Source of the DNA: Octopus sinensis | Taxonomy: Eukaryota | DNA length: 64,000 bases | NCBI RefSeq assembly: GCF_006345805.1 | Contig: NC_043006.1 | Location: 75,268,001 to 75,332,000, forward strand | Direction of reading: 5' to 3' | Shown: positions 1 through 64,000 of the stretch, one piece after another | How positions within the stretch are numbered: the stretch's first letter is position 1 | Layout of the letters: every line of letters starts with the position of its first letter | Translations under genes and position numbers: made by a program | Notes under the pieces: generated by a model | The model's database searches: none | Seen by the model: the letters and a program-made list of their open reading frames with translations, nothing else | What the model was told of the DNA's origin: nothing

Positions 1-99
1 TGCTTGCTTGCACGCATACATATATAAGTAGGGAACATGAGTGTTTCTGAAGAATTAATGTGTGCCTGCATATTTTAGTGTACATATTTATGTACCTGG

Positions 100-111
100 G
101 TGTTTGTCTGC

Positions 112-165
<54 letters not shown>

Positions 166-186
166 GTCTATCTATCTATCTATCTA

Positions 187-219
<33 letters not shown>

Positions 220-287
220 ATGTCTGTCTGTCTGTCTGTGTGTCTGTGTGCCTGCCTGCCTGTGTACCTGCCTGCCTGCCTGCCTGC

Positions 288-326
<39 letters not shown>

Positions 327-990
327 TCTATCTGTCTATTTTCCTCTCTCTCTCTCTCTCTCTGTATATATAAAATAGAGATATCTATATATGTTCCTGT
401 TGTGTGCCTTGCACACACACACACACACACACACGCACGCACACACACATATATACACACACACACATACACATATACACACACGCATGCACACGCACAC
501 ATAATCACTCACATACACACACACTCAAATATTCACACATAGATGTATCACTGAAATAGAATATTGATTCCCAACTGAGCGTGCTCTATATGCCTCACTG
601 CTGCAGTAGAGCAAGGCCATCAAATATAACTAATTCGACAGACACACTCGTATGTGTCTGTGTGTCTGAATACATACATACATACATCATACATACATAC
701 ATACATACATACATACATACATACATACATACACACACACATACATACATACATACATGCATACACACATACATACGTACATACATACATACATACATAC
801 ATACATACATGCATACACACACATACATACATACATACATACATACATACATACATACATACATACATACATACATACATACATACATACATACATGCAT
901 ACATACATACATACATGCATGCATACATACATACATACATACATACATGCACACACACATGCACACACACATACACACACACACACACAT
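100..990. repeat. Compound microsatellite block (TCTA, TCTG, CCTG, CA, TACA)
   Basis: Tandem 2-4-nt repeats read directly; these produce the IYLS/HT/YIHT/VCMY ORFs. Confidence 0.97.
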
Positions 991-992
991 AT

Positions 993-1295
993 TCAGGGGG
1001 CGGTGAATAAAATGTCGTCTAAATTACGCGAAAATTAATATAATACTGACATCTTATTTTAGCGGATATATTTACCAAAATTACATAATGATATCTTGAA
1101 ACACTAAAGAGTAGATTTATTCCATAAAATCGCCATTGGCTTCAACCACGGTCGCCAGAGAATTTTGGAATCTCCTGCAACTCTTCTGGACGGTCTTCTT
1201 GTTGAAGTTGGTGAATGCTGCCATAATCCTTGCCTTCAGTTTATCTTTGGTGTTACAAGGAGTTTTGTTGGTCTCTCGCTCAAATGCACCCCACA
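993..1295 (-). mobile_element. Tc1/mariner transposon 3' fragment
   Basis: 1295-1117 translates WGAFERETNKTPCNTKDKLKARIMAAFTNFNKKTVQKSCRRFQNSLATVVEANGDFME*, a typical Tc1/mariner C-terminus. A CAGGG-type terminus lies near 993. Confidence 0.8.
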
Positions 1296-1664
1296 AAAGA
1301 GACCGATAGAATAAGTACTAGGCTTACAAAGAATAAGTCCTGGGGTCGATTTGCATGACTAAAGGCGATGCTCCAGCATGGCCATAGTCAAATAAAATAA
1401 AAGAAAAGAAAAAGAAAAGGTAAAGTAAGATAAAATTACCTTCTCGAATCATCCCGACTCATTACAGCCCGGTTTCCCGGTTTCATTGCGTATATATTCT
1501 CCACCTGGACGGGACACCGGTCTGTAGCGTGGCTACTCATTGTCGTCAGCTGAGTGGACTGGAGCAACATGAAATGAAGTCTTTTGCTCAAGAACACAAC
1601 GCGTCGCCCGTTCCAAGAATCGAAACCACAATCTTGCGATCATGATGCTGACACTCTAACCACT

Positions 1665-2056
1665 GTGTGGAAGCACTCCGTCGGTTACGACGATGAGGGT
1701 TCCGGTTGATCCGAATCAACGGAACAGCCTGCTCGTGAAATTAACGTGTAAATGGCTGAGTACTCCACAGACACGTGTACCCTTAACGTAGTTCTCGGGG
1801 ATATTCAGCGTGACACAGAGAGTGACAAGGCCAGCCCCTTGAAATACAGGTACAACAGAAACAGGAAGTAAGAGTGAGAGCAAGTTGTGGTGAAAGAGTA
1901 CAGCAGGGATCACCACCATCCCCAGCCGGAGCCTCGTGGAGCTTTTAGGTGTTTTCGCTCAATAAACATTCACAACGCCCGGTCTGGGAATCGAAACCGC
2001 GATCCTATAACCGCGAGTCCGCTGCCCTAACCACTGGGCAATTGCGCCTCCACATG
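1665..2056 (-). mobile_element. Full-length tRNA-derived SINE (family 3, ~390 bp) nested in another SINE
   Basis: Head GGAGGCGCAAT with A/B boxes; 11-bp TSD CTCTAACCACT at 1654-1664 and 2057-2067; near-identical copies at 13016-13396 and 49156-49543. Confidence 0.9.
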
Positions 2057-2269
2057 CTCTAACCACTAAGCCACGCACTTCCACTTGTGAATTTAAGTGG
2101 CGTTGGTGGAATTTTCTTACCCCCATCTGTATTCTTAACTTGGTTCTAACAGCATCAGTCTTTTGCTAGATATATTTTCAATCGCATCATTCTCTTCAAA
2201 TCCTTTATCATTTGCTTCCTTACCAACCACATCATTTTTTGGGTTCAGTGCCACGCAGTGGCACCTTGT

Positions 2270-2657
2270 GTGGACGTTATCAAAGAAGCTTGAGAGGCGG
2301 TTGGATGGAACCTACACTCGCCTCCTTATGAGAGCTCAAAATCTCTCGTGGAGGCGCCATCCAACTAAAATGCAAATATATGGGAAATTACCACCTGTGT
2401 CATCTCTTGTGAAAGGTAGGAGAGTCCAGTTTGCTGGACATTGTTGTAGAGCTGAAAAGAAGTAATTTCTACTCTTCTCCTCTGGAAGCCATCTACTCGC
2501 AACACCAGAGGGCGCACACTCTCCTACCCTGATGTAATCTCCAGGGATACAGGCATCCAGCAACAGGACCTCCGTAATGCTATGATGGACCGTGAAGTCT
2601 GGCGCAACATGGTAAATTCCATTGTCTCGACCACCGGTCGAACAATGATGATGATGA
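2270..2657 (+). mobile_element. 5'-truncated RTE/RTEX-like LINE
   Basis: Translates LERRLDGTYTRLLMRAQNLSWRRHPTK...RRVQFAGHCCR; (TGA)n tail; 11-bp TSD TGGCACCTTGT at 2259-2269 and 2658-2668, inside a CORE-like SINE. Confidence 0.8.
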
Positions 2658-2747
2658 TGGCACCTTGTCTTCTACTATAGCCACGGGCCGACCAACTGCT
2701 TTGTGAGTGGATTTGGTAGACGGAAACTGAAAGGAGACTGTCATATA

Positions 2748-2780
<33 letters not shown>

Positions 2781-3066
2781 ATGTGTGTATGTTTGTGTGT
2801 CTGTGTTTGTCACCCCACCATCGCTTGACAACCAATGCTGGTGTGTTTACGTCCCCACCCCCGTAACTTAGCGGTTCGGCGAAAGAGACCGTTAGGCTTA
2901 CAAAAGACTAAGTCCTGGGGTCGATTCGTTCGGCCAAAGGCGGTACTGCAGCATGGCCACAGTCAAATGACTGAAACAAATAAAAGTATAACTGCTAGGC
3001 AATTCTCACCCTCGGGGCTTTTACTGCGCGCTCTGAGCCATAAAAACTACACTACACGCACACGCG

Positions 3067-3190
<124 letters not shown>

Positions 3191-3627
3191 CTGTCTCACC
3201 CCTTCCCCCAACGTCGTGGTTATAGGTTTTCAAATTGTCCACTATTTTGATATTCCGAGAAGGGGCCTTTTTTTGGCTTAAGAGAGATGTGTAGCTTTTA
3301 AATTCTCAAGATTTATTCGAGTTTCAGTAGAGGCGAAATTAAAAGACTGAACCATGAAATCAGCGGCCATGCTTTACAATTTCCGTAAGCATGATACACC
3401 GTAACCTAAGGCAAACGTAACGCAGGAATGCTTGTATACTTGTGTATATGTGCGTGTGTGTCTATAATGTATGTGTATGTTTGAAGAAATATAAAAAAGT
3501 ATGTATATTCATATACATATATATAAATATGTATATTCATATACGTATATATAATTATGTGTATTCATATGTATAAATATGTATATAAATATGTATATTC
3601 ATATACGTCTGTCTGTTTTATATATCG

Positions 3628-3710
<83 letters not shown>

Positions 3711-4218
3711 TATCTATATATATATATACTAAGTAATTAAGGGTTTAGCAACGATTTGCCTCACCACACACCGAATTTAGAAATAGCAGTCAAAAAGTTT
3801 TGGCTATTCTTTCTACTTATATATATGCATGTGTATATGTGCGTGGCTTTGTGTATAGATTTGACATAAATATCATTCCTTTTTCATCTCATTCATTCAC
3901 TGTGACTTACAGACACTGTCCCACAAAGCTGGAATATGTAGAACTTTCAATAGAGAAACGATATTCTGTTTCCACATATAGACATTCATGAAAAATGTAC
4001 GGTCGACCAATGGGGCAATCGACCGAAACCACAGTTTAGGTGCATCATCCTTGCATATTTCACATAAATTAACCTATATAATACAGCTCTACACACCTGC
4101 GACGTAAAGTTGTATTGAGCACTTGCAGGTTTCTCTATTACAATGGAAAAAAATTCCATCCGTCAGTTTTTTTCTCTTTATAGATATGTATGTATGTATT
4201 TGTGTGTGTGTGTGTGTG

Positions 4219-4249
<31 letters not shown>

Positions 4250-4433
4250 CATATATATATAAAGACCGTGCTCCAGATTGGCTGCTGTCAAATGTCTGCA
4301 ACAAATAATTATATATATATATATATATATATACATATATACATATATATATATATGTATGTATGTATATATATGTATATATATAGGTGTGTGTGTGTGT
4401 GTGTACACCCCACACACATCATACATACATACA

Positions 4434-4465
<32 letters not shown>

Positions 4466-4572
4466 CTATAAAGAGAAGAAACTGATGGCTGGAATTTGTT
4501 TCCGTTGTAATACAGAAACCTGCAATTTTTTTTCTCCTCCGTCTTCCCTTCCTTGGATCTTTCTTTTCCTAT

Positions 4573-4607
4573 GTTTCTGACGAAGAGCTCCGCTCGAAAC
4601 GTTAAAT
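4573..4607 (+). ncRNA. Minimal type I hammerhead ribozyme motif (Penelope-like element end), copy 1
   Basis: GTTT-CTGACGA-A-GAGC-TCC-GCTC-GAAA-CGTT-AAAT: core CUGANGA and GAAA, 4-bp stem II, palindromic ACGU stem III, short stem I. Confidence 0.75.
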
Positions 4608-4723
4608 CCACCTTCTTTCTTTCCTTTCCTGAGCGTCCAATAACACTATGCTTGTTCCACGTCCTCGCGTTGTTGTGTTTTCTCTTTGTGTTTTCATGTT
4701 CGGATTAACTTTACATATATATA

Positions 4724-4769
<46 letters not shown>

Positions 4770-5349
4770 CTAAGTAATTAAGGGTTTAGCAACGATTTGC
4801 CTCACCACACACCGAATTTAGAAATAGCAGTCAAAAAGTTTTGGCTATTCTTTCTACTTATATATATGCATGTGTATATGTGCGTGGCTTTGTGTATAGA
4901 TTTGACATAAATATCATTCCTTTTTCATCTCATTCATTCACTGTGACTTACAGACACTGTCCCACAAAGCTGGAATATGTAGAACTTTCAATAGAGAAAC
5001 GATATTCTGTTTCCACATATAGACATTCATGAAAAATGTACGGTCGACCAATGGGGCAATCGACCGAAACCACCACAGTTTAGGTGCATCATCCTTGCAT
5101 ATTTCACATAAATTAACCTATATAATACAGCTCTACACACCTGCGACGTAAAGTTGTATTGAGCACTTGCAGTTTTCTCTATTACAATGGAAAAAAATTC
5201 CATCCGTCAGTTTTTTTCTCTTTATAGATATGTATGTATGTATTTGTGTGTGTGTGTGTGTGGTGTGTGTGTGTGTGTGTGTGTATACATATATATATAT
5301 AAAGACCGTGCTCCAGATTGGCTGCTGTCAAATGTCTGCAACAAATAAT

Positions 5350-5381
<32 letters not shown>

Positions 5382-5477
5382 TACATATATATATATATGT
5401 ATGTATGTATATATATGTATATATATAGGTGTGTGTGTGTGTGTGTGTACACCCCACACACATCATACATACATACA

Positions 5478-5508
<31 letters not shown>

Positions 5509-5617
5509 CTATAAAGAGAAGAAACTGATGGCTGGAATTTGTTTCCGTTGTAATACAGAAACCTGCAATTTTTTTTTCTCCTCCGTCTTCCCTTCCTTGG
5601 ATCTTTCCTTTTCCTAT

Positions 5618-5652
5618 GTTTCTGACGAAGAGCTCCGCTCGAAACGTTAAAT
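5618..5652 (+). ncRNA. Minimal type I hammerhead ribozyme motif, copy 2
   Basis: Identical to 4573-4607, 1045 nt downstream. Confidence 0.75.
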
Positions 5653-5943
5653 CCACCTTCTTTCTTTCCTTTCCTGAGCGTCCAATAACACTATGCTTGT
5701 TCCACGTCCTCGCGTTGTTGTGTTTTCTCTTTGTGTTTTCATGTTCGGATTAACTTTACATATATATATATATATATATACACTTTATTATAAATGCAAA
5801 ACAATATCACACACTCGCCTCCCGAGCTTCGTTTTCCATGCAGTATGTGTGATTCTTTGTTTACTCATCTACGGTACACAACGTATTTTCTTTTGATATA
5901 TTTCAATTAACGTGTTACATAGTGCAGTACTGTACTTTATTTG

Positions 5944-6520
5944 AAGGCGGCGACCTGGCCGAAAAGTTAGCAAGCCGGGCGAAATGCGTTGCCGTATTTC
6001 GTCTGCCGTTACGTTCTGAGTTCAAATACCGCCGAGGTCGGCTTTGCCTTTCATCCTTTCGGGGCGATTAAATAAGTACCAGTTACGCAATGGGGTCGAT
6101 ATAATCGACTTAACCCGTTTGTCTGTCCTTGTTTGTCCTCTCTGTGTGTAGCCCCTTGTGCGTAGTAAAGAAATAGGTATTTTGTCTGCCGCTACGTTCT
6201 GAGTTCAAATTCCGCCAAGGTCGACTTTGCCTTTCATCCTTTCGGGATCGATTAAATAAGTACCAGTTACGCAATGGGGTCGATATAATCGACTTAACCC
6301 GTTTGTCTGTTCTTTTTTGTCCTCTCTGTGTTTAGTCCCTTGTGGGTAGTAAAGAAATAGGTATTTCGTCTGTCTTTACCTTCTGAGTTCAAATTCCTCT
6401 GGGGTCAACATTGCCTTTGATCCTTTCGGGGTCGATAAATTAAGTACCAGTTGCGTACTCGAGTCGATCTAATCGACTGACCCCCCTCCCACAAAATTTC
6501 GGGCTTGTGCCTACAGTAGT
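5944..6520 (+). mobile_element. Family 1 tRNA-derived SINE, internally multimerised (two ~183-bp units plus terminal unit)
   Basis: Head AAGGCGGCGA; B box GAGTTCAAAT; central GCCTTTCATCCTTTCGGGGTCGA...AAGTACCAG domain (Meta/Sauria-SINE-like); junctions AAAGAAATAG|GTATTT at 6176/6177 and 6360/6361. Confidence 0.85.
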
Positions 6521-6599
6521 AAAAAAAATGTACTGTTCTTTCTTTTTATTAATTAATTAATTTATTTTTAAGTGTGAAAATGCTTATTTTAGCACAGAA

Positions 6600-6760
6600 A
6601 TAATTAAAATCTAAAAAAGACATATAGATATTTATCAACCGCAGAAAACCGCGATATACTGAAAAGTCCACGTTATAAATTTACATATATTAACCAGAAA
6701 AATCCGCGATGTACTGACTGCGCGATAGGTGAACCGCGATATGGCGAAGGATTACTGTAG
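6600..6760. mobile_element. Probable Tc1/pogo-type MITE right end
   Basis: Repeated CCGCGAT motifs, ending GAACCGCGATATGGCGAAGGATTACTG-TA; left end not identified. Confidence 0.45.
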
Positions 6761-7447
6761 ATAGGTGTATGTACGGGCGCATGTGCTCGTGCGTGTAAAA
6801 TGTTAGCACTGTGTCTACTAATTTCTAGGTGGAGGTAAGTTTGGTCGATGCCATTGCATCAATACTTAGATTGGCAGAAGTGTTAGAGCGTTCAAATACC
6901 ACCATCTTTCATAATTTTGGGTGGGATAAAATACCTTCCCAATTAACAAATAAACGGTGAGTTGACATAACCGATATGGCCCCCCCCCCCCCACGGTTCG
7001 AAATTGCTAGCCTTGAGCGAAAATTTAGTAAAGAACTATTGTTATTTTTGGTGGGGTAGCGAAAAGGTAGAATCGTCAACACGCCGGACAGAATGCATAA
7101 CAGCATTTCGTCCGTTTTTAAGTTCAAAGTTCAAATTCCGCTGACTTTGACTTCTACCTATCAAGTACCGGGGGGCGTTGAAATCGATTAGTCCTTGCTC
7201 CAAAACTTCAGGCCTTGTACCTGTATTGAAAAAGACCCTCCCCTCCTCCTCCTCCTTCTTCTTCTTCTTCTTTTCTTCTTTAAGGCGGCGAGCTAGCATA
7301 ATCGTTATGAGTTCAAATTCCGCCGATGTCGACTTCGCCTTCATCCTTTCGGGGTCGAAAAATTAAGTACCAGTGAAACGCTGGCGTCGATGTAATCGAC
7401 TGAATCACTCCCCCAAATTTGAGGCCTTGTGCTTCCAGTAGAAGGAA

Positions 7448-7497
<50 letters not shown>

Positions 7498-7849
7498 TAT
7501 GTTGAAATTTTGTTGACTGACACGGATGCAAGTGTCTCAGGTTTACTAGAGCAAGGTGAATAAGACTTTGCCAATCTTCGTACACTTCTCTGACTTATGA
7601 ACCGTTTCGACACCAGCTATCCAGCCTCTCGAAACGGCAAACATTTGCTATCTATTTTGAAGTGTGTATAAGTTAATCCTTTGACTGTCCAAATCATTTT
7701 CCCGAGTTTGTCCTGAACGTTCTGAGTGATATAAAGCTTTTCTCTGGTAAATTAAATTATAAAAAAGAAAGGCAAAGGTGGCGAATGTGTATCATAATTT
7801 GATGCATGGATTCAACAGAATTATGCCCTGTATATCACGTGATACACAT

Positions 7850-7921
7850 GATGTATGTATGCATGTTTGTATGCATGTTTGTATGTATGCATGTATGTAT
7901 GTATGTATGTTTGTATGTATG

Positions 7922-7970
<49 letters not shown>

Positions 7971-8063
7971 GCATGTATGTATGTATGTATGTATGTAAGC
8001 ATGTTTGTATGTATGTATGTATGCATGTATGTATGTATGTATGTATGTTTGTATGTATGTATG

Positions 8064-8094
<31 letters not shown>

Positions 8095-8252
8095 GCATGT
8101 ATGTATGTATGTATGTAAGCATGTTTGTATGTATGTATGTATGCATGTTTGTATGTATGCATGTATGTATGTATGCATGTTTGTATGTATGCATGTATTT
8201 ATGTATGCATGTTTGTATGTATGTAAGCATCTATCTATCATCTATCTATCTA

Positions 8253-8295
<43 letters not shown>

Positions 8296-8307
8296 TTCTA
8301 TCTTCCT

Positions 8308-8361
<54 letters not shown>

Positions 8362-8647
8362 AGTGGCTTCTCCACAGTTATCGAGTCCCAAATTCAATCA
8401 CAGGTCATTGGTCGGGCCTTATCTATAGTAGAAGATACCGAAGGAGCCGCGCTGTGTCATTGAACTCAAAGCCACGCGATTGTAAACCGAACTTCTTAAG
8501 CCTGAGTCCTGAAGTAAAAATGGAAGAAAAGAAAATTTCGACTGACGTCTATCGTCAGCTATGATTTAATTAGCTATATATAATATATCTCATTAGATGA
8601 TGTAATTATGAAACCATGTTTGTTTACGCATAGCTTATCAGCAATTA

Positions 8648-8694
<47 letters not shown>

Positions 8695-8897
8695 GAAAGA
8701 GAGAGAGAGATTGATTGCGAGCGTGCGCCGATGATTTTCATAACGTGCTCGGTCACGCATGCTTAATATAAGCAATCTGTTTTTCGGTCTGCCAGGTCAA
8801 ACGAGTGTTCGCGCGCGAGCGAGCGTATGTTTGCAAGTGTAAAACAATAAATGCATGTATGTATGTATATATACACATACACACATGTATATGTATG

Positions 8898-8960
<63 letters not shown>

Positions 8961-8996
8961 AGTAGATAGATAGATAGATAGTATGTATATGTTATG

Positions 8997-9027
<31 letters not shown>

Positions 9028-9063
9028 TATATATATAGATAGATAGTATGTATATGTATGTAA

Positions 9064-9132
<69 letters not shown>

Positions 9133-9210
9133 TATATAGATAGATAGATAGATAGATAGATAGTATGTATATATATGTGTTTGTGTGTATATATATATTA
9201 TATATATGTG
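7850..9210. repeat. Microsatellite cluster (GTAT, TCTA/TCTG, CA, GA, TA, TAGA)
   Basis: Tandem repeats seen directly, with short unique spacers. Confidence 0.95.
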
Positions 9211-9487
9211 TCTGGGATGAGTCAGTCTCTTCTAGTACCTTGTTACTTAGCACACTTACCGGTTCGATTTCCAATCATTTACTTATTTATTTTTTTCTAA
9301 AACTTTCGTTGCGTCTTGCAACTCTCCCCGGGCACAATGAAATATGCTTCAACACACGAATTCCCATAAAGACTCTTGCAAACCAAATACAAAAGCGAAA
9401 TATACATACATACATACATATAGTATTTGTATATGGCCAACACGCCCTATATATATATCGTTTTTGTATAGGGCTAACAAACCTTAC

Positions 9488-9714
9488 CTAGAGAAAAAAA
9501 AGGTCATCCTATAGAAGAATCGACGACAATTCAAAAACAAGAATCGGGGTAGTTTCACTAAAAAACACTTGAGCACAGGGGTCTAGGCAATCGATTTAGC
9601 CCCTCGGTAAATCGATTACATCGTCCCCTGTGCTCTAGTGGTTCTTAGTGAATCGGCCCCGATCCTTGTTTTTGAATCATCGCTTCTTCTATAGCTTCGC
9701 TTCTTTTTCTCTAG
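9488..9714. other. 227-nt imperfect inverted repeat (rod-like hairpin)
   Basis: Five paired arms of 15, 11, 21, 8 and 16 bp plus a 10-bp apical stem, closing the loop at 9599-9607. Confidence 0.85.
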
Positions 9715-9869
9715 ATCGGCGTATCGGCCCTATGTAAGCCCATTTTTACCCCAGGGACGAGATGGTCTGACCTCTATCCTATGACCTGTCCAGCGCAGGC
9801 AGGCCCCCTACTAGAATCTTTCTTTCTGCTGGCAGATAGGTTTCAGGGTCATTGTGATATACAAGTCGC

Positions 9870-9903
<34 letters not shown>

Positions 9904-11571
9904 CCGCCTTAGGTCATGAATGGCCATGGGATTGCATCTCGAAAGTTATCCCCCGAGTTATAAGTATAGGCAGGGCTGTTTATGGAAGACCAGTAGTCGT
10001 CCATGTATACCGGCCTCCCGTCTCCACGCCACCGATGTCATCCAGGGGAAAGGCAAAGGGGCCGATACAGCCTGGCACCAGTGACATCCCAACTCGTTTC
10101 TACAGCTGAGTGAACTGGAGCAACGTGAAATAAAGTCCTACTGAAGGGCACAGCACACAGGCCGGTCCGGGAATCGAACTCACTACATCATGATTGTGTG
10201 CTCGACGCTCTAACCACTAAGCTATGCAGCTTAAAGATAAAATGACAAGCAGTATTGTAAGAACACGTAACACCGTACGGTTAGATAAGCACACTAGTGA
10301 CTGGGTCTCCGTCGGTTGCGACAATGAGAACTCCTGTTGGTCCGATCAGCAGAACAGCCTGCTCGTGAAATTAAAGTGCAAGTGGTTGAACACTCCACAG
10401 ACACGCGTACCCTTCATGTAGTTCTCACGGAGATTCAGCGTGACACAGGATGTGACAAGGCTGGCGCATTGGATTACACGTATTACTCATTTATACCAGC
10501 TCAATAAACTGGAGCAACGTGGAATTAAAAGTCTTGCTCAAGGACACAACGGGCCGCCGGATATCGATCTCACGAGCCCAAAACCCTAACCAGTAAGCCA
10601 CGCGCCTTCGTTAAAAATCACCAGTAACATACTATGTAGGAGAAGTATGACCGAACTGTTTAGAAGCTCGCTTCGGAATCATGAGATCCCAGGCTTGATC
10701 TCGTTGCATGCTATCTAGGACTTGTGTCCTTTTCTACTAGAGTCTCGTATCCAAACTACCCTTATCTTGTTAGTTAACTTGGGTAAAAGGAAATTGTTTA
10801 GAAGTTTTGTCACACTGCATGACATTGATTGCGTGTGAAAGGGTAAAGGTGGTGAGAGAGCAGAACTGTTAGAACGCTGGAAAAATGATCTGCTGTATTT
10901 AATCTTTATATTCGGAGTTCGAATCCTGCTGAAGTCGACTTAACGTTTCTTTCATCCTTTCGAAGTTCAAAAAACATAAATTACCCGTCGAGTATTGAGC
11001 TCGTTGTATAATCGATCTATCATTTCCCTCAAAATCGATCGCTAGCCTAGTGCTTGAATTAGAAAGAATTACATTAAGGGTACATTTGTCTATGGAATAC
11101 TCAGCCACTTACACGTTAATTCAATGAGCTAGGTCGTTTATTTGATCGAATAACGGAAAATTAACAATCGGAAATTCTGACCGAGATCCATATAGCTACC
11201 AGAATAGCAAGACACAGTGCAAGGGAATTAACTCTAGCAGTGGCCTATTTTTTCCTGTTAGCATGCTCTCCCTTGTTACATAATTGTCGTGACCTTAATC
11301 GGTTTCATCATGCAATTATGGAATTTATCGCTTTCATCACTATTTCCTCGTTAATCCTCTTTCACATTCATAATTACTTCTGTCTTCGCTCTCTTGCCAT
11401 TTTCTTTAAATATAATATTGCACGTGATCAGCGTCTAATCTGCTTTGATGAAACGAATATGTCACTTATCCACGGTTTTATATTAAAAGAAGTCAATGTT
11501 TTGATTTTATAACAATTTTTATTTTTTTCTTCGTAACGCTATTTTTAGGTGCATAGATATGCACTTTTGTT

Positions 11572-11617
<46 letters not shown>

Positions 11618-11636
11618 GGAAGTTTGTCTTTATGAT

Positions 11637-12034
11637 TCACTAGCAGTATCGCCCGGCGTTGCTCGGGTTTGTAAGAGAAATAACTATATAAACATTTTTA
11701 GAGAGTTATAGCAAAAAAATAGCAAAAAAATGCATTAAAAATGGAAAATAAATCATGGTTAATTTTTTTTTAAATCGTTGACTCATCGTAGACATTTTTA
11801 GAGAGTTACTTCCCTTATATAATAGCGAAAATATGCATTAAAATGGAAAAAATGATGGTAAATTTTTTTAAAAACCGTAGACTCATTGTAGACGCGCGCT
11901 AATACCCAGAAGGGCTCGATATGAATCACGACTATAAGATACCCGCTTTTTGTTACACTGCACCGAAAAATGTGGTAGTTAGGAATCTAAATCGTAGGAG
12001 ACAGGCACACAACCTCACTTTTATATATAAAGAT
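11637..12034 (+). mobile_element. Non-autonomous Helitron/Helentron-like element
   Basis: 5' ACTAGCAGTATCGCCCGGCGTTGCTCGGG hairpin-type start; internal tandem segments; 3' CTTTTATATATAAAGAT end. Confidence 0.6.
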
Positions 12035-12746
12035 ATACCACAGTGATCGCAAATTATTGTATTATGTGTTGGCACAAAACTTTTGAAATAGCTCTCGTGT
12101 GCAGTGCGTTTTGTGTCTGTATCAGGGACGTGCCGCCTGGGCAAACAAGGTAGGCAGTGCCTACCTTGAATAAAATAGATCGATAGCAACATTTTCCTTC
12201 AATGACAAAATATGTACCTAATTCAACAAAATTATGAAGGTTACTCTGATTGCTATTTATAAAATGCAAAATATTTTATTTTTTGGTAGATTAGGTAAGC
12301 ATAATTCGCATCTGCTTTTTAATCTTAGGATTTAAGCTGTGCGTAATACTGCTGTAGTACACGTGTTGCGTACATTCCTACAACACCGTTTTCTTTACGT
12401 GTTATAAAGGCAGAAACAAATCTGCCCTCAACTCAGTCGCGCGCCTGTGTTTCGCTTATTTTTCGTGCGTTTTACTACATATAGGTTACCAACTACGTAC
12501 CCTGAGTATTTACTGACGGCACGTACTTGGTCTGTATATACGTATGTGTTGTGACGATGCATAGATTAGTGGTTAGCGCGTTGAACTCATCATCGCGACA
12601 TCGTGGTTTCAGTTCCTGGAGCGCGTGATGCGTTGTGTTCTCGAGCAGAACAATTTGTCTCACGTTGGTCTGCGATGACTTCAACATCTGACTTGTGGTA
12701 CACCGTGAACCTGTACAGGCAACGTCAATTTGCTGAAGGAATAAGC

Positions 12747-13837
12747 GGTGCTATTTAAGAAGAGTGGTCCCGGTGCGCACACTCACGTACTCGCGCATCC
12801 GAGCTAGCTAGTCGTGACTAGTCGATCCTACAACGACTACCTAGTGCGAGTGCGCGTATGCAAATAAAACACAAAAATACAAAGTAAATATTTTTTTAAA
12901 AGCAAAGTAAATAAATTATTTTTTCTAAACAAACGAAATAAATTCTTTTTCTAAACAACGTAAATACATTTGGAGTGCGTTCAATGGGATTAGGGAAATA
13001 GATGTGACACCAAAATGGAAGCACTCCGTCGGTTACGACGATGAGGGTTCCGGTTGATCCGAATCTACGGAACAGCCTGCTCGTGAAATTAACGTGTAAG
13101 TGGCTGAGCACTCCACAGACACGTGTACCCTTAACGTAGTTCTCGGGGATATTCAGCGTGACACAGTGAGTGACAAGGCCGGCCCCTTGAAATACAGGTA
13201 CGACAGAAACAGGAAGTAAGAGTGAGAGAAAGTTGTGGTGAAAGAGTACAGCAGGGATCACCACCATCCCATGCCGGAGCTTCGTGGAGCTTTTAGGTGT
13301 TTTCGCTCAATAAACACTCACAGCGCCCTGTCTGGGAATCGAAACCGCGATCCTATGACCGCGAGTCCGCTGCCCTAACCACTGGGCCATTGCGCCTTGG
13401 GTGTATTTTGGTGTCTGCCATGGAGACACCAAAATACACCCAAGGTGAACCATTCCGAAAATTTTGTCGATCCTATAACAAATGTTCATACAAATTCGGT
13501 TGAAAGTTATTAGAAGAACGTAAAACGACGTTTTAAGAGGATGATGGGGGGTACCAAAAACAGGTAGGGTGTTATTTTTATTTAATTTATTAAAAAAAAA
13601 GTTATTTACGTTGTTTAGAAAAAATATTTTACTTTGTGTTTTTATGTTTTATTTACTTTGTTTAAAAGAAATTATTTTGTTTAAAAAAAACCCTATTTGT
13701 TTTTATAAAAAAACCCTCATCTATTAATTTGCATACGTGCACTCGCGCTAGGTAGTCGTTGTAGGGCCGACTAGTCACGACTAGCTAGCTCGGATACGCG
13801 AGTGCGCGCACCGGGACTGCTCTTCTTAAATAGTACC
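12747..13837. mobile_element. Mutator-like (MULE) MITE
   Basis: ~115-bp TIRs (GGTGCTATTTAAGAAG...CTTCTTAAATAGTACC) plus AT-rich inner inverted repeats; perfect 9-bp TSD GGAATAAGC at 12738-12746 and 13838-13846. Confidence 0.85.
13016..13396 (-). mobile_element. Family 3 SINE inserted in the MULE MITE
   Basis: Near-identical to 1665-2056; TSD GACACCAAAA at 13006-13015 and 13425-13434. Confidence 0.9.
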
Positions 13838-13933
13838 GGAATAAGCTTACAACACGTGCATTTGGTCACTATAAACAAATCATTTGAGTTCGTTGCAGAA
13901 ACATCTTTCTCGGACAACAAGAGACTGCTCACA

Positions 13934-14004
<71 letters not shown>

Positions 14005-15899
14005 GCACACACTTGCTATCAAGAAAACTTCTACATTGTCGCTCGACTTCCTAGAAATAGCGCACAAATTTCCTTTCAGTTACACCATGCGTAATTTTGT
14101 TGCTGACTTTCCAAATGAAATAAAAACGATAAAATATACAGAATATAAAGGTACATTGATTAATGTAGTTCTATATACTTTTCTGGGATCACGTGAATGA
14201 GGAAGGCGCGATCCAGAGAGGAGTGGACAGCGTGCTGTGACCAGCGGTGTCAAATGGACGCCCGACGGACTGGTCGGTCAAGGTGATCAAGGTGATATAC
14301 ATTATACCTGAATAAAATACTGACAGTCCTTAAATTTCCTTAAGCCAATCAAAGGCCAAACAACAGGAGATCAGGTGTTCTGATCGTGAACATGTCAGGC
14401 AACATTATGCAATATGTCTTCCCGTTTTTATGACGGTAGAGTATTACCAGATTTGGCTGCTATATCTAATCCAGTACCACATTATCTAAGATATTTCGTT
14501 TCCTTTTTCAGACAGTAAGGTGTAATTTGAAATGATTTAGCTGCTATTTCTAGCAGGCACTGGTCATTGAGAATCACATCTTATGTCTTTTCAATACAAA
14601 AATGTGCCCGTCCTTCTTCAATACTTGTGGTTTAAGTAAAATGTAACTGCTATTTCTAGAAGGCCAGTGACCGTATAGGCGAGTGCCTTTGTTGATTACA
14701 ATGCGTACCAGTAATATTATGAGATTAGCTTGCACATTAGAAAAATTCGTTAGCGTAACATTATGCAAGGGAGATAATTCACATAAATTGATGGCTCCAA
14801 TCTGCCTAGCTAAAAGTACTTCAATGCTAAACGTTTTGAGCAAAATTTTGTTTTTTTAAATCATTACTTCATAATCAAGATGACGATGGATGACGCTCAC
14901 GATGATAGTTACTTCTCTGAGTTCAAATCCTGCTAGCCTCAACTTTCGTGCTTTAGATTTTTTTTTTGTACTAAACATTTCTCCTACTGCACTGTTGTTT
15001 TGTACGGGAAATAATATCTTCTGACACAGTTGAGATTTCTTTTTATCTCGGAAACACATGCACTTTTCATTCTTCTTGGTTCAATAAAGTATCATCAAAG
15101 AATTCTGAATGAAAAGAATGAGGAATAGCATAAACGGTATGATGGTAATCCCTTGTGGTCTCAGGAAGACGGTTCCTTGCTGAACAACCCTATCAAATGA
15201 TTTGTTTATAAGGATCAAATCTATGTGATGTGTCTTAACTCACTCCCTCTCTGAAATTGATGTTGTCCGAACAGGGACATGGTGTACCACATGTCAGGTG
15301 TTGAAGTGATCACCACCTTAAATATAATATTGGTTTCAAATTTTGGCACAAGGCCAGCAATTTTGGGAGAAGGGTCATAGTCTATTACATCGACCCCAGT
15401 GCTCAACAGGTACTTATTACTTATTTGCAAGTACCTGGTCCTAAAGTCTAGCTAACAGACTTTAGGACAAGGGGTAAAAATAAATATTTGTATGTTCCTC
15501 TTATTGGTTCATTGAAGTTCTTCAGTATTTTGACATTATTCCTGATTATAGGCCTTGATGTATAAGGTTCTTCCACTGTCTGTTCCTCTTTTTACTTCAT
15601 TCACGTTCTTCAGCATTTCATCCTTATTCCTGATTATAGCCGTTCTTCCAGTTTCTGACTTGAATCTAAGCCCAGCTTAAATTGTTTCTGTTACCTTTTA
15701 TTCAATTTTATCATTAAGGGATTAGAAGGGTCTCTCATAACTAATTGTATATGGATTAAAGTTTTAGTTTGTCTTTCATGTCAGTTTGTCCGAGACTTGG
15801 TATTTACAGGATTAATTGGGTTAGGTTACAAGATTAATTGTTAGCAATTACTTTATGATGGATTTGTGATATATGTTTTTATACTGGCTTCACATTTTG

Positions 15900-16480
15900 A
15901 CATAAGGCCAACAATTACAGGGGAGGGATAAGGAGATTACATTGACGCTCATGCTCAACTGGTATTTATTTTATCAACTGTGAAAAGATGAAAGACTTAG
16001 ACGACCTTAGTGGAATTTGAACTCAGAATGGAAAAACAAATGAAATGCTGCTAAGCATCTTGCCCAGTGTGTTAATGATTATGTCAGCTCATTGCCTTTA
16101 AGATGTAAATATTGGTATCAAATTTTGGCGCAAGACCAGAGATTTCAGGGAAGGGGCTAAGGGCTAAGTTGGTTTAACTGACCCCAGTGCTCAACAAGAA
16201 CTTATTTTATCGACCCTGAAAGGAGATAAAACCAAAGTCAACCTCTGTGGAATTAGAACTCTGATTGTACAGACAGAGAAAATACTGCTAAGCAGTTCAC
16301 CCAGCATGCTAATGATTCTGTCAGGTCACTGCCTTAATAAAAATAATAATCCTTTCTACTAAAGGCGCAAGGCCTGAAATTTTGGGAGAGGGGCCTAGTT
16401 GATTATTTTGACTGCAGTGTTTCACTGATACTTAATTTATCGACCCTGAAAGGATGAGAGGCAAAGTCGACCTCGGCTTA
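15900..16480 (-). mobile_element. Chain of diverged family 1 SINEs
   Basis: Repeated reverse-complement GAAAGGCAAAGTCGAC / GGAATTTGAACTCAGA motifs. Confidence 0.75.
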
Positions 16481-16489
16481 ATAATAAAT

Positions 16490-16767
16490 CCCAAAATGGC
16501 AGAAATTCATGAGCTCATGGGAACTGCTCATATCCTATGCAAAATACTTTCTATGTTATCTCAAGTTTTAAAACAAACATAATTTCCATATGTTTTTTTT
16601 TTTTTTAGGCATTCACTAGTACAACACTAAATGCATAACCAAATATATGGCACACTAGGCATAACAACAACATGAACTTCCAACCTGTTGTCTCTTGAGG
16701 TCTCTGGGTGAGACTTGGAGCCAACTTGTACAAATATAAAGCAAAAGTCAAACATAGAATAATAATA

Positions 16768-16830
<63 letters not shown>
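16490..16830 (+). mobile_element. 3' end of R4/Dong-type (RLE) LINE with (TAA)n tail
   Basis: Translates PKMAEIHELMGTAHILCKILSM (RLE C-terminal GTAHIL motif), then 3' UTR and (TAA)n. Confidence 0.7.
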
Positions 16831-16832
<2 letters not shown>

Positions 16833-16959
16833 TTCAAATTGTGGTGCAAGGGAAGGGAGTAAGTCAACATGAACCTTACAAGGATGAAAGGCGAAGTTGA
16901 CGTTGGGTGGAATTTGAACTCAGATTTAAGATGTAAATATTGATGACATATTCTTTTTA

Positions 16960-17360
16960 TTCTTTTATTTGTTTCAGTCATTTGACTGCAGTCATGCTGG
17001 AGCACCGCCTTTAGTTGAGCAAATCGACCCCAGGACTTATTCTTTGTAAGCCTAGGACTTATTTTATCAGTCTCTCTTGCTGAGCCGCTAAGTGACAGTG
17101 ATGTAAACACACCAGCATCAGTTGTCAAGCGATGTTGGGGGGACAAACACAATCACACAAACATATACATGCATATATATATATATATATATATACGACA
17201 GGCTTCTTTCAGTTTCTGTCTACCAAATCCATTCACAAGGCTTTGGTTGGTCTGAGGCTATAGTAGAAGACTCTTGCCCAAGGTGCCATGCAGTGGGACT
17301 GAACCTGGAACCATGTGGTTGGTAAGCAAGCTACTTACCACACAGCCACTCCTGCGCCTA
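16960..17360 (-). mobile_element. Family 2 CORE-like SINE with internal microsatellite
   Basis: tRNA-like head, GGCACCTTGGGCAAG segment, CA/TA insert, GACTGAAACAA tail. Other copies near 23735-24125, 26350-26720, 27060-27430, 30540-30770, 32150-32590, 51270-51470. Confidence 0.85.
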
Positions 17361-18705
17361 TATAATGGCACAAACCTCAACAATTTGGAGAAGAGGAATA
17401 GTCTATTAAGCCAGTCCCCTAGTATCTGACTGGTACTTCATATTATTGATCCTTGAAAATTGAAAGGCACACTGGCCTCTGGCAGGAATTGAATTCAAAA
17501 TGTAAACGGATGTAAATAATGACAGCAAGGCATTTTGTTTACTGCTTTACCAATTCCCACAATCCACCGCTGTGTGTAGAGGTAGTTATTACAGTCACAG
17601 TATCGACCACTCTATGAGATGTTGTTATATATCGCTGGTCACAATGCACTTTGCATCGTTTTAGTTTTTGAATGATGTCACCTCACTGGCTGGTTGAGCA
17701 AGCCAACATTTTCCCTGATTGGAAGGCTGACCCTTCACAGGGTTACCCCTTTACAGTTGAGTGGACTGGGGCAATGTGAAATGCAGGGTTTTGCTCAAGA
17801 ACACATGTTACCCGGTCCAGGAATTGAAACCACAATCTCAAGATTGTGAGTGCAAACACTTTTACCACTAGACCCCATGCCTTCACAAAGGTAATTATGA
17901 AAGAAAGAAACAAAGAATTTAAAAGTGTTTTGATGAGGTTAATTAGAAGGAAAAATCATAATTATATTAACAATTATTTATATCAGACATTTAGACATCT
18001 AATTATTGATAATTTCATTGTTTCCATAATTAATGATTTTTATCAGGAATTTTTTTTTTTTATCAAGACAAGGTGACAAGATGGTAGAATTACCAACATC
18101 TTGGTCAAGATGCTCAACAGCATTTCTTCCCTCTTTACATTCTGGGTTCAAATTCCATCCGGGTTGACTCTGCCTTTCATGCTTTCGAGGTTGATGAAAT
18201 AAGTACCGGTCAAGTACTGGGGGAATCGATGTAATCAATTTGCCTTCTCCTCCTCCCCCTAAAATTGCGAACTGGCAGAATCATTAGCCCTCCAGGAAAA
18301 ATGCCCAACAGCATTTTGTTTGTCTTCATGTTCTGAGTTCAAATCCTGCTGAGGTTGACTTTACTTTCCATCTTTATGGGGTCGACAAAATAAGTAGCAG
18401 TTGAATACTGGGGTTGACTACCCCTCCTCTAAAATTCTGGACTTATACCAAAATTTGAATATCATCATCATCATCATCATCATCAAAGTGGTGAGCTAGC
18501 AGAATCGTTAGCGCACCAGACAAAATGCTTAGCGGCATTTCGTCTGCCATTATGTTCTGAGTTCAAATTCCGCCAAGGTCGACTTTGCCTTTCATCCCTT
18601 CGGGGACTGATAAAATTAGTACCAGTTATGCACAGGGGTCAATGTAATCAACTTAAACCTTTTCCCCCAAATTTGAGGCCTTGTACTTCCAGTAGAAAGG
18701 ATTAC

Positions 18706-19275
<570 letters not shown>

Positions 19276-20224
19276 TCTCGTTTTTATTATTTATTTATTA
19301 TTATTATTATTATCAGATTCGTTAGCTAGTCAGGCAAAATGCCTAATGGCTAGTGACATTTCGTCTGTCTTCATGTTCCGAGTTCAAATTCTGCAGAGGG
19401 TGACTTTGCCTTTCATCCTTTCGGGGTCAATAAAATTAGTACCAGTTATGCACTGGGGTCAATGTAATCGACTTACCCTCTTCCCTGAAATTGCTGATCT
19501 TGTGCCAAAATTTGATATCGTCATCGTTGTTGCTGTTGTTGTTGGCATCGTCATCGTTGTTGTTGTCGTTGCTGCTGCTGCTGTTATCATTGTTGTCGTT
19601 GTCGTTGTCATCGTTGTTGCCATCATTGTTGTTGCTGCTACTGCTGTTGTTGTTGTTGTTAAGCAACAAGATGGATAAGGGTGATTAGGCGTTGGTCTAG
19701 GGCTTAGGGGCAGGAGACCCCAGACCTTGGAAAAAAAACAAAACTTTGCTAGCCTTGTTGTAGTCGAGGGCTCTTCGCTGACGCCCAACACCACTGGGAG
19801 GTGGCCCTCGAAGTCGCTAGAAATAGAGATCTCCAGGCCCAAATTCTTGAATGGCTGCTGCTGTTGTTGTTATTATTCATCTTTATGTTCTGGGTTCAAA
19901 TTACTCCGTGGTTGGCCTTTCATCCTTTTGAGAATGGATTGATAAAAATAAGTATCTGCTAAGCACCAGAGTCAATGAAATTGAGGAGCCTCCACCCCTC
20001 CTACTGCAAAGCAAAAAAAAAAGGAAAAAAAAAAAAAATTCAGGCTTTGTACATATAGTAGAAAAGGATTCCTGCTATTAACATGCTTATGTATTTATTT
20101 ATTTATTTATTTATTTGTTTCTCTGCTATTTGCAAACCACTCTTGCATTTATAATAATTACCACTTAAAATGTATTTTATATTATCTGGTTTTTTTTTTG
20201 TTTAATTTTTCACCACTTTAAAAG

Positions 20225-20262
20225 CTAAGGATGGTGTTTATTTTTACATTTTCTGTCATTTT

Positions 20263-20293
<31 letters not shown>

Positions 20294-20318
20294 AACTACC
20301 ACCACCACCACCACCACC

Positions 20319-20368
<50 letters not shown>

Positions 20369-20726
20369 CACCACCACCACCACCACCACCACCACCACTA
20401 CTGCTACTACTACTATCACACACACACACACACACACACATATATGGGTAGGCACACATATTTTCAATAATACCCCTCTCTCCAAAAAAAAAGAAAACTT
20501 GATGTAAAAAGGAAATTTGTTTTTTACCGCTGCTCATTCCGTTTCCATTCTTTGAGTGGGTTGTCAAATAATAAATAGCCATTCCTCTAATGTTTCCTTT
20601 CAACCTATCCTTTCATTTGAGATGTAGATGGTACTTCATCATAGCAGGATGGGTAATGTTGTTGTTGTTGTTGTTGTTGCTGTTGCTGCTGCTGCGGTTG
20701 TTGTTGTTCTTCTTCTTCTCCTCCCC

Positions 20727-20773
<47 letters not shown>

Positions 20774-20780
20774 GCCAAGG
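20225..20780. repeat. Trinucleotide repeats (CTA, CAC, GTT, ATT)
   Basis: Direct tandem repeats. Confidence 0.95.
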
Positions 20781-21636
20781 CGGTGAGTTGGCAGAAACGT
20801 TAGCATGCCGGGCGAAATGCTTAGCCTTATTTCGTCTGCCGGTAAATTCTGTGTTCAAATTCCGCCGAAGTCGACTTTGCCTTGCATCAATTCGGGGTCG
20901 ATTAAATAAGTACCAGTTACGCACTGGGGTTGATATAATCGATTTAATCCGTTTGTCTGTCCTTGTTTGTCCTTTCTGAGTTTAGCCCCTTGTGGGTAGT
21001 AAAGAAATAGGTATTTCGCCTGTTGCTATGTTCTGAGTTCAAATTCCACCAATGTTATCTTTACCTTTCATCGTTTCGAGGTTGATTAAATAAGTACCAG
21101 GCTCAACTTTGTCTTTCATCGTTTCAGAGTCAATAAATTATGCACCAGTAAAATATTGGGGGTAGATATAATCAACTGGTTTCCACCCCCACCCACCGCT
21201 ACCAATTTCAGGTCTTGTGCTTTTAGTAGAAAGGAGTGTGAGTGGGTGAGAAGGAATTGGAGAGGGCACATGCTCCTGGGGTTTCAGGGAAATCTCGCAC
21301 AGTGGGGTTCCTCGATTATCCCTAGAGGCCTTCCTGTATTAGGAGGGCCATAATCTTTATCATCCTCCCCATCCCTTTTTCTTTTTGTATTTAGACCATT
21401 GTATGCTATGCATATGTCCCTTCTTTGTCAGTGTATACCATGTATACTTTCTTTCTCTCTCTCTTTTTTCTTTCTTTCTTCCTTCCTTCCTTCCTGTTTC
21501 TTGAGTAACGCTGCGATGGACTAGCATCCCGTCCAGCTGGGGGGAACACATACACCACAGAAACCAGGAAACCGGGCCCATGAGCCTGTCTAGGCTTGAA
21601 AAGGGTGACATTTATTGTTTATCGCTTTTATTATTA

Positions 21637-21675
<39 letters not shown>

Positions 21676-22216
21676 GAAGTAGTAGTAGTAAAGTGGTAAG
21701 TTGGCAGAATTGTTAGTGCATTGGCCAAAGTGCTTAGTGGCATATCTTTGGACATTTACATGCTGAGATCAAATCCTGGTGAGGTCACCTTCGCTTTTCA
21801 CCCATGGGATCAATAAAATAGGCACCTGTTGAGTACCAGGGTCAATGTCATTGACTTCCCCCTCTCCTCAAAACTGCTGGCTTGGTGCTAAATTTAGAAA
21901 GAATTTTCATTAGTACTATTGACTCTTTTAGGCTCTTTCTGTTTTTGGCAGGAAAATATTTTGCTGTATTTCTTCCTGCTTTTTGCATTTTGGGTTAATG
22001 TCCTGTCAAGGTGAACATTGCTGTTCATCTTTTTGGTGACAATGAAATAGAATTGTAGTCTCTTCCTGTGAAATTGCTCGTCTAATGCTGAAATTAGAAA
22101 CAATAATAATATTATTGTTATTCATTGGGCAAAATGCTTAGTGGTATTTCGTCCGTCATTACACTCTGAGTCAAAATTCCTCTGAGGTCAACTTTACATC
22201 CTTTCGGGGTTGTTAA

Positions 22217-22744
22217 CCTCTTGATGCTGGTATTACCCGAAGCATGCGAGACACTGCTCCGGTTTTTTTTTTATCTAATGAAGCCACAAAAACACACAAG
22301 TGCCAACGAGCTCGCATCTATTTACGTTCACCGTTACAATAACATAGCGTCGTACATTTACGTCTACCAGTTTATGAAAACGAACAATGTGAAGCTATTT
22401 ATCATAATATGATATGCATGAGTTATTCTGCTCAAGTTCAGAAAATACCTTGCGTGTGGTACAACTCAAAACATGGTATTATGCATGTAAAATATCCGCA
22501 TGTCACTGGTCTACTGCTAAGTCTGATGTCTTGAACGTAACCTAAAATAGCTAAGATAATGCATGGGACAGCGAGTGCGTGCACACCTCAAAAGATAAAG
22601 TACACAATAGCGAACGTAAGCATACGTCAGCCGCTAAAATGTCTGTGATAGATGTAGGGCAGCTCTACATTGTATATTTACATTAACCGTGGGTAGGCAA
22701 GCAAAAGTCTGATCGCATATTTGCGTCAACCGTTGTCAAGGGGT
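22217..22744. mobile_element. Possible diverged piggyBac-type MITE inside a family 1 SINE
   Basis: Starts TTAA|CCTCTTGA, ends TCAAGGGG|TTCA, and splits a SINE between CCTTTCGGGG and AAATAAGTACC; TIR match is poor. Confidence 0.4.
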
Positions 22745-23073
22745 TCAAAATAAGTACCCGTGCAACACTGGGTTCAATGTAATTGCCCCATCTCCTTCCC
22801 TAAACTTGCTGGCCTTGTGCCAAAATTTGAAACCGATATTATTATTATTTAAAAGTTAAGGCGGTAAGCTGGCTGAGTTGTTAGCTGCGCTGGATGAAAT
22901 GCTTAGTAGTATTTCGCCTGTCGTTACATTCTGAGTTCAAATTCTGCCAAGACTGACTTTACCTTTCATCTTTTTGGGTTTCGTAACTTAAGTGGCAGTT
23001 GTGTAGTGGGGTCGATGTAATTGACTAGCCAACCTCTCCTGAAATTTGAGGCCTTGTGCTTCCAGTAGAAAGA

Positions 23074-23129
<56 letters not shown>

Positions 23130-23161
23130 TCTTTTACTTGTTTCAGTCATTATTATTATTA

Positions 23162-23200
<39 letters not shown>

Positions 23201-24261
23201 AAAGCAGCATGGCAGTGAGGTGGCAAGATCGTTAGCTCACCAGATGAAATGTTCAGCAGTGTCACCTGTCACTATGTTCTGAGTTCAAATTCACCGAGAT
23301 TGACTTTATCTTTCGGGGTTGATGCATGCAATTGACTATCCACATCAGTCAAATTTCAGCCCTTGTGCCTATTGATAATAATAATATTACTAATAGTAAT
23401 AATAATACTAACCTATAAAGTATTGCTGTTGTTGCTGCTGCTACTGCTGCTGTTGCTGTTGCTGTTGTTGTTGTTGTTGTTGTTTTTATTAATATTTGAA
23501 AGCAACAAGCTGGCAGAATCGTTAGCACGCTTGGCAAGATGCCTAGTGATATTTCACCTGTCGCTACGCTCTGAGTTCAAATTCCGCCGAGGTTGACTTT
23601 GCCTTTCATCCTTTTGGGGGTCAATAAATTAAGTACCAGTCGAGTATTGGGGGGTCGATGTAATTAACTATCCCCTTCTCCCAACTTTCAGCCCTTGTGC
23701 CTTATAGTAGAAAGGATTATTATTATTGATTCTTTTACTCTTTTACTTGTTTCAGTCATGTGACTGACCATGCTGGAGCACCGCCTTTAGTCGAGCAAAT
23801 CGACCCCAGGACTTATTCTTTGTATACTTATTATTTTGGTCTCTTTTGCTGAACCGCTAAGTTACAGGGATGTAAACACACCAGCATTGGTTGTCAAGTG
23901 ATGTTGGGGGACAAACACCAGCACAAACACACACACACACATACATATATATACATATATACGACAGGCTTCTTTCAGTTTCCATCTACCAAATCCACTC
24001 ACAAGGCTTTGGTCCGCCCGAGGCTATAGTAGAAGACACTTGCTGGAGGTGCCACGCGGTGGGACTGAACCCAGAACCATGTGGTTGGTAAGCAAGCTAC
24101 TTACCACACAGCCACTCCTACGCCTCTTTTGAGTAGAATTATTTTGCACTGTCCTTAAAGAATCTTAACAATAAATAAATATATGAATAAAACTGATGTA
24201 AAAATATAATGTAAAAGATTTTAGAAAATTAGAATCCTTCCACAGCAGCAGCAGCAACAGC

Positions 24262-24292
<31 letters not shown>

Positions 24293-24394
24293 GCAACAGT
24301 GCAATCTAACCTGCTGACATGATTTCCAAATGAAACTTGTTCAGTGAAGAATCTCCTTATAGAAATTAGAGTAGTTTGTTTCAATGACAAGGGG

Positions 24395-24850
24395 ATGATG
24401 ATAATGGATGGTAATAAATAAATGAAATAATAAATAAATAATATAAAATAATATAATAAATGAAATAATAAATAAATAAATAAATAAAATAAATAAATTA
24501 AATAATAAATAAAAAAATAAAATAATATATAATAAATAAATAATAAATAAATAAAATAAATAATATAAAATAATATAATAAATGAAATAATAAATAAATA
24601 AATAAAATAAATAAATAAAATAATAAATAAATAAATAAAATAATAAATAAACAAATAAAATAATGAATAAATAAAATAGTGAATAAATGAAATAATAAAT
24701 AAATAAAACCATAAATAAATAGATAAATAAATAAAATAATATATAGAATAAATATAAAATAAAATAACAAATAAATAGAATAAATAAATACATAAAATAA
24801 ATATATAAATAAAATAAATAAATAAATAAATAAATGAAAAATATTAAACA
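24395..24850. repeat. AATAA/AAAT low-complexity array
   Basis: Degenerate 4-5-nt A-rich repeats; source of the FIYLFI ORFs. Confidence 0.95.
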
Positions 24851-25259
24851 ATTGAAAAAAAAAAAAAAAAATGCTGCTAAGGTTCTTCTTAGCAGTTCAT
24901 TTGATCAATTATCGATTGTAAAATTATTATTATTATTATTATTATTATTTTTTTTTTTTTTATTTTTTTTTTTTTTCTTGTCTGAGCTGAGCTAAGTTGG
25001 TTTAACATGGATCAAGATATGAGCTGAGGATTTCATTCTGAAAAATAAATAAAATAAAGAGAGGTGAATAAATGGATAAATGGAAATGCCATGTCTTTTA
25101 TCGGAGAAAAACGCTGGCTTCTCGAGTTTCTTGTTGTTACGTTGGAAATCAATCAATGCTTGAGATTAGATCAGGGATGGAAATCGAAACACTTTTCTTC
25201 CCCCCCCCTGATTCTTCCTCGTACTCAATACCGAAAGTTTCTGGCATCAGACATCTAGG

Positions 25260-26210
25260 TGCGCATGCGTGTGTGTGCATGTGTGTGTTTCTCTGTGTGT
25301 GTGTGTGTGTGTGTGTATGTGTGTGTGTGTGTGCGTGCGTGTGTTTGTGTGTGTGTGTGTGTTTGTGTGTGTATGTGTGTGTGTGTCCCCGTCCGTGTGC
25401 GTCTGTGTACATGCATGCATGCGTGCGTGAGTGTGTGTGCATGTGTGTGTTTCTGTGCGTGCGTGTGTTTGTGTGTGTGTGGTGTGTGTGTGTGTGTGTG
25501 TGGTGTGTGTGTGTGTGTGTGTTTGTGTGTGTGTGTTGTGTGTGTGTGTGTGTATGTGTGTGTGTGTCCCCGTCCGTGTGCATCTGTGTACATGCATGCA
25601 TGCGTGCGTGAGTGTGTGTGCATGTGTGTGTTTCTGTGCGTGCGTGTGTTTGTGTGTGTGTGTGTGTGTGTCCCCGTCCGTGTGCGTCTGTACATGCATG
25701 CATGCGTGCGTGAGTGTGTGTGCATGTGTGTGTTTCTGTGCGTGCGTGTGTTTGTGTGTGTGTGTGTGTGTGTCCCCGTCCGTGTGCGTCTGTACATGCA
25801 TGCGTGCGTGCGTGAGTGTGTGTGCACGTGTGTGCATGCATGTGTTTGCGTGCATGCAGTTTTGTGGTTATGCATGTGAGTTTGCGCATGTGCTAGCATG
25901 TGCTCCCTCTTTCTCTATCTCTCTCTACCTCTCTCTCTCTCCCCTTTCTCTCTCTCTCTCCCCTTTCTCCCTCTCTTCCTCTGTTTCCTTATCATTTTCT
26001 CTCTCCCTCTCTCTTTCTCACCTTTACCTTCCTCTCTCGCTCTTGTTCTATCACTCTTTATCCTTTCTTTCTCCCTCTCTTTATCGCTCTCCTATCTCTC
26101 CTCTCACTTTCTTTCCAAATTTCTTCCTCTCTTTTTTTCTCCATTCTCTCCTCACTCTCTGTCTCTTTCTTTCCCTCCCCTTCACACTCACACACACACA
26201 CACACACACA
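25260..26210. repeat. GT-rich higher-order minisatellite followed by CT-rich tract
   Basis: Marker GTGTCCCCGTCCGTGTGC recurs four times (about 25383, 25564, 25668, 25770). Confidence 0.9.
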
Positions 26211-26790
26211 TTATCACGGAAGAAATTCTTTCATTGGAAAAGTGGTGAATTTAGGTTATTTTAATAATTCACTGAACACAGGATGCAGCCCCTGCTGATC
26301 AAACTGTAAAACAATCTCTTTCCCTGGCCCTGACATGCAAACAGGGGCCTCTTTTACTTGTTTCAGTCATGTGACTGTGGCCATGCTGGAGCACCGCCTT
26401 TAGTCGAGCAAGTCAACCCTAGCACTTATTCTTTGGAAGCCTAATACTTATTCTATCAGTCTCTTTTGCTGAACCGCTAAGTTATGGGGACGTAAACACA
26501 CCTGTATCAGTTGTCAAGCGATGTTGGGGGGACAAACACAAACACACAAACACACACACACACACACACATATATACATATATATAACGGGCTTCTTTTC
26601 AGTTTCCATCTACCAAATTCACTCACAAGGCTTTGGTTGGCCCAAGGCTATAGTAGAAGACACTTGCCCAAGATACTATGCATTAGGACTGAACCTGGAA
26701 CCATGTGGTTGGTAAGTAAGCTACTGGTGTCCTGGTGTTATGCCAAGGGAGATAATAACTCAAATGGAGGAAGATATATATATATATATA

Positions 26791-27058
26791 TACTAGCACT
26801 ATGACCCGGCGATGACGGGTCATAATGCTAGTACTGAAATAGTGGAGAAGATATTATATTGCTATGGGCTCGCCCCAGGCAAGAAGTTGAACATTTTTTT
26901 TGCCTATGAAACTACATGGACTCTAAGTAAGGCATGTGTAAAATTTGAATGAAATTGGTTGTGTAGTTCTCAAGTTTTAGGGAATCGTAGTGGAGAAGAT
27001 ATGATATTGCTGTGGGCTCGCCCTAGGCAAAAAGTTAAAAGTTTTTTTGCCTTTTTTT
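26791..27058 (+). mobile_element. Helentron/Helitron-like non-autonomous element
   Basis: Inserted in (TA)n; begins with an 18-bp hairpin TACTAGCACTATGACCCG / CGGGTCATAATGCTAGTA; internal direct repeat of ~65 bp. Confidence 0.5.
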
Positions 27059-28162
27059 TTTAGTTTCTGTCTACCAAACCCACTGCATGGCACCTTGGGC
27101 AAGTGTCTTCTACTATAGCTTCAGGCCGACCAAAGCCTTGTGAGTGGATTTGGTACAGAAACTGAATGAAGCCCGCCGTATATATGTATATATATATATA
27201 TGCGTGTGTTTGTGTTTGTGTCTGTTTTTGTCCCCCTAGCATTGCTTGACAACCGATGCTGGTGTGTTTATGTCCCCGTTACTTAGCGGTTCGGCAAAAG
27301 AGACCGATAGAATAAGTACTGGGCTTACAAAAGAATAAGTCCCAGGGTTGAGTTGCTCGAGTAAAGGCGGCGCTCCAGCATGGCCACAATCAAATGACCG
27401 AAACAAGTAAAAGAGTAAAGAGTAAAGAGTAATTATTTGAGAAAACACTTTCTCTTGGTTCTGTATTCTATAAAGAACCAAAATTCTGCCTAGAATATAT
27501 TTAAATAAATTTTTCTATATTTTTTTTCTTTCATGATTTCCCCCGTTTTTTTTTTTTTTTTTTTTGGTTGCTTTTGAGAATAAGATTCTGAATGCTTTCC
27601 CTTTTTTTTTGTTTTCATTCTTTCTTTAGTTTTTGAGAATAAGATTCCAAATGCTTTCCCATTTTTTGTTTTTGCAAATAAGATTCCGAATGCTGAAATG
27701 GGAGATATACTTGGTTCTTTTGGCTTCAGGAAATTTATATGGATCACAATTGCAGCTCAGAAATAATGTAATATTAACCATAAAAATCCATTCCCATTTT
27801 TCATTATTAATGGATGGTCTTGCAAAATGGATTTCGTGTTTGTCATTTCACTTGGGGATTGGGGACAGCCTGACTATAAACATCTTGAATAAAGGTATTG
27901 GTAAAAAGAGGCAACCATATGCTTCTTTTATGACCAGCATTAAATATTCACTATTCTATGAATTTCTGATTCTTCTCATTTTTCTGTATAACTCAAACCA
28001 CTGCTTGTGCTATATTCAGAAGTGTGTGTGTGTGTGTATTTATATATCATGATCGTTGTTATTCAACATCCATATTCCATACTGGTATGGGTTGGATGGT
28101 TTCACCTATGCAAGCATGGAAAAATGGCCATTAAACAACAGCAATGTTGTTGTTGTTGATGT

Positions 28163-28201
<39 letters not shown>

Positions 28202-28324
28202 GGATGATGATGATGATGATGCTGACAATGATGATGAGGATAATGATATAATTATTTCTTTTGCATTTTTGTTTCATCAGATTCTTACATATATTGAAAT
28301 ACAATATACAATTAAGAAAAGATA

Positions 28325-28422
28325 TTTAAGTATCATTATATATATATATATATATTATATATATATATATTGTATGTATATATACATATACACACACATG
28401 CATACACCACACATATATATAC

Positions 28423-28469
<47 letters not shown>

Positions 28470-28554
28470 TGTATGTATGTATATATATATATATTATATA
28501 TATATATATATTGTATGTATATATACATATACACACACATGCATACACACACAC

Positions 28555-28638
<84 letters not shown>

Positions 28639-28690
28639 GATATATATATATATCTATATATATAATATATATATATATGAACACATAAAC
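28325..28690. repeat. (TA)n-rich microsatellite with internal duplication
   Basis: Direct reading. Confidence 0.95.
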
Positions 28691-29797
28691 ATAGACATGG
28701 AAATAAATTGGCGAAAGAAAAAAAAATACTTTAAGACTTCAAAATTTTTTTCTTCCTTTTCCTGAGTTTAAGGTTATATCAAAATTTGTATAAAGACAGA
28801 CAGACCTACTGATAAAAGTTGTAGATGGAGACAAACAAATCTAATTATCTTTTCTTCAAACACTAAAAAAATATAGGAGATTAAGCAGGATAAGCAGTTA
28901 CATTGTGATATTGTTTCAAAATGAACATTAAAGCAGAAGATTTGGCAGAAACAGTAGAGCATTAGATGAAATTCATTTTGGTGTTTAGTTCTATTCCTTT
29001 GTGTTCTGAGTTCGAATCCTGCTGTGTTTTTTTTTTATCATCCTTTTGGACATGATACAATAAGTATTAGTCTAACCATCTACTCTGCCTTTTGGGTGGT
29101 ATGTATTAGAACCCGGTGTTTTAGTACCTACAGTATGTTGTGTGTGCTTGTGTGTGTGTGTGTGATCATCATCATCATCGTCGTCGTTTAATCCCTGTCT
29201 TCCATGCAAGCATGGGTTGGACAGTTTGATGGGAGCCAGCCAAGTGGAAGACTACCCTAGGCTACTGTGTCTGTTTTGGCAGAGTTTTTTTATAGTTGGA
29301 TGCCCTCCCTAACACCAACCACTCTGCAGATATGTTATAATCATCATCATCATCCCCATCATCATCCCCATCATCATCATCATCCCCATCATCATCCCCA
29401 TCATCGTCGTTTAATGTCCACTTTCCATGCTGACACGGCTGAGATAGTTTCATAGGGAACTGTTGATCTTCAGGACTGCATCAAGCTCCAGCAGCATCTT
29501 TGGCATGGTTTCTATAACTAGATGCTCTTCCTAATGCCTGCCACTTTACAGGGTGTACTGAGTACTTTTGTTTCTTCTACTGGCTCTTGTGAGGTTGCCA
29601 TGTAACTTAGAAACAAACAGAGAAGAAAGAAAAGAAAAAAATTCCCACTACTAAGAAAAAAGAAAAAAAAATTCCCACTATTAGTATTTGTGTGAGAAGG
29701 TGGAGGTAGGTGGCTGTATGCCAGGTGTTGAAAGGCTGAAGTATGATAGAAGGACAAGCACAGGTGCCTTGTTAAAGGGGAATATATTGTTGTTGTC

Positions 29798-30430
29798 AAG
29801 GCGGCGACCTGGCAGAACCATTAGCACGCTGGGCGAAATGCTTAGCGCTATTTTGTTTGCTGCTACGTTCTGAGTTCAAATCTAGCCGGGGTCGACTTTG
29901 CCTTTCATCCTTTCAGGGTCGATTAAATAAATACCAGTTATGCACTGGGGTCGACATAATCGACTTAATCCGTTTGTATGTCCTTGTTTGTCCTCTCTGT
30001 GTTTAGCCCCTTGTGGGTAGTAAAGAAACAGGTATTTTGTCTGTCTTTACGTTTTGAGTTCAAATTCTGCCAAGGTCGATTTTGCCTTTCATACTTTTGG
30101 GGTCAATAAATTAAGTACTAGTTGCGTGCTGGGGTTGATCTAATTGACTGGCCCCCATCCCAAAATATTAGGCCTTGTGCCTAGAGTAGAAAAAAAGAAA
30201 CAATAATAAAACGCACTAAGGTGGCAAGCTGGCAGAAATGTTAGCACGCCAGGCGAAATGCTTAGCAGTATTTCATCTGTCTTTACATTCTGAGTTCAAA
30301 TCCTGCCGAGGTCGACTTTACCTTTCATCCTTTCAGGGTTGATATATTAAGTACCAGTTACATACTAGGGATCATCTAATTGACTGGCCCCCTCCCCCAA
30401 AATTTTATGCATTGTGCCTAGAGTAGAAAA
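29798..30430 (+). mobile_element. Family 1 SINE dimer plus monomer
   Basis: Same head and domain as 5944-6520; junction AAAGAAACAG|GTATTT at 30030/30031. Confidence 0.85.
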
Positions 30431-32595
30431 GAATATTTTACATGTTTCAAGGCAGCAAGCTGGCCTTGAGTAGGAAAGAATATATTGTTGTTGTCAACAT
30501 TGTGAGCAGACAAACACTCTCTTGTTCCTCTCACTCTTGTCTCATTTGAACACACAAAGGCATGCATACACACAAAGGCAGCTGTGCATGCACACACAAA
30601 CATCTGATAGGTTTCTGTGCAGTTTCCATTCACTAAATTCACTCACAAGGCATTGGTTGGTCTGGGGCTTTGCCCTAATTGCCCAATGTGCCATGCATTG
30701 GGACTGAATCCTAAACCTCAACCCACATGGTTGCCAAGCAAACTTCTTACCCACACAACCATGCGCACACCTATAAAATGTATTTGCAACAAGGTGAATA
30801 AAACGAATGGGCATAATTGCCGTTTCAACTCCATCAGTAGGAATTTTGTAAATTCATAAAAAATTTATCCCGTAGCCCTTGAGCTCAAAATAGAGTTAAA
30901 GGCCCTTTTGGGTTGACAATTTTTATCGTTTACGTCATTCTCTACATTAAACCATTTCAAACACATTATTTACACATTAGTCAAGAGCTTCCAAAACTGT
31001 TGTCGTTGTTGTTGTTGTGGCAATTTTATTTTATTTTTCATGTTTTTATAGTATGTTTTATTTTTGTGTTTTCCTATTGCAAATTTCCGATAAAGAATAT
31101 TGCAATAGATTTTAGAATTTTAGCTGGGTGTATTTTTTGTTGTTGTTGTTGTTAGATTTTTCCATTTTCTTTTTTTTTTTTTTTGTTGTGTTAAAAACCA
31201 TCCTTTGCTTTGAATATCTGGAGGAATAAATAAATATTTACTGAGGTGGTGACTTTAATGGAAATTGTAAAACAACACTGGAATAAACAAAACCTAAAAA
31301 AAATAATAAAATTTTTTAAAAAATGCTATCAAACTGATTCAACTAGACATTTTCTTCCATAATCACACCTTGTTGTTTGTCACATTGTTGATGTTGTTGC
31401 TGAAGTTGTTGTTGTTGTCATTTAGCTTTCATTCAGCAGCAGCTCTGATCAGACAGATCTATGATCAAAGGCATTCTGAGTACAAGCATCTTGAAATAAA
31501 TACCATTATGTATATATATATATATACACTCACACATAAATATAGATATAGATATATATAGATATATGTGTGTGTGTACATATACACATGCATACACACA
31601 CATACACACACATATATGTAATGTATGTTGTGTGAGTGTATATACATGCACACACACAGACACACGTACACGCATATACTAAGATTACTATTATATTTAG
31701 ATTTTCTGCTGTACTTACATAATAATAATAATACCGTTCTCCACTATCACCAATACTACAAGCACCACCACCACCACTACAACAACAACCAGTACCTTTG
31801 CTGCAGCTATTTCTGTCACCACTATTGCTGCTGCCATGCCCGCTGCTGCTGCTGCTATCACCACTACGACCACCATCCTGGTTTTAAAACCTACGTGGTT
31901 ATAAAATCGTATTTTGTCAACATTTTTGTAGTGTCTCTATTGAACAAACTATTATAGATGGTCTACAGAACCTCCAGCAATCTAGAATACTATTTTCCAC
32001 TCTGTCAAAACCAGCTTGGTTACAATCCAGAACAAATGCTGATCACGTTGACCTTGCACAGATGTTGTTTGGTCTCGTTTCTAGATAGCTGAAAAATCAA
32101 TCTAAAGCCTCTACTCTTTTTTCTTCATTTGATATATGGCTGAGTGGTTAAGAAGTTTACCTAGCAACTACATGGTTTTGGTTTCAGTTCCGTTGCATGG
32201 TTGTGTCTTCTACTATAGCCATGGGCCAAACGATGCCCCCACCATCATTTGACGACTGATGTTGGTACATTTACATCCCCATAGCTTAGCGGTTTGGCAC
32301 AAGAGACTGAAGTAATAAGTATTAGGCTTACAAAGAATAAGTCCTGGGGTCGATTTTTTCGACTAAATGGCAGTGCTCCAGCATGGCCACAGTCAAATGA
32401 CTGAAACAAGTAAAAGAATAAATAAAAGACGATATATATATATATATATATATGTTGGGCTTCTTTCAGTTTTTATTTACCAAATCCACTCACAAGGCTT
32501 TGGGCATCCTGGCACTATAGTAGAAGACACTTACCCAAGGTGCTACGTACTGGAACTGAATCCATAACCATGTAGCTGGGAATCAAGCTTCTTAA

Positions 32596-32804
32596 CCCTT
32601 TTGTTACCATATTCCTGTTGAGATGCTCTGTATTTCTTTTAATTACTTTAAATGTAATAAAGAAGTTAGTAAAATAACTTAGCTAATGTTAGGAACATAA
32701 AATGTGATTAAGGTTTGGTGGAAGATTTTAATTCAAAACTTATGAAAACAAGACATTTGTACTCAGAGCCAGAGCCGGTTTCAGCCGGGCTGGTAATGAA
32801 AGGG
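32596..32804. mobile_element. piggyBac-type MITE
   Basis: TTAA TSD at 32592-32595 and 32805-32808; 14-bp TIRs CCCTTTTGTTACCA / TGGTAATGAAAGGG (2 mismatches). Confidence 0.85.
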
Positions 32805-33639
32805 TTAACACACAGCATCCTCATTGTTTGACGCCCACTTTTCCATGTTTGTGTGGGATTATAGACAATTCTGTTGATTCATTTATTATATAATCCGAAG
32901 TCAACTTTCATTTGTTTCCAAGGAAGGTCTTATCAGTATGACAGTGATGCTTGCTTTTACAGCCAGCAACTGATGTCAAGACAAGGCATGTCTATCATCT
33001 CATGCACACATATGCACATGCGTGCACACACACACACACACACACATACATGCACACAAATATATTTTTGTAACTTTTTTTGTAACTCTTCAGCTAAAAG
33101 TGACTGATGGAATAAAGACCTGTGACTGATGGAATAAGGATCTGATACTCAGGGAATAAAAACCAGGTTTAAAATACATACTGCAGTTGAGTTTGATTAA
33201 AACCCTTGAACGAGATGCTCAACACATGGTGCCATCCAAAGCATGGAACAAACTGCCGGCATCAGTTGTTAGTTTTCGGAGCACTGCATCCTTCAAAACT
33301 TCCATGCTGTCTGAGATTCGCCAACACTACACCTGATTTCCTCACCTCCATACACACACAACCATGTATCTGACTCATACATTGTTCGCTTTCCAGACAT
33401 TTGTACATTACTGCATGTACTTTATACGCACTTTTGACAAGTTGTGGTGCACCTGAGCACTGTATATAATAATTTCAGAATTATATTATTTTAAACAAGA
33501 CAGGAAAGGAGATTTATCTTTAAAAGCTATTTATGTGATTTGAGGGTATCAAGTGACATGAAGAAGATGACTGGTTGTGAGAACAAAGGACTACAAAGCT
33601 GGAAGAACTTTTGTAATAACTCCAAGAATATTGGGCCGT

Positions 33640-33850
33640 TTGCCAGCCTCCTCTGGCCCCTGTGCCGGTAACATGTAAAAAGCACCCACTACATTTATGG
33701 AGTGGTTGGTGTTAGGAAGGGCATCCAGCTGTAGAAACCTTGCCAGATTGGACTGGAGCCTGGCACAGCCTCCTGGTTTCCCAGACCCCAGTCGAACCAT
33801 CCAACCCATGCTAGCATGGAAAATGGACGTTAAATGATGATGATGATGAT
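33640..33850 (+). mobile_element. RTE-tailed SINE (family 5)
   Basis: Ends CATGCTAGCATGGAAAATGGACGTTAAATGATGATGAT; related copies near 29170-29570, 42990-43270, 46140-46310. Confidence 0.7.
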
Positions 33851-34405
33851 GGTGTTGTGTAGAATATTTCGATAATAGCTTTGGTTTGTGATGCAGAGCA
33901 AGAAGAAAGCTCTCAGTGAACCATTCTTCTTCCTTACTTTGTGGCCTAGTGTGTGTGTGTGTGTGAGAGAAAATCGATTTGATGACAGCGGAATACAGTG
34001 AGATAGGTGTTGTAGTAATGTAATAATAAATTTTATTTGATTATATTATGATCTAGCAGAATAATGTCTGTATTCTCTTCACGGCAATTTCTGCAAGGCT
34101 TGGAAATATAATTTATTTAGGCTTATATGTTGTGTGTTGGAAACCAAACAAATGAAGTAAAATATTTTTTTTGGGGTTTTTGATTTTTTTCCTAAACTAA
34201 ATTCATCTGAAAGCTAATGGCATTAAAAATATGAACAAATGACAGGAAACAGTTATTTATTATCATGATTATTACTATATTATCATTGGGTCGATAAATT
34301 AAGTACCTGTTGCATACTGGGGTCAACCTAATCATCTAGCCCCCCTCCCCCTAAATTTCAGGCATTGTGCCTATAGTAGAAATGATTATTACTATTATCA
34401 TTATT

Positions 34406-34963
34406 GAGTGAGAGAGCAGTGCATGCCATCAAAGTGACACTGGGGTAAAATATATGAAGCCCAGTATACCCATCATGACTACCCGTCTGATAAGGGTGCA
34501 CCAGGCACATGCATCACAGCCATATGTGCACGACATGGTGATCTCATATTAAGATAAACAGCGCATGACCTTGCAGGTGGGGCCCAGTTAGAATTTTCTT
34601 CTGGTCGAGTAGCCTATCCCGCTCAAAAGGTCCCTAAATAAGGATTGTTAAAGGATGTTGAACGAAACACCCATGTTTCCAGAAGTGAATCATTCAAACC
34701 CCAAAGAATCCCTCTCAACACATGGCTATGATGCTCCCCCACTACTTCTGCTCGTGATCAGAGATGCACATATCGTCAGCCACTAAGGGACATGCTCAAC
34801 TGGTTAAGGTCAAACAACTGACAAGCAAATCTGTGGTATTGAGCAGAATATTTGCTGTAGCCCATCTTTTTTATACCAAGACAAAACAGTGTACATGATA
34901 ACACTTCAAATCAGTTAAGATCAGAAGCCATGATAGCCACTGCCTGGTACTGCATCAGGGCAT
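34406..34963 (-). mobile_element. ~560-bp non-coding retroposon with (TAA)n tail, copy 1
   Basis: Minus strand ends CTCTCTCACTC-AATAATAAT; sits in an (ATT)n tract; no ORF found. Confidence 0.7.
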
Positions 34964-34993
34964 CTATTATCATTATTATTATCATCATCATCA

Positions 34994-35055
<62 letters not shown>

Positions 35056-35606
35056 GAGTGAGAGAGCAGTTCATGCCATCAAAGTGACACTGGGGTAAAA
35101 TATACGAAGCCCAATATACCCATCATGACTACCCGTCTGATAAAGGTACACCAGGCACATGCATCACAACCATATGTGCGCGACATGGTGATCTCATATC
35201 AAGATAAACAGCACATGACCTTGCAGGTGGGGCCCAGTTAGAATTTTCTTCAGGTTGAGTAGCCCATCCCGCTCAAAAGGTCCCTGAATAAGGGTTGCTT
35301 TAGGATGTTGAACGAAACACCTATGTTTCCAGAGGTGAATTATTCAAACTCCAAAGAATCCCTCTCAACACATGGCCATGATGCTCCCCCACTACTTCTG
35401 CTCGTGATCAGAGATGCACGTATTGTCAGCCACTAAGGGACATGCTCAACTGGTTAAGGTCAAACAACTGACAAGCAAATCTGTGGTATTGAGCAGAATA
35501 TTTGCTGTAGCCCATCTTTTATACCAAGACAGAACAATGTACATGATACCACTTCCAATCAGTTAAGATCAGAAGCCATGAGAGCCTCTGCCTGGTACTG
35601 CATCAG
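35056..35606 (-). mobile_element. ~560-bp non-coding retroposon, copy 2
   Basis: Highly similar to copy 1, same 3' end and nearly the same 5' end, separated by (ATT)n. Confidence 0.7.
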
Positions 35607-35633
35607 ATTATTATTATTATTATTATTATTATA

Positions 35634-35692
<59 letters not shown>

Positions 35693-35921
35693 AGGTGGTG
35701 AGTTGGCAGAGTTATTAGCATGCCGGGCAAAATGCTTAGTGGTATTTCCTCTGTCCTTAGGTTTTGAGTTCAAATTCCACTGAGGTCCACTTCGCCCTTC
35801 TTCCATTTAGGGTTGATAAATTAAGTACCAGTTGAGCACTGGGGTTGAGATAATAGACTAGTCCCTTCCCCAAAAATTTCAGGACTTGTAGAAAGTATAA
35901 CAAAAATGATTATTATTATTA

Positions 35922-35953
<32 letters not shown>

Positions 35954-35955
<2 letters not shown>

Positions 35956-36757
35956 GGTGGTGAGCTGGTAGAATTATTAGCATGCTGGATGAAATGCTTA
36001 GCGGTATTTTGCTTGCCGCTACATTCTGAGGTTGGCATTGCCTTCTTTCATCCTTTCGGAGTCTATGAAATAAGTACCAGTTACACACTGGGATCAATAT
36101 AATTAACTAGCCCCCTTCCCTAAAATATTTTCAAGGCCTTGTGTCTAGAGAAGAAATATAAATAATAATAATTATTATCATTAAGAAGGTGTGCTGGCAG
36201 AATTGTTAGCACACTGGATAAAATACTAAGCAGCATTTCACTTGTCACTATGTTCTGGGTTCAAGTTCTGCTGAGATCGACTTTGCTTTTCATCCTTTAG
36301 GGGTCAATGAATTTAGTACCAGTGAAACACTGGGGTTGATATAATCGACTAGTCCTCTCCCTGCAAATTTAAGACCTTGTGCCTCCAGCAGAAAGAATTA
36401 TTATTATTATTAAGGTGGTGAGCTGGTAGAATTATTAGCATGCTGGATGAAATGCTTAGCGGTATTTTGCTTGCCGCTACATTCTGAGGTTGGCATTGCC
36501 TTCTTTCATCCTTTCGGAGTCTATGAAATAAGTACCAGTTACACACTGGGATCAATATAATTAACTAGCCCCCTTCCCTAAAATATTTTCAAGGCCTTGT
36601 GTCTAGAGAAGAAATATAAATAATAATAATTATTATCATTAAGAAGGTGTGCTGGCAGAATTGTTAGCACACTGGATAAAATACTAAGCAGCATTTCACT
36701 TGTCACTATGTTCTGGGTTCAAGTTCTGCTGAGATCGACTTTGCTTTTCATCCTTTC
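35954..36757 (+). repeat. Identical 346-bp direct duplication within a SINE chain (period 458)
   Basis: 35954-36299 matches 36412-36757 base for base as far as I can read. Confidence 0.85.
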
Positions 36758-37755
36758 AGGGTTGAAAAAATAAGTACCAGGTGAATACTTGAGTCGATGT
36801 AATGAGCTATCCTCTACCCTCAAAATCTCAGGCCTTGTGCCTATAGTAGAAAGACTTGTTATTGCTGTTGCTGTTGTTAATGTTATTTCACATTCATTGA
36901 ACTACAGCACTAAGCATGACTATCTCATTGTGAAAAAAAAACTGAACGAAAAGACAAAATTTTTCAACATGAATAAATATTAATATATTGATTTGGCCTT
37001 CACAGTTATCGTGAAATGGGTTTGTTTTGCAAATCTGGATATTAGCATGTTTGTTGGATAAATTTATCTGAGAGCTAGAAACTTTCATATCACAGTGATA
37101 GCAGAATCTGTTGGTTGTTTGTGGGGAAAGCAAGGTTATGATATATATCTTTGATGAAGACATATATTGATAATATCTGTAATAGAAACAAGTAAGTTAT
37201 TGACCTCATATATCAGAAAGTCAAGGTATGTTAATTGGTAAATCTATTAGAACATTGAATAGAATGCTTTGAAGTGTTTGCTTCAATGCTTTAGGTTCTG
37301 AGTTCAAATACTACCAAAGGCAACTTTTTATTATCTTTCTATTTCTTTGTTTGTCCATCTCTCTCACTTTGTCTCTCACTCTCCCCCTCTCTCTCCCACT
37401 ATATATATATATATATATCAAAAATGGTGTGTTATAACACTATTCCACATATAAAAAAAACAACCATACCAACAATCCAACATACTTCCATCATCAGCTG
37501 CCCCACGGATATCATTATGGTTTTAACACCTGTATGTATATATATATATAAAGGGAAAGCTTTTGAAAATAAACAAAAGATGAAGACATGTTGTGTACAA
37601 AACAAACAGATGTATTAGTATAGCGCTCAGGAATAGAAAAAGTCTTTTACGTTTCGAGCCTATGCTCTTCTAGAGAAAGGTACAAAGAAAAAAAATAAGG
37701 AGAGAAAAATAATGTGTGTAGTGGCGAACGATCTATCATGGCGTCTGACTCAGAC

Positions 37756-37798
<43 letters not shown>

Positions 37799-37899
37799 AT
37801 ATATTTGAAATAAGGGTTAGAAATTGGATATTAATTTAATTAACATCAATTTAACACCAGTGCTCTAGCATATTAAAATCTGAAAGTTCAATTTACTGA

Positions 37900-37958
<59 letters not shown>

Positions 37959-38537
37959 TGTCTGTTTGCCTTGCTGTTGGCTTGCCACACACATACACAA
38001 CGGCAACAACAATATACACACAATTATGCTATCACACACATATCCATGCAAACATTTGTATATATATGTGTCTATATGTGTCTGTACATTGTATGTATGT
38101 AAGTATCTATGTATTTCTCTGTCTATTGAAAGAAAGAGAGAGTCATAGTACAGTACAAGCATAAATATACACTCATGCACATTTCCAAATTTATACATGT
38201 ATACATACATGTACATACTCATATACACACCTGTGTACCTTTGTGTGTTTGCATGTAAATGTGGATGATGTTATACATGCTCATATTTGTTGTTTATGGT
38301 TCCCAGGTGACATGCATAAAGTCCATTCTCTTCTCGGTGATGGCATCATAGAAGAAGTTACTTCAGTTTCTACTTTATTTTGTCTTGAGCACAACATTCT
38401 ATGCTATATAAAATGTTTTATGTCTTTTATTAAGGGAATAGTTCCGGAAAATTCTGCATAAATCTTTTTTAAGCTGACATACTTTTTCTTACCTGATCCT
38501 TGACATTAATAATACAGAACTGTACTAAACGATGCAA

Positions 38538-38596
<59 letters not shown>

Positions 38597-38619
38597 TGTT
38601 AATAATAATGATGTTAATA

Positions 38620-38654
<35 letters not shown>

Positions 38655-38711
38655 AATGTTAATAATGATGATGATGATGGTGATGATGTTGTTGATGATG
38701 ATGATGATGAT

Positions 38712-39940
38712 GATGATTGAAGCTTTTTTTTAGTAAGAATGAAAAACAGATAGATTCCTTAATATAGACTATAAGACTCTTCAGCAAAGATATAAACATA
38801 GAATTTGGCATAGATAAGTGTGAATTATTAGTTATGAGAAGGGGACATGTAGTCAACAGCAAAGGCATCCAATTACCAGCTGGTCAGACATTAAAATCAT
38901 TAAAAGAAGGAGAGAGTTATAAGTATCTAGGAGTATTAGAATCTGACAGAGTACTAACTATTGAAATGAAAACGAAAATTGAGAAGAAGTACATCCAAAG
39001 GGTGAGGAAGCTAATGAAGTCAAAGCTAAGTGGTTCAAATCTAGTGAAGGCTGTAAATATTTGGTCGGTATCATTACTTAGATACCCAACAGCTTTTGTA
39101 GATTGGACAAAAACTGAATTAGCAAAGTTAGACAGAAGAACTAGGAAGAAATTCAATATCAATGGAGGACTCCACCCAGGGTGAGGTGTAGCAAGATTAT
39201 ACTTACCTAGAAAGGAAGGCAGAAGTGAGTTAATATTAATGGAAGACTGTGTGGAGTTAGCTAGAGCAGATATAGACTCCTATGTGGGTAATAGTGAAGA
39301 AAGCTTATTGAAAGCGTGAGAGTCACAGCAAGACATAGGGAAACCAAAAATCCAAACGAAGTTAAAAACCAGTAGAAAGAACAGAAATTATCTGACTAGC
39401 ACAAAGCATTGCATGGTAAACCCAAACGAGGTTAAAAACCAGTAGAAAGAACAGAAATTATCTGACTGGCAGAAAGCATTGCATGGTAGATTCCTAAAGA
39501 TAATTGCAATAGTAAGACATGACTATAGTTTCAGAAATGAAAGCTGAAAAGTAGACAGAAAATTTGTTAGTAGCTGCACGGGATCAAGCATTAAGGACTA
39601 ATTGGATAAAATCCAAGATAGACAAAAACTAAGTAGATTCCCAATATGTTAGTCATATAGTAAGTGAATGTAGCATGCTGGCACAGAAAGAATGCTAGAA
39701 AAGACGTGTCAAGCTAAGGAGAGTAATCCATGAGAGTTATGTAAAAAGCTAGGATTTGAACATACTGATAAAAGGAATGAACGTGACCCTAGTAAAGTAC
39801 TAGAAAGTAAGAAATACAAGATGTGGGAGTTTAGCATTCAGGCTGACAGTGTAATAGAAGCTAGAAGGCCTGATTTAGTAGTAGTAGATAAAGAGAATAG
39901 AAAGTGCCAGATAATTGACTTTACAGTCAAGAATGTGAAG
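38712..39940 (+). mobile_element. Decayed R4/Dong-type LINE (RT C-terminal part, zinc finger, RLE)
   Basis: ORF 38834-39184 GESYKYLGVLE...KLDRRTRKK..GGLHP; later HIVSECSMLA and EARRPDLVVVDKENRKCQIIDFTV; several stops and frameshifts. Confidence 0.9.
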
Positions 39941-40822
39941 AACGTAAAGACAGACAAAATACTTATTTCTTTACTACCCACAAGGGGCTAAACACAGAGA
40001 GGACAAACAAGGACAGACAAACGGATTAAGTCGATTATATCGACCCCAGTGTGTAACTGGTACTTATTTAATCAATGCCGAAAGGATGAAAGGCAAAGTC
40101 GACCTTGGTGGAATTTGAACTCAGAACGTAAGGGCAGACAAAATACTGCTAAGCATTTTGCCCAGCGTGCTAACGGTTCTGCCAGCTCGCTGCCTTGAAA
40201 CATGTAAAAATATTCTTTTCTACTCTAGGCACAAGGCCCGAAATTTTGGGGGAGGCGAGGCCAGTCAATTCGATCAACCTCAGTACGCAACTGGTACTTA
40301 ATTTATCAACCCTGAAAGGATGAAAGGCAAAGTCGATCTTGGTGGAATTTGAACTCAGAACGTAAAGACAGGCGAAACACCCACTCAGCATTTTGTCTGG
40401 CATGCTAACGTTTCTTATTTCTTTACTGCCCACAAGGGGCTACACACAGAGGGGACAAACAAGGACAGGCAAATGGATTAAGTCGATTATATCGGCCCCA
40501 ATGCATAACTGGTACTTATTTAATCGACCCCGAAAGGATGAAAGGCAAAGTCGACCTCGGCGGAATTTGAACTCAGAACGTAGCGGCAGAAGAAATACCT
40601 ATTTCTTTACTACACAAAAGGGGCTACACACAGATGGGACAAACAAGGACAGACAAACGGATTAAGTCGATTACATCGACCCCAGTGCGTAACTGGTACT
40701 TATTTAATCGACCCCGAAAGGATGAAAGGCAAAGCCGACCTCGGCGGAATTTGAACTCAGAACGTAGCGGCTGACGAAATACTGCTAAGCATTTCGCCCA
40801 GCATGCTAACGTTTCTGCCAGC
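39941..40822 (-). mobile_element. Family 1 SINE concatemers
   Basis: Several reverse-complement units with CTATTTCTTTACTAC junctions; similar arrays at 49824-50117 and 62200-62612. Confidence 0.85.
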
Positions 40823-41539
40823 TCGCCGCCTTTGCATGGACAAATAATAATGGAATAATGTTTAACTGTCCTGCACATGCACACACATGCACACATGTGT
40901 GCACTCACACAATCTAGTTCATAAACATGAGAGTGGTTAGGTTGATTGATTTTTTTCTTTTTTTCTTCTATTCCTCCCATCTTCCTTCTTTACTTTTCCT
41001 TCTTGCCTTTTCCTTTTTTCTTTCTTCCTTTATTTCCTTCCTTATTTCTTTCTTCCTTCCTTCCTCTTTTCTTTTTTCCCGTATTTTCCTCTTTGCTTTT
41101 TTTCTTCCCCCATTTCCTTCCCCTTTTCTTCCTTTCTCAGCAACAACAACAACACAACTATCCTACCCATAGTTCCATTGGCAAAATGGGTTTTGTATCC
41201 CTATACATATTTGTTTCTGGAATTCAATCTTGCTTTTTTCCCCCCACCAAAAAAATGAATATATGACTACAGGAGAAACAAACTGACAAAATATTGTTAC
41301 TATTAACAACAAACCTTTCGTTATTTATTTATTTGCCATTCAAACATATTGTGTCAAAGCTAGTTTTATATGAGATTTATTAGTTGTAGCGTTTGTATGT
41401 ATAATAAACTAAGTGTTTTCATTTCATCAATATTTTATATTTGTGATATTTGCATTTACAAGTTAGTTGTATTTTTTGGCTAAATATCATTGTGACTGCT
41501 GTTGTATTTGCTTCCTTTTACTGTGTGTTTATGATAGCC

Positions 41540-42410
41540 AGGAAAATCACCTCCGCAATCACCACTACCAGCACCACCAAAGCATCAAAATTACCACTAC
41601 CGAACTACCAAATGCCAAAACCACCTCTTCCAAAATTGCTACTATGAACACACCTTTCTATTAAAAAAAAAAAGAAAACAAAAAACAAGACATACCCATC
41701 ACTATCAAAATCACTACCACCAAAACCACCACTACTAAAACCAGCACCAACACCACCAGCACTTCATCCCACTATCCACCCCCTCCACCAATACCACTAA
41801 CACTAAAACCCCTACTATCAAAAACATCACTACTACTTCTACTGCTGCCACCACCACATCTACCATTGCCACTGCCACCTCTGCCACTGTCACCTCTACC
41901 ACTGCCACCACTGCCACTTCTACCACTGCCACTTCTACCATTGCCACTTCTACCACTGTCACATCTGCTACCACTACCATCACCACCTCTACCACTGCCA
42001 CACCCACCTCAGCTACCACCACCGCCACCTCTACCATGGCCACCACCACCTCTACCATTACCACCACTACCTCCACCATGGCCATCACCACCTCTACCAT
42101 TACCACCACTACCTCTACCACTGCCATCACCACCTCTACCCCTACCACCACCACATCTGCTGCTACCACCACCACCTCTACTGCTGCCACTACCATCTCT
42201 ATTACTATCACCACCACCTCTACCACTACCATCACCACCTCTACGACCACCTCTACCACTGCTACCACCACCTCTACTACTATCACAACCACATCTACCA
42301 CTGTCACCACCACCTCTACCCCTACCACCTCTTCTACCACCACCACCACCACCACCTTTACCACTGCCACCACCACCACCACCAATACCATCGCCAGCAC
42401 CATCAACCCT
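41540..42410. repeat. Degenerate (ACC/ACT)n trinucleotide array
   Basis: CACCAC/TACCAC units; open in three frames (poly-T, poly-P, poly-V). Confidence 0.9.
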
Positions 42411-43389
42411 ACCTGTGGTACTGTGTAATAGCTTTAAGTTCTACTGCAGATACTATTTAAATGCACAAATTTTTTCTTATTCTTTGCACCTATTAGAGTT
42501 TTTTTTCTTCTTATATATATTTCTTATTAAACCTGAGTCATACACTGTAAAAAGGTTGCTTACAGGTAGGGCATCAAACTGTAGGAAATTAGGCAAGAAA
42601 TTAACCACATGATCCACTCTGAACCATCTATGAATGGAACTGGATTGAGTCATGATGATCCATCCAACCTATGTGAAGGCATGTGGCCTAGTGGTTAGAG
42701 CATTGGGCTAACAATCATAAGGTAGTGAGTTCAATTCCTGGACTGGGCTGTGTGTTGTGCTCTTGAGCAAGACACTTTATTTCATGTTGCTCCAGTTCAC
42801 TTAGTTGTAGAAATGAGTTGTGACGTCACTGGTGCCAAGTTATATTGGCGTTTGCTTTTCCCTTGGATAACATTTGTTGCATGGAGAGAGGAGACTGGTA
42901 TGCACGAGTGACTGCTGGTCTTCCATAAACAATCTTGCCCACACTTGTACCTGAGAGAAGAACTTTCTAGGTGCAACACCTGACCAAAGAGGATTTCACC
43001 TGATCCATCCTGTGTTGGTGGCACATAAAATACACCATCCGAGCGTGGCCGTTCGCCAGCCTCGTCTGGCACCTGTGTCGGTGGCACATAAAAAGCACCC
43101 ACTACACTCACGGAGTGGTTGGCGTTAGGAAGGGCATCCAGCTGTAGAAACACTGCCAGATCTGACTGGCCTGGTGCAGCCTTCGGGCTTCTCAGACCCC
43201 TGTTGAACTGTCCAACCCATGCTAGCATCGAAAGCGGACGTTAAACGATGATGATGATGATGATGATGATCCAACCCACCTATGCCAACAGAGAAAATGG
43301 ATGTAAAATACTGATGTAAAACCAATTTTTCTATGTTAAGATTTGGCATTCTAATATAAATAAAAAAATATTTTTCGTTGCTTAATCAG

Positions 43390-43526
43390 GAAGAAAGGTT
43401 GTGCCTATGACTCATTCTGGGGCTTCTGAGGCTGATGGGAAGGAAGGAAAGGAGACAAAGGAGAAAGTTATCCTCAAACCAGAGACCTGGCTTGAATGCT
43501 TGCAAGACAGTGGTCTCCTTTATTAA
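43390..43526 (+). CDS. Candidate exon of an unidentified host gene
   Basis: Acceptor TTTTTCGTTGCTTAATCAG, then (G)RKVVPMTHSGASEADGKEGKETKEKVILKPETWLECLQDSGLLY*; no family recognised. Confidence 0.25.
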
Positions 43527-44458
43527 GGCACTCAAGGGTCAAATGATGCTCTAAAACTGGGCAGAAGAATAAGCCTAACACCAAAGAGCCAAAACCAATA
43601 CAGCCTGGCATGTTATTTGGTGCTGTAATGATATTACCACTCCACTGCTCTAGACTGGTACCTTATTGTCTTCAGAATGGTCTATTTTTCCTCCAGTCTG
43701 TGTGCTTGTATACACACACACACACACACACACACGCACGCACACGTACCCTTATCAGATACGTACTCATGATGGCTATATTGGGCTTTGTATATTTATG
43801 TCCCAGTGCCACTGAGATGGTGTGTGTGTCACACTCTCTCTTTCAACACTAACAATACTGGTTTCAAATTTTAGCACAAGATCAGCAATTTTGGGGTTGG
43901 GGGCTAGTCACTTACATCAACTGGTACTTATTTTTTTGACCCCTAAATAATTAAAGGCAAAGTTGACCTCGGCAGAATTTGAACTCAAAATAAATAAAAT
44001 GCCACTAAGCAGTTTGTCTGGCGTGCCAATGATTCTGCCAGCTCACCACCTTAATAATAATAATAATGATAATAATAATAATATTAACAACAACAACAAT
44101 AATAATCATCATCGTCATAAATTATAATAGTCTAAGTGTCATATTACTGATGTCATATCTTAAACTTCTCGACATATCATACCTTCTATTTATGTGGAAG
44201 TTTCTTTGAAGTTGTGGCATCGGTTTCATTTTGTGTGGGGTACAGAGTATATAATTATTGATTTTCTATGACTTCAATGATTTATATAAATATTAATACT
44301 TCTAATAATAACTTGCTATAGACAAGGTGTTACATTAATGATGATGTAATTTAAACTTCCTCAAATACTGTCTTGCATTCATGTATGACATTCTGTGATG
44401 TTTTAGGATCGGTTTCATTTGGCACAGGGTGGTGAGTAGTGGAAAATATAATATATAT

Positions 44459-44538
<80 letters not shown>

Positions 44539-44924
44539 AATGGTAAATGTAAATATGCTTATATATAAAAAGATGTGTGTGTGCGTGTGCGTGTGTGTAT
44601 ATATGTATATATCAAATGGATGTCTTATAAAACTATTCTGCACATACAGTAACAGCCATACCAACAATCCAACACGCCTCCAACATCACTTGCCCCACAG
44701 ATATCACAATGGTTTCGACACCTGGGCAATACCATTCAATCCGGTGGTGTTAACAGCACTAAAATAAGTTGTTTGGGAACAAGCATACTTTAGTTATCTC
44801 CACTTTCATTCAATCTTAATTCTAAGAAGGGTTAAACACTTTTGGTATGCAAATTAGGGACTCCTTCATAGAGTAACTGCTGCATTTGTTGAGTATATAA
44901 ACTGTTTGGCTGCTTGTTTCTCAG

Positions 44925-44970
44925 GGGACTGTCAGATTGATGTGGTCGCCTTTGATGAGAACCGAATAAG
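44925..44970 (+). CDS. Candidate small exon
   Basis: Acceptor CTGCTTGTTTCTCAG; reads (G)DCQIDVVAFDENRI; weak donor AG|GTTAAA. Confidence 0.2.
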
Positions 44971-46871
44971 GTTAAAAAATTAATTACAGTCTGTGGAGGA
45001 ATGACTAAAATTTGCCCTGTTTATAATTATACCATATGTTTTATATGTATATATATGGAAAAAAAAGTCAAGATAGAACATGCTAAAATAATTTTATAAA
45101 AAACATTTCAGTACCGGTTTCAGTCATTGAGAGTTTTTCAACTGTAAGTATGGAAAACAATTAAATTTTGGAAAAATTAAAAGAAAAGTTTTTTTTTAAA
45201 GAATATTTACATAGTATTCAAATGCAAGTGGCATTTTCCTTGTTTCTGCCTGTTTCTGTCTCTATTATTTACTCTTGTGGGTTCGAGGTTGTTATATATA
45301 TATATATATATATATATATGAATATGTCTACGTATGTATGTTTTTACATACATATGTATAATTATTTGCAGGATCCGATAGAATTGAGGTATTTTAATAA
45401 GAATTACACCAAAGTAGAGCCGAGGGCCGCATACCCACGTATCAACAATGTGTATAGACACCCATGTGCTTACGAAACCATGCACAAATTTGTCCTTCCA
45501 GTCATGCATACATTTACAAGTATACAAATACACTCAGTGTACAGGTAAAATCACACAAAAATATACCCTGGTATTGAGTCCATGGCTCACTGTGGGCTCA
45601 TGATCCAACGTAGGGAAGGTTCCAAGTGTGGTCTACTATAAATAATGACACAAATGGGTTGAGGTTTACTGCAGCTGTTTCAGACATGTTATTATTATTA
45701 TTATTATTATTTTTTATTGATGAACGAATCAATTATATCATGCAAAAAACCTGTTTTCTTCAGGGGAATTAAAATTCAGATAAAATTTAACATTCAAGAT
45801 TTTTCACACAAAGGGTATTGAATGCATATTGATTCTCTCATCTTGGTACTGACACTAAGCGAGATATATTTCCATTAATTAGTTATTAATGAGGCAAATA
45901 AGAAGTAACTGTATTGAAACTGAGTCTGTTTGATGCTGTTCACCAGGAATTTTCTTAGTCTATACAACTTTACTCCTGACATAGCCTGTATGTGGTCAAT
46001 CACTCTACTAGAAATAGCAGCTAAATCCCCCTCCCTTGATCCCTTTACGTCACATACTGCTGTCTTAAAAAAAGAAGGATATGGATTATGTAATCCCTCA
46101 TATGCAAAACGATTGGTTGGTTATTCATCTGCTTGAAATCATCATCATCAGCATCATCGTTTAACGACCGTCTTCCATGGGTTGGACAGTTCGACTGGGA
46201 TCTGGGAAGCCAGGAGGCTGCACCAGGCTCCAGTCTGATCTGGCAGTGTTTCTACGGCTGGATGCCCTTCCTAATGCCAACCACTCCGTGAGTGTAGTGG
46301 GTGCCTTTTATTTAGAATAAGTACTAGGCTTAGAAAGAATAAGTCATGGGGTCGATTTGCTCGACTAAAGGTGGTGCACCAGCATGGCCACAGTCACATG
46401 ACTGAAACAAGTAAAAAAAAAATGTCTGAACCTTTGTTTACATGATCATCTCCAGCAGTCTGTTATTTTATGTGGTGTCCCTCCTAATTGGTTGGAGCCC
46501 CCGACTGTTAATTGAAAGGTATGGTGTCGTGCTGAAGTGGAGTGATTTGAAACTGAATGTAAGAAACTGTGTGAAAAGAGGAGAGATTGTCATCAACCCC
46601 ACCCTGCTCCTGTTGTTCGGGGGTGAGTTTCGATGCCCTCAGTTCCACAGGATCTACTTGTCTTATCAGTCTTCTTAGCCACGTCTGCTCCCATGAGAAA
46701 CAATGTTTTGGAGGCAGAGGATGATGAATACCCTGGATTGATGCTGTCATCACCTTTGATGGGCTGTCATAAGCAGTAAAAGGGTCATATGAACCTCCCC
46801 CGCTCTCCGTTTGAGAACCCGTGACATAAACACCTACCCACAGTCTTATACACATAAAGAGAAATATACTC

Positions 46872-46928
<57 letters not shown>

Positions 46929-47187
46929 GGAGAGAGAGGAAGAACGACAGAGTGAAATAGAGGAGAGAGACGAGAGAGTTGGAGAGACATCAAACAAAGA
47001 GCAACATCAAAACGTCTGGCCTTAGATAACTCAATATGGAACAAGCAGTGCGGAAAACGTCTCCTACCAGAGACTGGAGGTATGACAGCCAGTCATATTG
47101 CGATAAATCATCTTTAATGTGAATAAGAATTATAATGGAAAACTTAAGATTAAGATTAATCACAATATAGAATTTAGTTAGTCTGTG

Positions 47188-47618
47188 GGATCTTTTCGGT
47201 TTGAACGGCAGTTTTTAAAAATAATTTCCACGTAACTAAGCACTTTTAAACTTCATATACTGGTAGAATGTGTTTATAAAACATCTTTTTCTTTTGGCTT
47301 TATTGAGAAAATTCTATAGTTTGTAAGATATTTGTTGTTGTTTTTTTCTTCAATTTCTGCAATTTCAACCAATCAATAACGTCTATTGAGGTGAAAACAT
47401 TCTGTGCCGTATGAATATGTCCCTCGTTTAAGAAACAGATTGGGTTTATCTACATTTCTGAAGAAAAAAAGATACCCTTTCCTCACACCCCTAACCCTAA
47501 CCCTAACTAACCCTAAAATAGATTGAAATGCAATAGATCGATACTAGGGTCATAATTATGGGTGACAATTTCATATGACACCGCTAGGAAAAAACTGCCG
47601 TTCAAACCGAAAAGATCC
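47188..47618. mobile_element. Merlin-like MITE, copy 1
   Basis: Perfect TIRs GGATCTTTTCGGTTTGAACGGCAGTTTTT; 8-bp TSD AGTCTGTG at 47180-47187 and 47619-47626. GG termini with an 8-bp TSD fit Merlin. Confidence 0.8.
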
Positions 47619-48145
47619 AGTCTGTGTTTTACCGAGTGACAGGATGGTGACAAGTGGATTAGGTCAGCATGAACAGGTCTGACATTTTGGGGCTTAACAA
47701 TAATAGCGACGGTAACTGCGACAGCAACAGCAATAACAACGACATTCTAATTAAAGTTTGACACTGCTTTGTGACTGTGTTAAGACATGTACGAATTGTT
47801 AGACAGTTCAATTAGTATGCGCAGCCTCTATTGACTTCTCGGCAGCTCTGACTGACTCACTGATAATCTATACAAACATGGGTATTGATTTCTTAGCTAA
47901 GTGAGTGTTAACATATTTTATGCATAGAACATCCAACAAGCAGACCGAGAATAATAATAATAATTCTGCTACCATGTGGGTTAAAAGGCTTGCTTAGCAA
48001 CGACCCGGTCTTGGGTTTGATCCCACTGTGCGGCACTGTGGGCAAGTGTCTTAGCTCAAGGCCAACCAAATTTGTTTGAATGGATTCAGTAGAGGGGAAA
48101 CTGAAAGAGGCCCATTGGGTATATATGTGTGTGTGTGTATATATA

Positions 48146-48184
<39 letters not shown>

Positions 48185-48571
48185 GAGAAAGAGAGAGAGG
48201 GAGAGAGATAGAGCAATAAGAAAATGGAGGGGATCAATAACTTTTAGACATTATATTATGTCAATTTATTTATCTACTAAAATGACATGCACACATATAT
48301 ACACACAAACACACACATGTATATCTGTGTGTGTGTGTGTCTTTGTGCTGATTCCCCACCACTGCTTGAAAACCAGTGCTGGTTTGTTTACATCCCTGTA
48401 GCTCAGTAGTTCGACTAAAGAGATTGATTGAGTAGGTACCAATCTTGAAAACAAACCACACCGGGGTCAATTTGTCCGATTAAACCCTACAATGCAGTGC
48501 CCCAGCATAGCCATGGTTTAATGACTGAAACAAAAAATAAAAGATTAAAAAAAGACTGCACTGGAGACTGC

Positions 48572-48945
48572 TTTTTTTCTGTACTAGTGTTAAGATCTTC
48601 ACTTCACGTGAATTTCTAGGAACTCCGTTTTTGATGAATTGCTGTTACTGACCTTCACTGAATTTATTGGTTTCTGTATTTCAACCCGTCTTTATAAACA
48701 AAAACTCCAGTTGGTCAAAATAACAATGACAATAACAACAACAACAAAAAAAAAAACTTTTGTGGCGGGGGAAATTTAGTTGGTAGGAACAGTGTTGAAA
48801 CTTGTTGAGTAATATGTCATCAGGGAATGACCGGGTCAGTGTGGTGCTAAACAATAGCCAACTACCACCACCATCACCCACAAGAACAACCACCGCAACT
48901 AATAACAACCACACTACTGTCATACCAACGACGTCATCAACAAAA
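48572..48945 (+). repeat. Diverged local segmental repeat, copy A (partner 51557-51950)
   Basis: Colinear similarity including a near-identical core GGTAGGAACAGTGTTGAAACTTGTTGAGTAATATGTCA.CAGGGAATGACCGGGTCAGTGTGGTGCTAAAC. Confidence 0.85.
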
Positions 48946-49155
48946 GTGTTTCGCTCAAGAACACAAGGAGGAGACGTTGTCATCGACCGCCCCTCCCCCC
49001 TGCAACTATTGTTTAGGGTCACTTTCAGTGCCTTCGTTTCCATAGGATCTGTCTACCTCGTACTGGTCTTGTCAGTCATGTCTGCTCCCATGAGAAACAG
49101 TATGATGGAGGCAAGGAAGGCGGCATTAATCCCTGGTAGATACTGTTTAGATCGT

Positions 49156-49543
49156 GGAGGCGCAATGGCCCACTGGTTAGGGCAGCGGACTCGCGGTCAT
49201 AGGATCGCGGTTTCGATTCCCAGACCGGGCGTTGTGAGTGTTTATTGAGCGAAAACACCTAAAAAGCTCCACGAGGCTCCGGCAGGGGATGGTGGTGATC
49301 CCTGCTGTACTCTTTCACCACAACTTTCTCTCACTCTTACTTCCTGTTTCTGTTGTACCTGTATTTCAAGGGGCCGGCCTTGTCACTCTCTGTGTCACGC
49401 TGAATATCCCCGAGAACTACGTTAAGGGTGCACGTGTCTGTGGAGTGCTCAGCCACTTACACGTTAATTTCACGAGCAGGCTGTTCCGTTGATTCGGATC
49501 AACCGGAACCCTCATCGTCGTAACCGACGGAGTGCTTCCAAAA
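49156..49543 (+). mobile_element. Full-length young family 3 SINE
   Basis: 12-bp TSD ACTGTTTAGATC at 49142-49153 and 49544-49555. Confidence 0.9.
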
Positions 49544-50576
49544 ACTGTTTAGATCCTTGAAAATGATGGATTGCACACAGTGTGTCTATGTTGCTAGTAT
49601 CAGCTTTGCTTTTCATTCTTCTGGGGTCAATAATTTTTATACTAATTAATGGATCTTCGTTATTACTCTCTATGTAATTTTTTTCTTTCATTGGTTGTCT
49701 TTCGACATGGTGAAATATAGACAGGAGAAATTAATTGCTTAGATTTTTCAGATATGTATCTGATAGAATTTGTGTGGCATAATAATATTATTATACACTC
49801 AAGGTGGCGAGCTGGCAGAAACGAAGGATGAAAGGCAATGTCGACCTCGGCGGAATTTGAACTCAGCACGTAAAGACAGACGAAATACCTATTTCTTTAC
49901 TACCAACAAGGGGCTAAACACAGAGGGGACAAACAAAGACAGACACACGGATTAAGTCGATTATATCGACCCCAGTGCGTAACTGGTACTTATTTAATCG
50001 ACCCCGAAAGGATGAAAGGCAAAGTCGACCTCGGCGGAATTTGAACTCAGAACGTAAAGACAGACGAAATACCGCTAATAATTTCGCCCGGCGTGTTAAC
50101 GTTTCTGCCAGATCGCCTTGTGCCTTTATTGGAGGGGCAGGGCTTAATGGTCAGGGTGTAGCAATAATGCTCGTAAGACTGTTGTTTTGATTCCTGGAAC
50201 AGACAATGCGTTGTTCTTGAGCAAAACACTTTGTTTTATGTTGCTCCAGTTTACTCAGCCAGCAAAAGTGAGTTTTCCTGCGAGGGACTGGCATCCCATC
50301 CAGTGGGGTGTACATACACCAGAGAATCCTGGAAACCCACCCTATGAGTCTATATGGCTCGGAAAAGAGCTTTTTTTAAAAATTATCTTATAATAGAAAA
50401 TATTGTCAATGGTTAGAAACACATTTTAATGAATTGTGCAATTATTATTTTAATTTTTTGTACCTGTCGCTGTTGATGTAAGTAAGATGTTTGAAAATGT
50501 TTAATTAATTATCAAATTTAATGCACATAGCATTCATCAGTTTGATTATAATGTTTAATTAATTTGTCTTTTGCAG

Positions 50577-50645
50577 GTAAGTTCCACAAATTTTTGTCAA
50601 TAAAATTTTAAGAAATCCTTTGAATATTCAATACGAAAAAACGAG
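50577..50645 (+). other. 69-nt non-coding exon / recursive-splice-type site
   Basis: TTAATTTGTCTTTTGCAG|GTAAGT...GAG|GTAAGA: strong acceptor immediately followed by a perfect donor, second donor 69 nt on; stops in all three frames. Confidence 0.55.
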
Positions 50646-52126
50646 GTAAGAAATTAATTATAAACTATCTTAAAATTCTAATTAAGTTTGATTAATAGAT
50701 TTCAGTTATGAATTTATTCAGCATGTCATATGCATGTCTTTAATGATTTCTCAACACTTTTGTAATTTACTCTCAACAGTTAATTATTTTCATATACGAC
50801 TGATGAGGATGACGTGTGTAATAGCAGCAGTAGTAGTAATAGTAATAGTAGTGGTGATAGTGGTTGCGATGGAGTGAGAATATACGTGGTTTGGTCTTCT
50901 CGGGATATCAAATAATATTCCTACTTTACCAGCAGTTAATTGAATGGTATGACAGTATGGATATCCAATGATACGAAAACATGCAAATATTTATGAGTTT
51001 TCAAAACATATTCCACGGATGGAAATCGATGCCTAAAGAAAAAAACAAAAATGAAAAAAAAAACAAAACAAATGAAAGATAAAACACAACCGGAATAACA
51101 GTAATGTAAATACATAAACAAACTTGTATGTATTCATACACCCACTGTATTGACACAGTCACAAATATATATACACACACATATCCATACATACACATAT
51201 ATTTACACACATACATATATATTCATACACCTGCACAGACATATATATATATACATGCATATATATCTCTTTTACTTGCTTCAGTCATTTGACTGCGGCC
51301 ATGCTGGAGCACCGACTTTAGTCGAGCAAATCGACCCCAGGACTTATTCTTTGTAAGCCTTGTACTTATTCTATCGGTCACTTTTGCCGAACCGCTAAGT
51401 TACGGGGACCTAAACACACCAGCATCGGTTGTCAAGCGATGTTGGGGGGACAAACTCAAACACATACACATACATACGTATATATATATACAAATTTAAT
51501 TTGTCTGACTATGAAGAGTGCCACTTGCTTGGCAGTCGATAGCCAAACTATTGTTCTTTTTTTCTGTACTTTCTGCTGAAGACGAGAGATCCTCCTCCTC
51601 CCAGTGATAAGATCTTTACTCTACGTGACAATTGTACATAACAGTGAATTTTTAAGAACTCCGTTTCTTATGAATTGTTGTTACTGACCTTCACTGGATT
51701 TATTGGTTTCTGTATCTCAGCCCGTCTTTATAACAAACTCCAGTTGGCCAAAAGAACAATAACAACAACAACAATAACAAAATACCCTTTTGTGACGGGG
51801 GAAATTTGGTTGGTAGGAACAGTGTTGAAACTTGTTGAGTAATATGTCAGCAGGGAATGACCGGGTCAGTGTGGTGCTAAACAAAAGCCAACCACCACCA
51901 CCATCACCAACAACAACCACACTACTGCCATACCAACGACGTCACCACCAAAACCACCACCACAACTAATAACAACAAAACTGACACGAACAACAGCAAC
52001 ACCACCACCACCATTACCAACAGCGGCTCTACCACCACAACCACTGCCATAAACAACATGACCAACGCAACCACCATTACCAATAGCAACAGTAATATCG
52101 TCACCGCCGCCGCCACCGCCACCACC

Positions 52127-52158
<32 letters not shown>

Positions 52159-53139
52159 CAACAGCAGCAGCAGCAACAGTGACAGAACCCCCTGGCACCA
52201 CAACCATTACTGTTTCGATTCCTGAAACTGGGCGACGCGTTGTGTTCTTGAGCGAACCACTTCATTTCATGTTGCTCCAGTCCACTCAGCTGGCAAAGAT
52301 GAGTAATCCTGCGATGGACTGGCGTCCCGCCCAGGGGGAAGTGGATGTATATGCCACAGAATCTGGCGCTTACGAACTAATGTGTCAGGAAGGACTACCA
52401 TTAACAACAGTACTACCACCATCACCACCATCACCACAACCAACAACAGCAACAATGGCAGAACCCCTACAACAACAACGGCTTCATGACATGGGTGGAT
52501 TGACTCGAGACTATGATGGGGGAACATTTTGTCTAAAATGCTGAAAGAGCAGAATCGAACTCGTAATTCCAGGATTGCGATGTATACTTCTTAGCTACAC
52601 TACACGACACCACGCCACACCACACTCACACGGCCATATGCTCAGGGAAGTAGCAGTAAATGTCAGGAAAAAGAAAAGATCAAGGTTCCTTCCTGACACA
52701 TTAGTTCGTAAGCGCCGGTTTCCCGGATTCTGTGGCATATACATCCACCTCCCCCTGGACGGGACGCCAGTCCTTCGCAGGATTACTCATCCTTGCCAGC
52801 TGAGTGGACGGGAGCAACGTGAAAGGAAGTGGTTCGCTCAAGAACACAGCGCGTCGCCCGGTCCAGGAATCGAAACAGCAGTCTTACGATCATGAGTGTA
52901 AACGCCTTGACCACTAAGCCACGTCCCATCCCCCAAGATATATGCCCCTCCTCCCCCCATCCACACACCACACAATCATGCCTTCACTTAGCTTCGTTTG
53001 TTTTTGTGACGTTTCTTCATTATCAGGTGATATATTGTCAGCAGTAAGTAATTATTATTAACCGATTCACACGTGTCCACCTTGGTGTAATAACTGGTCA
53101 CCATTGTATATGGTTATTATAATTACCTGGTGGACAGCA

Positions 53140-53374
53140 ATAACAACAACAACAACTACAACAAATACAACAGCAGTAGTTGTAGTAGTAGTAGCAATAC
53201 TGGTGGTAGTAGTGGCAATAGTAGTGGTGGTGGTAGTAGCAAGAGTAGTAGTAGTGGTTGTGGTGGAAATGGTAGTGATAATAGTGGTAGTGGCGGCGGC
53301 TGCGATGGTGGCGTTTTTAGTAGTAGTAGTGGCAGCGGCAGTAGTTGCGATGGCGGTTGTTTGTTGTTGGAGTA

Positions 53375-53411
<37 letters not shown>

Positions 53412-53600
53412 CAGCAGTGGTGGTAATAGTAACAGCAATAGTAGTAGTAGTAATAGTGGCGGTAGTAGTCGTGGTGGCGGCCATGCTGGTATTTGTAGTA
53501 GTTGTAGTGGTAATGGTGATTTGAGTAGCAGACGTAGTGGTGGTATTGTTTTTGGTAGAGGTAGTAGTTGTAGTGGTGATAACCTTTGCTGTAGTGTTGG
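53140..53600. repeat. Degenerate (GTA/GTG)n array
   Basis: Direct reading; produces poly-V/S/T ORFs. Confidence 0.9.
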
Positions 53601-53919
53601 TGATAGGGGCCAGCGTTTATACAGACAAACGGAACGCCCAATGCAGCGCATACACTCTCACACACCCGAGTGCATTTTCTCCTCCTAGGAGCAGAGAACA
53701 GGGGTCCGTCGGGTGTGAAGCTTGTAAAGAGAGTGCGGTAGACAAATTGGTGTGTTTAATAAAATTAGCTCAGATAGTAGAGCAATCGTTTAGCACGCGA
53801 GAGATATCGAGATCGATTCCTGTTGGATTCTTCCTCCATATGTTATAATTTCATTGGCGGTGCCGCAGCATGGCCATACCTTTTAGGCTTAAACACGTAA
53901 AAGACTAAAGGGGTTACCC

Positions 53920-54305
53920 AACTTAGTACGTCTGTTTTTGTCGTCGATGACCAAGGATATCGTATGGGCGAAGAAGACGGAGCTCGGTATGTCCGGCTAT
54001 GGCCGATTGGTCTGATGCGCGCTCCGAGGGCCCTACCGCAAGTCGGGCACTGGTTGTCTGCTGCGATTGGAAGCGAGGGGTTGGCTCTGAATTTGAGTAG
54101 TTCGCGTTTTCTTTGTGCCTCTGCAATCCTGTTCTGTCCGTAGGAAGTTAGTACCTCTGAGAGTACAGCTTCGCCAGGCAGGGAGGTCCTGTGTTTGCAT
54201 TCCATGGGTCGGGGTTCATATCAAAGCTCTTCACTGAATTTTTTAGTGTATCTTCGAAGCGCTTTTTCTGTCCACCTTGCGTGCGCTTGCCTTCTTCCTG
54301 TGCTG
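53920..54305 (-). mobile_element. RTE-clade LINE 3' fragment
   Basis: QEEGKRTQGGQKKRFEDTLKNSVKSF..PW and AEAQRKRE...CPTCGRALGARI..IGHSRT (RTE C-terminal zinc finger), frameshifted. Confidence 0.85.
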
Positions 54306-55001
54306 TCACAAAGACAGAGGAATTACATGGATGCAAGCTCTATCCTGTTTCCCCAGTGGTAATAGCAAAAATTTCGCTAGACTTTATTTGTGTGTGCCTG
54401 TGTGTGTTGGGCTGAACTGTGGCCTGATATTTGTGTGTGCCTGAGTGTGTTGGGCTGAACTGTGGCCTGATATTTGTGTGCCTAAATATATACTTATATA
54501 TTGTATATATGCTAAAAGACTTTTAAGTCACCCTCTGTATTATTCTTGAAATTATAATTGTTTGATTGTCTTGGCAGGCCTTGTCTCCTCAACTTAGTAT
54601 CTAACTCAAAAATCTTCCACTTTTCGCACACAGCAAGATTAAAACTTGTTTAATCTTAACATATGTTTTCGTATATTTTAGCTGTTTTGTATATATGTAT
54701 GACTTAATAGAGAACACGCGTGGGTAGAATCAATTTGAATTTACTGGTATAGAATATGTATTTCTTTATTACAATTATAAAAATTAATACATAGAAAGGA
54801 CGAATACAGGACATACATACATACAAGAAAATTTAAGAGAATCGATTAAAAAAAGTTTCGTTTGTATTCGTTATAAGTAATAGTTTTTGCGTAACTAGTG
54901 TTACAAACACTTGTAGCTGACCTTTGTGATTTTACTGGAGCTTTCACACCCCGGCAATTGTTGAGGCCCTGCAGCTTCCACTTCCTCTCTCTCCTCCATG
55001 G

Positions 55002-58000
55002 TCAAGCTGGCCTTCTCGTACCCACCTTTCTTTCCACTTCCTTCCATCTATTCGCATACACTCCCCGCGGCAGGGTCCTCCTCTCCAGTCCCATCTTGCT
55101 TCTCAGATGATATCTGAAGTAGGTGAGCAAGCCGGGCCGGAGACAAATGACCCTGTCGCGGTTCCTTCCATTCTCGTTCTCCACATGCATTCCTTTACCA
55201 CTGCAACCGTGCAGTGAAAACATGCCTCACCTTCCTTCGAGAGTCCAGTTGGCGGTATCATCTTAATCATAGACTCAGCCGACAGCTGTACTCGTCCCAG
55301 ATGCGATAACACGTGTTCTGCGTAACTTATCAAGTCGTTCAACTTCCGACAATGAAAAAAAGCGTGCTGAACGGTTTCATCGTCCAGCCCGCATCTTGGA
55401 CACGTCGGTGGCACTGGAACTCCGTGCCGTGATAACTTTTCGCGAACAGGTAAAGCATTCCTGTAGCACTGCCAAGCCAGGGATCTTTGAAAATTATCCA
55501 AATACCCCGACCTGAACGTTTTCTTAAACAGATTGGCAAGCTGGTTTTCATCAAACCCCAGAGCCCCTCCTAGGACGTCATCGTTTTTACCTTCTACCAG
55601 CCCTCTATAAAATGCCGAGGTGGTATTTCCGCAGCCGGCCTTGCCCGTCCTGTGGATCAGCGTGAGTGCCTGTCGGCACTCCTTTTGCCATGGAGTCAGA
55701 TTGCATCTTCTGATGTAACCGGGTTTAAAATTAACTAAGGAGGCCGGTCTCGGAAAAAATCCCTCTGCCAACGGACTCCACACCTTATCACCTTCCAGGT
55801 GGTGCCAGAGATGTCTTAGTCTCAACGCATGTCTGCGCATCATTAACCAAGGCATCCCTAACCCACCCTTTAACGGTTCTTGACAGCACACGGAGCGTCT
55901 CACAAGTGGCTTTCCTCCTTTCCACAAAAAGCGGAAGAGGGCTCGTTCCAACTTGTTAAGCCATGAGTCGGGGCAAGGGACGACGGTCAGGCGGTAGGTG
56001 ATTACGGATGCAATAAACATCTGCACCACCTCCGCCCTTCCTTTCAAGGACAGAGACCTTCCGGACCAGGTCCGTATTATGGCCTCCACCTTGCCCGTCA
56101 CCTCGCTCCAGTTCTTCTCCGTTGGGAGTCCGGTCCAAACCAGACTCCCAGCAACTTAACAGGGCCATCCGTCCAGTGTCCCACAACACTGGACAATATC
56201 GGCTTGTTCCTCCAGGTGCCGAGGCGCAAGCCGACCGATTTGTCCCTGTTAACCTTTGCTCCTGCCACCGCCTCGTATCCTCTGATAGCCTCCTCTACAC
56301 CAGGTAGTTGGGCCTCCTTGGACACGATGAGGGTGATGTCATCCGCATAGGCAGTGACCGACCTCCCACCTCCGATTCCATCTGAGTTACTCCCCAGCCT
56401 CTCCAACCTTCGCAGTAGTGGCTCGAGAGCCAATACGTACAAAAGTGGTGACAAGGGGCACCCCTGACGTACTGAACATTCGATCGAAAACGGTTCTGTT
56501 AGGTAACCGTTTATCTGGACGGTGGACTTGATGCCGCTGTACATAGCGGAGATCCACCCGCGGAATTCGGGACCCAGTCCGGTCGCTTCGAGGACCGCCG
56601 CCAGGTACCCATGGTCTACCCTATCGAAGGCTTTACTTTGGTCCAAGTGGACCATTACCCCACCTTTGCCGGTTATTTTACCCACCCTATCTAAGGTGTA
56701 GCGTATAAGGTGAAGGTTGTCCTGGATCGACCTGCCTGGAATTGCACATGTCTGTGCTCTCCCTACAAGTTTCTCCACGACAACCGTCAACCTTTTTGCT
56801 AACACCTTGGCCAAAATCTTTAACTCTACATTAAGTAGAGTTATGGGCCTGTAGTTACTAATCATATCCCCTTTGCTCGGGTCTTTCTGGATTAGCGTCA
56901 CCACTCCCCGGCTTACAGAACTGGGAATTCTCCCGTTCTGCTGCCAGTTCGTGTAGACGCCTGCCAGTATTCCCCCGAACAAATCCGGCATATTTTGGTA
57001 AAACTCGTAGGGCAGACCATCCAGCCCCGGCGATTTCTCCCCGGCGCACTCGGCCAGCACTTCCCTTATTTCCGCGGGAGTGATCGCTCCCTCACAGCAC
57101 TCCGCCTCACGCCCCGCGAGCCGCGGCCCGCCGGCCAGGAAGTCCTTAAGGCACTCCCCCGGTCCAGCGGGCCACCACCCCCGAACGCGCGCGCGAAATG
57201 CTGGTGAAGAAACTTTTGCATCTCCTCCTGTCCATAGATCTTTTGTCCCTGTTCGCCAGTCAAAGATTTTATTGAGGCTCTGTTGCCTCTCTTACTCTCC
57301 ACACGACGGGCCCATCCGGCTACGTTAACACCTTCTCGTTTCCCGGCGCGCAGCTTAGCTCTGACTCTGCAACCTTCGTGTTTGGAGTCAAGGTGTCGGT
57401 ACAATACCGTCCTTGCCGCCAGTACTCCGGATGCAGAGCCAGCTTCCATTGCCTCGTCTAGCTTCTTAACTAAATCGCCCTCTAGACTAGCCCTATCTGT
57501 CCTTATCTGATTGCTAAATCTAACGGACTCTAATCGAATGGCTCTTTTGAGGGCGTGCCACCATCTATTGTTAATGACGGTGCCGCACAATGCCCTCTGA
57601 ACTAACTCCTTAATCCGGGTACGGAAGTCTTCACAATTCAAAATAGCCTTGTTCAGCTTCCAGTACCCGGGTCCCTGTCTATGACACTTGTCTAATTGCA
57701 CCTCACACGTCACAAACTTGTGATCCGAGTAAGGTACAATATGAAATTGTGGACAACTAAACGTATCCTTATCTCTTTTTTTATAATTATCCTATCTAGG
57801 TACGATCTGTGTGAGCCGTCGTTGTTACTCCACGTCCACTGTGGAACGCTCGGCTCATCCAGTCGGTAACGGTCCACTAGATCAAAGCTCTCCAGTAGAC
57901 CCTTGAGGCTAGGATTCCCCTTCCTATTAGTTGAGCCAACACTGTCGATGTGCGCTTCAAGGACAGTGTTAAAGTCCCCTACTAGTATTACTGTTTTCGA

Positions 58001-58387
58001 CGTCGCCAGAAAGGGCTCCAGGCTTCGAAAGAAACCCGACTGTCTACCCTCGTTCGGGGCGTAGACAGCTACCAACCTGAAGGACTGTTTACTTGCGTGA
58101 GTCACATCCAGGACAACCAGCCTGCCTTCTGGGTCCAGAAAGACAGTACTTACCTGCAAGTCCAAGCTCTTCCTGATGAAGACTGCCACGCCTCCGCCTC
58201 TTCCTCGGCTAGGAGAAATAAATTTCTCGAAACCATTTAGAAGAGGTGAGAACGCTTGGGTCTCGCTCATCTTGGACTCGGTTACGATAGCAACATCTAT
58301 ACCGTGTGTCGTGAGGTCGTTCAGGAAACAAATTTGTTTCCATTTCGACCCCATTCCACGTATGTTTATACAGCCCAGCTTGGCCAT
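55002..58387 (-). CDS. Tx1-type ORF2: APE endonuclease, reverse transcriptase, C-terminal CCHC (four -1 frameshifts; ~1129 aa if repaired)
   Basis: MAKLGCINIRG, IVTESK, VYAPNE, LVGDFN, YLDRI, SDH (after repair), KSPGLDGLPYEFY, NYRPITLLN, LDQSKAFDRVDH, VRQGCPLSP, AYADD, CPRC...ETVQHAFFHC. Frameshifts near 57776-57782, 57146, 56123, 55133. Confidence 0.92.
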
Positions 58388-58415
58388 TGTGGGCGAGGGA
58401 GGAAAATAATTATAC

Positions 58416-59839
58416 TCACGGTTGTGAAAGGGAGCACGGCGGTCTGATTTTGCCTGCTTCCCTTTCTTCCGCTACTGCAGGGCCTTTGACCGGCGTTGCC
58501 ACTGGGCTCTGGGTTGGTGTGGTTGCCGGGGTTATTGTTAGTTTTCCTTCTAACACCTCTTTGGTGACATCTCTTATTAGGCGGTTCTTCAGGTGTTCCT
58601 GAAGAACCTCCTCCTTCCATTCGTTCTCGCCTACCTTGGCGAAGCGCGCAATTGCTTTTCCATCTGAGGTTCTGCTATACAGCATGAACCTCGACAGTTT
58701 GCAGCATTTGTAAACTTTTTCGTTTTTTTCATCAAACGCAATTATTTTTTCATTTTTCAATAAACATTTTTTAGGATCTTGTTTTACGGGGAGGGGCTTG
58801 GCAAACTGTTTTCCAATGAAAACAGTGCCGTGGGGGTAGGGTTGGGGGATTTGTTTAATGTGTGTGTCTGCAGTGTTAGTTGTTTTTTTCCTTGTTTGGG
58901 GAGGGGAGTCCAGGGTATTTTCTTTTTTTCTTTTGTGCGTAACTTGGGTGTATTCCATCGGTTCTATTTGGTCTATTTTTGCTTCCGTATTTTTCTTTGT
59001 CGTTTTGTTGTTCTTCTTAGCTTCCTCTCCCTCCGCATTGGGTACACTTGGAGGGGCCGCTTCTTCTGTTCTTTTTTTCCTGATGCAATTGGAACGGACG
59101 TGACCCTTTTCTCCACACTTGAAGCATCTGGGTCTTCGTCCTTCCACCGACACTCTCATGGACGTGCCATCCTCGTTAAAAATCCTGTCAGGCAGGCTCT
59201 CCAAGATCTTGTTCTCTGCCTGTACGAGGAGCTCCAGAGTCTGACCCCTCCAACGTACCGCTTCCTTCCTTCTCATTTGCAGTATGTTCATTTCGCGTTC
59301 CACATCATGTAAGACCGCCGCTGCTACCCACATGGTGTCGTATCCTCTGGGTATGTCTTCAACCGTTACCTTTGCGGTTCTCTTCCCCATATACGAGGGT
59401 AGCAGCATGATGTCGTCGTTTTTAAGGGTCAACGACGACACCTCCTTCGCCACCTCTGCCGTGTCAAAGTGTGCTTCGATCGTGGCACTTCGTGCACCTC
59501 TCACTATATGGCGAATTTTATCCCACACCGGGGCCAAGCATTTCTCAACGGTTTCGTTTTTTACTTCCATGATCTTTTTTTCTTTAAAGTTGTACACTTT
59601 ATAGATTACGATCTTTTCCTTAATTCTTGCACCTTCGCTTGCGGCGGCACAAGCCTTATTTCTCCTCCTTCTAGTTTTACCAAATTCCTATATTCGTACA
59701 GTTGTTCAATCTTGAATTCTATCTCCAACATGGCGCCGCCCACCGCGGCCGAGAATGATTGCCTGGGTACTTGATTTTCCTCTTTTTCACCTTTTCCCAT
59801 CACGGGAAAGTCCTCCTTCGACGTCAGGTCGAACTCCAT
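58416..59839 (-). CDS. Tx1-type ORF1 (RRM-like region, CCHC zinc knuckle; one -1 frameshift near 59610; ~474 aa if repaired)
   Basis: ORFs 59839-59606 and 59597-58416 join as ...ELRKRSVIYKVYNF with one added G; CFKCGEKGHVRSNC knuckle. Confidence 0.85.
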
Positions 59840-60247
59840 CTCTGAAAGTTACCTTTAAGGTAACAAGAATATGGTTAGTACAAAATTTTCTGCCCCTACT
59901 GGTATAGAATATGTTCCTTCTTTGTACGTGTGCGTATTTTATATACATGTCTTACTCCCAACATGCATTTTTAAAAGGGAAATTATTCCAAGAAGTTTCA
60001 AAATATATCAGTTATATTTATATTAAATGATACATTCCAAATAAAGTTTGTGAGATAGATTTCATAAAAAAAGATGAGCCTAAAATTTTCAACATTATAC
60101 AATAAAATGTTCTCCCGAAGAACCGTTATGAATTTGTATCCAAATGCACTGTTAATACCCGTTGCAGAAGATGCCGATAGTAACAATGGTGAAACGAGCG
60201 TAGGAAACAAATGGTATAAACGGCATGTTGTATTTATCCTGCTTTTC

Positions 60248-60651
60248 GGATCTTTTCGGTTTGAACGGCAGTTTTTAAAAATAATTTCCACGTAACTAAA
60301 CACTTTTAAACTTCGTATACTGGTAGAATGTGTTTATAAAACATCTTTTTCTCTTGGCTTTATTGAGAAAATTCTATAGTTTGTAAGATATTTGTTGTTT
60401 TTTTTTCTTCAATTTCTACAATTTCAACCAATCAATGACGTCTATTGAGGTGAAAACATTCTGTGCCGTATGAATATGTCCCTCGTTTAAGAAACAGATT
60501 GGCTTTATTTACATTTGTGAAGAAAAAAAGATACCCTTCCCCTAACCCTAACACAGATTGAAATGCAATAGATCGATACTAGGGTCATAATTATGGGTGA
60601 CAATTTCATATGACACCGCTAGAAAAAACTGCCGTTCAAACCGAAAAGATC
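60248..60651. mobile_element. Merlin-like MITE, copy 2
   Basis: Same TIRs and interior as 47188-47618; TSD degenerate. Confidence 0.8.
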
Positions 60652-63285
60652 GTTTTTCCTATACTTTGTTTATCGTAATCGTGAATGCTGCTAAGTAGAC
60701 CACTTAGCTGGAAGTAGACTGTATTAACATACTCTATGTAGAGCAGTGACAGTTGCACATCTAACTGTAAACACAGGAAGAACTATAAAATGTATGTTGC
60801 CTGTAAATCATGAATTGATTTACATTATTGATAATTTAATGTCATATTCAATAGGATTCATTCTTTCAGAAATTCCAATGTTCAGGGAGTTATTAGCTTA
60901 AATGAAAAAATGTGTGTGTGTGTAGAATATATGCGTTGTGAAATACTACACGTAACAAAAAGTTCGGGTATTTCTTGTTAACCACTGAAGAGGTGTATAA
61001 TTATAACATAATTTTCAACAAACAATTCTATAGTCTTCACAATTAATTTAACAAAACGCGTGTATGTTTTAGAAAGCATAAAATACCATGTATGTTTATT
61101 TGTTTTTGCTTAATACTACACATAGATGTGTAATTATGATGTGCATATACACAAACACAGGTGCGCGCTCATATATTTACATAATACACACATACAGGTG
61201 TCTCTTACGTCTTAAGTTGACCAGTGGCAGATGAAATTCTGTAATCATGTTTACACCCTTCCAAAAGTTAGTGTTGTATCCCTTTCTCTCTCATAACTTT
61301 ATTTATGCGCCTTTTTCAAGCCTAGCCAGGCTCATGGGCTCGGTTTCCCGGCTTCTATGGTGTATGTGTCTCCCTCCCCAGCTGGACGGGACGTCAGTCC
61401 ATTGCAGCGTTACTCAAGAAACAAGAAGAAAGAGTGAGAGAAAGTTGGGGCAAAAGAGTACAACAGGGGTCGCCACCACCCCCTGCCGGAGCCTCGGGGG
61501 AGCTTTATATGTTTTCGCTCAATAAACACACACAACGCCCTGTCTGGGAATCGAAACCGCGATCCTCCGACCGCGAGTCCGCTACCCTAACCACTAGGCC
61601 ATTGCGCCTCCACTCTCTCATGACTTAGCGCTTGTATAAATAGAGTGCGATAAAATAAATACGAAACTAAAAAAAATATCAGAGTATGGAGTGGGGTCGA
61701 TAAGGTCGACTAAATGACCGCCTCCCGAAGGTGGTGTTCTTGCATAACCGTAATTCCATCACTGAAATTAGTGAATGAATAAACGAATAAATAAATGTGT
61801 TCGTTGATTGTGTCATTGGTTTATGAGATGAATTCGACTTTATCGAAGCTCGAGATTAATACCATTAAAACGTCCTGATATCGGTTGATATATGGAATGT
61901 TAAACTTAGCAACTGCTTGTTATTTCAATTCAAGTCCTGAGTTTTAATTAAATCAGATTAGCCGTTCAGAAATTGCCGAAGTCATCGGATATTTTGACAA
62001 GGACAGACTGCTACTTTGGAATGATTTTATATTGATGCCGTTTGCAATTATTGGTTGTCTCATATTTTGCATCGATGTTGTTGCCGCTGCTTCTGTGTAT
62101 AGGAGGAAAATGATTACTCTGGTTTTGAATCTCACCAAAAATGTGGTATATCTGTGGTAAATACATAGGCGATAGAGTCTCACATATGGAATATATATGT
62201 CTTTACTACCCACAAGGGGCTAAACATAGAGGGGACAAACAAGGACAGACAAACGGATTAAGTCGATTACATCGACCCCAGTGCGTAACTGGTACTTAAT
62301 TTATCGACCACGAAAAGATGAAAGGCAAAGTGGACCTCGGCGGAATTTGAACTCGGAACGTAACGACAGACGAAATACGTATTTCTTTATTACCCACAAG
62401 GAGCTAAAGACAGAGGGGACAAACAAGGACAGACATAAGTATTAAGTCGATTGTATCGACCCCAGTGCGTAACTGGTACTTAATTTATCGACCACGAAAG
62501 GATGAAAGGCAAAGTCGACCTCGGCGGAATTTGAACTCGGAACGTAACGACAGACGAAATACGGCTACGCATTTCGCCCGGCGTGCTAACGCTTCTGCCA
62601 GCTCGCCGCCTTTAGAAATACCAAGCAAGGGATTTAATTTTGATAATCCTTTCTACTCAAGTCACACGGCCTGAAATTTTGGAGGAAGGATAAAGTCGAT
62701 CACATCGACCCCAATGAGTAACTGGTACTTATTTCATCGATCCCGAAAGGATGAAATGCGAAGTCGACCTCGGCGGAATTTGAACACAGAACGCAAGGAC
62801 GGACGGAATGCTGTGAAGCATTTCGTCCGGCGCGCTAACGATTCTCCCAGCTCGCCACTTTAGATTTATCTCCAATAATACCAGATAATCCACGTAATAT
62901 GTTGGCTTCCCTACGATTTCGAATAATGTGGTCGCTTGATTGTTCTCTTACGGTAGGACGAATTTGGCTTGTTTAGTCCTGCTAGGGGCCTACAGCATTT
63001 TTCACAGATGTGACAGTAATGGGTGCCTTTTACAACAGGTGTTCAGAGAGCGTAATACATACGCTGACGCACACCTTCATTTCCCCTTGAAATTTGTCAT
63101 TGCTTTGCTTTTTTTTTGGCCATAGTATGCAATACATAATGGAGATACAGTTCTATATTTAAGAGATGAGGAATTATGTACATTATTTACATTACTTACA
63201 TTTGATGGATATTTGTCCTCATCTTGTTTGTTGTTAACACAACGTTTTTGCTGATATACCTTCCAGCCTTCATTAGGTGTCATAT

Positions 63286-63460
63286 GACGTAGTGGTTAAG
63301 AGCGCGGACTACTAACCCCAAGATTCCGAGTTCGATTCCAGACAGTGACCTGAATAATAATGATAATAATAATAACAATAACAACAATAATAATAATAAT
63401 TATAATAACAACAACAATGATAATAATAATAATGATAACAATAACAATAATAGTAATAAT
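63286..63460 (+). mobile_element. Short tRNA-derived SINE with (AAT/AAC)n tail
   Basis: A box TAGTGGTTAAG, B box GAGTTCGATTCC, no proper acceptor stem, followed directly by the repeat tail. Confidence 0.6.
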
Positions 63461-63477
63461 AATAATATTTGTCAGAA

Positions 63478-64000
63478 CGCATTTGTCCGCGTTCTGTACT
63501 TTGGCAGGTCTGATGCTTCTATCATTTCACGGAACAATAGATTCCTGAATATCAATCTATCCCCCACACCGCCAAACATCTGCCAAATCAAATGTGAGTT
63601 CAAGACACTACACGTGTCAACTAAATACAAGAAAATATTTTTGTACCGTTTCACAAATTTTCTCATCGATTTGTGTTGTGTCAGCTGCTGGATTTGAGCG
63701 ATCGACCCCACCCAAAACTTCATTGTACGAAATAGCTACACTCGGTTTCATTATGGTATTACCGTCGGTGTCTTATTTCTTAGTGTCCTCCATGCTTGCA
63801 GAATGCATTGTGGGTAACATACAGATGTTTGTTTTTTTTTTGTCAATCCACACTAGAGCGAGAATGTCACTATCGGTGCATCGGTACGCTGCTTCCCCCT
63901 TTCGAAGTTTCATCTTGTGATGATCGGGTGACACGTTTTTCCTGTGCGTTCTCAGCTTCAGTCCCCGCCTGCGACTGCTGGAAGAGGTTTGGACTAGAAA
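63478..64000 (-). pseudogene. piggyBac (PGBD-like) transposase remnant, C-terminal catalytic region
   Basis: Translates KLRKGE...LALVWIDKK..NICMLPTMH...*...MKPSVAISYNEVLGGVDRS^QQL...RKFVKRYKNIFLYLVD; the GGVD motif holds the third catalytic Asp. One stop and one frameshift; runs off the window edge. Confidence 0.8.

What the first reader, a model, noticed from the sequence alone, without database searches (positions are those of the whole stretch)
50555..50651. Recursive-splicing (ratchet point) signature with a poison exon
Seen: AT-rich unique DNA with a pyrimidine tract and TGCAG fused directly to GTAAGT (50576/50577), a second donor GAG|GTAAGA at 50645/50646, stops in all three frames of the 69 nt between, and an internal AATAAA. 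Known: this architecture defines recursive splice sites with cryptic RS-exons in long introns of Drosophila and vertebrates. Inference: a cephalopod recursive site in a very long plus-strand intron. The Tx1 lying antisense fits an intronic setting. An ordinary UTR or lncRNA exon is the alternative.
Basis: partly seen in the sequence, partly recalled or inferred. Interest (0 to 1): 0.7.

Follow-up and report, generated by a model that had tools for sequence, protein, structure and literature searches.

The report
Splice-signal look-alike, function unproven
The splice-acceptor/splice-donor motif and the 69-base mini-exon behind it are really in the sequence, but nothing available shows that this DNA is transcribed, so it is most likely a chance pseudo-exon and not a proven recursive splice site.

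Summary

Singly, the elements are ordinary. AGGTAAGT occurs 4 times against 2.2 expected. AATAAA occurs 194 times. Stops in all frames are found in 53 % of local 69-mers.

The complete architecture under a narrow, post-hoc definition is rarer, about 0.003 per window. That still implies roughly 100 chance copies in a genome of a few gigabases.

The two best acceptor|donor motifs in the window lie on the opposite strand (39206, inside what looks like a LINE remnant; 9487). No coding exon was found on either strand. Repeat orientation is mixed and base skew is ambiguous.

The defining tests for recursive splicing cannot be run here: a sense-strand long intron, conservation, and junction, lariat or saw-tooth RNA evidence.

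Estimates: chance pseudo-exon about 0.55; real recursive site about 0.15; ordinary non-coding or poison exon about 0.15. Interest is low.

The parts
50555..50573 (+). Pyrimidine-rich stretch before the acceptor-like CAG (ttaattaatttgtcttttg). It includes TT at -5/-6, and there is no AG in the 37 nt upstream of the acceptor AG.
   Evidence: 11 of the 15 bases before CAG are pyrimidines, and 14 of 20.
50574..50582 (+). Juxtaposed acceptor-like and donor-like motif CAG|GTAAGT, with the junction at 50576/50577.
   Evidence: It ranks third of 385 AGGT sites in the window on a rough generic score.
50577..50645 (+). 69-nt candidate cryptic exon (RS-exon or pseudo-exon), with stops in all three frames and 24.6 % GC, the same as its flanks.
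   Evidence: Stops in all frames occur in 53 % of local 69-mers.
50599..50604 (+). AATAAA hexamer inside the 69 nt.
   Evidence: There are 194 AATAAA in the window on both strands, so it is not distinctive.
50643..50651 (+). Second donor-like motif GAG|GTAAGA, with the junction at 50645/50646.
   Evidence: AGGTRAG occurs only 13 times in the window on both strands, which makes it the rarest component.
49901..50340 (.). Two interspersed SINE-like repeats directly upstream of the AT-rich stretch (context only).
   Evidence: Repeat A occurs at 26 loci (9 same orientation, 17 opposite). Repeat B occurs at 6 loci.
55103..59597 (-).
   Evidence: zf-CCHC, Exo_endo_phos, RVT_1 and zf-RVT; the ORFs lie in different frames; 57 % identity to P0001 and 31 % to a protein named Transposon TX1.

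Best explanation
The site is a pseudo-exon. It is an acceptor-like site, a donor-like site fused to it, and a second donor-like site 69 nt downstream. These most likely arose by chance in very AT/T-rich, single-copy, non-coding DNA between a SINE-like repeat and a microsatellite, and they have no demonstrated use by the spliceosome. If the plus strand is transcribed at all, the signals are good enough for occasional cryptic use, but nothing here shows that. Shown: the motifs, their rarity and the local context. Inferred: that they are not used.
For: - Each element occurs at about chance frequency.
- The narrowly defined whole architecture is expected about 0.003 times per 64-kb window. That is about 100 chance copies in an assumed genome of roughly 2.7 Gb, and more under looser rules.
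- Stronger acceptor|donor motifs sit on the opposite strand, at 39206 and 9487. By eye, 39206 lies in a remnant of a LINE reverse transcriptase. Strong motifs therefore arise here without a consistent transcribed strand.
- Seven acceptor/donor pairs at exon-like spacing exist in the window, three of them overlapping the LINE interval.
- The 69 nt show no rise in GC over the flanks and no RNA structure (z = +1.19).
- No exon was detected on either strand.
- Rfam gave no match.
- Repeat orientation is mixed.
Against: - The full architecture matches the published definition of fly ratchet points closely: pyrimidine tract, TT at -5/-6, CAG|GTAAGT, a short downstream exon with its own consensus donor, and stop codons.
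- Under strict rules it is expected only once in 300-400 windows.
- The window has a modest excess of strong juxtaposed motifs: 3 observed against about 0.6 expected, P about 0.03.
- An exon-free 64-kb stretch is what a very long intron looks like.
- Unique DNA has T>A on the plus strand. In mammals that goes with the sense strand, although the GC skew here does not agree.
Confidence: 0.55

Rival explanations
1. It is a genuine recursive splice site (ratchet point) in a plus-strand intron longer than the window. Exon definition across 50577-50645 brings the upstream exon to 50577. The regenerated donor (exon end + GTAAGT) then outcompetes GAG|GTAAGA, so the 69-nt exon is removed with the rest of the intron. 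If it is included instead, the stop codons lead to NMD.
For: - All motif-level features are present.
- TT at -5/-6 is found in 99.5 % of fly ratchet points (bioRxiv 10.1101/006163).
- A short, out-of-frame cryptic exon with its own donor fits the published model (PMC8605326).
- GTAAGT is at least as good a donor as GTAAGA. After ligation to an exon ending in AG it would pair with U1 over 8 bases against 7 (inference).
- The architecture is rare by chance in one window.
- The window is exon-free.
Against: - There is no evidence of plus-strand transcription.
- Better motifs lie on the minus strand.
- The plus strand has only one other, weak candidate in 64 kb (12295).
- Published work needed conservation or RNA intermediates to separate real sites from control AGGT motifs (PMC6110457). 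Neither is available here.
- Recursive splicing has not been reported in cephalopods, and the organism itself is unverified.
Confidence: 0.15
2. It is an ordinary small exon of a non-coding RNA, a UTR, or an alternatively included poison cassette that merely happens to begin with GTAAGT. Both flanking sites are used conventionally.
For: - The acceptor-like and donor-like sites are strong and 69 nt apart.
- The stops in all frames fit a non-coding or NMD exon.
- Mammalian work counts thousands of expressed exons that begin with a donor-like motif (PMC8605326 citing Blazquez 2018).
Against: - GC content is no higher than in the flanks.
- No neighbouring exons were detected.
- No transcript evidence is available.
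- Stops in all frames are uninformative in this sequence.
Confidence: 0.15
3. It is a cryptic last exon. The acceptor at 50576/50577 is used and the transcript is cleaved after the AATAAA at 50599-50604 (intronic polyadenylation).
For: AATAAA lies 23 nt downstream of the acceptor-like site. Cryptic last exons in long introns are a known class (PMC7997972, listed).
Against: AATAAA occurs 1.5 times per kb per strand here. The resulting terminal exon would be only about 40-55 nt. There is no transcript evidence.
Confidence: 0.03

Closest known systems
Drosophila intronic ratchet points with cryptic RS-exons (Ubx, kuz, Bx; Duff et al., Joseph et al.)
   Same: Pyrimidine tract with TT at -5/-6. CAG|GTAAGT. 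A short downstream exon (about 50 nt in flies, 69 nt here) with its own donor. Exon content that cannot be read through.
   Different: Fly sites are defined by saw-tooth RNA profiles, junction and lariat reads, and very high conservation of the acceptor|donor motif, and they sit in the sense strand of introns of known genes. None of this is shown here. The host gene, its strand and even the organism are unknown.
Vertebrate RS-exons (Sibley 2015, Blazquez 2018, as cited in PMC8605326 and PMC6224609)
   Same: Exon definition followed by competition between the regenerated donor and the RS-exon donor. The exon carries a stop codon if it is included.
   Different: Only a handful of fully suppressed vertebrate sites in long introns were established, all with RNA evidence. 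This candidate rests on sequence alone.
Pseudo-exons: intronic or intergenic pairs of splice-site look-alikes that are not spliced (reviewed for DMD in PMC7175933)
   Same: Acceptor-like and donor-like motifs at exon-like spacing in non-coding DNA, no coding capacity, and composition equal to the flanks. Several such pairs exist in this same window.
   Different: This one also starts with a perfect GTAAGT, which makes it the rarest of the pairs in the window.

Membership tests
Recursive splice site / ratchet point with cryptic RS-exon | Juxtaposed acceptor and donor: pyrimidine tract, YAG|GTRAGT | tested here: met
   11 of 15 pyrimidines, then CAG|GTAAGT at 50576/50577.
Recursive splice site / ratchet point with cryptic RS-exon | TT at -5/-6 (99.5 % of fly ratchet points; a fly criterion) | tested here: met
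   (..cttttgcag|gt); criterion taken.
Recursive splice site / ratchet point with cryptic RS-exon | Short downstream exon closed by its own donor | tested here: met
   GAG|GTAAGA at +69. It is the only one of the four ratchet-like sites in the window with a close consensus donor.
Recursive splice site / ratchet point with cryptic RS-exon | Regenerated donor at least as strong as the RS-exon donor | tested here: inconclusive
   GTAAGT against GTAAGA favours it. The exon side of the regenerated donor comes from an unknown upstream exon.
Recursive splice site / ratchet point with cryptic RS-exon | Lies in the sense strand of a long intron of an expressed gene | tested here: inconclusive
   No exon on either strand. 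No gene record retrieved. Repeat orientation mixed. Plus-strand skew is T>A but C>=G.
Recursive splice site / ratchet point with cryptic RS-exon | Acceptor|donor motif conserved in related species above control AGGT sites | not testable with these tools
   No eukaryotic genome collection can be searched by DNA. An exact 28-mer scan of metagenome contigs found nothing.
Recursive splice site / ratchet point with cryptic RS-exon | RNA intermediates: junction reads into the site, lariats from it, saw-tooth coverage | not testable with these tools
   No RNA data are available.
Poison (NMD) cassette exon | Premature stop on inclusion | tested here: inconclusive
   Stops are present in all three frames, but so they are in 53 % of local 69-mers. 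The host reading frame is unknown.
Poison (NMD) cassette exon | Included in a fraction of transcripts and stabilised when NMD is blocked | not testable with these tools
   No RNA data are available.
Pseudo-exon | Splice-site look-alikes at exon-like spacing, no coding capacity, composition like the flanks | tested here: met
   Seven such pairs exist in the window.
Pseudo-exon | Not used in RNA | not testable with these tools
   No RNA data are available.
Tx1-type (L1 superfamily) non-LTR retrotransposon (55103-59597, minus strand) | Apurinic-type endonuclease + reverse transcriptase + C-terminal zinc-binding domain, with an ORF1 carrying a zinc knuckle | tested here: met
   Exo_endo_phos 6.3e-14, RVT_1 8.5e-33, zf-RVT 7.8e-11, zf-CCHC 5e-4.
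Tx1-type (L1 superfamily) non-LTR retrotransposon (55103-59597, minus strand) | Placement in the Tx1 clade | tested here: inconclusive
   31 % identity to a coral protein that its source names 'Transposon TX1 uncharacterized 149 kDa protein'. No phylogeny was made.
Tx1-type (L1 superfamily) non-LTR retrotransposon (55103-59597, minus strand) | Intact reading frames (an active copy) | tested here: not met
   ORF2 is split into four ORFs (55103-56101, 56098-57060, 57066-57713, 57710-58387), each in a different frame from its neighbour.

The most novel reading that the evidence does not exclude
50576/50577 is a working recursive splice site with a suppressed 69-nt RS-exon inside a plus-strand intron longer than 64 kb of a cephalopod gene. 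That would be the first ratchet point described outside insects and vertebrates.
Probability: 0.15. Interest if true: 0.45.

Novelty: not a real feature. Interest (0 to 1): 0.14.

Why it matters
If the site were real, it would extend recursive splicing to a third animal lineage with very long introns. It would also give a concrete locus for asking whether ratchet points are an ancestral solution to splicing long introns. As it stands it is one motif match without transcript or conservation evidence, in a genome where about a hundred equally good matches are expected by chance. Its practical value is as one entry in a genome-wide list to be checked against total RNA-seq, not as a finding on its own.

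Tried and rejected
- **Host exons.** I took all stop-to-stop ORFs of at least 40 aa outside self-repeats and recognisable transposon remnants. I concatenated them and searched the 5.8-billion-protein collection in two queries: plus-strand ORFs of at least 55 aa, then the remaining plus-strand ORFs and the longer remaining minus-strand ORFs. Neither gave a hit. Forty-one short minus-strand ORFs (40-58 aa) and all ORFs under 40 aa were not searched.
- **Locating the window in a public record.** Exact look-up of four LINE ORFs found nothing.
- **Organism.** The closest LINE relative (P0001, 57 %) sits on a 3-kb contig of GCA_024449705.1. I could not name that organism; a paper search for the accession was empty.
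- **Transposon remnants.** I tried to confirm the other remnants I recognised by eye. Pfam gave nothing significant. PDB gave only an R2 protein at E = 0.17 and nothing for two others. tblastn with the LINE relatives hit only the Tx1-like element. Those calls, and their orientations, rest on my own reading.
- **Non-coding RNA.** Rfam found none.
- **Other copies.** An exact scan of metagenome contigs for the 28-mer across the junction found none.
- **RNA structure.** Imperfect AT-only inverted repeats flank the candidate exon, but the fold is less stable than shuffled sequence. I rejected this as a structure that loops out the exon.
- **GTAAG cluster.** Four GTAAG lie at 50478-50646. By my own estimate this is not significant after correcting for the number of windows.

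Full report
**Observation.** It reads ...ttaattaatttgtcttttgcag|GTAAGTTCC..., with the acceptor-like AG ending at 50576 and GTAAGT at 50577-50582. A second donor-like motif, GAG|GTAAGA, has its junction at 50645/50646. AATAAA lies at 50599-50604. The 69 nt in between have stops in all three frames. Eleven of the 15 bases before CAG are pyrimidines, positions -5/-6 are TT, and there is no AG in the 37 nt upstream of the acceptor AG. The stretch is very AT-rich: 24.6 % GC in the 69 nt and 22-24 % in the flanks. Region 50376-50810 has no other copy in the window.

**Chance.** Taken singly, the elements are unremarkable.
- CAGGTAAGT occurs twice in the window against 0.54 expected, and 7 of 100 shuffles reach 2.
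- AGGTAAGT occurs 4 times against 2.18 expected.
- AATAAA occurs 194 times and is found in 6-8.5 % of 69-mers.
- Stops in all three frames occur in 26 % of all 69-mers and 53 % of local ones.

The rare component is the second consensus donor. AGGTRAG occurs only 13 times on both strands. I defined the whole architecture as YAG|GTAAGT, at least 10 of 15 pyrimidines, and AGGTRAG 30-200 nt downstream. Its expected count is about 0.003 per window in Markov simulations. It is 0.0025 in 400 permuted-motif controls that keep the real sequence. So the architecture is uncommon in one window. Three cautions apply. The definition was fitted to the site after the fact. The site was picked out by a reader looking for striking things. 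And 0.003 per 64 kb still means about 100 chance copies in an assumed genome of roughly 2.7 Gb (my inference). With looser rules, ratchet-like motifs occur twice on each strand, and GTRAG occurs 1.5 times per kb per strand.

**Other motif matches in the window.** I scored all 385 AGGT positions with a rough generic acceptor|donor score, using my own weights from the metazoan consensus. The site ranks third. The best is on the minus strand at 39206 (tcacttctgccttcctttctag|GTAAGT, 14 of 15 pyrimidines). It lies antisense to an ORF at 38768-39181 that I read as a remnant of a LINE reverse transcriptase; the only tool support is a PDB match to an R2 protein at E = 0.17. The second best is also on the minus strand, at 9487. 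Both strands cannot be the sense strand of one gene, so strong motifs clearly arise here without function. The window has a modest overall excess of such motifs: 3 at or above the site's score against about 0.6 in block shuffles, P about 0.03. Part of this reflects natural pyrimidine tracts, which shuffles break up. Only 50577 has a close consensus donor behind it. Seven acceptor/donor pairs at exon-like spacing exist in the window, three of them overlapping the LINE interval.

**Context.** The window is 46 % self-repetitive and full of microsatellites. Two SINE-like repeats lie directly upstream of the site, at 49901-50340. A trinucleotide-type repeat follows at about 50818-50860.

On the minus strand, 55103-59597 encodes a zinc-knuckle ORF1, an Exo_endo_phos endonuclease, RVT_1 and zf-RVT. 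Its closest relative is 57 % identical (P0001), and it is 31 % identical to a protein that its source names Transposon TX1. ORF2 is broken into four ORFs, each in a different frame from its neighbour, so this copy is decayed.

One element 4.5 kb away on the minus strand says almost nothing about the transcribed strand. The SINE-like repeat A occurs at 9 loci in one orientation and 17 in the other.

**Is there a plus-strand gene?** I searched the non-repeat ORFs of at least 40 aa against 5.8 billion proteins and found no hit. That covered every plus-strand ORF and the longer minus-strand ones; 41 short minus-strand ORFs were left out. Exact look-ups of window ORFs found no public gene record, and Rfam found nothing. 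The window is therefore either inside an intron longer than 64 kb or intergenic. Unique DNA shows T>A on the plus strand (skew -0.040) but C slightly above G (-0.017). In mammals the sense strand of introns shows T>A together with G>C (established knowledge, not established for cephalopods), so the result is ambiguous. The 8-kb bin holding the site has the opposite AT skew.

**Comparison with known recursive sites.**
- Fly ratchet points are juxtaposed acceptor and donor motifs with a prominent pyrimidine tract and TT at -5/-6 in 99.5 % of cases. They are much more conserved than other AG|GT sites in the same introns. They were established from saw-tooth coverage, junction reads and lariats (bioRxiv 10.1101/006163).
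- They are followed by short cryptic exons of about 50 nt, poorly conserved and usually out of frame, with their own donor. The choice between the two donors depends largely on their relative strength (PMC8605326).
- Later work again relied on nascent RNA and on conservation relative to control AGGT motifs (PMC6110457).

The present site meets every motif-level criterion. It could not be tested on any criterion that separates real sites from controls. I found no report of recursive splicing in cephalopods; one paper mentions both terms incidentally. That the window is cephalopod DNA is itself unverified here. The repeat landscape is compatible with it only from my memory.

**Verdict.** On the interpretation I cannot tell.
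- **Chance pseudo-exon, about 0.55.** This is the most likely reading.
- **Working recursive site, about 0.15.** This assumes that real sites with this exact architecture number in the tens, against roughly a hundred chance copies, and that cephalopods use recursive splicing at all.
- **Ordinary non-coding or poison exon, about 0.15.**
- **Cryptic last exon using the AATAAA, about 0.03.**

Mapping stranded total or nascent RNA and aligning related genomes would settle the question quickly.

Noticed in passing
window 39201-39230, minus strand (junction 39207/39206): This is the best ratchet-like motif in the window: tcacttctgccttcctttctag|GTAAGT, with 14 of 15 pyrimidines. It lies on the strand opposite to the finding, antisense to an ORF (38768-39181, +) that looks like a LINE reverse-transcriptase remnant. 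It has no close downstream donor.
   Followed up: partly
window 9487-9510, minus strand: This is the second-best ratchet-like motif (ccttttttttctctag|GTAAGG) in single-copy DNA. The nearest donor-like site is 228 nt downstream (CCG|GTAAGT at 9259). It lies about 29.7 kb from the 39206 site on the same strand.
   Followed up: partly
window 55103-59597, minus strand: A decayed Tx1/L1-like LINE. ORF1 has a zinc knuckle. ORF2 (endonuclease, RT, zf-RVT) is split into four ORFs, each in a different frame from its neighbour. The closest relative is 57 % identical, on a 3-kb contig of GCA_024449705.1 (organism not identified).
   Followed up: partly
window 5994-6478, 40416-40782, 62196-62563; also 35939-36863: A SINE-like repeat of about 184 nt often sits in head-to-tail pairs (period 184, 2-2.6 copies, 88-93 % matches). 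There is also a 458-nt unit repeated twice. The family occurs at 26 loci in the window, in both orientations.
   Followed up: partly
window 50496-50510 and 50550-50564: An exact 15-nt direct repeat, AATGTTTAATTAATT, spaced 54 nt apart. The second copy forms part of the region just upstream of the acceptor-like site. AT-only imperfect inverted repeats (50541-50565 / 50651-50675) bracket the candidate exon, but the predicted fold is weaker than shuffled sequence.
   Followed up: yes
window 50478-50650, plus strand: Four GTAAG lie within 170 nt (50478, 50482, 50577, 50646). This is the only such cluster outside a microsatellite. By my own rough estimate it is not significant after correcting for the number of windows.
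   Followed up: partly
whole window, single-copy fraction (25.4 kb): The plus strand has T>A (AT skew -0.040, in 7 of 8 bins) with GC skew near zero (-0.017). This is a possible but ambiguous trace of transcription-linked asymmetry.
   Followed up: partly
window 41838-42413: A long imperfect 21-nt-period repeat (TCTACCACTGCCACCACCACC, about 19-20 copies) gives open reading frames on both strands. No Pfam match.
   Followed up: no
window 54385-54480: A 43-nt unit repeated 2.2 times at 98 % identity, a few hundred bases beyond the 3' side of the LINE.
   Followed up: no
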